64,000 nucleotides of DNA from Chiloscyllium plagiosum. Lineage: Eukaryota. A program made the translations under genes and the position numbers. Under the pieces are notes generated by a model. The model did no database searches. It worked only from the letters and a program-made list of their open reading frames with translations, and had not been told where the DNA came from. Shown piece after piece: positions 1 through 64,000 of the stretch; the first letter of the stretch is position 1; each line of letters opens with the position of its first letter. The stretch covers positions 5,014,416 to 5,078,415 of the forward strand of contig NC_057757.1 in the NCBI RefSeq assembly GCF_004010195.1. Direction: 5' to 3'.

Positions 1-644
1 CATGCAGGTGAATGTGTACATTAGGAGAGAAGTAGGTCATTCATCCCCTCAAGCCTGCACTGCTGTTCAGTACGACCATGTTTGCATTTCAAATTCTATG
101 TTCCAATCTCCCCCTTTAGCTCCTTTGCCTAATCAGAACCTATCCACCTTAGCCATAATCTTCAATGCAATGTGTGAAAAAGATTCATGCTCATGATGAT
201 CCTGAAGGAGTCATTTGTTCATAGGCAAAGAACCTGCTAATTTTTGCAGTGCCTGCATCGACTTCTGTGGAGTTTGAGTGGTATACTTAAACGGATTGGA
301 AGTTGTGCAATGTTGTATGTTGGGATGTGTTTTTTGTGAGCTGCTGCGCATGTGTGCAGCTTACAGGGAACATAGATCACTGGCCATTCAGCCCATAGAG
401 TCCATTCCAGTTGTCTCATGACTGGCTGTTCCACACCAATGATGAAACATTGCAAACTGTTGGCCAATATACAGGTCACCCATTCAAGTCAGGTGTGCAG
501 GCAATGGCAGAGCTGGTGGGGGAGGGAGAGAGGCATTTAGACAGTCGTCCTAAAGCCTGCTTTTGATGTAGTCCTGTTAATTAATGTTGAGTTTCAGAGA
601 CTCTGGGGTTTTGTTTTTAAAAACGTGTACACTTTCTGTTCCAG

Positions 645-733
645 GTTGTGATACAGGAAGCTTGTGGGATTCAGCATCTCAGGGTCCACTGCTGGAACAA
701 ATTCAAAAACTAGAGCGAGAGAAAGCTACAAAA
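645..733 (+). CDS. GIGYF1: GIGYF1-like internal coding exon (GCDTGSLWDSASQGPLLEQIQKLEREKATK)
   Basis: ttctgttccag acceptor and AAA|gtaaga donor; phase 1->0; resembles GIGYF1 SLWD...QGPILEQ and GIGYF2 LEKAKAAK. Confidence 0.8.
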
Positions 734-1074
734 GTAAGACCTTGATGTTGTTTTTTTTGGTTCCATAGAAAAGATACATCCTCCTTTAATGCAAGGGGAT
801 ATTTCAGCATGCTCATGGAGTCCACTTGCAACATTGTCATGTAGGCTTTCAAACTAGGATCCCCAGAGGTCCGAGCTTGAGCTGAATCTCCAGCACTGCA
901 ACCATTTTGTGATTTGTTTTTAACCCACAGATCTTCAAGGTTATTAAATTCTGTTTTGTTTGAGTATAACTTGTATCATGGTTCTCTTTGTATGATGACT
1001 TTCTGAAAGACTCAGTTGTGCCAAGTCCCACGTCCGTCTTATTGTAATCTGTCCAACAATCTCTTACAACTTTC

Positions 1075-1380
1075 AGATTAGATTCCCGACAGTGTGGAAA
1101 CGGGCCCTTCGGCCCAACCAGTCCACACCAACCCTCCGAAGAGTAACCCACCCAGACTATTTCCCTCTGACTAATGCACCTAACAGTATAGGCAATTTAG
1201 CATGGCCAATTCAGTTGACCTGCACACCTTTGGGAGAAAACCGGAGCACCTGGGGGAAACCCACACAGACATGGGGGGAATGTGCAAACTCCACACTGAC
1301 AGTCGCCCGAGGCTGGAATCTAACCTGGGACCCTGGTGCTGTGAGGGAGCAGTGCTAACCACTGAGCCACCATGCTGCCC
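1075..1380 (-). mobile_element. HE1-type tRNA-derived V-SINE
   Basis: reverse complement has GGTGGCTCAGTGGTTAGCAC box A, V-domain GTCTGTGTGGGTTTCC, CR1-like tail and (TCTAA)n end. Confidence 0.9.
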
Positions 1381-1809
1381 TTAAATGAGTTTCCTTTAAC
1401 TTGAAGCCTTCCAAATCTTGACAACTAAAAGAATCTGATTCTCATGTCTCCTCTTCACCTTTTACCCGATGTTTTAGTTCTATAACTATAACCTCTGGCC
1501 ATTACCTACTAGTCAGAGGGATCAGGTTTTCTCTTTCTACACTTGTGTCCAGACCTCACCATCTTAGAACCTTCCAAAAGGCCATCTTTTTCCTGTTCCA
1601 AGGAAAAAAGTTTGGACTGTTTCAACCTCTCCTCATATCCGACTTCTTATCTCTAGTAACATTTGTCAACTTGCTAATAAAATTTGCGTTTCTGATATGG
1701 TAAACGTTTTAGCAAACAATATGTTGCCTTTACATCTCAGTCACTCATATGGGATTTTGTGCAAGATCTCAGTGCAAGTGTCTGTGGGAGGTTGCCAAGA
1801 GTGTTAGTC

Positions 1810-2131
1810 TTAGATTACCTACAGTATGGAAAGAGGCCCTTCGGCTCAACAAGTCCATACCGACCCTCCGAAGAGCAACCCACCCAGACTCCTTTCCCCT
1901 ACATTTACCCCTAACTAATGTACCTAGTACTACAGGTAATTTAGCATGGCCAGTTCACCTAACCTGCACATCTTTGGACTGTGGGAGGAAACCGGAGCAC
2001 CCGGGGGAAACCCACACAGACACGGGGAGAGTGTGCAAACTCCACACAGGCAGTTGCCCGAGGTGGGAATTGAACCTGGGTCACTGGCGCTGTGAGGCAG
2101 CAGTGCTAACCACTGAGCCACCATGCTGCCC
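1810..2131 (-). mobile_element. HE1-type tRNA-derived V-SINE
   Basis: same head, V-domain and tail as the 54603 copy; box B GGTTCAATTCC on the minus strand. Confidence 0.9.
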
Positions 2132-2659
2132 ACAGTCTGTATTAATCTGTTGAGAGTTTGCATAAGCTTGTCAGTATCTGCAGATGGAAATAAGTTCAGA
2201 CGTTGTGGAGCAAGGTATATGTGTATCTGAAATCTGTGAGGTGCTAAGTGCAGGAAGTGAGCAGTTCATCTGAGCATGTTGAACCTATGTGTTAGTGTTA
2301 CACTGATTTGCTTCTGTAACTGTTTGGCCAGGACACAGGTTATTGAGAAGTATTCTATAAAAGCCACCCTTGTGCCTAATGTAACCATCGTGATGCACGT
2401 TATCTTTGCAAACTAGTGGAACAGCCAATATTTCCCTTCATTGAGAGAGAGGCTCCTTCCTTTTCCTACACCCATCCTGTGTGCCAGTTCATGCACTGGT
2501 ATAAATCTGGGGCATCTGCACCTTGTGTGATTTGTGCCCATTCTTCACATGTCCCAAACTGTTTGATTTGACAGTGTATATATCATGGGAAGCATCACAG
2601 ATGAATCGGGTCACAATTGCATATTTTTTTCTCCCAGTCTTTTGCTGGCTGGTGATCAG

Positions 2660-3052
2660 GTACCAGAGCTTGGCTTTTCACAATTACTGGGTATGTTGAG
2701 CATTTTGCACCCAGTGAAGTGCTCCTGAAGTCTAACTGCTGTTGTAATGTAAAAAATGCCAGTTTGCAAGCTGAAGACTCTCTCAAACCGCAATGTCATC
2801 AGGGTCAGACCTGTTCTTATATTGTCACTTGAGGGTTAAGTATTGGCTGAGGACACTGTGGGCAGTTTTTCTGTTCCTCTTCAGAGTGGAATATTTTGCA
2901 TCCCACACAAGCAGGCAGATGGGAGCTAGGGTTAACATTTCATCTGAAAGATGTCACCTCCAACAGGGCAGCACTCCCTCAAAATCGCACAAGAGCAAGA
3001 TGTGAACTCAGAACCTTCTGATTCTGAGGCAGAAGTCCTATCACTGAGCCAC
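2660..3052 (-). mobile_element. Deu-domain SINE (SacSINE1-like), degraded
   Basis: minus strand TGGCTCAGTG..GCCTCAGAATCAGAAGGTT head and GAGGGAGTGCTGC..TCTTTCAGATGA central block. Confidence 0.6.
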
Positions 3053-3164
3053 ATCTGATGCACAACCAAATGTCACTGCAGCCAACTGTGTGGTATTCCT
3101 GTGACTACTCCTGAGATTGTGTGAAGATTTATACATATTCCCTTCTGGTCTGTTGCTGTTAAGT

Positions 3165-3532
3165 TGATTGAGGTCGATAAAATCATGAGGCATGTATACG
3201 ATAGGCAGCCAATAGCTTTTCTTTAGGGAGGAGGAGTCTAAAACCAGGTGGTATAGGTTTAAGGTGAGAGGGGAGGGATACAAAAGAGTCTAGACGGGCA
3301 ACTTTTTCACACTGGGTGGTGAGTATGTTGAATGGACTGTCAGAGATAGTGGTGAAAGCAAGTGCAATTTTGAGATTTAAGAAACATTTGGTCAGGTACA
3401 CAGATGGGAGAGATATGAATGGGTATGGGCCAAACACGAGCACATGGGACTAGTTTAAATAGTGAAAACTGGACAGCGTGGGCAAGTTTGAGCTGAAGGG
3501 TCTGTTGCCATACAGTAGACTTCTGACTGTAT
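3165..3532 (+). mobile_element. CR1 LINE 3' fragment
   Basis: degenerate RT C-terminus (YKIMRG..; GNFF...VV) plus CR1 3' UTR. Confidence 0.75.
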
Positions 3533-4238
3533 GTGGAGTTAGTTGCGATGTTTAAAAACTTTCTAATGGAGGTGACCTTGGAATTAACTGCAGCTTGTAG
3601 CAATTGTTTTCCAAAAAAAAGAATACTAGTAAAATGAAGTGTGTGCTTTATTCCATTTCAGAGTAATAAGATCAGTGTTGAAATGTGTGTTGTGTGCACA
3701 CGCAGACAGATTTATTATTTTTGAGGTCAGGGCAGGGTACTAACTAAAGGAATTATCCAGTTTTGAAGAAGTAGCTCAGAGGGACACTGACCCACTAAAA
3801 CAAGTGCAGCCATGCTTGTTTTGAATTGCTTGACAAGAACGCTTTTATTCTTCAGCTCCCATCCCCTACTCCCCCTGTGCAATGTTCAATAACCTGTAAC
3901 AGGTCGGGAGGCTGCTGCTACTTTACCACTTTGGAGCAGTTTCACTTGGCATGTGGGTCAAAGTTGTACAAATCTGGCATCAAAGTCCAACCTGTCAGGT
4001 TGGAACAGAACACAATAAGATCATGGAGCTCAACACCCCATCCCCTGTCCCCTGCTCACGTGGGCAGAGAGAAACTTCCAAATGTACGTTCGGGTGGAGC
4101 AGGTGGGTGAAGTGTACAATGCGGATCCATATTTTGTCATCCTACCAGGTCAAAGGTGCTTTCAGGCTCTGGGAATTGTATTGGTGAAGGAAACTGCTTC
4201 CTAAATTGTCTTGGGTAACTTGAGTGTTGCTTGTTTAG

Positions 4239-4373
4239 CTAAAGCAGGAGCGAAGAGACGTTGAACTCAGGAATAAAAGGGAAGAGGATGACAGAAAACG
4301 ACAGGATGAAATCCGGTGGCAAGAGGAAGAACGCAAACGTCGGGATGAGGATGAGTTAACTAGGAGGAAGCAG
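4239..4373 (+). CDS. GIGYF1: GIGYF1-like coiled-coil exon (LKQERRDVELRNKREE...TRRKQ)
   Basis: ttgtttag acceptor, CAG|gtaatt donor, 135 nt, phase 0-0; ERRDVELR resembles GIGYF1 ERREVELR. Confidence 0.88.
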
Positions 4374-4745
4374 GTAATTGTCCACGGTATGGTTCTTATT
4401 ATTGTAACCCACTCCTGAGTCCCATGGGTTTTATGATTTCTTCTGTAGGTTTCTGATCTTGATGAAGTAGTGATTTGTTCTAACTTTTTCAGCCAGAAAC
4501 TGGTTAATGAGTGGGCATCAAGACAGGCTGTAATGTGGAGAAGTGTTGGATTGTTCACTTTGGTCATAAGAATGGAAAGCCAGCAGAGGTTTTAACAAAC
4601 ATAAAACTTATTTATGTTCAGAGAGACTCGGGTGTGCTAATCTAGGAACCAATGAACACTAACTTCAGAAATAGCAAGCAATTAAGAAGGAAAGTGGCAC
4701 GTTGACCTTTTTAGCAAGAGAGTTGGAGTGCCGGAATAACTAAGT

Positions 4746-5158
4746 CAATAGACAATAGGTGCGGGAGTAGGCCATTCAGCCCTTCGAGCCTGCACCGCCA
4801 TTCAATATAATCATGGCTGATCATTTCTAATCAGTATCCTGTTCCTGGCTTATCTCCATAACCCTTGATTCCACTATCTTTGAGAGCTCTATCCAACTCT
4901 TTCTTAAATGAATCCAGAGAGTGGGCCTCCACTACCCTCTGGGGCAGAGCATTCCACACAGCCACCACTCTCTGGGTGAAGAAGTTTCTCCTCATCTCTG
5001 TCCTAAATGGTCTACCCCGTATTTTTAAGCTGTGTCCTCTGGTTTGGCACTCATCCATCAGTGGAAATATGTTTCCTACTGCCAGTGTGTCCAATCCTTT
5101 CATAATCTTATACGTCTCAATCAGATCCCCTCTCAGTCTTCGAAACTCAAGGGTATAC
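4746..5158 (-). mobile_element. young CR1 LINE 3' end inserted into an older + strand CR1 fragment (~4500-5660)
   Basis: intact minus ORF YTLEFRRLRGDLIETYKIMKG...RRNFFTQRVVAVWNALP; (CTATTGT)n tail at 4746-4757. Confidence 0.9.
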
Positions 5159-6631
5159 ATTCTGCAGTTGCACAGGGTTTTGTTGAAACCACGCTTGGAA
5201 TATTCAGTACCATTTTGGTCTCCATATTTAAGGAAGGAACAGTAAAGTGGAGATTCACTGGATTGGCTCCAGGATGCCCTTCAATACTGAGAACTGGGCC
5301 ATAACTGTTTGGAATTATGAAAAATAGGATGTGATCACTTTTGAAATGTCCAACCCTTTCAGAACCTTGTATAGGATAGACAGTGAGAGGTCGTTTCTAC
5401 TTGCTGGACAATCTAGAACACACACATTGGTCTCTGGAGCCCTAAATGATTGACCCCTTTTCCAACGAGAAGTGTCTTGTCTCAGTGTTTGGAATTCCCT
5501 AGCCCCAAAGTTGAATGCTCCATCATGGAGTGTAATTTAGCCTGCGATAGACGGTTTTGAATTGTGGGAAACTGGAGGTGAAGCTAAAGATGAGTAACAA
5601 TTACATTGAACGGCAAAGCAAGCTCAAGAACCTTTCTGGTCTATTTCTGTTCCTATTTCTTGTGTTTGCATTGATCTAGGTATTTGCAATGATTCCAGAC
5701 TCCATATTTGTGCAGTGAATATGGGGATGTCTAGCCTAGAATGTCTTAAGTTTTTATGCGCAGGGAGTTGTTCTGAGTTGTATTGTCACCATATGGTGAG
5801 AAAGTGGATGACTTTTGTCTCCTGGTTGTTAGTCATTGATGCTGCTGGGCGAGTGCATGTTTCCAATGAGCCAGGGCAAGATTGGAGTGAAGCTGCAGCT
5901 CATCTATGGTCAGAACACTCATTTGTGGGCAATAGCCACGGAGTGTGAAATAGCCAGAGACTTGGCTGCCAGTCTGGGAACTGTATTCTGCATGAATTGG
6001 CAGGGGTAAATCTGGGCTCAAGGAGAGAGAAGTGAGGTGGGTTATAAAGGAAACTTAAAAGGAAAACTATTCATTCGCAAGCCAAGCAGTCCTCTTGCTG
6101 TTGGTGCTGCAGGTGTGGCATTTGAGGAGAGACTTTGCGTGAGTAATATTCCAAATCAGGCTGTGTGACTTAGAAGCAATGTTTAGGTGGTGTTATTGAA
6201 AAATCAACACACTTGCCCTTCTCAGGGTGCCGAGGCAGTGCTTCTTTCTTGTGGCTAATGTTGAACAGACCAGATTCTCTCAAAAAAGACTCCTTTTGGA
6301 TGTCTCCATTTGCAATCTCCCAACTGTTTGGCAGCAAGCCAGCAGGGTAGGAGATTTCATCAGCTCTGTTGTATTCGTCTGTCATCACTTGCACTCCCCT
6401 TTGTGTCCAGTGTGTTTCTGTCCTCCTGTGAGGAGGGAAGTTGGGGCTCATCTGTGTCCAGGTTCTGCTGCTCAACGTGCTAGATCACAATGGAACCGCC
6501 CTAGATTGTTGCTGTTTGTCTGTATTTTGGCACGTGCATTTGAGGGATCTGAGGAGGCAGGCTTCTCTATTCACAGCCTACAGTCGGCTGAGCTGATTGC
6601 ATCACAGAGTAACTGACCTGTTTCCTTCCAG

Positions 6632-6775
6632 GAAGAGGTAGTTCGATTTCAGAGAGAGCAGCAGGAAGAGGCTGCCCGGCGCCAAAGAGAGGAGGAGGAT
6701 CGCCGACAAGAGGAGGCCCTGAGGCGACGCGATGAGGAGGAAAGGCGGCAGATGGAGGACATCCTCCGGAAGCAG
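6632..6775 (+). CDS. GIGYF1: GIGYF1-like coiled-coil exon (EEVVRFQREQQEEAARRQREEE...ILRKQ)
   Basis: ctgac branch point plus tttccttccag acceptor, CAG|gtgatt donor, 144 nt, phase 0-0; E/R/Q-rich like GIGYF2 EEALRRQREQ. Confidence 0.88.
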
Positions 6776-7447
6776 GTGATTTGCTGTGCCTTTCATGTTG
6801 GGGGACAGTGGGATGTATGTCTCATGTGACCTTCCTCCACACTGCAACAAGTAGATGAATCACTGGCCCCTCAAATCTCCTCACTCAGTTCAGCAAATGC
6901 GATGCAAACATTGAGAAATTAAGAGGGCACATTATGGAGCCCTGTAACTGAATGGCTACAAAATCTCTGCACACCCACATTGCACATAGAATTCTCAAAG
7001 ATTTTCACAGGGCAAAGTCTAGTTTGGACTGTAATGGATTTTGCCTTTAGTTTTTTAATGAAAAGTATGCATTTTGCCTTCTTCAAATGACTGGAACCTA
7101 CAGCAGAGGAGGCTGCCATTTAATCTGTGTGCTAGTGCTGGCTTTCTGAAAGAACAATTCCACCTTGTTCCTTGCCTCAGTATTTTGTCTGTAACTGCGC
7201 AGGTTCTTCATCCCCAAGTAGCTGAGCAAATCCTTTTTAAAATTATTCATGGTTTCAATCTGCTCCACCTTATTCAGGTCAAGATTGGATCCTGTGAACG
7301 GAGTTTGAGAGGAAAGCACGTCTCCTTTTACCTCTTCACAACTGATTTTAAATCTTCAATCACTGGTTCTAGAATCCTAGTTATTCATGGCACTGAAGGA
7401 GGCTATTTGGCCCATCAGGTCCATGCTGGTTCCCTCTAAGGCAGTCC

Positions 7448-10400
7448 AGTCATAAAGTCATAGAGATGTACAGCACAGAAACGAACCCTTCGGTCCAACT
7501 CGTCCATGCCAACCAGATATTCCAGTGTAATTTAGTCCCACTTGCCAGCTCCTAGCCCATACCCCTTCAAACCCTTTCTATTCATATACCCATGCAGAGG
7601 CCTTTTTAAATGTTGCAAGTGCACCAGCCTCCTCCACTTCCTCTGGCAGCTCATTCCATACACGTACCACCCTCTGTGGAAAAAGTTGCCTCATAGGTCT
7701 CTTTTATATCTTTCCCCCTCACCCTAAACCTATGCCCTCTAGTTCTGGACTGCCAAGCCCCAAATAGACTTTGTCTATTTATCCTATCCATGCCCCTCAT
7801 AATTTTGTAAACCTCTGTAAGGTCACCCCTCAGCCTCCGACGCTCCAGGGGAAACAGCCCCAGCCTGTTCAGCCTCTCCCTGTTGCTCAGATCCTCCAAC
7901 CCTGGCAACATCCTTGTAAATCTTTTCTGAACCCTTTCAAGTTTCACAACATCTTTCCGATAGGAAGGAGACCAGAATTGCACGCAATATTCCAACAGTG
8001 GCCTAACCAATGTCCTGTACAGCCGCAACATGACCTCCCAACTGCTGTACTCAATGCTCTGACCAATAAAGGAAAGCATACCAAACGCTGCCTTCTCTAT
8101 CCTATCTACCTTTGACTCCACTTTCAAGAAGCTATGAACCTGCACTCCAAGGTCTCTTTGTTCAGCAACACTCCCGAGGACCTTACCATTAAGTGTATAA
8201 ATCCTGCTAAGATTTGCTTTCCCAAAATGCAGCACCTCGCATTTATCTGAATTAAACTCCATCTGCCACTTCTCAGCCCATTGGCCCATCGGCCCATCTG
8301 GTCCAGATCCAGTTGTAATCTGAGGTAACCCTCTTCGCTGTCCACTACACCTCTAATTTTGGTGTCATCTGCAAAGTTACTAACTGTACCACTTATGCTC
8401 GCATACAAATCACTTATGTAAATGACCAAAAGTAGAAGGCCCAGCACCGATCCTTGTGGCACTCCACTGGTCACAGGCCTCCACCACCACCCTCTGTCTT
8501 CTACCCTTGAGCCAGTTCTGTATCCAAATGGCTAGTTCTCCCTGTATTCCGTGAGATCTAACCTTGTTAATCAGTCTCCCATGGGAACCTTGTCGAACGC
8601 CTTACTGAAGTCCACATAGATCACATGGACTCTGCCCTCATCAGTCGTCTTTATTACATCTTCAAAAAACTCAAATCAAGTTTGAGAGACATGATTTCCC
8701 ACGCACAAAGCCATGTTGACTATCCCGAATCAGACCTTGCCTTTCCAAGTACATGTACATCCTGTCCCTCAGGAATCCCTCCAACACCTTGCCCACCACC
8801 GAGGTCAGGCTCACCAGTCTATAGTTCCCTGGCTTATCTTTACCGCCCTTAAACAGTGGCATCACTTTTGCCAACCTCCAGTCTTCCGGCACCTCACCTG
8901 TGACTATCGATGATACAAATATCTCAGCAAGAGGTCCAGCAATCACTTCTCTCACTTCCTACAGAGTTCTCGGGTACACCTGATTAGGTCCTGAGGATTT
9001 ATCCACCTTTTAACCGTTTCAAGACATCCAGCACTTCCTCCTCTGTAATCTGGACATTTTGCAAGATGTCATCATCTATTTCCCTACAGTCTATATCTTC
9101 CATATCCTTTTCCACAGTAAATACTGATGCAAAATATTCATTTAGTATCTCCTCCAATTTCTGTGGCTCCACACAAAGGCCGCCTTGCTGATCTTTGAGG
9201 GGCCCTATTCTCTCCCTCGTTACCCTTTTGTCCCTAATATATTTGTAAAAACCCTCTTGGATTCTCCTTAATTCTATTTGCCAAAGGTATCTCATGTCCC
9301 CTTTTTGCCCTCCTGATTTCCCTCTTAAGTATACTCCTGCTTTCTTTATACTTAAGGATTCTTTATACTCGATCTATCCTGTCTATACCTGACATATGCT
9401 TTCTTCATTTTCTTAACCAAACCCTCAATTTCTTTCGTCATCCAGCATTCCCTATACCTACCAGCCTTCCCTTTCACCCTGGAATATACTTTCTCTGGAT
9501 TCTTGTTATCTCATTTCTGAAGGCTTCCCATTTTCCAGCCGTCCCTTTACCTGCGAACATCTGCCTCCAATCAGCTTTCGAAAGTTCTTGCCTAATACCG
9601 TCAAAATTGGCCTTTCTCCAATTTAGANNNNNNNNNNNNNNNNNNNNNNNNNNNNNNNNNNNNNNNNNNNNNNNNNNNNNNNNNNNNNNNNNNNNNNNNN
9701 NNNNNNNNNNNNNNNNNNNNNNNNNNNNNNNNNNNNNNNNNNNNNNNNNNNNNNNNNNNNNNNNNNNNNNNNNNNNNNNNNNNNNNNNNNNNNNNNNNNN
9801 NNNNNNNNNNNNNNNNNNNNNNNNNNNNNNNNNNNNNNNNNNNNNNNNNNNNNNNNNNNNNNNNNNNNNNNNNNNNNNNNNNNNNNNNNNNNNNNNNNNN
9901 NNNNNNNNNNNNNNNNNNNNNNNNNNNNNNNNNNNNNNNNNNNNNNNNNNNNNNNNNNNNNNNNNNNNNNNNNNNNNNNNNNNNNNNNNNNNNNNNNNNN
10001 NNNNNNNNNNNNNNNNNNNNNNNNNNNNNNNNNNNNNNNNNNNNNNNNNNNNNNNNNNNNNNNNNNNNNNNNNNNNNNNNNNNNNNNNNNNNNNNNNNNN
10101 NNNNNNNNNNNNNNNNNNNNNNNNNNNNNNNNNNNNNNNNNNNNNNNNNNNNNNNNNNNNNNNNNNNNNNNNNNNNNNNNNNNNNNNNNNNNNNNNNNNN
10201 NNNNNNNNNNNNNNNNNNNNNNNNNNNNNNNNNNNNNNNNNNNNNNNNNNNNNNNNNNNNNNNNNNNNNNNNNNNNNNNNNNNNNNNNNNNNNNNNNNNN
10301 NNNTGTAATCTCCCTTCAGAATCTCAACCTTTTCCCTTCCTATGCCATTGGTTCCAATGTGGACAATGACCTCCTGCTGCCCCCTCTCCCCCGTGAGAAC

Positions 10401-10965
10401 ATTCTGCACCCTCTGAGACATCCTTGATCCTGGCACCAGGAAAACAGCACACCATTCTGCTTTTTCTCTGCTGGCCACAGAAACTTCTGTCTGTACCTCC
10501 GACTACAGAATCCCCTAACACAATTGATCTTTGGAAGTCAACGTACTCCTCGTTGCATTAGAGCCAGTCTCAGTACCAGAAACTTGGCTGTTCGTGCTAC
10601 GTTCCCCTGAGAATCCATCACCCTCTACATTTTCCAAAACAGCATACCTGTTTGAAATGGGTATATCCACAAAAGACTCCTGCACTAGCTGCCTACCTCT
10701 CTTACCCTTCCTGGAGTTAACCCATCTATGTGACTGTATCTGAGACTTTCCTCCCTTCCTGCAACTGCCAACATACTGTTGCTGTTGCAAATTCCTCATT
10801 GCTTCTATTTGTCTCTCCAACCGATCCACTCGATCTGATAAGATTCGCATCCAACAGCATTTATGGCAGATATAATCCGCAGTAACTCTTACACTCTCTT
10901 TATACTCCCACATCTGACAAGAAGTGCATTTCACTGCAAAGGCCATTTTTGCTCCTTCACAATCT
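7448..10965 (-). mobile_element. near full-length CR1 (HER1-like) LINE, antisense in a GIGYF intron, frameshifted; spans the assembly gap
   Basis: ORF1 MAFAVKCTSCQMWE..C..C with leucine zipper and SGNH esterase motifs GDS / VHIGTN; ORF2 RT motifs PGNYR, QHGF, GVPQGSVLG, FADD; CR1 3' UTR with CTATGACT tail. Confidence 0.93.
9628..10303. other. assembly gap (676 N)
   Basis: run of N. Confidence 1.
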
Positions 10966-11140
10966 AAGTCAAATGTACTTTCGCTGGAAAGTGCTTTGAG
11001 ATGTTCCCTCTGATGGTGGAAGTCACTATATAAATGCAGGTCTTCCTTTTCTTGCTTTTGCCCCTGTGTTCAGCCTTCCCTGAAGTGCATCAGTGCATCT
11101 CTTCTCATCTGCTCCATGTGGTCACGTGTTGTTGTTCCAG

Positions 11141-11365
11141 GAGAAAGATAGGCGGCAGCAGGATGAAACCCGCCGGTGGCTGGAGGAAGAGGAGAGCAGG
11201 CGCCAGCTGGAGGAGGAAGCCAGGCGCAGGCTTGCTGAGGAGGAGGAACGGAAACGCAAGGAGATGGATCTGCAGCTTCAGCGGCAGCAAGAGATGCTGC
11301 GACACAGGCAGCAGCAAGAGGCACTGAGGCGCTTACAGCAGCAGCAGCAGTTAGCACATATAAAG
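11141..11365 (+). CDS. GIGYF1: GIGYF1-like coiled-coil/polyQ exon (EKDRRQQDETRR...EALRRLQQQQQLAHIK)
   Basis: gttgttccag acceptor, AAG|gtacca donor, 225 nt, phase 0-0; matches GIGYF2 QQQEALRRLQQQQ..LAQMK. Confidence 0.9.
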
Positions 11366-11829
11366 GTACCACTCACCTGCTAGTTCCTCTGAAACTGGGC
11401 GGAGATTTACATAACTGGATCTCCATGCTTATCAAAAGTCCTGCATTTGATTCCCACCAGACTGCTGGGATCAAAGTCCCCCTGCCAGTTTGTGAAATGA
11501 GATGAGCCTGGCTTGTGTTAAGAGTGTCCGTTAGCACTTGCAGTCCAGCTCTCCCTTACCATTGGTCTTTTTACAGACTGGCTGGTCCATGTATCCTGGG
11601 CCTCTGACCTCATTCTGAGTAAACTGAGGTTAACTGCCTGTCTCTCTCTCCAGAAGACACGACAGTGTCAACAGGGATAGCTTTATCACAGTTTCCCTGA
11701 GCAAGTGAAAAGACTGTGCTAAAAAGACATGGATTTTTATTCTCCGCCCACCATGCGACAATGCATGTCTTCCTGGGAGGTGTCTTGAGAGAAGGGATTC
11801 AGTGATATTTGCTAATCTTATCATGTCAA

Positions 11830-12150
11830 GAGTTGGGGTCAACATTTGATGCCCATCCCTAATTGTCCTTGAAGTGCGGCAAGCTCGGCTGTTTTCAAAG
11901 AGCAGTTCAGAATCAACCAAATTGCTGTGGGTCTAGTCACATGTAGGTCAGGTAAGTACAGCAACTAGATGTTTAATACCAACAGTAATGGCTTCTGTGG
12001 TCACCAGCTCTGGTTCCAGATTTATTACTTAGCTGTTTGTTAACTGATAAAACTTCTTGAGTTGCTAAGGTGGTATTTGAAACCATGCCCCCACAGTCTG
12101 ACTCTGTGCTACTGGTTTATTGGTTCACTGACATAACCAATTGGCCACTG
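11830..12150 (-). mobile_element. second shark tRNA-SINE family, degraded copy
   Basis: similar to copies at 22450-22760, 25965-26280, 40620-40730, 43890/45285-45520 and 63325-63940. Confidence 0.5.
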
Positions 12151-12236
12151 TTTTTCAGGTGGGCTGAATGATTAGTTCCTGTGTTGTTCTGTTACTGTAA
12201 ACTTTGCAATGTCTGAAATGAGCTGTTGTTCTTCAG

Positions 12237-12329
12237 ATCCCCTCTTCCACTTCATGGGGACAGCAGTCCAACTCGGTACCACCACTTCAGAAGCTGGAGG
12301 AGGAAAGGGAGCGACACCGCAGGGAGGAG
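12237..12329 (+). CDS. GIGYF1: GIGYF1-like exon (IPSSTSWGQQSNSVPPLQKLEEERERHRREE)
   Basis: gttcttcag acceptor, GAG|gtaaga donor, 93 nt, phase 0-0; matches GIGYF2 LPSSSTWGQQSN...QKLEEERER. Confidence 0.9.
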
Positions 12330-13289
12330 GTAAGAATGCACGTCCTTGAAGCAAAGGATATATCTGAGTGCTACCATGATGCACTTGCCTTTCGCAGACT
12401 GGAAGCCTGTACAAAAACATCACCATTTCCGGTTGAGCTTTTGCTTGTTGACATATGAGTAATATGTGATCTTTGTGAACCTGTTCTTCTTGCCCAACAT
12501 TCTTGGGCATCGGTTTCTTCTCCAGTGGTTATACCAATTTTGTAACCAGCCCTGTCCCTGTAATTGAGAAATTCTGCTTCCTGCGTGCTGATCCTGATGG
12601 GGACAAACTAAAGAAGTTGGCAGGAGATTGAGAGTGCCCAATTGTGGCCAGTCGTTCTTTTGTCTAAGCAGTGTGTATGTAAGGCCACTGTGCCATCAGT
12701 GAAACTGGTATTTCTGATCTGACGGATCACCGAGGTTGGTGTGGGTTGCTTTACATTACCGAGAATTGCTATCGTCTGAAGTGCAGCCTTTCAACACATA
12801 TGTGTTTGCATTTTGTAGTAATCCAATGCAGAGTTAAAAGTGATCCTACTCTAGGGACGCCACATAATGCCTCAGGCTCTGCTGTAAAGTCTCGCACAGT
12901 AAATCAGTTCTACCGTTGTCTCAGTGCGGTATGACAAGGGCTTTCTGCACCTTGTCAAAGTGAGCACTAATCTTGAGGGACTATCAAATTTGTGTGTATA
13001 CAGGGTGTTTGACTTGCAGACAGGCTTGACCCTGTCTTACACACCTGAGCTCAATGAGTGGAGAACTCTGAGCATGAATCCCCTCCTCCTACCCTATTCT
13101 GATAATTAAGACTATTTGTAACCTTTTGCTCTCCTGAGGTCAGCAAACCAGTGTGGGCTGTGAACTGAACCCACTACTCTCTGTCCTGTGCTGTTTAGTT
13201 TGCTGTATGCAGGTGAACAGCTTTGGCTTCTATTTGTTGTAGTCAACAAAAAAAAAACTTTCATTTCTGTCAACAGAAAAAAGTTTGCA

Positions 13290-13635
13290 TTTCCCTGGTG
13301 CCCTTGACTGTCTAAAGCACTCAAAAGCATTTCATGAGTACAATTGGCCAAAATTTGGTTCCAAGCCTCCTAATGAGATATTAAGAAGGGTTCCAAAGTT
13401 TGCTCAGTCAGAAGTGAGGAAGAAAGAGGCAAGTTTCAGAGCTTGGGATCTCTAGAAAATTAAAGTGATGTAGCAATTAAAACCAGGAGTGCTCACAGGT
13501 CTAACATTTGAGGAGCAGGAGGCATTTTGGAGACTTATCGGGCCAGAAATGGTCATAGATAAGGAAGGGCAAGATCTCATTGGGATTTGAAAACTCGGGT
13601 GACTGTTTTACACAGGCCATTGCCAGGTTGATCTA
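13290..13635 (-). mobile_element. old L2-like LINE 3' fragment
   Basis: similar to the 54990-55620 block, with an L2-type 3' end. Confidence 0.45.
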
Positions 13636-13924
13636 GTCCATTAATCCTCTGGATTCTCTTCCTTGACTGTTAAAGTCAGGTTCACATCAATTGGTGCAGC
13701 CACAGATTGAATGGTGTTGAAGAATCAATTCCTGGATTTGTGCATGTAGAATGTAATCAGTGGTTATTCCGTAGGCGCAGTGATGGCTCGATGTGCTATT
13801 GCTGACTGGCAGAAAGCAGCACCAGCTCAGGTTGATCGTGTCTAGACCTGTCAACCATCTCTGATGTGGCTTGATAATGTGTGCGCTCTAACCTTTTTGT
13901 AAATGTTAATATTCTATGCTGCAG

Positions 13925-14089
13925 CAATGTCGTCAGCAACAGGAGATAATGAAGGCCCTTCAACAGCACCAGCAGCAGAAGTCACCTGGCTGGAACAATC
14001 TTCCCAAGCAGTCGATGTCTGTCAAGTCATTACTGGAAATGCAGCAAGAGCTGCAGAAACAGCAACAGCAGAGAGCGCAGGCACGAGCA
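13925..14089 (+). CDS. GIGYF1: GIGYF1-like exon (QCRQQQEIMKALQQ...KSLLEMQQELQKQQQQRAQARA)
   Basis: ctgcag acceptor, GCA|gtgagt donor, 165 nt, phase 0-0; family motifs MKALQQ and KSLLE.Q. Confidence 0.9.
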
Positions 14090-14459
14090 GTGAGTATCCT
14101 TTAGTTCACCCACATGCAAATCTTTCCTCAGACAATGCCTTCCCCTGCCAAGCTGTTCCTTTTTGGGGCTGCCTCTCTTTCTGTCAGTGTGACATACACA
14201 TCGGTAAGGGCATTCAGCTGTGTCTCACACTTTAACCCAATCCTTCCTGGGCAGAGGGCATGAACACCTTCGTTGACAACTTGTGGTAATGTCACAGATC
14301 CTCCCAGAGTTTGTTCACATTCAGAAACTGTAATCAGGAAAGAGCTGTCACTGAGATGAAGACCCATCTCGGCTTTACCTCACTGGCACAGTTTAATTGC
14401 AGCATTGCTTGGCTGCCACCTCTACATCAAGCGGTGCATGCACTTCAATCTCTAGTGAA

Positions 14460-17400
14460 TATTAAGGGCTATTACAGAGATATGGCTTGGGGATGAATAG
14501 GATTAGCAGCTGAATGTTCCAGGTTATAGATGCCATAGGAAGGATAGAAAGGCAGTGAAAGAGGAGGGGGAGTGGCATTTTGATTAGGGATAACATTACA
14601 GGTGTACTTGGGGTATTCCTGTAGGATCGTCCAGTGAAGTTATACGGGTGGAACTGAAAAACCAGAAAGGGATGATCACCTTATTGGGATTGTTATTCGT
14701 ATTCCTCACCGCCGCCCCCCCCCCCCCAATTAGTCAGCAGAAAATTGAGAAGCAAATATAAGGAGATCTCTGACACCTGTATTAAAAATAAGGTTATAAT
14801 GGGGAGGGCTTTTAACTTTCCAAACATAACTTAGGACTGTCAGAGTGTTCAGGGCTGGGAAAGGAAGGAGTTTGTGTGCAGGAAAACTTTCTTGTTCAAT
14901 ATGTCACTGAATCTACTAGAGAAGAAGCGATCCTTATTTCCCCAAAGGAGGACAAGGCATAGCAAGTGACTGAGGTGTCAATGGGAGAGCACTTTGGGGC
15001 AAGTGATCACAATTCTATTAGTTACTAAAATACTGGTGGAAAAAGGATAGAATTGATCAAAAAGTTCAAGTTCTAAATTAGAGTAAGGCCAATTTTGACA
15101 GTATTAGACAGAAACTTTCAGAAGTTGACTGGGGATGCTATTTGCAGGTGAAGGGGTGATGGGTAAGTGGGAAGCCTTTAAAAATGAGTTCAGAGATGGT
15201 ATGTTCCTGCTAGTGTAAAGGGCAAGGCTGATAGTTGTAGGGAATGCTGGATGACTAGAGAAATTGCGGGTATGGTCAAGAAAAAAATATTTCAGGTATG
15301 GATAGCTGGGATTGAATGAATCCCTAGATTCCCCATAAGGGAAATAGAAGTATTCTCAAGAGAGAAATCAAGAGGGGCTTAAAGGGGACATGAGATAGCT
15401 TTGACAAATAGAGTTAAGGAGAATCCAAAGAGATTCTCTCAGTACATTAAAAGTGAAAGAGTAATGAGTAAAGAGCAGTGTGATCATCTGTGTGAAACCA
15501 CAGGAGATGGGTTAGGTACTAAATGAATACTTCGTTTCAGTATTTAATGTGGAAATGGACATGGAAGTGAGGGAACTGAGGGAAATAAGCAGGGACATCT
15601 TGAAAGGAGTTTGTATTTCAGGTGCTGGCGGTCTTAAGGAGCGCAACGGTAGATAAATCCCTGGGGCCTGATTGGGCATTTCCCAAACTTTTTGAGAAGC
15701 TGAATAAGAGATTCTTGGGACCCCTGTTGAGATATTTAGTATCATTGATAGCCATGGGTGAGGTGCCAGAAGACTGGAGGTTGGCTAATGTGCCATTATT
15801 TAAGAAAGGTGGCAAGGAAAAGCCAGGAAACTGGTGAGCCTTACGTCAGTGGTGAGCAAGTTGTTGAAAGGAATTTGCATGCATTCTGAAAGGTAAGTCG
15901 GTGCTGCATTTTGGGAAAGCAAGTCTTAACAGTAAGGCAAACCGGCAAACCACTTAATGGTAAGGTCCGAGGGAGTGTTGCTGAACAAAGACTTGGAGTG
16001 CAGGTTCATAACTCCTTGAAGGTAGAGTCGCAGGTAGATAGGATAGTGAAGGTGGCGTTTGGTATGCTTTCCTTTATTGGTCAGAGTATTGAGTACAGCA
16101 GTTGGGAGGTCATGTTGCGGCTGTACAGGACGTTGGTTAGGCCACTGTTGAAGTATTGTGTGCAATTCTGGTCTCCTTCCTATCAAAACTAGGTTGTAAA
16201 ACTTGAAAGGGTTCAGAAAAGATTTACAAGGATGTTGCCAGGGTTGGAAGATTTGAGCTATAGGGAGAGGCTGAACAGGCTGGTGCTGTTTTTCCCTGGA
16301 CCGTCTGAGGCTGAGAGGTGACCTCATAGAGGTTTACAAAATTGAGGGGCATGGATAGGGTAATTAGGCGAAGTCTTTTCCCGGGGTCAGAGTGTCCAGA
16401 ACTAGAGGGTGAGAGGGGAAAGATATAAAAGAGACCTATGGGGCAACTTTTCTCACAGGGTGTTACGTGTATGAGATGAGCTGCCAGAGGAAGTAGTGGA
16501 GGCTGGTACAATTGTAACATTTTAAGAGGCATTTGGATGGGTATATGAATAGAAAGGGTTTGGAGGGATGTGGGCTGGGTGCTGGCAGGTGGGACTAGAT
16601 TGGGTTGGGATATCTGGTCGGCAGGTTGGACTGAAGGCTCTGTTTCCATGCTGTACATCTCTATGACTCTCTGACTCTAAGTCTGATTTGAGATAATCAA
16701 CATGGCTTTGTGCATAAGAAATTGTGTCTCTCTAACTTAATTGAGGTTGTGAAGAGGTGGCAAAGAAGATTGTTAAAGTCTGCGGTAGGCAATTTCTAAA
16801 TTGACTTCAGCAAAGTGTTCAACAAGGTTCCATATGGTGGACTGGTTAGTAAGGTTAGATCTCTCAGGATCTGGAGGAGCTAACCAACTGGATGCAAAGC
16901 TGGCTTGAAGGTAGGAGGCAGACTGGTAGTAGAGGGTTACTTTTTGGACTGGAGGCCTGAGGCAAGCAGTGTGCCATAGGTACCGGTGCTGGGTCCTTCT
17001 TGGAAGTGAATATAGGAGGCATGGTTAGTTTGCAGATGACACCAAAGTAGGTGGTGTAGTGAACAGTGAAGATGATTATCTCAGTACAGTGAGACCTTGA
17101 TCAAATGGGCCAATGGGCTGAGGAGTTTAATTTAGATAAATTTGACGTATTGCATTTTGGTAAGGCAAACCGGGGTAGGACTCCTATCTTAATGGTTGGG
17201 CCGTGGGGAGTGTTGCCATGCAAAACAACAGGGGTGTAGGTGCATAGTCCTTTGAAAGTGGGGCTGCAGGTAGGGTGATGAAGGCGGCATTTGGCATGTT
17301 TGTCTTCATTAGTCAGAACAGAGTATTGGAGTCAGTGTCATATGACTGTACAGGACATTGGTGAGCTCACCTTTGGAATACTGCATACAATTCTGGTCTG

Positions 17401-17675
17401 TTTCCATGCTGTCTGACTTCAGAGGGGGCTGGTTTAGGTGAGAGAGAGATTTAAAAAGGAAAGGTAACTTATTCCACAGAGGTTGGTAAGTGTATAGAAT
17501 GAGCTGCCAGAGGAAGTGGTGGAGGCTGATACAAATACAGCATTTAAAAGGCATCTGGATGATTTATAAATAGGAAGGGGTGAGAGATATGGGACTAGGT
17601 CAAATTGGGATATTTGATTGGCATGGACGAGTTAGATCGAAGGGTCTGTTTCCGTGCTTTATAAATCTATGACTT
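14460..17675 (+). mobile_element. older CR1 LINE ORF2 (endonuclease to RT to 3' UTR), heavily mutated and interrupted by a younger CR1
   Basis: RGGGVA, GDFN-like, SDH, EVPEDWRLANV, QHGF and FADDTK remnants; 3' tail ~17670. Confidence 0.88.
15900..16680 (+). mobile_element. younger CR1 3' portion nested in the older CR1
   Basis: LHFGK...WEVMLRLYRTLVRPLL...; ends CTCTATGACTCT; host RT resumes at 16681 (LI.DNQHGF). Confidence 0.9.
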
Positions 17676-18232
17676 TATGGATGAGAAAATAGAAATGCAA
17701 GAATTTTTGGAAAACTCTCTTTCAAATTCTGCAGCTTGTATTGTCAATATTTTGCATTCCTCTTTTCCTCCTCTATTTCTTTATCCCTTCTACCACATCT
17801 TGTTCCTCCTCTTCATCATTCATATTCTTGTCTTCTCCTTACCATCAGCCTCCTCCCTTCATCCTTTCCCTTTCTCGTCAGATCTCCCGTTCCCCCTCTG
17901 TCTGTCTGTCTCCCCCTCCACTCCGCAGTGTCTCTACTGTTCCTATCACATACCATTTTGCCTCCTTAACTTGGCTGTTGTGCCCTTGCCCTCCACTCTT
18001 TCCTTGCTCCTTGTGTTGTACTTGTTTGACCTTTGTTCTTCACCCAATTCCTACTCAATTTGTCTGAAATGGACAGGCAGCTGCAAAGTAATTTCCTGTT
18101 TATTTCCCTTTGGGTTGGTCTGTTAGTTTGGTTTTGCAACCTAATGGACAGTGGCTTGGATATGTCACAGTGTTGTTTTACCTTAACTTTGCTGATTAGT
18201 TTCTCCGTCTTTTTTTGTCTGCCTGCCATTAG

Positions 18233-18429
18233 CATTCCAGTATGCCTATGAACAACTCATCGGTGTGGGGATTGCCTGGCCAGTGGGGGTCTGATATGAA
18301 CAGCATGTGGAGCATGCATGAAAATAAGAACTCTAACATGAGCCTTTGGGGTGATGAAGCTGTGAAGAGCACAGGCCCTGTGATTAGAAGTGCTGGACTG
18401 AAGAACAGCAGGAGTAGCCCCTCGCTCAG
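18233..18429 (+). CDS. GIGYF1: GIGYF1-like exon (HSSMPMNNSSVWG...GLKNSRSSPSLS)
   Basis: long pyrimidine tract ending ccattag, AG|gtttgt donor, 197 nt, phase 0-2; GLKNSRSSPSLS is the GIGYF1 motif as recalled. Confidence 0.88.
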
Positions 18430-19620
18430 GTTTGTCTCTGTTCTCCAAGCCATTTGGAGTGCTCACTTTTATCATGCTTAAATAAGTGGTGATGTTGGGC
18501 AGATGTTTGTGTTATCGAAAAATTTTAAAAAGAACAGTGTGAGTTGTGTTTTAGCATTTGGTTCATGAGAAACAGTATACAGAGCACTTTGCCCATTTCA
18601 AAACTCTTGGCTTTGACCATACTTCATCCAAGAGTCATCCAATATTTCGTCATCAAAATTTTCTTTCATGTCTTTGGGGTCGTGCGTGTCACTGACCTGG
18701 CCAGCATTCATTGCCCTAACTGCCTTTGAGAAGGTGGTGATGAGCAGCCTTCTTGAATAACTACAGTCCTATGGTGCTGGTAGACCTGCAGTGCCAATAA
18801 GGGGGCAGGAGTTGAATGAGGGGAGGGGGAGTCCAAGATTCCAAATTCCCAATATGTATCCGAGGTACTGTCAGAATTCAACCCCCTGGCATGTTGGGGA
18901 GTACCAGGGCAGTGCCGTGTAAACTGTCTTCGGTTTATTGAGTAACGCCTGTCTGGCTTGTTAAATTGAGCAGAACCAGTGATCAGTCTAATCCAACACC
19001 CCACCTTCTAGCTTCAGCAGTGACCCTTCTACCCTGCATCTAAATGGAGAAGAGTGGATATTTTCAAGATGAGCAGTTTCAATAGTGTAGGTCAAAAACC
19101 ATTATTCCTCAGTTTCCACAGGACCTGGATTTAAATTCATTGAATGGAAAAGAAAAAGACTTGGAGACTTTATGTTGGTGGGGGGGTGCTGTGCTGTAAT
19201 TTTTTTTTCACCATGTCAGGAATGGGAATGCTCTGCCTGAAACTCAATGATGGAAACTCAATTGCAGATGAGATTGTAAAAGGGAGTTGAGCAGATACCC
19301 AAAAATTAGGAACTCGACAGGGTCATGGACTAAGTGTAGAGATTTGAAATATAACCGTACTACTGCAATAGGTGAAATAGCCTGCATTTGTGCCGTATTC
19401 AATATTTTGCTTTTGTTAGCGAACAAGCCTGGTGTGTGTTTGATGTTTTATCTCCGTTGATTAATTCCACAAACATAAGTACTTGAAGGTTGTAATAGCT
19501 TGTTTCAAAACTTAGTTTTATGTAATTCACTTGGAAAGAGCCTCATATTTTGAACTTATTTGGTTACTGTATTGCTGAATACATGATGCCAAACCTTTTT
19601 TCTTCAAATCCCTTCTGCAG

Positions 19621-19778
19621 TGACTCGTATGGAATTCCTTCCAGACCGAGCAAAAAGAAAACTGAGGACGAGGAGAAGTTACTGAAGCTGTTCCAGGGAA
19701 TGAACAAAACTCAGGACGGTTTCACTCAGTGGTGTGAGCAAATGCTGCATGTCCTTAATACAGCCAATAATCTTGATG
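19621..19778 (+). CDS. GIGYF1: GIGYF1-like exon (SDSYGIPSRPSKKKTEDEEKLLKLFQGMNKTQDGFTQWCEQMLHVLNTANNLD)
   Basis: cccttctgcag acceptor, G|gtatgt donor, 158 nt, phase 2-1; invariant family motif QDGFTQWCEQMLH. Confidence 0.95.
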
Positions 19779-20865
19779 GTATGTATAAATAGTGCCTGTT
19801 TCTCTTCAGTCTATAACTCCCTTTGATGTAGTCCAGTAGGGCCTGGGATCATGTGCTCTGAAATCCTGCTGCAAAGATTAGTCAGGTATTTTTGTTTTGT
19901 CAGTCTGATTGTATTGGAAGGTAATATTCCCTGCTGTTGGTATCGAGAGCATGAGGCAGCTTGTTCGGAGTAGTGTGACTCTGCATTGCATCTGCATTGC
20001 ACTAGTAATGGAACCTTACTTCGAAGTTTTCATCAAGTGTTTATAAGGGATCTCGCACCTTATAATGGGGAGGCTAATGGATAACGTGCCGCCAAATTGT
20101 TCCGTGTGATGCCACCTATCGTAAACTCCTTGTCCTTCAACCTCTCCACACCCCCAGAGCACATACACTGCTTACAATTCACTGATTCAGTGTACTGGCA
20201 GCACTGGATGTGAATGCATTCACTGCATGCTGTGCCGCTTTCTGTTTTTGTTATTTGCCACCTTTGAGTCCCCAATTAAATTGGCCACCCTTGCGGCCTG
20301 TTTCTGCACCGAGTGATTCCATCCTGTCCTCTGTTTGAGTTTCCACCTTGCTTTGTTCACCTCTGCCATCTGATAGAAATGTAAAAATCTTGATCTGGAA
20401 TTCCACTTAATTCCTTCATCCTGAGGGATGGTCAGTAAGAGAGCATGTCCCCATTCTGATTTATTTTTCTCTGGTTTGGTTGGGTTTTTCTTTGGTCATG
20501 AAGTTTTGTGTTTTCAAAGCATCCCAACAACCAGGTGTGTGTTTTAGGCACTTTGCATCTGTATTGAGCAATCCTAGACAACGTGTGATAAAGTTCATGT
20601 TGCTTTATCTCAACTTCAGAAGAACAGCCTTCACTCAGGCCAGTGTTAAATTTTTCACTTTACCACACAGAATTGGGGCAGTTGTATGGTTTTCAGCCCA
20701 CCTTCACTCAGATCAGAATTACAACTGCCAAGATTTAACTTGTAAGTTGGACCTGAGAGAAGTAAACTTGGTTTGTGTGGATCTTTGGTTTGGACACACA
20801 GAATTTCTCATTTGGAAAGCAGTCTGACCTCATCAGGGTTTTCATGGGCTTCCTTGTCATTGCAG

Positions 20866-21032
20866 TCCCCACGTTTGTATCCTTCCTTAAAGAAGTGGAC
20901 TCGCCGTATGAGGTGCATGATTACATCCGTGCTTACCTGGGTGACACCCCGGAGGCCAAAGAGTTTGCCAAGCAGTTCCTGGAGCGTCGTGCCAAACAAA
21001 AGGCTAACCAGCAAAGGCAACAACAGCAACAG
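20866..21032 (+). CDS. GIGYF1: GIGYF1-like exon (VPTFVSFLKEVDSPYEVHDYIRAYLGDTPEAKEFAKQFLERRAKQKANQQRQQQQQ)
   Basis: gtcattgcag acceptor, CAG|gtagag donor, 167 nt, phase 1-0; near-identical to the conserved GIGYF C-terminal block. Confidence 0.95.
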
Positions 21033-22449
21033 GTAGAGTATGAATGATACAAATGCAGGACAGGCTCTGCTTTCCCATGCAACAGAGTACATCTTCCATA
21101 AGTCTGCAATATCTTTATTTTTACATATGTACCTAATGAATTGGCATTACATGGAGTTATGTTCCTTTTTTCAAACAACTGAAACCACTTTAGAAACCGG
21201 CAATCTTTTAATTTTATTTTTTATTTCATGTTTTCTCCATTCAGCCTTTACTTTTGGCTAGGGTTAAATTCTCCAGCTCGCTCACTAGTAATTTATTCTG
21301 TAGCTGTTTTTCTTTGGTTCAACATCCTCTGCACATTGTGGGAGAATAGCCCAGCTTCAAAGAATCTTAATTATTACAGCACAGAGGAAGACCATTCTCC
21401 ATTATACTTGCACGTCAACTAACGTGATTGGAAAAGCCAGTAACAATATTATGAAGCCTCGAGCCTGCACTTAGCTTTTTATATTTTGAGCTTAGGTTGC
21501 CAAAATTTGGGGCCAGGTTTTTTTGTACTCCACAATGTAAAGTTGGGTAGAGCATTGAATCTATCATCCATCCAACAGCTCTTTAGTTTCTTTTTGTTGT
21601 TTGTTTAGAAAGCTAGGAGAGGTTGATTAATGTTAGGCAAAATATCAAACAAAGCTGACAGCATTGAACAGGCAGGCAATTAATTGCACAATAAAACTAT
21701 TGAGTAGGTCCTTGGCCTTGGAAACTGTCTTGCATCATAGACTATTTCCAAAGTAGCACCAATTTAGAAAGGAGAGCCCCCACCCCCATGTGATGCATGT
21801 GGGTACTGTATGGTGGGATGCCTAACTCGTCCCCAAAGTAGAAGTCTTGTGGCACCCTGCCTCTAAGCCAGAAAGTCCAGGTTTGTGTCCAACTCCAGGA
21901 CCTGATGGCCACAGAAGGTGCATTTGTAACATGGCCAAGCATTGGTAGTCAGCCTGTTAATCTCGCACTCTGCCAATGGACTGTTGGAAAGAGCAGAAAA
22001 GTTTCCTGGTCAACTGTGCAGTGGATCCCAGCCCAGGATTAAATGGAAAAGGTTAGCCGCAAGGAGGACCAAACTGGCTATAAAACCTGCTTCCAAAATG
22101 AGCATTGTGGCAACCCTGCATAACATGGATAAAAGCAGAAAGGAAACCAGCACCACCCCACCCTGGCCAAGCGAGTGGTGACTGCCCTCAATCAAAGGCC
22201 AGAAATATTTTTTTTGGAAGGGTTACGTTTTTGAGTCCTTGTACTTGCTGAAACAAAAATTTATTCTTAAAATTATGGGCAAGGCTAACTACTGGCATTC
22301 ATTCCACCCATACACATACACGCGCATGCTTTGAATCACTGCAGTTCCTGCTATCATGGCAGGTAGGTCAGGACGTCCAGCATTTTGGCCCTGTAGTATT
22401 GAAAGGAGCAGCAAGAGGTTTTCTTTTATATTCTTTGATCAGATATAGA

Positions 22450-22760
22450 CATCGCTGGCAAGACCAATATTTGTTGTCTGTCCCTAATTGCCTTTGAACT
22501 GAATGGCTTGTTCTGCCATGTCAGAGGCTGGAAACACATAAGCCATATCTGGTAAGGGCAGCAGATTTCCTTCCAATGAAACAAATTGTTTTCTACGTCA
22601 GCTACCAATAGTCTAAGGAATGGTGTCAGTGACACCAGATTTCAGATTCAGGTATATTAATTGATTTTAAATTCTGCCAGCTACTGTGCTGGGATTTGAA
22701 CCCGTGTCTGTGAAGCATTAGTTTGGGTCTTTGAATAGTTCATTGACATTACTATTACCA
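22450..22760 (-). mobile_element. second shark tRNA-SINE family copy; host of the Penelope-like hairpin insertion
   Basis: GGATTTGAACCC box-B-like sequence (minus); head continues after 23146. Confidence 0.55.
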
Positions 22761-23131
22761 GGAGAAAGTGAGGTCTGCAGATGCTGGAGATCAAAGTTGA
22801 AACTTTATTGCTGGAACAGCACAGCAGGTCAGGCAGCATCCAGGGAACAGGAGATTCGACGTTTCGGGCACAGGCCCTTCCTGAAGAAGGGCCTGTGCCC
22901 GAAACGTCGAATCTCCTGTTCCCTGGATGCTGCCTGACCTGCTGTGCTGTTCCAGCAATAAAGTTTCAACTTTGATCTCCAGCATCTGCAGACCTCACTT
23001 TCTCCTCGAAGATTTCAACCTACTGCGAATCCTCTTACAAGGATGCCTTCCTTGAAGAAGCTCTCTGCCTCTCTCTACAAAGATCTCAGTGAGTCCCTCT
23101 CTCACTGCACACCCCAGGTCATCTCCTCTGC
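22761..23131 (+). mobile_element. Penelope-like element remnant with inverted pLTRs (perfect 121-bp arms) and 15-bp TSD
   Basis: 22760-22880 is the exact reverse complement of 22886-23006; ACATTACTATTACCA duplicated at 22746-22760 and 23132-23146. Confidence 0.85.
22878..22911 (+). ncRNA. minimal type-I hammerhead ribozyme motif (PLE-type)
   Basis: TTC-CTGAAGA-A-GGGC(CTGT)GCCC-GAAA-CG-TC-GAA: CUGANGA and GAAA cores, stem II, palindromic ACGU stem III, GUC cleavage triplet. Confidence 0.75.
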
Positions 23132-24017
23132 ACATTACTATTACCACACTACTCTACTATCTTCCCTCTAATTTGGAGAAGATTTTATACCCAGACACTT
23201 GCTATCTTTGTTTTTCTCAGTGGTTGAGACCCCAGTTTTTGAAGGAGTGTTGAGTTGTTGCAGCGTATCAATGTAGATGGGCTGCTTATCTTTAAAGATA
23301 ACAGTCTTATCCTAATCTCTAAGTTTATAGCTCTCTGCTTTATTTAATTAAAGCAAACTGGTGTGAGCACTGGGGACAGGCAGTGTGAGGTAGGAGGCCA
23401 AGTCTTGCATCAATGTGATGCGATGTCTACAGGATGTACACTATTTGGAGAATGAAGTCTATACAGGGTGTGACAAGATCTGTGACCTTATCTCACACGC
23501 CCACTGTGTCATCGTACTCTCTTTTGGCAGTTGCTAGTGTTCGATTTTTATCTGCCTCTTGGTTATGGGACAGTTTATGGAATAGAGGGGAAACTCATGG
23601 CGGTGATGGGGGAACTGAGTAAGTTTGAATTGTCTTCAGTGCAAGTAACATTCTTCAAACCTATGACTAAACATAATGTGGGGGTTCCATGCAGTTGGGT
23701 CAATAGTTACTGATTAAGGTCTCCATGTTGGTTATGTATAGTTGTATATGGAAAGCAGTTGTATATCAGCAAACATCAGTTAGTAACTAGCCTCATCCTG
23801 AATAAGCACTTTATCTTCTGAGCACTTGGGTTGTGAGGGCAAATTCTGGGAAAATATCTCCCTCCCTCCCTGCCTTTTTATCCTTGCCTCATGGGTTTCC
23901 TGATCTTTGGGGGGGATATGTCCTATCACTGAATCATGTGCCACAGTAATGTGCAGCGGACAATGTGTTTGGATCGAATTCCCTGAGGATTTATGGTGTT
24001 TTCCCTTTCTTTCCTAG

Positions 24018-24077
24018 TTAACAAAGGAACTTTTAAGCCTCACTGGGAACCTCGCTCTGCAGCCTGACAGGTTACAG
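24018..24077 (+). CDS. GIGYF1: candidate in-frame (possibly alternative) GIGYF1 exon LTKELLSLTGNLALQPDRLQ
   Basis: strong acceptor tttttccctttctttcctag, CAG|gttagc donor, 60 nt, stop-free, phase 0-0 inside a phase-0 intron. Confidence 0.6.
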
Positions 24078-25771
24078 GTTAGCATGGAACTTTTTTTTTC
24101 CAGCCTATCTCGTTGCTGCCATAGACAGCAGACCAAGTGAAGGATTGTGTTTTGGTGATGTTTAATGGCTCTTGAGTCTGGTGAAAGCTGTTACTTGTTC
24201 AAAGGATGGTATATCAGGCCACCCAACCCAAGGAGGAATGCTAAATACTTAGTCACAAGTAATGTTTTGCATGACCATTCTAACTTGGTATACTTACTTT
24301 ATTCATGTGTATTTTGGATTATAGAACAGTTCAGTTTAAAGCATGTATTTTGGAAATTGACTATAGAAAAGAACTGTCTTTTTTTTTAAAACAATTATAT
24401 TAAATAAATTGCCATAATCAGATGAAGCAAACAGCATGAATCTCACCATATCACCTTGAGGAAGAGTAGATGTGAAGAGGGCAGACCTTAGAAAGATTGT
24501 AAGGTTGGAGGAAAGGGATGTAGGTGACGGTGTTATTTTGGGACTCAGTTTCAAAGAGTGTAGTCTGACAGAATGGAACTCTGACATTGGCATGAAGAAA
24601 AGGAGGTGGGCAGGAATCAGCCTGTGACCTGGATTGGATTAAGAACTGGCGGGATGCAGAAGTTGAAGTTGGAAGCATTGTGCTGCAAGGAATCAGTGGA
24701 AGCCAGCAAAGACTGGGGAAGGTTGGTGTGTGGAAATGGATGTGATAAAGGAGGAAAAATAATTGAACTCTATAAATTTCAGCGTTAGCTGGGATTGTCG
24801 TGGCTGGCCAGAAGAGCTGCTGTCAATTTCAGTAGGTGATTTTTGTTGCCTCAAAGAGTTTTACTATCAAATTGATGTTGAATGAGGGCAAATGACCCAT
24901 TGAACAGCTTAAACGATGCATTGTTGAGATACAGCAAATAGTCTGAGCCTAGAGTTTGGTGCCAAACATCCTAAACTTGGCCGCCATGTCAGATTTCCCA
25001 GTTGCCACGGCCTGCAGCAGTTTCTCAGGCTGTGATGTGCAGCCAACAGCAGTGTCGATAATGTGACTTTTCATGCTTAGAGTGAGTCATGAATAGGCTA
25101 ACCTTTGAAGGCTGTCACTCCCCCTCATCATCCATTGTTGTGCCATATAATCAAAATGGCTCCAAACCTGCTATCTGTTTTAGCGATAAGAGCATGTGTG
25201 GAATAGTTCCCACATAAGCAGCATCCACTGATGCTCCCAGTTGAGTACTGCACACATCGGCCACCTGACCACCGCAATATTTGCCTCATGACTTACCTAA
25301 CGGAAATAATTCTGTAACTTTCCAAAGTTGGATTGGGATGAGTTGGGGAGAGGGGTATGAAAAGGGAGCCAGGTGTGACTTAATGTTGCTTTGTGTGGAG
25401 CGATATTGGCGGGTCCTGACTTTGCGATTTGGTCACTGGTTCTGTCCTGCTTTTCCCTTAGCTTGCTCTTTGCTGAAGATGCCAGCTCATGAAGGGTTCA
25501 ATTTCCACACATGCTGGTGGCCTTATGGCCTTATCCAAGTAATAGGGACACTTGTGCCCAGCCTCAGTTGCCTGTGGAGGCAGCATGTAGACTTCCACGA
25601 GGGCTCAGGAGTTGAAGCAGAGACTGCGTGTGCTTCCTGTCCTCATTAGCAAATCTTGCCCCCACAAGTCAAGGGGCACTGAATGCAACCCTACTGCCCA
25701 CACAACTGATTACAGTTGCTCCTTAAAAGGATTGTGACAAACTAATTGTGTGATGGCTTCTCTTGTGCCAG

Positions 25772-25919
25772 GACTCCATCTGGGGAATCGGTTCAAACAG
25801 CCTACAGTCACTCTTCCAGGGTAATCACAACAGTGCACAGCAGTCGTCTTACGAGAGCTCTCAAGCTGGGAAAAAGAAAAAGAAGCAAAAGATGGTGCGG
25901 GCTGATCCTAGTATCCTGG
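25772..25919 (+). CDS. GIGYF1: GIGYF1-like penultimate exon (DSIWGIGSNSLQSLFQ...GKKKKKQKMVRADPSILG)
   Basis: tctcttgtgccag acceptor, G|gtaaga donor, 148 nt, phase 0-1; KKKKKQKMVRADPS motif. Confidence 0.93.
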
Positions 25920-25964
25920 GTAAGAGTCACTGTCCATTCTGATTGCATTGCCACTATTTGCAAG

Positions 25965-26280
25965 AGGGAAATGGTGGTCTCTTAATCCAGGACCCCAGGC
26001 TAAAGTTTGGGGGATGGAAGCTTGAATCCTGTCGTAGCAGATGGTGGAAGGTGAATTCAGTAAAATAGCTGGAATTAAAAGCGTTCAAAACCCATCAGGT
26101 TCCCCAGTGTCCTTCTGGGGAAGGAAAATTCTCCTTGCCTGTTGTGGCCCAGATGTGAATACTGACCTACAGTAATGTGGTTGACCCTTAACTGCTCTCT
26201 GGAAATTGCTGAGTGAGTCACTGAGTTCAAGAGCAATGGGGGATGGAAGAATAAAACTAGTGACCACATTACATGAAAAG
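25965..26280 (+). mobile_element. second shark tRNA-SINE family copy
   Basis: AAAACCCATC(T/A)GGTTC..GTCCTT..GGAAGGAAA and AATGTGGTTGAC blocks shared with the 45430 and 63810 copies. Confidence 0.55.
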
Positions 26281-27334
26281 ATTTTTTTTATTTAAAGCCT
26301 AGAAGGGATGTAGATCTGGGGACTGAATTCTTGCTTCCTGCTCTAAAATTGCTGATCTCGTCATTTCCAGTCCTGCTCATTTAGGACTTATTTCTAACAG
26401 GAGACTTCATTTTAACTCTTGTTTCCCACCACCCCCACCCATAGAAATATCTCGATGCAAGTAGATGTGCTATTTTTTTCTGGGTGCTTTTGCTTTTTTG
26501 CAAAATCCAGCCTGTCTCATTCCGCCCACACTCCTGATTGTTTTGAGAGTAATTGTAGAGCTGCATTTTGAGCGTGCTTCTTGCATGAAGAAATCTTCAC
26601 TCACAGTAGAACAGACTGCCTCGGATTCAATTCCTTGCCTCTGCTGAGCTGTCTCCTGTCAGCAAGGGGAGCAATCAAGAGGGCAGCAAAGACTAGGAAG
26701 AATTGGTTGCAATTCCTGCTGACTACAAGCAGTGACTGCTCCTGGAAAGTGATGACAGTATGGAGCTCAACGATGATGCTGCCTTCCTCATCAGTTGAAT
26801 AATTCCCTATTGATCCACTTCATTTCTCCATATTCACGTCTTGATGGAGTTACCAGACAACACCAAATGGAGCAGTTCATGAATGAGAAGGGAATAAGCA
26901 TTTCCCGCAATTTCCATTCTGTACGGAAAACCTAGCTTCTGTTTGCATTCTGTAGTGTTAGAAACTGGTTCCTGTCAGTGGTGCCGCCACAGTTTGAATA
27001 TGACATGCTGAATCCAATATGGAGAGCTCCTGCAATCCCTGGAATAAAGTATCACATGACTTCTGAGATAAAGTAAGAAGTCTTGCTCTGATCCAGTGTG
27101 TTCCTTCACTCTTCAATTGTACCTTCAGTTCACAAACCAAATAAGAAGGTCTTTTGGCTACTTAGCTTATCTGTTGGATGAAATGGCATCATGGAATGCA
27201 GAAAAGACAGCACTCCATGAAGAAGGTCAGGTAAAAGCAATGGATTTTGAGGAACCATGATACTTGAGTCTCTTCTGTGCATGGAATTGATTGGCTTTTT
27301 GACCTGCTCTCTTTGACTATCAAAATACTTAATA

Positions 27335-27815
27335 TTATTACAAAGTACCACACTTTAGGAAGAAGGCAAGGTCCCTGGGAAAGGTGCGGAGGAGATTTTC
27401 TGGGAATGAGAGATGTTAGTTACAAGGTTGGTCTGAGAAATCAGAGCTGTTTCCAAAGAAGCAAAAAAAATTGACTAGAGATTTGATCGATGAGTACATA
27501 ATTATGACATCTTTTAGATAAGGCAGTAAAGGGAAAGCTGTTTCCATTCCTAATGATGTAAGGACTGGAAGCCCACATTTAAGATTTTGCTAAGGGATAC
27601 AAAGAATACTTTACGGCATTGAATGCTGATGACTTGGAACCCTCTACGCACAGGGGTGTTGGAAGTGGAGATAATGATTTCAGAAGGAAATTAGATAGAC
27701 ACTTGAAATAAATAAACGCATGGATGCGGGGTAGAGTAGGGGAATGGAACTGACTGGATTATTCCATGGAGATGCAGGATAAATTTGATGGGTCAAATGG
27801 ACGACTTCACTTCTG
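27335..27815 (+). mobile_element. old CR1 3' fragment
   Basis: degenerate RT C-terminus and 3' UTR (GATGGGTCAAATGG). Confidence 0.55.
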
Positions 27816-28493
27816 TTGATGCATTTGGCTAGTATATCTCTTGGATTTATACAATGTGAAGCTAACTGAGCTCATCCAAGGGGTAGTTATACTGACACTG
27901 GCATACATTGGACAAGGGAGGGGAAAGTTTGAATGAATCACTGGAGAACTGAACCTGCCTTGGCCCTGATGATTCCTTGTAGTCCTATTGAGAAATCTTA
28001 CATTCTTGCAATGTGAGCATTTGTTGGCCTGTGACAATGATGCTCCTTCTTGAGCCACTGCAGTGTACGAGGTGAAGGTGCTGTCGCTTTTCTGTATGGA
28101 AATTTGTTGAGTGCTGAATATTTTGGCATGGGTGCTGCAGACAAGGCTAAGCCTTATTGAGCAATCTTAAAGGACCTGGAAAATCTGTATTTTTGACAGT
28201 GTTGACAGCTTCACGGTGACTTCCACTGCCAGCTTTGTTTCTGTTTTCCAGAGATTTTAAATTCAACTCCTTGCACTTTCACATTGAAAGTTGAACTCCC
28301 ATCATCCTTGTGTTATCAATTCAGACCTTTGGATTCCATGAGCATAACCATTGCATTAGCATACTCTTCTGTGCTTTATTAATTAAACACCATGATTAAG
28401 CATAAATCTAGCACTGAAATTGTGTCCATTAAAATAGAGCAGGGGAGATGAGTTGAGTTTAAATTAATTCCCATGCTATCTTTCTTTACACAG

Positions 28494-28561
28494 GCTTTTC
28501 TGTGAACGCATCGTCGGAGCGACTGAACATGGGAGAAATAGAGACATTGGATGACTTTTAA
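28494..28561 (+). CDS. GIGYF1: GIGYF1-like terminal coding exon (GFSVNASSERLNMGEIETLDDF*)
   Basis: tttctttacacag acceptor, phase 1, TAA at 28559-28561; matches the GIGYF2-type C-terminus FSVNASSERLNMGEIETLDDY. Confidence 0.95.
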
Positions 28562-31500
28562 ACAAGGTTTAAAAACAAAAAATATTCCTAAAAGCTGCCT
28601 TTGACTCCTACTCGACCGTACCTGGAACATGCTTCATGGCAGGTGGTCACAGTGATGGATCCAGGATCTCCGCTCCCTCTGCTGGCAAGAAGTGTGAAAT
28701 TCACTTAATTTTTTTGGTGAATCCTCTGGGTACTTCTGTTCTTCATTGGATGAAGCACCTTAATAACCATGCACTTTATTAGACGTTGTACATAGACTGA
28801 AACTGGAGATTTTCTTGAATTTAAAAAGTTCCTTTTTTTTGGAAATATATCTGCAAAACACTGTTACTGTTTTTTTTTTAAATGTTTTTTTGAAAGGATG
28901 TGGAGCCTGAAGAAATGCACTTAGAGACTGAATCCAGAACTGGAACTTTTGGCGTGCTATAATTTGGACAATGTGATTGCGAGTTTGGGTCCCTACCTAA
29001 AATAAAAGGAGGGGCAGAGAGAGGGAGATAGGGAAACCCAAGCGTCAGGAGGCCACTTTCTGAGTTTTACTTTGGTTGCACACACAGCACCAAGCTACAT
29101 TGGACTTAACTAGACAGCACTGCGCGAGTGTGGACTTTCAGCGTTTTCGTGGTGCTCTATACAAGGAATGTAAAAAAAATAATAAATAAGTACTTGGACA
29201 GGGTGGTTCAAGTGGACTGCTGCGTTGACAGCTTTTTTGGTTGGTTTTGTTTCTTAAAACAAGCAGCTATTGCAGCCCCCCACCCAAACATGGCATGCCT
29301 CGACTCACTGCCCCAGCCATGCTTCGGTTAATTTAGGAATCCTACCCCCTGCAGCAAGATGAAAGCAATGATGACCAATCCTGCCAAGGCAGACCCAGAA
29401 GCGGGTGCTAGAATGAATGGACAAGAGGAAAGGGTTGGAAATGGCAACAGCATATGCTCTGCTCAGCGTTCTTTGGGAGGTGACAAGACAGCAGCAAACC
29501 TAGGATCCGCCTTGCCGCTACCATCCCCCACTCCAAAGAAGAATTGACCTGACAGCACTGCAACAGCAGTATGCTCATCGCCAGTGTTGATATGGGACCA
29601 TTTCAGACTTTGCGTGTATTTCTTTAAAAGGGAGAGGTCATTTTATTTGACCTACTGGTAGGTTTTTTCCCTTCCAAACTTCTGTTCCCCATAGATGTTG
29701 ATCCAGAATTGGTTATAATAGGGTGCATCTCTGTAGAGAGTTTGCTGCTTTAGTTTTTATCTCCAACAGAGTGGCTCCAATTTAAAATGATGCTTTTTCT
29801 TTCCCCCACAAGTTCCTTTCTCGCCGTGAACCACACCTTGTCTTACAGCTTTTGAGAAACATGGTCATTCAAAAATAGCATCTGGCAAGGCGGACCTGTG
29901 CGGTTTTTTTCATAACATGATGCTCTATTGGAAGATTGGGACCCCACCTGTGTTTTATCAATGCGTGGTTGGACGAGGTAAAGGCGATCACTGCTTCTCT
30001 TTGCCTAAGAAGTGTGTTAAAAGTGCTAGTAAATACCTTTCCCTCCCACCTGCTGTTTCCTCTGCTTAGCTAGGAAAGTGCACCATTTAACTCAGTGAGC
30101 CACCCGTAATGGACTATCCCAGGTCACAGTCTGTGCCCCTTGACTTGGCTAAACTGGACCTGAAGCATTGTAAGGAGGTGGTTTCACCTAGGTAGGGCTA
30201 TCTGCTACTTATAGCTGCCTGGCAACTGCTGGTTTGAACATGCATGTGGTAATCAGATAAAACAACCAGTTGCCTCTGGTCTTGTAGCCTGTCTCTGTGC
30301 AAAGGCCAGGTTGAATAAGCCTTTGACCTTTGTACCTGTAGGGCAGTTGATTTTTTTAAACTGAATCCCCACAAGAGACACAGACGTTGCAGGACATGAG
30401 GAAAATGGAAAGGGGTGTTGCCAGTAGTTGAGCACAACTCTTCTGCGGTTACAATACCATTGAGTGTAACTGTAAAGACCAGTTCAGTATTACCTATGAT
30501 AAACCTCAAGTGTACTTTTCCTCCCAATTCAGTGAGTGCATCTCTGTATACTGCTGCCTTGAAATTCGTGAATGCAACTTCTCTTCCCCATCCCAAATCC
30601 GTCTCCTTCAGGAAGGATTTACATAAACCTCCCACTGTTTAAAATAGGAATGGGCCAGCCTACTGTACATGAAGGAGGTGGAAAGGTTTCGTGTCCGCTC
30701 AGGATACTGTGCACGAGAACCTTGGGGACCAAGAACTGTCAGTCACATCATTTACCAGAGTGCCGCTGTTGGTTGTACAGGCGCCATCTCTCCATTGCCT
30801 TAACAAGAATGCCGACCGCTCATTGTGCTTCTCCCCATGCCCTCATCTCTCGATTCACCTACAGTGCAGCTCAGTGCTGTTCCTGTTAGTGGATGCCAAC
30901 AGTAGCTGAGATCAGAAGGCAGAGCGATAGACTTGTTGCAGCTGTAACTTCCCTTCTCTGGGTGGGAATTTCTGAAATGCATTTAGCCTGATTTGGGGGT
31001 TACTGCTTATGTTATGTGATTATTTTGTTTTAGATTGTGTTGGAAGCCTTTTTAATAAAAAGAAAAAAAAACTACCTTTATGCAAGCAACTGAACTTTGT
31101 AAGTTAACCCTTAGACAAAATACAGATTTTTTTAAAGTGATAAATCTTGCTGAAACATAAGGAAGGTACTGCAGCTTTAATTGATTGGAAGTGGTGCGAT
31201 AAAGTGGACTTGCCCTTGAATGTTTTGAACAGTGCGATTTTATTTTTAGCCATCTCTTATTGCCAAGTTGGCACTGCCTTGAGCATAATCCATTCACAGG
31301 GTGCAAGCACACAGGCAAGGTTTTAACACTGGTCCTTTGCTTGTGCAGCTTGTTTGAGCTGAACCTATACTGGGGTAAGGGAAGTGTCGCACTTACCTGC
31401 ACCTCCCCCTCATCTCCCCACTTATACACAATGCCCATGAATCCAGTATTGCCACAGCAAGATTGTTAAAGGTGGCACTATCAGAGTGTGCCCTCAACTA

Positions 31501-33045
31501 TTCCTCTGTTTCTTGACCCCACCCCCACCCAACCACTCCACCCATCTCTCTGCTATAAATAAGGATGAGTCCTTGGATTCACTTGTCTTTTCCCAAGGTA
31601 AGGGATGGAGTTCTGCAAATTTGGGAATAACGCACAATATTTCTCTCTTAGGAGAGGTCTTCAAACGAGAGTCACTGCATGACTTCCAATCCACTGATGG
31701 TGTTATATATTATTGCCCTCTCCTTGACAACATTTTTTTTAAAAATAGTATAAATCACCTGGCTTGGTAGAATTGGTGACCCTAGTCTAATGAATTGGAG
31801 AATTCAGTGTTGTCATTAGGCTGGTTGATTGTCACTTGTACATTGAAATGTTGATGTACAACGCTCTTAATTTATACCTTTCCACCAACCATGACCAATC
31901 CACATCTACCAGTACTTTAGCCAATCGCTGTCCAACTCTAGGTCTTTTCTTCAGAAACAGCCCAGATGTGGATGCAAAGGAGTGTATAATTGCTTTGTTC
32001 ACTGTTCTTAAGTCAAATGAGCTATTTGTACTGAAGTTACCCTGATGAGGTAACAATGTGGCTTTATGGAAACTTCACAGGCCCCCAGCATTGCTGCAGG
32101 CTTGGTGGCAGCACTGACATCACGACGAGTGGAAAGCCCTTGAGATTTCTGGAAAGATGAGCACAGGACAAAACCCATCAACTGCTGCACGGGTCACTAT
32201 TTGGGGTGCTGCACTGACTACTGGCCCCACCAAAAACCCTGGCCATGGAGGTCGTGCATTGATCTGGGCTCAGCTATGCTGCTTTTTTAAAAAAGAAATG
32301 CTGATTCATTTTGTACTCCGTTGTGTTCAATTATTTCTGAATAGGACAATGATCGTGGGACTGATGAACCGAAAGCTCATCCAAGGCTGTTACTCGATCA
32401 GATATGAAGCACCACTTGTTACATAAGCTAACTTAATTCTGCACTCTTCAAGAGTGTGGAAGTGTATATTTTAAACTGTCTAGTTTTTGCGCCATGCCAC
32501 ATTATACTTTCTGGAGTACATCCAGGAATCTGGCAGATGAAGGACTTATTTTTGTGTGTTTGTTTTGGGGAGGGGGGTGGGGGGATGTGAATAGAAGTTT
32601 GACTTATTTGCACAGGCCTGTGGTTGATTTTAATTTTAGCAACGATTATCTGTAATGTATACTGGGGGGGGGGTGGAAGAGTGAGGGTGCAGGTGTATAA
32701 TGTACTTTTTTAAAAAAAATGTTGTGCATAGTCTTTGAGCTTTGTAGATATTTTGCTTACATCTCTGCTGTATGATAACTTGTACTTTTTTTGTTCATTG
32801 GAAGGCCCACTACGCAGTAAACTTTAAACTTCTCCCTGCTTTTTAAAAAAAATCCCCCCCGCCCCAAAACCAGAGATTAGGGAGCCCTGTGAATACTGCC
32901 TTTTCACAAGTCTTTCAAACCTTTGCGTTCTTTTGTGAATATGAAGGGGATGTCGGGGGAGTGGGGGGAGAACAATTGAGAACTGAAGCAAATGTACATA
33001 GTTTGAAATGTAAAAAAAATAAATTCATACCTGGGTTTCTGAAAC
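28562..33045 (+). other. GIGYF1: long 3' UTR of the GIGYF gene
   Basis: no recognisable retroelements; A/U tracts and TGTA motifs; ends after AATAAA at 33018-33023, beyond which repeats resume. Confidence 0.65.
33018..33023 (+). terminator. distal polyadenylation signal AATAAA
   Basis: AATAAA preceded by TGTA elements (32993, 33009) and followed by a U/GU-rich downstream element (~33048-33080). Confidence 0.65.
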
Positions 33046-33527
33046 TGATTTTTTGTGCCTCTATCTTTTTCCATTTGTTTGGATTATCATATTGGTGGCT
33101 AGGGATAATTATTTAATCCTGCACACGTTACAAACATTTTTGTGTAACACTTTGCATGCACCTACCCTAATTACTTCTAGATTCCACTGTTCCAACATTC
33201 TGCTAGCTTGTGTTCCACATTCTACCCATCCTGAACTTGGACATTTGATAGACTGCTGCCTTTGTCTTGCAACAAGTTCCTGTGCTCACTGGTTTACATT
33301 GTTTCCTGGATAGACAATGTATCCTTACTTTCAAATGCCTCTTTGAGCTTGCCCTTCCTGCTGTCTCTTTAATTTCCAGCACCTGAACCCTCCTAAGTTT
33401 ATCAGCACTTCTCTGATTATGGTCACTCAGATACTCCCAACTGTAATTGCTCCACTATTGGTGGCTGTGCCTTTCTTGACCAGAGCTGTTAAGCTCTGAA
33501 ATCCACTCCCTTTCCCTCCCTGATTCA

Positions 33528-33705
33528 GTAAAAGCCAAAAGAACTGCAGATACTGTAAATCAGAAACAAAAACAGACACTGCTGGAAAAGCTTCTGTGGA
33601 GGAGAATCAGAGTTAATGTTTCTGGTCAAAAGGTTAACTCTGATTTCTCTCCACAGCTGCTGCCAGACCTACTGAGCTTTTCCAGCAGTTTCTATTTTTG
33701 TTCCT
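33528..33705. repeat. short inverted-repeat (Penelope-pLTR-like) insertion within an L2 fragment
   Basis: CTGCTGGAAAAGCT..AATCAGAGTTAA versus TTAACTCTGATT..AGCTTTTCCAGCAG. Confidence 0.65.
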
Positions 33706-35392
33706 CCATGATTGACTCACTTTCCTCCTTTCAGATGCTTCTTACAATTTAGTTGTCTGATCAAGCTTTTGATCATTTGACCTAATCTTGTGTCTGTCAT
33801 AATCCTGTTCTAAATTGCCTTAATTATACTCCATTACATTCAAGGTGTTCTGAAAATCTAGTTTGTGATCAGATCAATCAGCTTGCCATAGTGGTTTACC
33901 TTGTGTCATAAGTCAGTAAAATGGGTTATATGGTCTTTTGCTTGTCAGGATGTGTGGGCACATGCAACATGTGAATTCCTAAACTGCAATGCTTTCAAGT
34001 AATTAGTTTGTAGTGTGCTTTTGGGGGAGTGTTGATGGTTGTGTAAACACTAGCCATGTTGTATTGAAGTCGCAGTTCCTGCTTGTGTGCCTTTTGATAA
34101 TGGGATAGAGCATAGGTTACACACAAGATGGGGTAAGTTCTGATGTGAGAAGCAGGCATTGTACCAGTGTAATTCATTAGCAAAGAACTTTTACAGCGTG
34201 GAAAGAGGACCTTTGGCCCATTGTATCTGCGTCAGTCATTAAGCATTTATCAAATCCCCTCAAACTTCCTGCTTCTCACCTTAAAACTACGATCTGGTTT
34301 TCCAGCTGTGGCCCAACTGCCATCATAACCACCTTTTGTCTTCAATGCCTTGACTAATAAAGGAAGTTTTCCATATGCTCCCTTGACTTAAGTCCTGCCA
34401 AAATATATTACCTTGTACCTTCATACCATTTAAGATTCAATTCCATGTGACACTGTTAAGCCAACTATTGCCAGTTGCTTTTGATTTCTGGTAGAAGTTA
34501 GAAAGATATTGAGGCATGACTTTGAGGGCAATCAGCACACACCTACTTTGGTAAAAGTGGCATTTTTCAGTTTAACTTCTTGTCAGAAGGTTCCACTGAT
34601 TGTTTCTGAAATAGTAGAACCATCAAACAATCAATGCAAGAAGAGTGATATCAAAGCTTTACAGAATTGCAAGTTATAGAAGAGATGGAATACTACAGGT
34701 TCAGAAGAGTCCAAGATTGATTTATGATCTGAAGTACTCAGGGTAACTTGGGTGTACATATTTTATTTGAGAGTTAGATGCAGTTCAGAGAAGGTTCACT
34801 CAATTCATTAGCATATTTTGTGAAGAAAAGGTGAGCAGGCTGGACCTTACCCATTGGAATTTGGAAAAAGAGAAGTGACTTACTAGAACTAGGGGATACA
34901 TTTTAAACATAAGCAGTATACTTTTTCAGACTGATGAGAATTATTTTTCTTTAAAGGTTATTAACCTATGGGATTCTTTTCCCCAGAAAACAGTGAAGGC
35001 TTGTTCATTCAACTTATTCCAGGCAGAGTTAGCCTCAACTATGTTGTCACCTTAAAAACTACCAGATTAGCCAAATGGAGTAGGCTTTAAAGAACCTCCT
35101 GCTCTGCAGCCCTATGTTCCAATCAAAGAGCAAATGATCAGGGGTTCAGCAGAGTGTGAGGCTAGAGAAACTAATTTGAGGCCCAAGAAAGTTATTGTCA
35201 GCAGCAGCAAATATAGCTGCCATCTGTTTTGCATTTGCAACTTAACCAGAATTTGCTTTCACTTATCCTGATCTAATTTGTTTTTGTGGGAAGATGGTAA
35301 AACCTGAAATTCAACATGCCTCAACACCTCAAAAAATGCCCAGTTGGTACAGTAACTAGTCTTGTTTCTGAACAGCTGAAGTCTTGACTGTC

Positions 35393-35472
35393 TAGTGTGT
35401 GGTACTGGAAAAGCGCAGCAGGTCAGGCAGCATCTGAGGAGCAGGAAAATCAACGTTTTGGACTAAAGGCCA
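35393..35472 (-). mobile_element. fragment of the same Penelope-like pLTR as 22761
   Basis: GGAAAAGCGCAGCAGGTCAGGCAGCATC..GAGCAGGA..ACGTTT. Confidence 0.75.
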
Positions 35473-35941
35473 AATGGCTGTACCCATCATGCACTGTCCA
35501 AAGTTAGATGTGATTCTGCAAATGGATGACAATTTCTGGATAATCCTGGATGTGGGAAGAATTTTAACACTACTTTGGGCTTGCTGTGATGCCTGTTTCA
35601 ATTCAACAAATAGGTTGCAGCCATTTGCTGGTTTATTTCTCAGGGTAATGCTTCCACCAATTGGTGTCAATCTGCCTTGTTGCTCATTTAAGCAAAGGTT
35701 GACAATTAATTGTCAATCATCATTACCATTAGTAGAGGCATTGACTGGAGCATTTTCCAATCAAAGTCCACTTGACAACTAATCTCATACAAAATAGATG
35801 TTGATTTTCTTTCCACCTCAAACTGATATTCTTGTGAATTGCTGGGAGGAGTACAGATGTTGCTTCCAGCAATACTCCAAACAAATACAATTAAATATAT
35901 ATAAACTGATTGGCAGACAAATAAGAGTTGGAATAAATGGG

Positions 35942-36400
35942 TCATAGATGTACAGCATGGAAACAGACCCTTTGGTCTAACTCTTCTAAAGTGACTATAT
36001 ATCCTAAACTAATCTAGTCCCTATTGCCAGCACTTGGCCCATATCCCTCTAAACCCTTCCTATTCATATACCCATCCAGATGCCTTTTAAATATTGTAAT
36101 TGTACCAGCCTCGATCACTTCCTCTGCCAGCTCATTCCACACACACCACCCTCTGCGTGAAAAGGTTACCCGTTGGCTCCCTTTTAAATTATTCCCTCAC
36201 CATAAACCTATGCCCTCTCGTTTTGGTCTCCCCTCACCCAAAGAAAAGACCTTGTCTATTTATCCTATCCATGCCCCTCATGATTTTATAAACCTCTATA
36301 AGGTCACCCCTCAGCCTCTGAAGCCCATTCAGCCTCTCTATAGCTCCAAACCTGACAACATCCTCCTGATAGGAGGAAAACCAGAATTGCACACAGTATT
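35942..36400 (-). mobile_element. CR1 3' fragment
   Basis: minus LQYCVQFW...RLRGDLIEVYKIMRGMDR plus 3' UTR. Confidence 0.88.
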
Positions 36401-37055
36401 GGAGTGCAGGTTCATAATTCTGTGAAAATGGAGTCACTTATAGATAGAATAGTGAAGAAGGCGTTTGGTATGCTTTATTGGTTAGTTGCAGCTATTGGGA
36501 AGGCCATTTTTGGAATACTGTGCCACTCTGGTCCAAATCTAGAGGGCATAGGTTTAAGTGGGAGGGGAAAGATTTAAGAGTCCTAAGAAACAACTATGGG
36601 GCAGAGGGTTAATGCATATATGGAACGGAGGAAGTCATGTGGGTGGTACAGTTACATTTAAAAGACATCTGGATGAGTATATGAATACAGTCATTGATAT
36701 GTACAATACGGAAACAGACCCTTCAGTCCAACTCCTCCACGCCAACCAAATATCCCAACTTAATCTAGTCCCATTTGCCAGCACTTGGCCCATGTCCCTC
36801 CAAACCCTTCCTATTCATATACACATCCGGATGCCTTTGAAATGTTGCAATTGTACCAGCCGCCACCACTTCCTCCGGCAGCTCATGCCATACATGCAAC
36901 ATCCTCTGCGTGAAAAAGTTGCCCCTTACGTCCCTTTTATATCTTTCCCCTCACCCTAAATCTGTGCTCTCTAGTTCTGGACGTCCCCACCCCAGGGAAA
37001 AGACTTTATCTATTTATCCTATCCATGCCCCTCATGATTTTATAAACCTCTTATA

Positions 37056-37951
37056 AGGTTCTGGATGTAGGTTTGCTCACTGAGCTCAAAGGTTCATTTT
37101 CAGACGTTTCATCACCATGCTAGGTAACATCTTCAGTGAGCCTCCGGACGAAGCACTGCTGATGTTTCCTGCTTTCTATTTATAGGTTTCGGTTGATATC
37201 ATTTCCTATGGTGATGTCATTTCCTGTTCTTTTTCTCAGGCGGTGGTAAATGGGGTCCAAGTCAATGTGTTTGTTGATCGAGTTCCGGTTGGAATGCTAT
37301 GCTTCTCGGAATTCTCATGCGTGTCTCAGTTTGGCTTGTCCTAGGATGGATATGTTGTCCCAGTCAAAGTGGTATCCTTCCTTATCCAAATGTAAGGAAA
37401 CTAGTGAGAGAGGGTCATGTCATTTGTGGCTAGTTGATGTTTGTGTATCTTGGTGGCTAGTTTTCTGCCTATTTGTCCAATGTAGTGTTTGTAACAGTTC
37501 TTCCACAGTATTTTATCAATGACTTTAGTTTTGCTTGTTGTCTGTATAAGGTATTTCAAGTTCATTAGTTGCTGTTTTAGTGTGTTGGTGGGTTTGTGGG
37601 CTACTATGATGCTAAGGGGTCTGAGTAGTCATTTCTGAGATGTCTTTGACTTGGAGGACAGTGGCTAGGGTTTCTGGATGCGTTTTGTCTGCTTGTTTGG
37701 GTTTGTTACTGAAAAATCAGCAGACTGTGTTCATTGGGTACCTATTCTTTGCTAATACACGGTATAGGTGATTTTCCTCTGCTCTGCACCCCATGAGAAA
37801 AAGAACAGGAAATGACATCACCCCAAAGAAACCCAAACATATAAATAGAAAGCAGGAAACATCAGCAGTGCTTCATCCAGAGGCTCACTGAAGATGAGCA
37901 AACCTACATTCAGAACTTCAACCTGAGCTACAAATCTTCTCAAAACTCACT
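37056..37951 (-). mobile_element. Penelope-like element with degenerate GIY-YIG endonuclease and inverted partial pLTR, inserted in CR1
   Basis: minus translation VIDKILWKNCYKHYIGQIGRKLATKIHKH..LHLDKEGYHFDWDN; ends are inverted copies (37131-37182 versus 37842-37896); AACCTCT TSD. Confidence 0.85.
37103..37136 (-). ncRNA. minimal hammerhead ribozyme motif (PLE-type)
   Basis: minus: CTGAAGA-T-GTTACC(TAGCAT)GGTGAT-GAAA-CG-TC. Confidence 0.7.
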
Positions 37952-40237
37952 AACCTCTAAGGTCACCCTTCAGCCTTCGTCATTCCAGGGAAAACAGCCC
38001 CAGCTATTCAGCCTCTCCCTGTAGCTCAAATCCTCCAACCCTGACAACATCCTTGTAAATCTTTTCTGAACCCTTTCAAGTTTCACAACATCCTTCCGAT
38101 AGGAAGACCAGAACTGCATGCAATATCCCAAAAGTGACCAATGTCCTGTACAGCTGCAAAATGTACCAACTCCTGTACTCAATACTCTGACCAATAAAGG
38201 AAAGCATACCATACTCCACCTTCACGATCCTGTCTACCTGTGACTCCACTTTCTAGGAGCTATGAACCTGCACTCCAAGGTCTCTTTGTTCAGCAACACT
38301 CCCTAGGACCTTACCATTAAGTGTATAAGTTCTGCTAAGATTTGCTTTCCCAAATTGCAGCACCTCGCATTTATTGAAATTAAACTCCATCTGCCACTCC
38401 TCAGCCCATTGGCCCATCTGATCAAGATCCCACTAATATGAGGTATCTTTCTTCCCTGTCTACACCTCCAATTTTGGTGTCATCTGCAAACTTACTAACT
38501 ATACCTTCTATGTTCATATCCAAATCATTTATATTAATGGTGAAAAGTATTGGACCCAGCACCGATCCTTGCGGCACTCCACTGGTCACAAGCCTCCGGT
38601 CTGAAAAACAACCCTCCACAGCCACCCTCTGTCTTCTACCTTCGAGCCAGTTTTGTATCCAAATAGCTATTCTCCCTCTTTTCAGGGATATAGGCAAATG
38701 GGGCTAGATTTATTTAGGATATCTGGTCAGCATGGACGAGTTGGACCAAAGGGTCTGTTTCCATGCTTTACATCTCTGTTACTCTATGCCATCTTATAAT
38801 TGGAAACAGGAAGCTTGTGTCTGTCTGTCTGGTCAGAGAATGCTTTCAGGAAATTAAGTGTGGATTTCCTAAGAGATTTCAATAAAATAGATGAGGGAAA
38901 AGATGTTTCTTATGTCAGAGGGTCAAGAACCAGACAGGACCAATTTAAAGTGATGGGTGACATGAAAAGCCTTTTAATGCAGTGAGCGACTAGGATCTAG
39001 AATATGCAGGATGTAAGAGTATGCAAATGAAACACAATCATGGCTTCATTCAAAAAATCTATAATAGGATTGTGTGCAGAGTAATGGGCATGGGTTCGAG
39101 CTGAATTACTGTTGAAAGCTGAATGGCCACCACCTCTGCTGTAACCATTGAGTTTCTATGCAATAAAATAGTCAATAGTTAATTAAAAGGACAGAGCATT
39201 TACTATGAAGAAACTAGCAAGGAGAGACCTCAAAGCACAACTCCAAGAATAAAACAGAAAGACACCATCACAAGAAACCAAATATTTGTTTTGTGAATAG
39301 ATGATGCAACAGGAAACACTTCTTTGCTAATTGTATACAGATTGTTTCCACTTCAGTGAAGATAGTAAAAGACTTAGTTAATTTAGTAGTTGTTTTCTCT
39401 TTGACAATTTGCTCTCCCTAGGTGTTGACTTTTGGAGAAAAGTTCCAAGGGGACTAATCTCCCTTTCCCTGGACAGTTAAGTTTTCCAACATGGATGTAG
39501 TTTACATCCAAAACAGTGCTGCCGGCACCCAAATTTAATTTGTATCCAATTCTCGGAGGCCTGCTATAAATTATCATTAGCTTCAGCTTCAGAATTGAGC
39601 ATATGAAAAAGAGCACACCAAGTGGTGAGAATAGAATATTGCATGTATTTAATCCCAATTATTGGTAAAGCATGCAGATGGAATTTGCAGAGACATAGCC
39701 ATATTAATGGGAGATGTTCAGTTGGAGGGGTTTAAGTGTTTAGAGGGCCTAAGGAAATTTAATTAATTAACCATTTTTGCTAAGGCTGTAATCTACAATG
39801 ACCTTAGAGTGAACCTCTCGGGAAAAGGTGAAACTTTCTGCAGCTGTGTGAGGAGGAGATGCCGTCACAGTCAAAGGCTCTCATCAGGGTGATAATAGAG
39901 GCTGTGAACAGCAGTCGGTGCTGTTCCTTCCACGTCTTTTAAATTGGCAGTGCAGTGCCCCTCATGTTTGTGGCACGCTTCAATGGGAGGAAGCTGCGCA
40001 ATGGTCCTGAAAGATGTTCCTAGGGAGGTTCTTTCCAATGATCTTCCCAATGTTAGTCAGTGTGGAGATTCCTCCACAGTTACTGCAATCAATCAAAGCT
40101 GTCTCCCATCTCGAGTGTATTTGTGCCAAATTTCAGTAGGGATTCCATCTGCCTCAGGGCATTGTTGTTATTCAGCAGTCAAATCTTCAAGCCTCAGAGT
40201 TAGTTTAAGATGCTGAAGTGAACAGAACATATCTGAC

Positions 40238-40486
40238 TCATAGATTTCCTAGAGTGGTGGAAGCAGGCTATTCGACTCATCGAGTCCACAGTGCCCCTCC
40301 AAACAGCATCCCACCAAGACCCCACCCTATCCCTGCATTTCTCATGGACTGTGGGAGGAAACCAGCGCACCCAAAGAAAACCCAGACAGCAAGAATGTGT
40401 AAACTCCACACAGACAGTTGCCCGAGGGTGGAATTGATCGATCCGAGGTCTCTGAGGCATTAGTGCTAACCACTGAGCCACCGTGC
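40238..40486 (-). mobile_element. HE1-type V-SINE, internally deleted
   Basis: GCACGGTGGCTCAGTGGTTAGCAC head and TTTCCTCCCACAGTCC block on the minus strand. Confidence 0.8.
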
Positions 40487-43400
40487 GGATCTTAATAGGA
40501 GATAGGTGAGCAAAATTAAAATGCAGATGAGGTTCAATGGCCAACTCGTGTTCCTTCCTGTATTTCTTCCGAGCTCTTTGAACCAAATGATATGTAATCA
40601 ATAGATGCCGTAAGTTCGGGGATATGGTAGCATAATGGTAATGTCACTGGACATGTAATCCAGTGGTCCAGGCTCTGGAAATGTGAATTCAAATTCATCA
40701 GCTAAAATTGAATTTAAAGCTAGTCTCAGTTTCAATCTGTTCAATCCTTTCAGTGCATTATAACCGTTCATACAAACACACAAATTTGGAGCAGCTGGCC
40801 ATTCAACCCCTTGAGGCTGCGCCATCATTTAATAAAGCCATGGCAGATCCATTTTTTGGTTCAAATTCAACATTCTCCTTCAAATGCAATAATCCTCCAT
40901 TCTCTTGCCTAACAAAACTCAATCTAACTCTGCCTGAAGAATATTCAATGACCAGCACCTTTTCCAAGTTCTGAGGCAGAGTCCAGAAGTCACACAGGTT
41001 TAAAAAAAAGCTCCTTGCCTCTATCCTAAAAAGATAACTTCACTTGTTTAACAATGGCCCCTAATTTTGAACTCACCCACAACAGAAAACAATCCAATCC
41101 ACGTCTCCCTTGTCAAGACTGTTCAGAACTCTGGAAATAAACTGTCTATCCAACTTTTTCTCATTATACACTTCCACTCCAATGTCATTTACATCTTTCC
41201 AAAAATAAAGAGACTAAACCTCCACACCGTATTCAGGATGTCATGTAGTCTCACAAAGGAAGTTATGAATTCTTAAAAAAAAGCATCTAAAGTAGCCAGA
41301 AATAGTAATAAATCTGAGGGTCATTTTGTGTATTCTTAGGTATACTCTCTGTTCCTTCCTACCATTCTAATATTTCTCTAATTTTCAATGTGACTATTTT
41401 ACCTTCCTACTTTGACTCTACCCCTAGATTTATTACATGGACCTATAAGCTCGATCCCTCGCTCTCACTGTTTAGTTTAAAGCCTATTTTATGTCCCTTA
41501 GTTATACAGTTTGCTAAAATGCTGGTCCTAGCACAACTAGGTTTGTCTCAATAATGCAGAACCCCACTTTCCTCAACACTGGTTTCATTCATCCACAAAC
41601 TGCAACCCACTTCTCCCATACCAGTCACTGAGCCACGTGATTATTTTATTTATCTTTTTTTTTCCCAACCAATTGGTATTTGGATCCAGGAATAATCTAG
41701 AGGTCATTATCTTTGTGGTTCAGCTGCTCAATTTGGTCCTAGTTTCTCATTCTGTCCAAGCAGAACCTCCTCCTTTGTCCTGCATAAGTCACTGGTACTC
41801 ATGGAGACCACAACATATGGATCCTCCCTCTCCTGAACATTTTTGTCCACCCCTGAATCTTCTGAACTCACGCTGATGTCTGCACAGAATTGTCTCTCCC
41901 CTTCATTGTATCACATCCTATTAAGACTACAGTCCTTTTTATTCCCTCCTATGCGAATAGCCTCCCCTACCATGGTGCCATGTTATAGTATCCACCTGCA
42001 GCCTTCTCTCATCCAAACAAATAAAGAACCTCAGAACCTGTTGGACAATTGCAAAAGTTAAGACTCCTGCACTGCTCCCCTCTGAGACGCTTTACCTGTC
42101 TCACTCTAACAAATCCTCCTTTCCCTGATCGCTGATCAAAACAGAAGACCCAATTCTAAGGGGTGGGACCTCCTCTATGCAGGTCAATGTCCCCTTCCTG
42201 ATGTGTCAGTGTCTGTCGTTCAGCCTGCAACTCAAACGCTGAGCTGAAGCTATTCCAGCTGTAAATATATACAAATAGTTATCTTTGCCCTGGATCGCCC
42301 TGGCATCCAGAAGTACCCACATGCTGCAGCTGTGACACATCACATGCTAAGTTTTCAATAAGTCATTTTAACTACATAAATAATTTATTTGATTATTTGT
42401 TTCCTTTTTCAAATATTTGATTATCCTATACCATTCTGTAATGCTTAGATATAGAATAGACTTTCACCATTTACCGGATACCAAAAAAAAACTAGCCTGG
42501 TTCTGGTACCAATATAAGAAATGGTTTCCACATTTTCTCGTGCCTCTGTATCCTTTCAGTAAAACAGGTATCAATGTGGTCTATCGAAGACTTTATACAA
42601 GGTGTAACATGACTTAGCCGGTGGTTTTCATGGTATTTCTCTTTCAACGAACATCCTGAAAACAGACTAAGAAAAGCAAAATATTGCGGTGACTGGAAAT
42701 CCAAAGTGGAAACAAAGTGTTGGAAATATTCAGTGGGTCTGGCAGCCTGGGTGGACAGATTAATAAAGTTGATGTTTTGAGTAAAGTATTTTGCCAGACC
42801 AGTATCTGTGGCGTCTTGCCCTGTTAAAATAAACTGTTACATTCACTGCTTTATGAAAGTGGTACTTGGGGAGTAGATTACAAAATGCCAATGGAGCTCC
42901 CAGAACTCTATCCCGAAAAGCCTCCGAGTAGATCAATTGCCAATTCCCCAACACTGATCTGGGAGACAATATGAGTAAGCAGCAAATGCCAAGGATGGTG
43001 CCCATGGAGGATGTGGGGGAGGCTTCTTGCACAAAGACTTCCAAGGTCAATCCCATTCCTTCCTCTCCTTGCGTCAACAGGAAACTCTTATCAAAGATAT
43101 AGGTAGGATCCAGATGTGAACGGGTTCTTTTCTGGAGTCCATTTACAAATCTATGTGTTCACAAATCAGAGCTCAATACAGGATAACGGAAAGCATTTAT
43201 AAGTATGGGAAATGTTCTTATCGTGGGCATTTAAACATTACGACTATGTGTGGGATCATGTTCATAAATACAAGCGTTTGTAAGTCAGACATTCCTAAAT
43301 TGGAGGTGTGCCATTAACCACAAAGAACTTTGGAGCACTCTGAGGCTGTGAAAGGCACTCTGTATATTCTTTACTTCTTTTGACCTGTTTGTTTCAATGT

Positions 43401-44005
43401 GATTCAATCTGGCAACACCACATGTAGCAGTTGCAATCTTGCAGCCTCACAAACCACAATGGTTGATGAGTTTCCCATTGCCACAATGGAAGAAGGAATA
43501 GGACTGGCTTTACATATTTTTGTGTGAGAAAACTCCCACCATCTCAAACCACCAATCCACCATCCTTCGCACTTGCTTCCAACTCCACACTGTCTCAGCA
43601 TTGAGGAGATCAATCATTGATTTCCAAGAGGTCTTTCTGACGAAGGTCTGGGAGGCCTCCCCTGGCCCTCAAATGGTCCTACTCTTAGCAAATGGGGAAC
43701 ATGTCTTCAGTCTGCATCAGGCTGGCACACAAGCAACAGTGATACCTGTGGCATTCAACCCTCTGGGAGCACAAGAGAAGTAGGGATTCAGGAGGGGAAA
43801 AGACAAAAATAAAGCATTCTGGGTTTATCAAGAGAGGCATACAGTACAATAAAAAAGCAAGTTGTGTTATGGATGATGATTAGGAAACATTGCAGTGCAG
43901 TATTAATGTTACTAGACTAGTAGGGATGATGTACAAAGTTAAAAATCACACAACACCAGGTTATAGTCCAATAGGTTTAATTGGAAGCACTAGCTTTTGG
44001 AGTGC

Positions 44006-44892
44006 AGAGGTAGAAGACAGAGGGTGGTGGTGGAGGGTTGTTTTTCAGACTGGAGGCCTGTGACCAGTGGAGTGCCACAAGGATCGGTGCTGGGCCCTCT
44101 ACCTTTGGTCATTTACATAAGTGATTTGGATGCGAGCATAAGAGGTACAGTTAGTAAGTTTGCAGATGACACCAAAATTGGAGGTGGAGTGGACAGCAAA
44201 GAGGGTTACCTCAGATTACAACAGGATCTGGGCCAATGGGCTGAGAAGTGGCAGATGGAGTTTAATTCAGATAAAATGCTGCATTTTGGGAAAGGGGGTT
44301 GGGAGGTCATGTTGCGGCTGTACAGGACATTGGTTAGGCCACTATTGGAATATTGTGTGCAATTCTGGTCTCCTTCCTATCGGAAAGATGTTGTGAAACT
44401 TGAAAGGGTTCAGAAAAGATTTACAAGGATGTTGTCAGGGTTGGAGGATCTGAGCTACAGGGAGAGGCTGAACAGGCTGAGGCTGTTTTCCCTGGAGCGT
44501 CGGAGGCTGAGGGGTGACCTTATAGAGATTTACAAAATTATGAGAGGCATGGATAGGATAAATAAACAAAGTCTTTTCCCTGGGGTCAGGGAGTCCAGAA
44601 CTAGAGGGCATAGATTTAGGGTGAGAGAGGAAATATATAAAAGAGACTTAAGGGGCAACTTTTTCACACTGAGGGTAGTACATGTATGGAATGAGTTGCC
44701 AGAGGATGTGGTGGAGGCTGGTACAATTGCAACATTTAAGAGACATTTGAATAGGTATATGAATGGGAAGGGTTTGGAGGGATATGGGCCTCGTGCTGGC
44801 AGGTGGGACTAGATTGGATTGGGATATCTGGTCTGCATGGACGGGTTGGACCGAAGGGTCTGTTTCCATGCTGTACATCTCTATGACTCTAT
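44006..44892 (+). mobile_element. young CR1 LINE 3' portion with internal deletion
   Basis: ORF with GVPQGSVLGP, KFADDTK and RT C-terminus; deletion between LHFGK and WEVMLRL; CTCTATGACTCTAT tail. Confidence 0.93.
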
Positions 44893-44918
44893 GCTGCTCT
44901 TTCAGGTGGTTGTGCCAC

Positions 44919-44947
44919 CTGACGAAGGAGCGGCGCTCCGAAAGCTA
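44919..44947 (+). ncRNA. minimal hammerhead ribozyme motif (PLE-type)
   Basis: CTGACGA-A-GGAGC(GGC)GCTCC-GAAA-GC-TA with palindromic AGCU stem III. Confidence 0.72.
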
Positions 44948-45046
44948 GCGCTTCCAATTAAATCTGTTGAACTTTCACCTGGTGTTGTGTGATTTTTAAC
45001 TTTGTACACCCCAGTCCAACACCGGCATCTCCAAATCATCAGCAGA

Positions 45047-45285
45047 GATGATGAGGAATTTATTCTCTCAGTGGAGTGAATCTGTGGAATTCATTACCAC
45101 AGAGAGCTGTAGAGTCTGGGTCATTAAATGTATTTAAGGTTGAGAGAGATAGATTTCTTTTAGCATGAAGGGAACCTCGGGTTATAGGGAATAAGGCAAA
45201 AAAGTGGAATTGAAAATTATCAGATCAGCTATGATCTCATTAAATGGTGGAGGCTTGATGGGCTGAATGGCTGACATGGTCTTAT
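45047..45285 (+). mobile_element. CR1 3' fragment (different subfamily)
   Basis: RNLFSQ..VNLWNSLPQRAV remnants; GATCAGCTATGATCTCATT 3' UTR. Confidence 0.75.
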
Positions 45286-45557
45286 AGTAATCTAGAATGC
45301 CACGATAACGTGCTGGCATCCTGGGGAGGGAATCTTACCATTGCAGAAGGTGGAATTAACTCAGTGAAAATAAATCAGAAATAAAAAGTTAGTTTAATGG
45401 TGACCACGTGTCTAATATTGACTGTCATGAAAACCCATCTGATTCGCAGATGTCCTTTTGGAAAGAAAATCTGCTGTTACCACCTGGTCTGGCCTACATG
45501 TCACTCCAGACCCGTGGCTGCAAGGATGAGGAACTTCGGTTGCAAAGGAAGATAAGA

Positions 45558-46492
45558 GATTTATACAAATGATTTGGATGTGAACATTGGAGATATGGTT
45601 AGTACGTTTGCAGGTGACACCAAAATTGGAGTTGTAGTGGACAGCAAAGAATGTTATCTAAGTCTACAATGGGATCTTGATGAGATGGGCTAAGGATTGG
45701 CAGATGGAGTGTAATTCAGATAAATGTGAGGTGCTGCATTTTCGAAAGGCAAGTCAGGGCAGTACTTATACACTTAATGGTAAGATCCTGGAGGGTGTTG
45801 CTGAATAGAGAGACCTTGTAGTGCAGGTTCATAGTTTCTTGAAAGTGTTATCTCAGGTAGATGGGATAGCAAAGAAGATGTTTGGTACGCTTGCCTTTAT
45901 TAGTCAGAGCATTGAGTATAGGAGTTGGATGGTCATGATGCAACTGTACAGGACATCTCTTAGGCCACTTTTGGAATACTGCATGTAATTCTGGTCTTCC
46001 TGCTAATAGGAAGGATGTTGTGAAACTTGAAAGGGTTCAGAAAAAATTTACAAGGACGTTGCCAGGGTTGGAGGTTTTGATCTATAGGGAGAGGCTGAAT
46101 AGGCTGGGGCTATTTTCCCTGGAGCATCAAGAGATAAGGGGGTGACCTTATACAAGTTTATAAAATCATGAGGATAGGGAAAATAGACAAGGTTTTTTTC
46201 CCCCCAGGAGTGGGGGAGTCCAAAACTGGAGGGCATAGGTTTACGGCGAGGTGGGAAAGATTTAAGAGAGACTGAAGGGGCAACTTTTTCATGCCGGGGG
46301 TGGTGCATGCATGGAATGAGCTGCCAGGCGAACTATTGGAGGCTGGCACAATTACAACATTTAAAATGCATCCGGATGGCTACAATGATAGGAAGGGTTT
46401 AATGGCCAAATGGGACTAGATTTGTTGATCTGGTTGGCATGAACGAGTTGGATCAAAGTTACTGCTTCCATGCTGTACATCTCTATAACTCT
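45558..46492 (+). mobile_element. CR1 LINE 3' portion
   Basis: INDLD..FAGDTKIG through the RT C-terminus; CTCTATAACTCT tail. Confidence 0.9.
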
Positions 46493-48504
46493 AAGTTGCG
46501 AATGTTTATCTCGACAAAAAGGAGGTTGAGAGAATATTTGATCAAGATGTTCAAACTCATGAGGGATCTGGACAAGCAAATATGGAGAAACTGTTGTCAT
46601 TGGTGAAGGAGTGACAGAGAGGTAGACAGAAAAACTAGCAATGGTAACACCATTATGACACAGCAAGCGGTTAGGATCTGGAACTTGTTGCATGAATGAA
46701 GTTGAGGCAGGTTCAGACAAGCCTTTCAAAGGAAAAATTAGATTATCTAAAAAGAGATCATTTGCAGGGTTGAGCAACAGCAGAGGAATGACACTTGGTG
46801 AATTGCTGCTTCAGATGGTCAACATAGGTAAGACTGTCCAAATGAACATCATCTATGCTGTAACAGTCTCCAAGTCCAAAAATATAAAACTCTGGGCTCT
46901 TCCCGTAATAGGTACTCTTGACCATAATTGGCATATGCGTAACAAACAAAATCACTGACCTTACTGGCTGATTTTCCCATTTAATCCATAGAGAATCTGG
47001 TCTGTGAATACACAATTTCCCTTCCCCCCCCCACCCCTCCCTTGCAGAGCTCCTGACCAAGGAGTGTCTAGTTATGTCATTTACACATGTAAAGCAATAT
47101 TTTCATGTGACTGCTGAGCCTCCACTTTGGGGGATGGGCATTCATCAACCTGGAGCCGACCATGGATGTTGCCTCTCGGAGACAATGGGGCCATTAGCAG
47201 CTCATTTGCCTCCTGTTCCTCCCCCACCCTCCATCTCTGAGTCGCCCGATTGGTTCTGGGAAAGGGCAGGTTGATGATAATTTAATTCAGTTTCTATCTG
47301 GTCAGTTTTTGCCAAGAGACAGCCATTCCAGAGGCAGATCCCTCACAGGTGGAGATATCAGCTCTCAACCACTCTTGAACATAGGTAAGGTTGTAGTCAT
47401 ACTCACAAACTTTGTAAAAGTCATACTGTTGTAGAATGGTTGTAACATAACAGGCTATCAGGCCCATCGTGACTGTTCCGGCTCTCTGCAGCTAAACAGG
47501 ACTACGTCTGCTGAATAACCAACAGTGTTTACCTTCATTTAATTTCTCTGTACACATTTGCAGAAAATTCCCTCTTTGTGGCAATCCTTATGATTGTGAG
47601 ATTGTGTTGATTGAAGAAAGTTGATTCATAGGAACATTGGGAATACTAGAAGGGCCTGTTCTGTGCTGTACTTTTCTATGTTCTATGTTCTATACTTATT
47701 AAAGGTGTTGAGGTCTGATTAGGCTGAATGCTTTGACTCATGAATTAAATTCTTCAACACACTCTTGGAGTCTTAAGTGGTTCACATCAGTACTTTACTT
47801 AAGATGTAGTCACAGTTGGCATGTGAGCAGATCAGAGAGTTAAATTATACAAGAGAGTAAGGGGAGTCTTGCTACAACAGTAATGTGTGTTGGGAAGATT
47901 ACACCTAGAGTATTGTGTACAATTTGGGTCGCAGTGTTTAAAAAGGATCTACTTGCATTGCTAGCAGCTCAGAAAAAAAAATCATTCAGCTGATTCAAGT
48001 GATTAAGAATTCGTCTTAGGTTCAACATGCTGAACTTTTCTTCCTATATGGGTTGGAGTTCGAGTTTAAGAATGAGAGGTGTTCTTACGGAAACATTATT
48101 AAAAGACTTCGAACATGCACAGGATAGAAGCTGATGGGATGTTTCCCCTTGTGGAAGAATCTAGAACAACAGGGCAGTTTCAAAATGGAGGGGGGGCCCC
48201 CATTTAAGACATGTGGAAGAATTTCTTTTCTCGAGAATTATTAATGCTTGGAATAGTTTCGTCCAGAGAGTGGTAAAGGCTGGGTGTACTCAATGGCAGA
48301 GTTAAGACAGATGCCAAAGACAAAACAGAATGCTGGAGGGATACAGCATCTGTGAAGACAGAAACAGCGAAAATGTTTCAAGTCTGATATGACCTTTATC
48401 AGTCATACCAGACCGAAATGTATAATTTCCACAGACGTTGCCAGACCTGCTAAGTTTCTCCAGAACTTTGTTTTTACTTCAGCACCCATAATATAGAATC
48501 ATAT

Positions 48505-48880
48505 ATCAGGGAAACAGACTCTTCGGTCCAACTTGTCCATTTGACCAAGTTTCCCAAATTAAACATTTGCCTGCATTTGGCCCATATCCTTCTAAACCTT
48601 TCCTATCCATGTAGCTGTCCAAAAGTCTTTTAAATGTTGTAACTGTCCCTGCATCTATCACTTCCTCTGACAGTTCATTCCATAAATACACCACTCTCTG
48701 TCAGATAAAGTTGCCCCTCAGGTCACTTTTATACCTTTCCCCTCTCACATTAAACCTAGTTGGTTTTGGATTCCCCAATCCTAGGGAAAAGACCTTTCCT
48801 GTTCACCTTATCTCTGCCTCTCATGATTTGTAAGTCACCCCTGAACTCCTACATTCTATTGAAAGAAGTCCCAGCCTCTC
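48505..48880 (-). mobile_element. CR1 3' fragment
   Basis: minus VYLWNELSEEVIDAGTVTTFKRLLDSYM. Confidence 0.85.
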
Positions 48881-49999
48881 TTTATTGAATTTTTGATTGA
48901 CAAGGTGGTCGAGGGCAGAAAGTCGACCAGCAAATCAGCCATGCATTTATTCAATGATGGAGCAAGTTTGAGTGGCCAAAATGCTCCTATTTTCTAATTC
49001 TCAGGTCCAAGTCTTGGACCTGGAGAGATCTCTACAAATTGGAAACAACTTTCTGATGATTCATCAGATTCATAAAAAGGTTGCAGTACAGAAGAGAGTG
49101 ATTTGGCCCATCATGTCTGCACCAGTTGTCTGTCAGACCAACTCAGGTAATCATAACTTCCACCAAAAAAATACTGGAGCATTTATTCACTTCATTTACT
49201 TTCCTTATTTTCTATTGGGGAAAAATTCCTCTTTTCGTTCTGTGAAAAACCACAAAAGAGTGACAACCCTTATCATTTAGATAGGCTTGTATTTATTAGA
49301 AACAGGAGAAGGAATGGGTCATGTGGCCCCCGAACCACTTCACCATTCAAGTAGATCAAAGCTGATCATCTACTGCATTGTATGTATATTCAAGGCTGAT
49401 ATAGGTAGATTTTTAATCAATGAGGAAATCAAGGGTTATGAAGAAAAGGCAAGAAAGTAGAATTGAATTTTATCAGTACAACATGGGCTGAACGGCCTAC
49501 TTCTGCTCCTAAGTCTTATGGTTTTATATCATTTTCCGTGTACTATCCCTGTATATGCACGATGGACAGTTAAATGTTTCGTTGAGGTGTAACCACTTAT
49601 AATGTAGGGGAGATCTATCAATGGCAGCAACACAGTACTCCTGTCATTGACAACAGAGTCAAATATCATTGAATGGTTATGGCACAGGAGGCTATTTACC
49701 CCATCATGTCTGTGCCATCTCTATGGAAGCCAACTATTGGGCATCAAAACTCAGAACCTTATGCATTTCTGTGTCTGTCTGCTTGTTCTTGCTTTCTCTG
49801 TCAAACTGTAAAACGCAGAGCAGAAGGAAGCCATTCAGCCCATCAAGTCTGCTCTACCATTCAATTAGCTCATAGTTTTTCTCATAATCCTCAACTCCAC
49901 ATTGCTGCCTTTATCCCGTAGTCCTTTGTCCTTCACAGATTTTTTAAAAAAGTCTCTGTCTTGAATATACTTAATGATCAAGCCTCTTCGGGCAAGGGT

Positions 50000-50285
50000 T
50001 CACGTCCCATAATCTAGACTGTCCTCTTGGGTAAGACATAAAAAGATCCTATGGCAATACCTCAAGGGGAAGTGGTGGCAACTGCACCCATGTCCTGGCT
50101 CCTCAGCCAACTTTACTAAAGCAGATGATCTAGCTATTACTTCACTATGGGAGGTCACTGCACACAAAATGGTTTCTACTTTCCTACAACAGTAACTACA
50201 CTGCAGAAGTAACCTTTTGGCTGTGAAAGGCTTTGGGATGTCCCGAGATTGTGAAAGACATAATCTGAATATACATACTTCTTTC
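50000..50285 (+). mobile_element. Deu-domain SINE 3' part
   Basis: AAAAGATCCTATGGCA...TGGCTGTGAAAGGCTTTGGGATGTCC tail shared with 2660-2760 (minus) and 10985-11045. Confidence 0.5.
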
Positions 50286-52014
50286 CCTGCTATGGACTTG
50301 TAAGGCACTAGGATGAGTGATAGTCCTAGCACACATACACACATTCATAAATATACTGAGGCACTACTGCCGCACATGGCAAGTGAGAAAGGGCAGGCAG
50401 GGGTTGAGAGTTAAAATTAAGGTCCGGGCAGCGAACTGGTGATTGCTCCGATTAATAACCCAACCAATTCAGGTGGGATTGAGAGAAGAATGAAACTAAA
50501 AGTGGCAGGAATGTTAAAAAAAACAGCTTTTGACTCAAATTATGTGTTTAATTTCATTTGAGCAATGAGAAGGGAAGTAAACATGCCCTGTGACCTGTTT
50601 TTGAAGGCTTGTTACAATTCCTTGAGACACAGCTAAAGTGATTCACATCTGGGAGCACACATATCACTCAGATCAGATAATGATCAGATATAGGAGATTT
50701 ATTAGAGACAGGCGTCTCTTATTTAGTTCCTGTCATAACCTCAGACCCCTCTGAGAGTATGCAGCCAAAGAAGAATGTTTAAAGTGTCATGGCTGTGGCA
50801 AGTATGCTGGCTAGTCTACGCACAGCAAGATCCCACAAACAGTAATTAACTATGACCAAATCATTCCAGAACTTGGGAACACAGTTTTAAAGTCGGGGTT
50901 TTTTCTCTGTCAGATGGCTGTGCAATTTCGGAACTCTGTCTCAGAAAGCTGTGAAAACAGAGTTCACTGAATATTTTTAAGTCAGGAGGAAATAGATACC
51001 TGATAGGCAAGGGAATCAAGGTTATTCGGAGTAGATGAGAATATGGAATGCGGAACACGAACAAAGTCAACCATGATCTTTGTGAATGATGGTGCAGGCT
51101 CAAATGGCCTGATTCTGCTCCTAATTTGTATGTTTGTAACATTGGACAAAAGACAAAATACTGGTCTAGATCACCAGGGGAATAGGGAGGGGTTAGGGTC
51201 TCGGGCAGAAAAGAGCTCCCACTCTTCTTCACAGGGTCTTTGGCACCCAGCCAATGGGCCAGAGATGGGGCCATGGTTTAACATCTTATCAAAAAAGGGA
51301 CAACTACAACCAGGAACAACTAACTGGGCACAACTGAGGCTCAGCTCCAATTACATGCTCACATCTCTGGAGTGGGACATACAACAAACTCCAGAAGTAG
51401 GAATTCTACCACTGATCCAAGGAAAATGTCCTGAGGTCAGCTTCAATTAATAATCAGCTATGTTGCATACTGTTGTCAGTATTGCTTTTGGAAGCTAGCC
51501 CAATTATTGATTTGATTGGTTAACGATTCCAAATTTTGGCAAGTACAGATCCACAGAGCTTTTTTGCTGAGCTTAAGTTGATTAGTTTACCACTTAGACT
51601 GTAGAGGGGTTACTCCTAGGCGGTGTGCAGCATTGTTTGTGTCTCTCCACAGGTTCACATGGTGTTGGTACTGAGATCCCAGCAGTGGAAGTTGGCTACA
51701 CAGGGCCCTGGCTTATCCTGAACCTGTCTATGATGGATAACTCATGCCGTGGTGGTTCAAAGACTGCCTCATTTCCACAAATCGTGGTTTGTCACCAAGG
51801 GACTTTTCCATGACTCCTATGCCTATTTAGAAACACAAAAATCAAGTACAGGAAAAAGCCATTCAGCCCTTCAAGCCTGCTCCACCATTCAGTATAATTG
51901 TGGTTGTTCATCCTACTCAGTACCCACTTCCTACATTCTCCCCATATCCTTTGATCCCTTTCGCCTAAGAACTATATCATTCCTTCTTGAAAACATTCCA
52001 TATTTTGGCCACGA

Positions 52015-53285
52015 CCGAGATTAAGCTAATTGATCTGTAATTTTCTGTCTTCTGCCTTACTCCCTTTTTAAACAGGGGTGTTACATTAGCGATTTTCCAG
52101 TCCTTGGGACCCTCCCTGATCCTAGTGATTCCTGAAAGGTTACTACTAACGCCTCCACTATCTCTTCAGCTATCTCCATTAGAACTCTGGGGTCCATCTG
52201 GTCCAGGTGATGTATCCACCTTCAGGCCATTCGGTTTTTCTAGCACCTTCTCATTGGCGATGGCCTCCATACTCAGCTCTGCCCCCTCACTCCTAAATTT
52301 TTTGGAAATTACTCATGTCTTCAACTGTGAAGAGTGACACAAACTAATTATTCAGTTCCTCTGCCATTTCTTTGGTCTCCACTACTATCGCTCCTGCATC
52401 GTTTTCCAGTGGCCCAATGTCCACGTTTGCCTTTCTTTTGTATATCTGAAAAAACTCTTACAGTCCTCCTATATATTGCTGGCTAGCTTACTCTCATATT
52501 TAATCTTCTCCCTCTTTATTTCTTTTTGTTGCCTTTGTTGGTCTTTGTAAGCTTCCCAATCCTCAGGTTTCCCACTGTTCTTTGCTACATTACATACTTT
52601 CTCTTTTGCTTTTATGCTGTCTCTGACTTCCCTAGTCAGCCATGTTTGCCTCATCCTCCCCGCACCATGCTTCTTTTCCCTCAGGATAAATGTCTGCTGT
52701 GTCTCCTGAGTTACTCCCAGAAACTCTTGCCATTGCTGTTCCACTGTCGTTTCTGCTTGGCTCCTGTTCAAGTCAATTCTATCCAGCTCCTCCCTTATGC
52801 CTCTGCAGTTGCCTTTATTCAGCTGAAATATGGTGACCTCTGATTCTATCTTCTCTCTCAAATTGCAGAGTAAACTCAATCATGTTATGATCACTGCTTC
52901 CTAAGGGTTCCTTCACTTTAAGCTCCCTTATCAAGTCTGCCTCATTGCACAACATTAAGTCCAGTATTGTCTGTTCTCTCGTAGGCTCTATCACAAATTG
53001 CTCCAAAAAGCTGCTCGTAGACATTCTATAAATTCCTTTTGTTGTGAACTACTAATAACCTGATTTTCCCAGTCCACCTACATATTGAAATCCCCCATGA
53101 TCACTGTAACCTTGCCTTTCCTACACATCTTTTCTATCTCCTGGTATATCTTGCTTCCACTTTTTGGAAGTCTATACATCACCTTTGCTCTTCCTCAATT
53201 CTACACCACTGACCATACCTAGTTTCTTACTATTGATTTAATTTTGTTTTTTACTAATAGGGCAACCCTACACCCACTGCCCAAG
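52015..53285 (-). mobile_element. CR1 ORF2 endonuclease-to-linker fragment
   Basis: minus IMGDFN, FLEQFVIEPTREQTILDL, LGSSDHNMIEF, EDWKIANVTPLFKKG. Confidence 0.9.
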
Positions 53286-53319
53286 AGAAACTGGTAGGGG
53301 AGACAGAGTCCAAAAGGCT

Positions 53320-53860
53320 GAGGAGCTGAAGTAGGCCTTTCAGCCATCTAATCTGTTCTGTTGCTCAATGATATCATGACTATGCTGATAATCTTAACTC
53401 CACTCATTCTGCATTTTTCCCATAACCTTTGATTACCTTCCTGATTAAAAATGTCTTTCTCAATCCTGAATATATTAAATAATCCAGCCTCTACAATAAA
53501 GAATTCCACAGGTTCACTATCCTCAGAGAAGAAATTCATCCTCATCTCTGTGTTAAAAGTATTCTGATATTTATTCTGAGACTATACTCTCTGGTCCTAG
53601 ACTCTCCTGCAGAGGGGAACAATCTCTCCACATCTACCTGTCAAGTCACCTGAGAATCTTGTATGTCACCTCTCATTCTCCTAAACTCCAATGAACATAC
53701 GACCAATCTACTCAACCTCTCCTCGTAAGACATAACTAAGATCAACCTCGTGAACTTTCTCTGGACTGTTTCCAATGGCAGCATATCTTTTCTTATGTAA
53801 GGGAACTAGATCTGATCAAAATATTCCAGCTGTTGTCTGACTAGTGCCTCATAGATTTAG
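53320..53860 (-). mobile_element. CR1 3' fragment
   Basis: minus RMNFFSE.. plus 3' UTR. Confidence 0.75.
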
Positions 53861-54602
53861 TAAGAGAGAAACTATTTCCACTGGTCAGGAATCTAGGGCT
53901 AGACAGCACAGTCTAAACATTAGATCTGAATCTTTCAGGACTGCAATGAATAAAGGCTTCTACACTAAAAGGGTGATAGAGGTTTGGAACGCTCTTCTGT
54001 AATCGGTATTTGATGTTAGATCAACTGTCAACTTTAAATTTAAGATTTGTTTATAATCAAAATTATTAAGGGTTTATTGCCAAAGGCCCACATGAAGATA
54101 GCGGAGAGATCAGCCATGATCTTCACACTGAATGACAGATCAGGCACAAGGATCTAAAATGGCCTAGTGTTGATAATGAAATGTTAGTTTATGGCTTCAT
54201 ATGCACAAAAGTGGTTTAAATGTTAATATAACTTGAATGGGCTGATGTCCAAATGCCTCATAATTTTAGGCATCTCATTCTCAAGGTATAGACTGAATGG
54301 TGAATTCTTGACAGTTCCTGTACAAGGAGTTGAGGGGTAAGAATTTATTAAGAGTCTCTGGTGAAGTGACACAAAATGTCAATCCACAATTCTAAATAGT
54401 GAAACAGAAATGGTAAATAACATCTTGCTCAGTTACCAGAGTACGTATCTGTGAAATCAAATGTAAAGTTTGGGGATTTGGTCATTAGAAGTATTGTATT
54501 AAGAGTGCACCTTTTACATGCAAGGAAATGATATTAAGTAGTGTGTTTGGTCTTGGAATATCTACATCAGGTGTCCTAATGTTCAATTTCATGCTTTATA
54601 GT

Positions 54603-54929
54603 GGGCGGCACGGTGGCACAGTGGTTAGCACTGCTGCCTCAAAGCGCCAGAGACCCGGGTTCAATTCCCGCCTCAGGCGACTGACTATGTGGAGCTTGCA
54701 CGCTCTCCCCGTGTCTGCGTGGGTTTCCTCCGTGTGCTCCGGTTTCCTCCCACAGTCCAAAGATGTACAGGTCAGGTGAATTGACCATGCTAAATTGCCC
54801 GTAGTGTTAGGTAAGGGGTAAATGTAGGGATATGGGTGGGTTGCGCTTCGGCGGGTTGGTGTGGACTTGTTGGGCCGAAGGGCCTGTTTCCACACTGTAA
54901 TGTAATGTAATCTAAAAAATCTAATCTAA
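54603..54929 (+). mobile_element. full-length HE1-type tRNA-derived V-SINE
   Basis: box A TGGCACAGTGG, box B GGTTCAATTCC, V-domain GTGTCTGCGTGGGTTTCCTCC, CR1-like tail GGGCCGAAGGGCCTGTTTCC, (TGTAA)/(TCTAA) tail. Confidence 0.93.
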
Positions 54930-54989
54930 TAAAGTTGCAACTAGAAAGGAAAGGAGAGTACCCAATAAGAATAAGGACTTTTAAAAAAG

Positions 54990-55625
54990 GATTGCCTACA
55001 TTAGGATTTAAACAATAATTTGTATTTATATCGTACCTTTGACATAATAAAAGGCAATTCACAGCAATACCACAAAGCAAAGTTTGACATCAAGCCAAAT
55101 ATGCTACTGAAGCAGGTGACCTCACATTGGTCAAAGGTATTTGCTGTTAAGGGGTGTTTTAAAGGAGAAAAGTGGAAAGGTTAATGGAGGGAATTTCAGA
55201 GTTTAGGATCTGGCAGCTGAAGGCAAATCCACTCATGGTGCAATTCAAAATAAAAAGAGATAAGCACAGATATCCTGAGAGTTAAAGCCAGAAGAGAGCA
55301 CAAAGATAAGGTAAAGGAAAAGGGTGAAGGAATCTGAAAATAAGGATGAGTTTTAAAATCAAGGCATAACTTGACCAGAAGCCTGGTGAATGTCAGTGAG
55401 CACAAGGTGCGGTCGGTGAATGGATTTAGAATTTAAGGAAAAATAGACTTTAAATTATCTCACTATTATGGATGTCATGTATAGATGGTGGAAGGAGAGT
55501 GCACTGGAATAGTCAAATCCAAATTATACAAAGCCTGGAATGAATGTTTCTACAGCAAGATGAGGTGATGCAGGCGTAGAGTTTGCGCGTGTTACAGAGT
55601 TGCATATTGACGGTCTTAGGGATGA
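54990..55625 (-). mobile_element. old L2-like LINE 3' fragment
   Basis: GGAGGGAATTTCAGAG..GGCAGCTGAAGGC block typical of L2 3' ends; similar to 13290 and 33330-33850. Confidence 0.5.
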
Positions 55626-55944
55626 CAATTCATTCTCTGGAGAAAAGGCAGACGTAGGAAAAGCCTGGTAAAGAATGACAGACTTTCAGGGCAGAAGTAT
55701 CCAGGGAACTTCTGTTAGGAACAGGATATGAGGATTGGAAGGCACATGATTAAAGTTCAAAACAAAGTAGGAATCTATTACTTTAGTTCTAGACAATATT
55801 CCAATGTAAGAACAATCAAATAAATTACATGTGGCAGAGTTGGTCAGATCCACAGCCAACTGAGAGAAGTACAGGAAGCATTATTAGGAAAGTGGATGCT
55901 GCGGCAGTAATTCCACAATTATGCTGAGAAAACTGAGTACTATA

Positions 55945-56310
55945 TAAGAACATAGCCATTCAGTCTCTCAAGCCTGTTCCTCCATTCTAGATCTTGACTG
56001 ATAGTCTACCTCAATGCTATATTCCTGCACTTATTCCCCTATCCTTTGATGTCACTAATATCTAGAAATCTATCAATCAATCTCTTTCTTGAACTTAATG
56101 ACAACTGAACGTTCACAGTTCTCTGGGTGAAGACGTTTCTCCTCACTTCCGAGCTAAATGGCGTACATTTTAAATTGAGACTGTGTTTCCTGGTTCTGGA
56201 CCTCACTGCAAGACAAAAAACATCCATTCTTGCATCTACTCTGTCTAACCCTTTAAGAACTCTAAGTAAGTTTCTAGACAATCAGCTCCCATTTTTCTAA
56301 ACTCCAGAGG
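55945..56310 (-). mobile_element. CR1 3' fragment
   Basis: minus LKGLDRVDA..SRTRKHSL..RRNVFTQR. Confidence 0.8.
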
Positions 56311-57307
56311 TAGACCTCCATTCAAAGTATTATTGTCTTACCGTGTGTTTCTATGACATTATTCCAACTGCAATCTCAATACATGTGATATACAGCACAA
56401 ACCCAGGCCACTCAGTCCATATAGATAGTGCTGGTGCCTATACCATGACTTGCTTCAACATACTCCCTATGGGAGCGGGTTCACATTCTCATCACTCTTT
56501 GGATGAAGAGCTTTCTCTTGAATTCCCTGGTTGATTTTTTTTGCTGTTTGGTTTGGATTATTTCTCCTTTTAAGTATTTCTCAGGTGTGGATAGTTTCTC
56601 TTTTCTTTTCCTTTTAATTTCAAAATCATCTACATCCATTGTAAGATAGAAGTAAGGATAAAGTAAGGAAAGTGTCTAGAGTGAGGGGATACAATGACTT
56701 TTAGCACTGATTAAAATTAGTTTTTATTCCTTCCAAGATAATGAGCATCATCCCAGAGAAAGCAGTTGTTTAATACAGTGTTTTTCAAACTTTTTCTTGT
56801 CCACAGACCACTTAAGCAAGTAAAATCCCACAGGCCTCTTACCAGTCCCACCCAACCACTTTCACTTGGCACCTCAAATAACCTTGTCAGAATTGTGGGA
56901 ATTATAAATATTTTTCTGCTCTTAAGCGCACTAAATGAGTAAAGTTATGTGAATTATAAACAGATCTGTAAGGGAATCAAGGGGGTTGTGGAGATAAGGC
57001 GGAGAAATGGAGTTGAGGGTTATCAGGTCAGCCATGATCTCAATGAATGGGAAGCAAACTTGATTGGATGAACTGACTACTTCTGCTCCTCAGTGTTATC
57101 ATCTAATGGCATTTTAAAAAAAAGTGTCAGAATGCACAGTACGGTGCATGTATGGAACGAGCTGCGAGAAGGGGTGATGGAGGCAGGTACAATTACAACA
57201 CTGAAAAGGCATCTGGATGGGTACATGAATAGGAAGGGTTCATAAGGGAAAATGGGACTTAGGTCAGTTTAGGATATCTTGTCAGCTTGGGTGAGTTGAA
57301 CCAAAGG

Positions 57308-57468
57308 AAACCAAAAGGACTGCAGATGCTGTAAAAAAGAGATAAAATAGAAAATAGATGTTGCTGGAAAAGCTCTGCAAGTCTGGCTGCATCTGTGGAG
57401 AGAAATCAGAATTAACATTTTGGGTTGAGTGAACCTTCCTCAAAACATTAACTCTGATTTCTCTACAC
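57308..57468. repeat. short inverted-repeat (Penelope-pLTR-like) insertion into a CR1 3' UTR with ~14-bp TSD
   Basis: AGTTGAA(C/T)CAAAGG at 57294-57307 and 57469-57482; GAGAAATCAGAATTAA / TTAACTCTGATTTCTC arms. Confidence 0.7.
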
Positions 57469-57879
57469 AGTTGAATCAAAGGGTCTGTTTTCATGCTGTA
57501 TAACTCTGACTCTTAAGTCAATTATTCATGCCATAAAAGTGTAGGAATTTTCAGATGATGGACATTAATTCTGCAAGAGAACATATTTACTTGCAACATG
57601 CTAATAAAGTCATCACAGCAGAATGGTCTAATACTCCTAAATCCTACGTTCTAGTCTGTGGACTCCCGAGAAGGACCCAATGGTGTGAGGTCCATACTTT
57701 GATAATCATTGGCTAAAAAGTAATTTTATGCCTTTAAAGGCAGAAGAGATCAGCAAGTGTTCAGAACAGGCACTGAAGGTTAAAGAGAGTGACAACAGGC
57801 TGAATGACTCCTTTGTTTTGAAATAGAAGGAAGCTGTTTGAGTCTCAGAGTGACAATGTCTTGCTGCAAGGCAAAAGAC

Positions 57880-57975
57880 TTCATTCCTGAAGGGCTTTTG
57901 CGCGAAACATCAATTTTCCTGCTCCTCGGATGCTGCCTGACCTGCTGTGCTTTTCCAGCACCATGCTTTAATCGT
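57880..57975 (+). mobile_element. Penelope-like pLTR fragment with decayed hammerhead
   Basis: ATTCCTGAAGGGCTTTTGCGCGAAACATC...GGATGCTGCCTGACCTGCTG. Confidence 0.7.
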
Positions 57976-57984
57976 GATACTAAT

Positions 57985-58517
57985 GGTTTGCTGCAGTTAT
58001 ACAGGGCCTTGGTGAGGCCACAACTTGAGTACTGTGTGCAGTTTTGGTCTCCTAGTCTGAGAAAGAATATTCTTGCTATTGAGGAAGTCCAGCGAAGATT
58101 CACCAGACTGATTCCAGCACTGACATATGAGGAAAGACTGGATTGACTGGGCTGTTTTCACTGGAATTTACAAGAATGAGAGGATATCTCATAGAAACAT
58201 AAAGTCCTGATGGGGCTGGATAGGCTAGATGCGGGAAGAATATCCCTGATGTTAGGCAAGTCCAGGACTAAGGGTAAGGCCATTCAGGACTGAGCTGAGG
58301 AAGAATTTCTTCACTCAGAGTTGCGAACCTGTGGAATTCTCTCTCACAGGAACCTGTTAAGGCCAGTTCTTTCCATATATTCAAAGGGGAGCTGAGCATG
58401 GCCCTTGTAGCGAAAGGGAACAAGGGGTATAGGGAGAGGGCAGAAATGGAATACTTAGATTGCAGGATCAACCATGGCCGGATGGCCTAATCCTGTAACT
58501 ATTTTTGATGTTTCTAT
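57985..58517 (+). mobile_element. CR1 3' fragment
   Basis: LLQLYRALVRPQLEYCVQFWSP... Confidence 0.88.
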
Positions 58518-59989
58518 GAATTTAGACCCTGAAATGATACCATGCCATACTAGAAAATTAATATTAAAACAGTAATTTGAATTTTTCTTAACCATTGTTA
58601 TAACCCATTTACTTTGTGGAGGGATTATTCACAACACAGTGAACTCCAACTGTACCATTTAGAGTTAGGAGCAGTGCTTAAGATGAGGGTTAGTACATGG
58701 GATTGAGATAAAATTTTGGGGTTAGGAAATAAAATTGAAATTGGAGTTTGAGATTAGAGTTAGTGATCAGAGTTAGTGCCTAGTTTTAAATTGGTGATTA
58801 AGAGTATATTTAGTGACTGGTTTCAGAAACCTTTTCTCATTATTGACTACTACCTTGTCACTAGGTCTCTTATTTTCAACAGCAACACATTGATAAGTTA
58901 AAAAAAAGGATTTCAATCGTCATACTTTGCTAATTAATAGCACACAGGGCCATGAGAATAGGGAAAACCTCCTTCCCCTCAGCAGAGGGGTCACTGGCAG
59001 AGATTTAAAGTAATAAAAATCAAAGTGCAAGAAAAACTCAGCAGGTCTGGTAGCATCTAAAAACAGAAAGAAACAGAATTAATATTTTGAGTCCAATATC
59101 TACCAAAATACAGTCAGAACGGACACAAACCCTAACCCTGTTTCTCTCTCTACAGAAACTACCAGATCTGCTGAATTTCTCCAGAAATGTCTTTTATTTA
59201 AAATATCCAGCATCCAACTTATTTAACTTTTACAGACTTGAAGAAGTTGGTTTAGAGGGAAGTTGAGAATAGTTTTACAGCTAGGGGATGTGGAAAATCC
59301 CATTGTAAAGGACAGAAAAGGCAGAAATCCTCAATACATTTAAATATGCACTCGAAGTCCTAACAATCTATAGGACCATGAGCTGAAAAGTGAAATTAGG
59401 GCTGGATAATGCTTTTTCTGGTGCACATGGTCTCAATGGACTGTAATGGTTTGGGGTCTGGTGGAATTCCCCTCCCACCTTAAGAACACTTTAATAACCT
59501 ATACAATCACAAAATTTTACACTACAGGAAGCAGCTTTTTATCCAACTGGGTCAGCAGGGAAAAAAAAAGGTAAAAGTCACTATAGCCCCTGTCTACTTT
59601 AGAGAGAGAGACAACTGGTGGTGTTTTAACCAGGTCTCAGGCGAGGGAGATGTTGAGAAGGACTTGACTCTATTCTGTCCGAGATGAATCAACTCTGTAC
59701 AGGGTAATCCCATTAGTGCCAATCCTGCATTTTTATGCCCTGAAGTGCCTAAAAGTAATCCTGTACTCTGTATGGAACAAGCTTGATGGGCTGAATGGAC
59801 TCTTCTGGTAAAGTTTAGGTTGCGTTTAAGGGCATATGTATTCGTGTGCTTTCTTACAGAAGGAAGGCGCTTAACAGGCATCCAAATGTTGTCTGTCCCA
59901 GAGGGTCTGAAGGGGCTGAACCCATCAAGATGCCCCAAAGACCTATCCTCAGGTGATTATTATTAATACGTTGGGAGGGAGGGAGAGAG

Positions 59990-60790
59990 TGCATTGCCCA
60001 TCGGGGTCACGGGGTTCCTGACGGAAATAAAAATGTAAGGGCTTCAAAATCTGGGGACTAGTGTGTGTTTGTTGCGCTCCCCCGAGGGACTGGGACAAGT
60101 TTGCAAAAGGGGCACTTCGTTGCGAACTCGAGAGCCGCGGTAGAGCAAGGGTAAGAGTCAGCCTTCCCCCCACCCCGCCGGGAGCTAGCCAGTGAGAAGA
60201 AGACCCGGAGAATTTGAGGGGGGGGGGAGGTGAAAGAGGAGTGTTTAAAACGAGCGCACGTCCGTGTACGAAAGACGCCAACCAGTTTGTTTTCCTACCG
60301 AGTCCGGCAGGTTGCGACATCTTGCCTTCTCCCTACGCGGTCCGCCGACTTCACCCGACACGGTCCGCATTCGGACCCCCAGGGGCCGTGCGCCTGCGCG
60401 TTGCCCCTCCGCCATCCCCGCGCGGGAGGATTCCAACAGCTGCGCGAGAGCCGGCGGTTGGCGCGGGGGGGGGAGAGGCCAACGGTCGTTTACCGCCTTC
60501 CCGCCCCTCCGTCTCTTCAGTGTGCGCAACGTTGCGCACATTCCGGCGGCCGCCCGTTTCAGGCCCGGCGCTGGAATCAGGCCCCTCCTCCTCCTACCAA
60601 CATCGCCAGGCGGTGACAGGCTTCATTTCTTTACCCCCCCCCAAATATCACAACACCAACTTCATCCACTTTTTTTTTCGGGTGGGGGCCGCTTTTAGCA
60701 CAAAACGGGCGCGGCGTTCGCCCGTATCGGGCCACCTCTGCTCACTTTCAGGCCCCCCCTCCCCTTGCAGCCAATCCGACCGACCTCCCT
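59990..60790. promoter_or_regulatory. CpG-island promoter
   Basis: sharp rise in GC and CpG; NRF1-like TGCGCCTGCGC at 60389-60399; E2F-like TTGGCGCGGG (~60458) and TTCCCGCC (~60498); GC box; CCAAT boxes at 60771, 60845 and 60997. Confidence 0.85.
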
Positions 60791-62086
60791 CCCAATTCAC
60801 ACCCTTTCTCGCCTGTTTCAGGCCAACTGCTCGGCCCTTTGCAGCCAATCCAATCTCCTCCCTGCTCACCTATAGCAGCTTCCCCCACCCTTTCTCAGGC
60901 CAAACTACTCGCCCGTATCAAGCACCCAAACCCTGCACCCCCAACGCACACATTGTCACCCACACCCTTTCTGGCCTGTTGCTTGCCCATTTTCAGCCAA
61001 TCCAACCTTTCCACTCCTCACCCATAGCTGCTTTTCCACCCCTCCCTGTCCACACCCTTTCTGGCCTGTTTCAGGCCGGATGCTCACACATAACAGACTT
61101 ACCCCTACCCACACAGAGACACACATTGTCATCCGCAGCCTTTCTCGCCTGTATTAATCGCTTCCCTGCCACCTTCCTCATCCATATAATTCCTGACCCA
61201 TTATCAGGCCTCTTCCTTGCCTATTTCAGGCCACAACTCCTTGTCCATATCAGCCCTGCCTTCTCCACAAAGCTCACCTTTTGCCAGTATCAGGCCTGCC
61301 CCATCTATTTTCAGGCTGTCCTCATCCCACATGACAGCTACCCCCCTCGCCAATTTTCAGACTGGCCATCTCATCCCTTTTTTGCTAGATCAAGCTCAGT
61401 CCCTCACTGCAGGGATTGTATTTACCTCCATCTTCAGCCATTTGTTTTTCTTCTTTGAGGAAAAACAGGGAGGAACTAAGTCTCCAGTGAGTTTGAGCAA
61501 CATCATTCTGTGCCCTTGGCAACCCCTTTGCTTTCCCAACTACTGACACTGCTGGTGGGCATGACCTGTGTAGATATTCCTCATGTTTAAATGTCTTTGT
61601 GACAACCATTGGACCATAAGAGATACCCCAGTCAAACCTGATCCCATTCTTGTATAACATCCATCCTCAGTCTTCCAATGGTGGGGGTAAGAATTACCCC
61701 ATTTTTACAGCCACTGTAGCTGGTGTCTATTAGATCAACAGTGGATGCCACCCTTGTGGGAGCTTCTGTCAAACACAGACTGGGAACTGAACTTTGTCCG
61801 TGTGCCTCTATAACACTGAGTGGGTGCACTGTCATCTGAGCTGTTCTACATGACTTTTATATTAAACCACACTTGCCTTTTTTAAAAAAAACTTCCTTCA
61901 GAGTTGATTGAAAGCCAGTTTCAGTCCAGCTGGTACTACCTGCAGATCATTGTACCATGTGCTACTTGGCAAACATGTTTAGGATGTGGGTGGAGATTGG
62001 TAACTTGCCATTGTCCTTTAGACTCCCAGTGCTGGTACCTCCTCTCATGATGCAACTCCTGGTTTTGCTGACATTTTGACCAAGAG

Positions 62087-62225
62087 ATGGACGACACCGA
62101 TAATGCCGTTGTCGAGGCCGATATTAGAGTTTCGGACTGTGTCGTGGCCAACTACCCCACTCCAAGCAAAGACAGTCATAGCCCACCCAAGACAGGAGCA
62201 AGCCTCAATTCTGCACGCACTGGAG
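62087..62225 (+). CDS. first coding exon of a downstream unidentified gene (MDDTDNAVVEADIRVSDCVVANYPTPSKDSHSPPKTGASLNSARTG); exon begins at 62022
   Basis: tgtcctttag acceptor at 62021, in-frame stop at 62048 upstream, gagATGg Kozak, AG|gcaagt donor phase-compatible with the next exon. Confidence 0.6.
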
Positions 62226-63026
62226 GCAAGTAATTCCAATTTTTTGTGATCACCGATGGCTGTGGCGAGAACAGCAAACTGGAGCTCGACAGCTGGAAAA
62301 ATAAAATCACTTTTTTATTCCCCCCCCCCCCCCCAGCATGTTCTTTTCTTTTTTAGCTTCCTGGAGTGTTTGTCCTCTCCTTAATGGCAGTGGCTCATGT
62401 CGTTTCCATGGGCACCAGCAATTTGGCCGTTCTTCAAGAATGAGCATAAAAGAATGTGTTGCTAGCCTATTCAACTATAGCGGGCATCACATCTGATCCT
62501 ACCTTTTACCTGCTGTTCCCTGCAGGGGCACTAAATAGCAATTTGGAGTGGGGATCCTTTCTGAATTGCTTGGGCATTGACTGAATTGTAGAACTGATTA
62601 CCTGATGGTAAGTGGCTCAACGCAGCCACCAAGTTCATATAGTTTGCTGTGAAAAAAAAATGTACCTTTACCCTTGGAATTGTCATGTAAGCATATGAAC
62701 AACTTTGAATCTGTTTTATTACAGCCACCTTTAAAGGAGAGATTATTCACTTCAATATTTCCACCATGTAGGTGCTATGAACCAATAATTGGGGAAAATT
62801 AGTCAGTGGTACTGTACATACTGATCTTAATACCTATGCTATCACCAGGTGGGAACTTCACCATTTCCAAAATTAGTGAAGAAACAAGATCTTCCCTTAC
62901 AATTGTATAGTTTCTAGCTGAATCCCATCTGCACCTACCTTTTACTGCATTTTTTAAAACTTTATGCCAACAGTTTTTAACACAAATTAACTTGGAATTG
63001 TAACTTTTTTATCCCTGTAACTGTAG

Positions 63027-63210
63027 AGGAGGAAGGACTATGGAGCCATGAACCAGCAATGGGCGAAGGAAGTGACCAACGTACAGGGAGCGAGGGGAAT
63101 CAAAGCTGGGATTGCCCAGAATCCCCATCTTCTGATTCGGATGACTACATTTCTGACTTTGATAGTGTGCCGTCTGACGAGGAATTAACTGGAGAACATG
63201 ACTATCTCAG
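63027..63210 (+). CDS. second coding exon of the downstream gene (EEEGLWSHEPAMGEGS...SDSDDYISDFDSVPSDEELTGEHDYLR); possibly an Occludin/ELL-domain (OCEL1/ELL-like) protein
   Basis: ttttttatccctgtaactgtag acceptor, CAG|gtactc donor, 184 nt, phase 1-2, acidic open frame. Confidence 0.65.
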
Positions 63211-63324
63211 GTACTCCCTGCAAGATATGTTACCTAAAGTGCTGCCGGCTTCCAAATGGTCCTAAATCCTTGTGTGTTCTCTTACTGTGGAGAGAAATGT
63301 TGAGTCAAGTATTGTTAACGAACT

Positions 63325-63940
63325 GGAGTTGTTAATGTTGCTAAACTAGTAATCCAGAGGCCCAGACAAAATGTAGTAAGAGTCTAGATTAGAGTGGTGC
63401 TGGAAAAGCACAGCAGGTCAGGCAGCATCCGAGGAGCAGGAAAACAACCTGCAGTGCTTTTCCAGCACCACTCTAATCTAGGCTCTGGTTTGCAGTCCTT
63501 GTTTTTACCAAAATGTAGTTAGTCATGGGACCCACTGCATTATTTAGTGGATTTAAATTCAATTAAGAAAGAACTGCTAGTCTCAACAATGGTGACTGTG
63601 AAAGTATCATCTGTACTCTTACTAAATCTATCTTGTTCACTAATGTCCTTTTAAGTGATGGTGTCACTAGACCAGTAATCCAAAACGCTATGTAAATGTT
63701 CTGGGGTCATGGATTTTGAATCCTACCATAGCAAATTCGAAATCAATAAATATTTAGAACGAAAAAAACTGGCCTATTGGCAAGAATGCAAATACGTTAA
63801 TTGTCACAAAATCCCATCTGGTTCACTAATGTCTTGTTTAAGGAAGGAAATTTGAGATCTTCACCTGGTCTGACCTCCATGTGACTCCAGACCCACAACA
63901 ATGTAAATGACTCTTAGCTGACCTCTGAAATCCTCAAATA
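63325..63940 (+). mobile_element. two tandem copies of the second shark tRNA-SINE family
   Basis: repeated (GTCACTAGAC/TAAAC)..AGTAATCCA heads at ~63340 and ~63660, with shared GTTCACTAATGTC bodies. Confidence 0.55.
63378..63508. mobile_element. short Penelope-like inverted-pLTR insertion with 11-bp TSD inside a SINE
   Basis: TAGATTAGAGTGGTGCTGGAAAAGCAC / GTGCTTTTCCAGCACCACTCTAATCTA arms; CAAAATGTAGT at 63367-63377 and 63509-63519. Confidence 0.8.
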
Positions 63941-64000
63941 TTGAAACAGTCCATGCAATGTATCTGGGAGGAAGGCTGTTTGGAGGGCCAGTGTGCACTA

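Follow-up and report, generated by a model that had tools for sequence, protein, structure and literature searches.

The window (the whole 64-kb stretch of DNA analysed, whose sole gap is a 676-nt run of N at 9628-10303) contains a single perfect palindrome with arms of at least 25 nt and a loop of at most 12 nt, the hairpin at 22760-23006. Its arms (22760-22880 and 22886-23006) are 121 nt each, 100% complementary and 5 nt apart, with CTGAA as the apex loop, exactly as given in a preliminary description of this DNA, which had reported 121-bp arms free of mismatches. The hairpin is part of a 371-bp insert without an ORF, bounded by an exact 15-nt target-site duplication (TSD) whose two copies (22746-22760 and 23132-23146, plus strand) are identical, as had also been claimed. 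Base 22760 plays a double role, as the final base of the left TSD and the first base of the arm, and the right TSD agrees over its first 3 nt with the continuation of the element.

We number the sense unit of the element from q1 = 22878, which places the first ATG of its ORF at q166. The left arm (22760..22880, minus strand) is an inverted pLTR of a Penelope-like element (PLE), running from family position q129 to q9 and lacking the CUGA core; its outer end is the family start site B. The right arm (22886..23006, plus strand) is a sense pLTR containing both family start sites, A (q~93, 22970) and B (q~129, 23006), and is followed on the same strand by the 5' part of a PLE (23007..23134), made up of the leader and the first 30 codons of the ORF from the ATG at 23043, a frame that is long in other copies. 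The right end of the insert, at q254-257, is an uncommon one, and leaves a tail of about 125-128 nt beyond site B. The pLTRs meet head to head at a 3-nt TTC/GAA microhomology (22878..22880, plus strand), which doubles as the shortened 5' strand of stem I in a minimal type-I hammerhead (22878..22911, plus strand), identified by sequence and folding and with the architecture set out in the available text of PMC4209133. Splice-like signals were additionally seen on the host strand at 22990-23095: a pyrimidine tract, inside the hairpin stem, with AG at 23010-23011, and GTGAGT at 23089. The AG, which lies 4 nt downstream of site B, and the GTGAGT would delimit a 77-nt frameshifting exon.

The insert lies on the sense strand of the host intron 21033-24017, and the intronic location and orientation proposed earlier are supported by RNA joints flanking that intron. 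The joints 21032-24018 and 24077-25772 were found in 4 and 5 reads of run X21, respectively, and in one contig of organism B. They define an upstream exon (20866..21032, plus strand, start approximate) and, by joints on both sides, an in-frame 60-nt exon (24018..24077, plus strand), which lies 872 nt downstream of the insert and is spliced in organisms A and B. For this exon, previously put forward as a candidate cassette exon, spliced inclusion was confirmed and a cassette nature was not, no exon-skipping joint being present among the 15 joints listed of 77. From a C-terminal peptide, we take the host gene to be GIGYF. The insertion target is an old interspersed repeat (22600..22759, minus strand), with 72-91% identity at 39 other places among 40 scored, which carries a B-box-like motif and, judging from that motif, is likely to be a tRNA-derived SINE.

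The insertion is a young polymorphism, in agreement with the recent origin first suggested. In 4/4 runs from other samples, a single contig with contiguous record coordinates links 22745 to 23132 and skips 386 nt, equal to the insert plus one copy of the TSD, and a 7,091-nt contig from the possible source sample X1 has the same empty-site join. The empty site is therefore found in 5/5 DNA-like runs, although such contigs show the presence of an allele rather than its absence, and the five runs may include carriers. With a common empty allele, the insert can be no more than polymorphic. In the window copy, both arms are identical to the commonest form of the youngest subfamily (49/92 arm pairs).

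The filled allele appears in none of the listed reads or contig pieces, most pieces lying outside those listed, and thus the insertion itself rests on the assembly. If repeat reads had been misplaced into the intron during assembly, it would be natural for every run, X1 included, to give only the empty site among the pieces listed. We nevertheless consider such an artefact extremely unlikely: the TSD is exact and typical of the family, the insert ends exactly at site B, contigs drop rare branches that lead into high-copy repeats, and the window, with G at 22417, departs from all five runs, which have A there, so that it must represent another haplotype or animal. Differences between the window and the X1 contig were seen at 22417, 24430 and 24436.

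Family membership of the insert

The locus is not a special one, because the 36-nt ribozyme motif has 11,888 exact occurrences in the genome and the 35-nt apex has 189, including that in the window (reversed controls, 0 in both cases). When the insert was used as a DNA query, 40 of 3,077 candidates yielded at least 134 matches, in many of which the inverted layout recurs. The 189 identical apexes, with a TSD of 10-16 nt in 26/30 cases examined, bear out the earlier opinion that the palindrome is not a fold-back assembly artefact, as far as can be told.

We identified coding sequences of the parent element ahead of the same pLTR. At locus L230, a GxAMG motif, YIDD and a GIY-YIG-like motif lie in one frame, followed by pLTR q1-99 at 100% identity, and at L223 a Pfam RVT_1 domain (32.6 bits, against a cut-off of 29.6) is followed by the pLTR of the window, q1-129, at 100% identity. 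The Pfam GIY-YIG domain was matched at E values of 1.6e-4 to 1.2e-3 in 3/3 frames (L093, L199, L230), each slightly under the curated cut-off. As the same pLTR ends frames encoding reverse transcriptase (RT) and GIY-YIG, the window copy is a PLE stub, and the initial assignment, to the pLTR of a PLE that bears a minimal type-I hammerhead and has an inverted partner, is upheld. The family thus has a parent with a PLE-type RT (L223), a C-terminal GIY-YIG endonuclease (EN) in the same frame (L230), a pLTR composed of the 3' flank and the 5' start of the ORF in partial tandems, and an inverted 5' pLTR with a tail at one end and a TSD. No intact full-length element was found among 21 long loci, most of which contain assembly gaps.

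The insert is ordinary in kind, belonging to a known class with an already published architecture. In the available text of PMC3846280, Pen2a_Av of Adineta vaga has an inverted pLTR, a junction overlap, a tail and a TSD, read as the outcome of self-priming, and PLE tails are often found at one end only, which the accessible part of PMC8557442 reads as resolution by the EN. The window family resembles Pen2a_Av and other EN+ PLEs in its head-to-head pLTRs, overlapping junction, TSD and parent with RT plus a GIY-YIG domain at the C terminus; the one-sided tails of 30-40 nt in EN+ PLEs correspond to the 36 nt between sites A and B here. Unlike Pen2a_Av, as there described, the window copy consists of 371 bp without an ORF and has 128 nt past site B at its right end, while its family is present in thousands of copies and follows the one-end tail rule almost absolutely (39/39 canonical pairs).

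Other classes of element were considered and rejected. A MITE or fold-back DNA transposon does not fit the asymmetric ends (A versus B), the sequence derived from an RT element, or the TSD of 13-17 nt, a length found in 34/43 head-to-head family copies of a position-ordered sample (shorter in 3, none in 6). A non-LTR retrozyme, with unit-length repeats arranged head to tail and bounded by the ribozyme cut, does not fit a single head-to-head unit with 0/108 inner ends at q29-35. For a microRNA gene, the 8 matches to Rfam miRNA models were all far below the gathering score, and an exapted regulatory element was likewise rejected.

Older copies of the same PLE family were seen in the window at 33658, 35405-35471, 57316-57393, 57889-57960 and 63398-63441. 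A different, second hammerhead-like motif with a longer stem (CTGACGA...GAAA) lies at 44919-44960 and is likely to come from another PLE family.

The hammerhead and its predicted folds

The ribozyme core that had been recognised in the loop, CTGAAGA-A-GGGC(CTGT)GCCC-GAAA-CG-TC, is present on the host sense strand. It runs from 22881 to C22908, with an extra A ahead of stem II (22889-22900) and a palindromic ACGU in place of stem III, and cleavage is predicted after C22908. We found the core elements CUGANGA, GAAA and UH, the G10.1-C11.1 pair of helix II and the palindromic 15.2-16.2 positions expected of a minimal type-I hammerhead. Helix I, for which 4-5 bp are expected, has 3 bp in the window copy, against 4 bp in native copies (L035). 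An Rfam scan at E<=10 did not recover the motif: it gave 10 matches, none to a hammerhead family and all under the gathering score. The window ribozyme shares with the metazoan PLE hammerheads of PMC4209133, in so far as the available text describes them, a conserved core, an extra nucleotide between 9 and 10.1, G10.1-C11.1, the palindromic 15.2-16.2 and the absence of helix III. It differs from them in its 4-bp helix II, in a helix I that the inversion join has shortened to 3 bp, and in having no cis partner; no second ribozyme copy was found on the plus strand up to the end of the gene within the window. A tandem layout was seen elsewhere, at L146 (G000:C8:24157535-24158622), where five partial units each begin at the hammerhead or just before it, which would permit a dimeric ribozyme to assemble.

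For a native copy, the minimum free energy structure is a hammerhead-like fold with helices I and II and a 4-bp helix I. For the window copy without its left arm, helix I is predicted to form with a probability of 0.03-0.05, and with the left arm the hairpin is predicted to be favoured by 47.2 kcal/mol and to form before the core is complete. The mutual exclusion of hairpin and ribozyme postulated earlier is therefore supported in silico, with 47 kcal/mol in favour of the hairpin.

We additionally examined RNA reads from run X21, which, as single-cell poly(A) fragments amounting to 2% of the run, are weak evidence. The 493 reads on the window stretch fall nearly all on the element and hence derive from the family at large. 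They span the cut site unbroken, with depths of 80, 82, 83 and 85 at 22893-22915 and no pile-up of read ends anywhere. Two T>C places, in 3/47 and 3/34 reads but in 0/23 and 0/9 of the opposite class of strand, fit A-to-I editing in their strand, although the reads are family-wide and without DNA of the same animal, and three A>G places are variable in DNA too. Intronic reads on either side of the insert were absent, and run X22 contributed no reads to the stretch; ADAR or Dicer processing, a cruciform in the DNA and an influence on the exon would be candidate effects of this locus.

These results bear on the proposal that the inverted arm cages the ribozyme and so shields the host transcript. 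According to the available text of PMC4209133, a single minimal hammerhead shows no detectable cleavage and dimers show low activity; that of PMC11167929 states that the hammerhead of an Anolis PLE requires the PLE protein and is dispensable for insertion, and that no reads end at the cut site. Because a lone minimal hammerhead is inactive, stem I has 3 bp and there is no second plus-strand copy, there is little for the host to be protected from. The ribozyme of the window copy is thus likely to be inactive, and the proposal is weakened further in that the inverted arm is absent from 32/77 sampled copies and family reads are uninterrupted at the cut site. The cage is real as a predicted fold, but its protective role is not supported.

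We consider it very unlikely that the arm is retained as a cage over an active ribozyme, protecting the host pre-mRNA, or that it feeds ADAR or Dicer and so regulates the 60-nt exon. The calculated advantage of the hairpin and its predicted formation ahead of the complete core agree with such a role, ADAR could plausibly, on general grounds, act on a perfect duplex of 121 bp, and the A>G signal (3/47 and 3/34 family reads, one strand class) is strand-consistent, if faint. However, the insert is absent from 5/5 other DNA-like data sets, the monomer is inactive (PMC4209133) and, in Anolis, protein-dependent (PMC11167929), both in the parts available, and stem I has its low predicted probability even without the left arm. 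The even depth across the cut site without piled-up ends, and the 32/77 armless copies, tell against it equally.

Insertion ends and the origin of head-to-head copies

We investigated the ends of family copies in the insertions behind the first 100 listed motif matches in position order (n=84), of which 7 next to N gaps were excluded, with site A defined as q86-105 (q~93) and site B as q123-142 (q~129), 36 nt apart. The 77 insertions comprise 43 head-to-head copies, 32 single-armed copies and 2 others. Single-armed copies end at A in 17 cases and at B in 15. Among the head-to-head copies (n=43), 39 pair A with B and 4 pair B with another end, and neither A+A nor B+B was found (0 each), a pairing with p = 1.8e-12 under independent choice (39/39 at 0.5) and p = 1.5e-11 with four related copies collapsed (36/36). 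Among the 189 same-apex copies, the first 30, of which 3 also belong to the position-ordered sample, gave 28 A+B and 2 unresolved copies by gapped alignment (24 A+B by ungapped extension, which indels stopped in the rest). Multi-kb inserts with both ends visible were A+B in 11/11 cases, with internal gaps; the 21 long loci divide into these 11, 1 complex locus and 9 with one visible end.

Of the inner ends, 66/108 lie at q-3..4 and 0/108 at q29-35, by which the ribozyme cut was rejected as the source of insert ends. The inner 5' ends cluster at TCATTCC, just ahead of the hammerhead, a motif that we take to be initiator-like, and the q-3..4 cluster is likely to mark the transcription start.

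A third main start site at q257, where the window copy ends, was also considered and rejected: among 29 tail-motif loci, 1 ends at 257, without an evident TSD, and most of the long tails continue into another pLTR. Three loci found with queries ending at q258-272 (L030, L152, L155) are flanked by a TSD; one of their ends is canonical, and the right end lies in the ORF start, at q258-272. The sense piece of L152 and of L155 is internal to the element, like that of an L1-type inversion.

The two arms were compared in two-segment A+B copies (n=38). In 15 of them the A arm reaches 10 nt or more beyond the point where the B arm ends, the reverse holds in 2 and the arms are level in 21; with related copies collapsed, the ratio is 13:2 (p = 0.007). 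Non-nested arms each hold sequence missing from the other, so that neither can have been copied from the other. In same-apex copies, the loop-bearing arm is the A arm in 14 and the B arm in 14 (of 28).

These observations speak to self-priming, in which the first cDNA would fold its 3' GAA onto TTC and copy itself, with the tail produced by EN resolution of the intermediate. On the minus strand, the apex does have precisely the form of this mini-hairpin, the short arm of the window copy is nested in the long arm, and both the palindromic junctions (PMC3846280) and the tail (PMC8557442) have been read in this way, in the portions of those papers available. However, a self-copied arm must nest within its template, and arms are non-nested in 15/38 A+B copies; in 14/28 same-apex copies the loop belongs to the A arm, the shorter of the two; and the reading leaves unexplained why an arm stops exactly at a site used by single-armed copies. 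Since a self-copying hairpin cannot give non-nested arms, simple snap-back is excluded for such copies and self-priming is largely refuted for them; for the hairpin of the window we hold it to be improbable. The window copy alone is compatible with snap-back, and does not show the A+B rule because its right end, q257, is neither A nor B.

The A+B pairing, together with the non-nested arms, rules out a simple snap-back and speaks for priming at both nicks of the target. In such an event, the PLE protein would cut both target strands about 14-15 nt apart, and each target 3' end would prime cDNA at an internal pLTR site, one at A (q~93) and the other at B (q~129). Both cDNAs would extend to q~0, just ahead of the hammerhead and probably the 5' end of the uncleaved RNA, and their 3' ends would be joined through a short microhomology (TTC/GAA in the window copy) and filled in. 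In the window copy, the left cDNA would have started at B and the right cDNA deeper inside the element, at q~257. Within the host pre-mRNA, the two arms would base-pair and conceal a ribozyme that probably has no activity anyway. That the B arm trails may point to a single shared RNA template.

In the 5' inversions of L1 elements, attributed to twin priming, both target nicks prime cDNA, and the products are joined at microhomology within a TSD. There, the annealing site of the second primer varies, and each cDNA spans a different part of the RNA; unlike L1, the cDNAs of the window family start at fixed sites and span the same part of the RNA, giving a palindrome.

Priming from both nicks matches the behaviour of the Anolis carolinensis element Poseidon PAc (PMC11167929), whose protein, according to the available text, cuts and extends both strands in vitro from two adjacent internal start sites, works on RNA that is uncleaved and is predicted to be dimeric. 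On the other side, top and bottom strands are there reported not to differ in their start sites, a pairing of the two sites per event is not reported, and inverted copies are not treated. As in PAc, the window family has a hammerhead in its pLTR and two adjacent internal RT start sites, and genomic ends fall on the start sites and not on the hammerhead cut site. Unlike in PAc, these sites lie 5' of the first ATG of the ORF (q93 and q129; ATG at q166), and the core CUGAAGA is without an ATG, the PAc ORF starting in the ribozyme.

We additionally identified joins that are shared between loci. An unusual head-to-head join recurs at 9/30 loci (L005, L006, L008, L010, L011, L016, L017, L019 and L025, near 1627-1634), 8 of them with their own TSD and one, L019, with A and B swapped, and a spare tandem pLTR was seen at all 9. 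A second inherited composite join was found at L038, L051 and L141 (3 in the position-ordered sample). Identical non-element sequence 3' of q~104 was seen in L038, L051, L140 and L141, longer palindromic copies, and is the transduced flank of a re-mobilised composite. Variants common to both arms (16/92 pairs) fit a common source, and equally conversion or the activity of one subfamily at a time.

Palindromic masters thus seem to be copied as units. Such masters could be transcribed whole and the two cDNAs annealed through their arms, so that each copy would inherit its junction and have just its ends set anew, to A and B. The identical unusual joins at 9 loci with differing TSDs, the swapped ends of L019 and the second composite in L038, L051 and L141 all argue for this. 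As an account of the window hairpin, we nonetheless find it doubtful: most joins in the position-ordered sample differ from one another, a microhomology of 3 nt is all that the window join needs, and this join is found again in an older subfamily (L007), and the window copy lacks a spare unpaired pLTR. Copying from masters is, moreover, one form of two-ended priming and not a competitor of it.

Implications for Penelope-like elements

On balance, the hairpin is a very young polymorphic stub of an endonuclease-bearing PLE, with two pLTR copies head to head in one TSD, probably laid down by priming from both nicked strands and probably without a host function. That it is a by-product of two-ended integration, the variant with an inherited junction included, we hold with considerable confidence. 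We lean only slightly towards the fuller model of a programmed twin priming, in which an asymmetric dimer would write two cDNAs, one per nicked strand, from fixed sites 36 nt apart on uncleaved RNA. No paper stating twin priming for PLEs was found in a search that was thin on subscription literature, including the PLE reviews of 2005-2006, and no passage on inverted copies was found in the accessible part of a 2026 retrozyme preprint.

The locus itself is of little weight, being one young insertion among an estimated several thousand similar ones (extrapolated from the 43/77 sampled insertions that are head to head). It could be used as a presence/absence marker, and could offer a natural test of the effect of a perfect intronic duplex on splicing.

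The statistics of the family carry more weight, since the formation of inverted repeats and tails in PLEs is called undefined in the available text of PMC8557442. If programmed twin priming is true, the inverted pLTR and the one-sided tail would mark the same step, and no separate second-strand priming would be needed. From the A+B rule and the non-nested arms follows a precise expectation for the in vitro system already at hand (PMC11167929), and a reverse transcriptase that writes from both cut ends would be of interest to genome-writing work.
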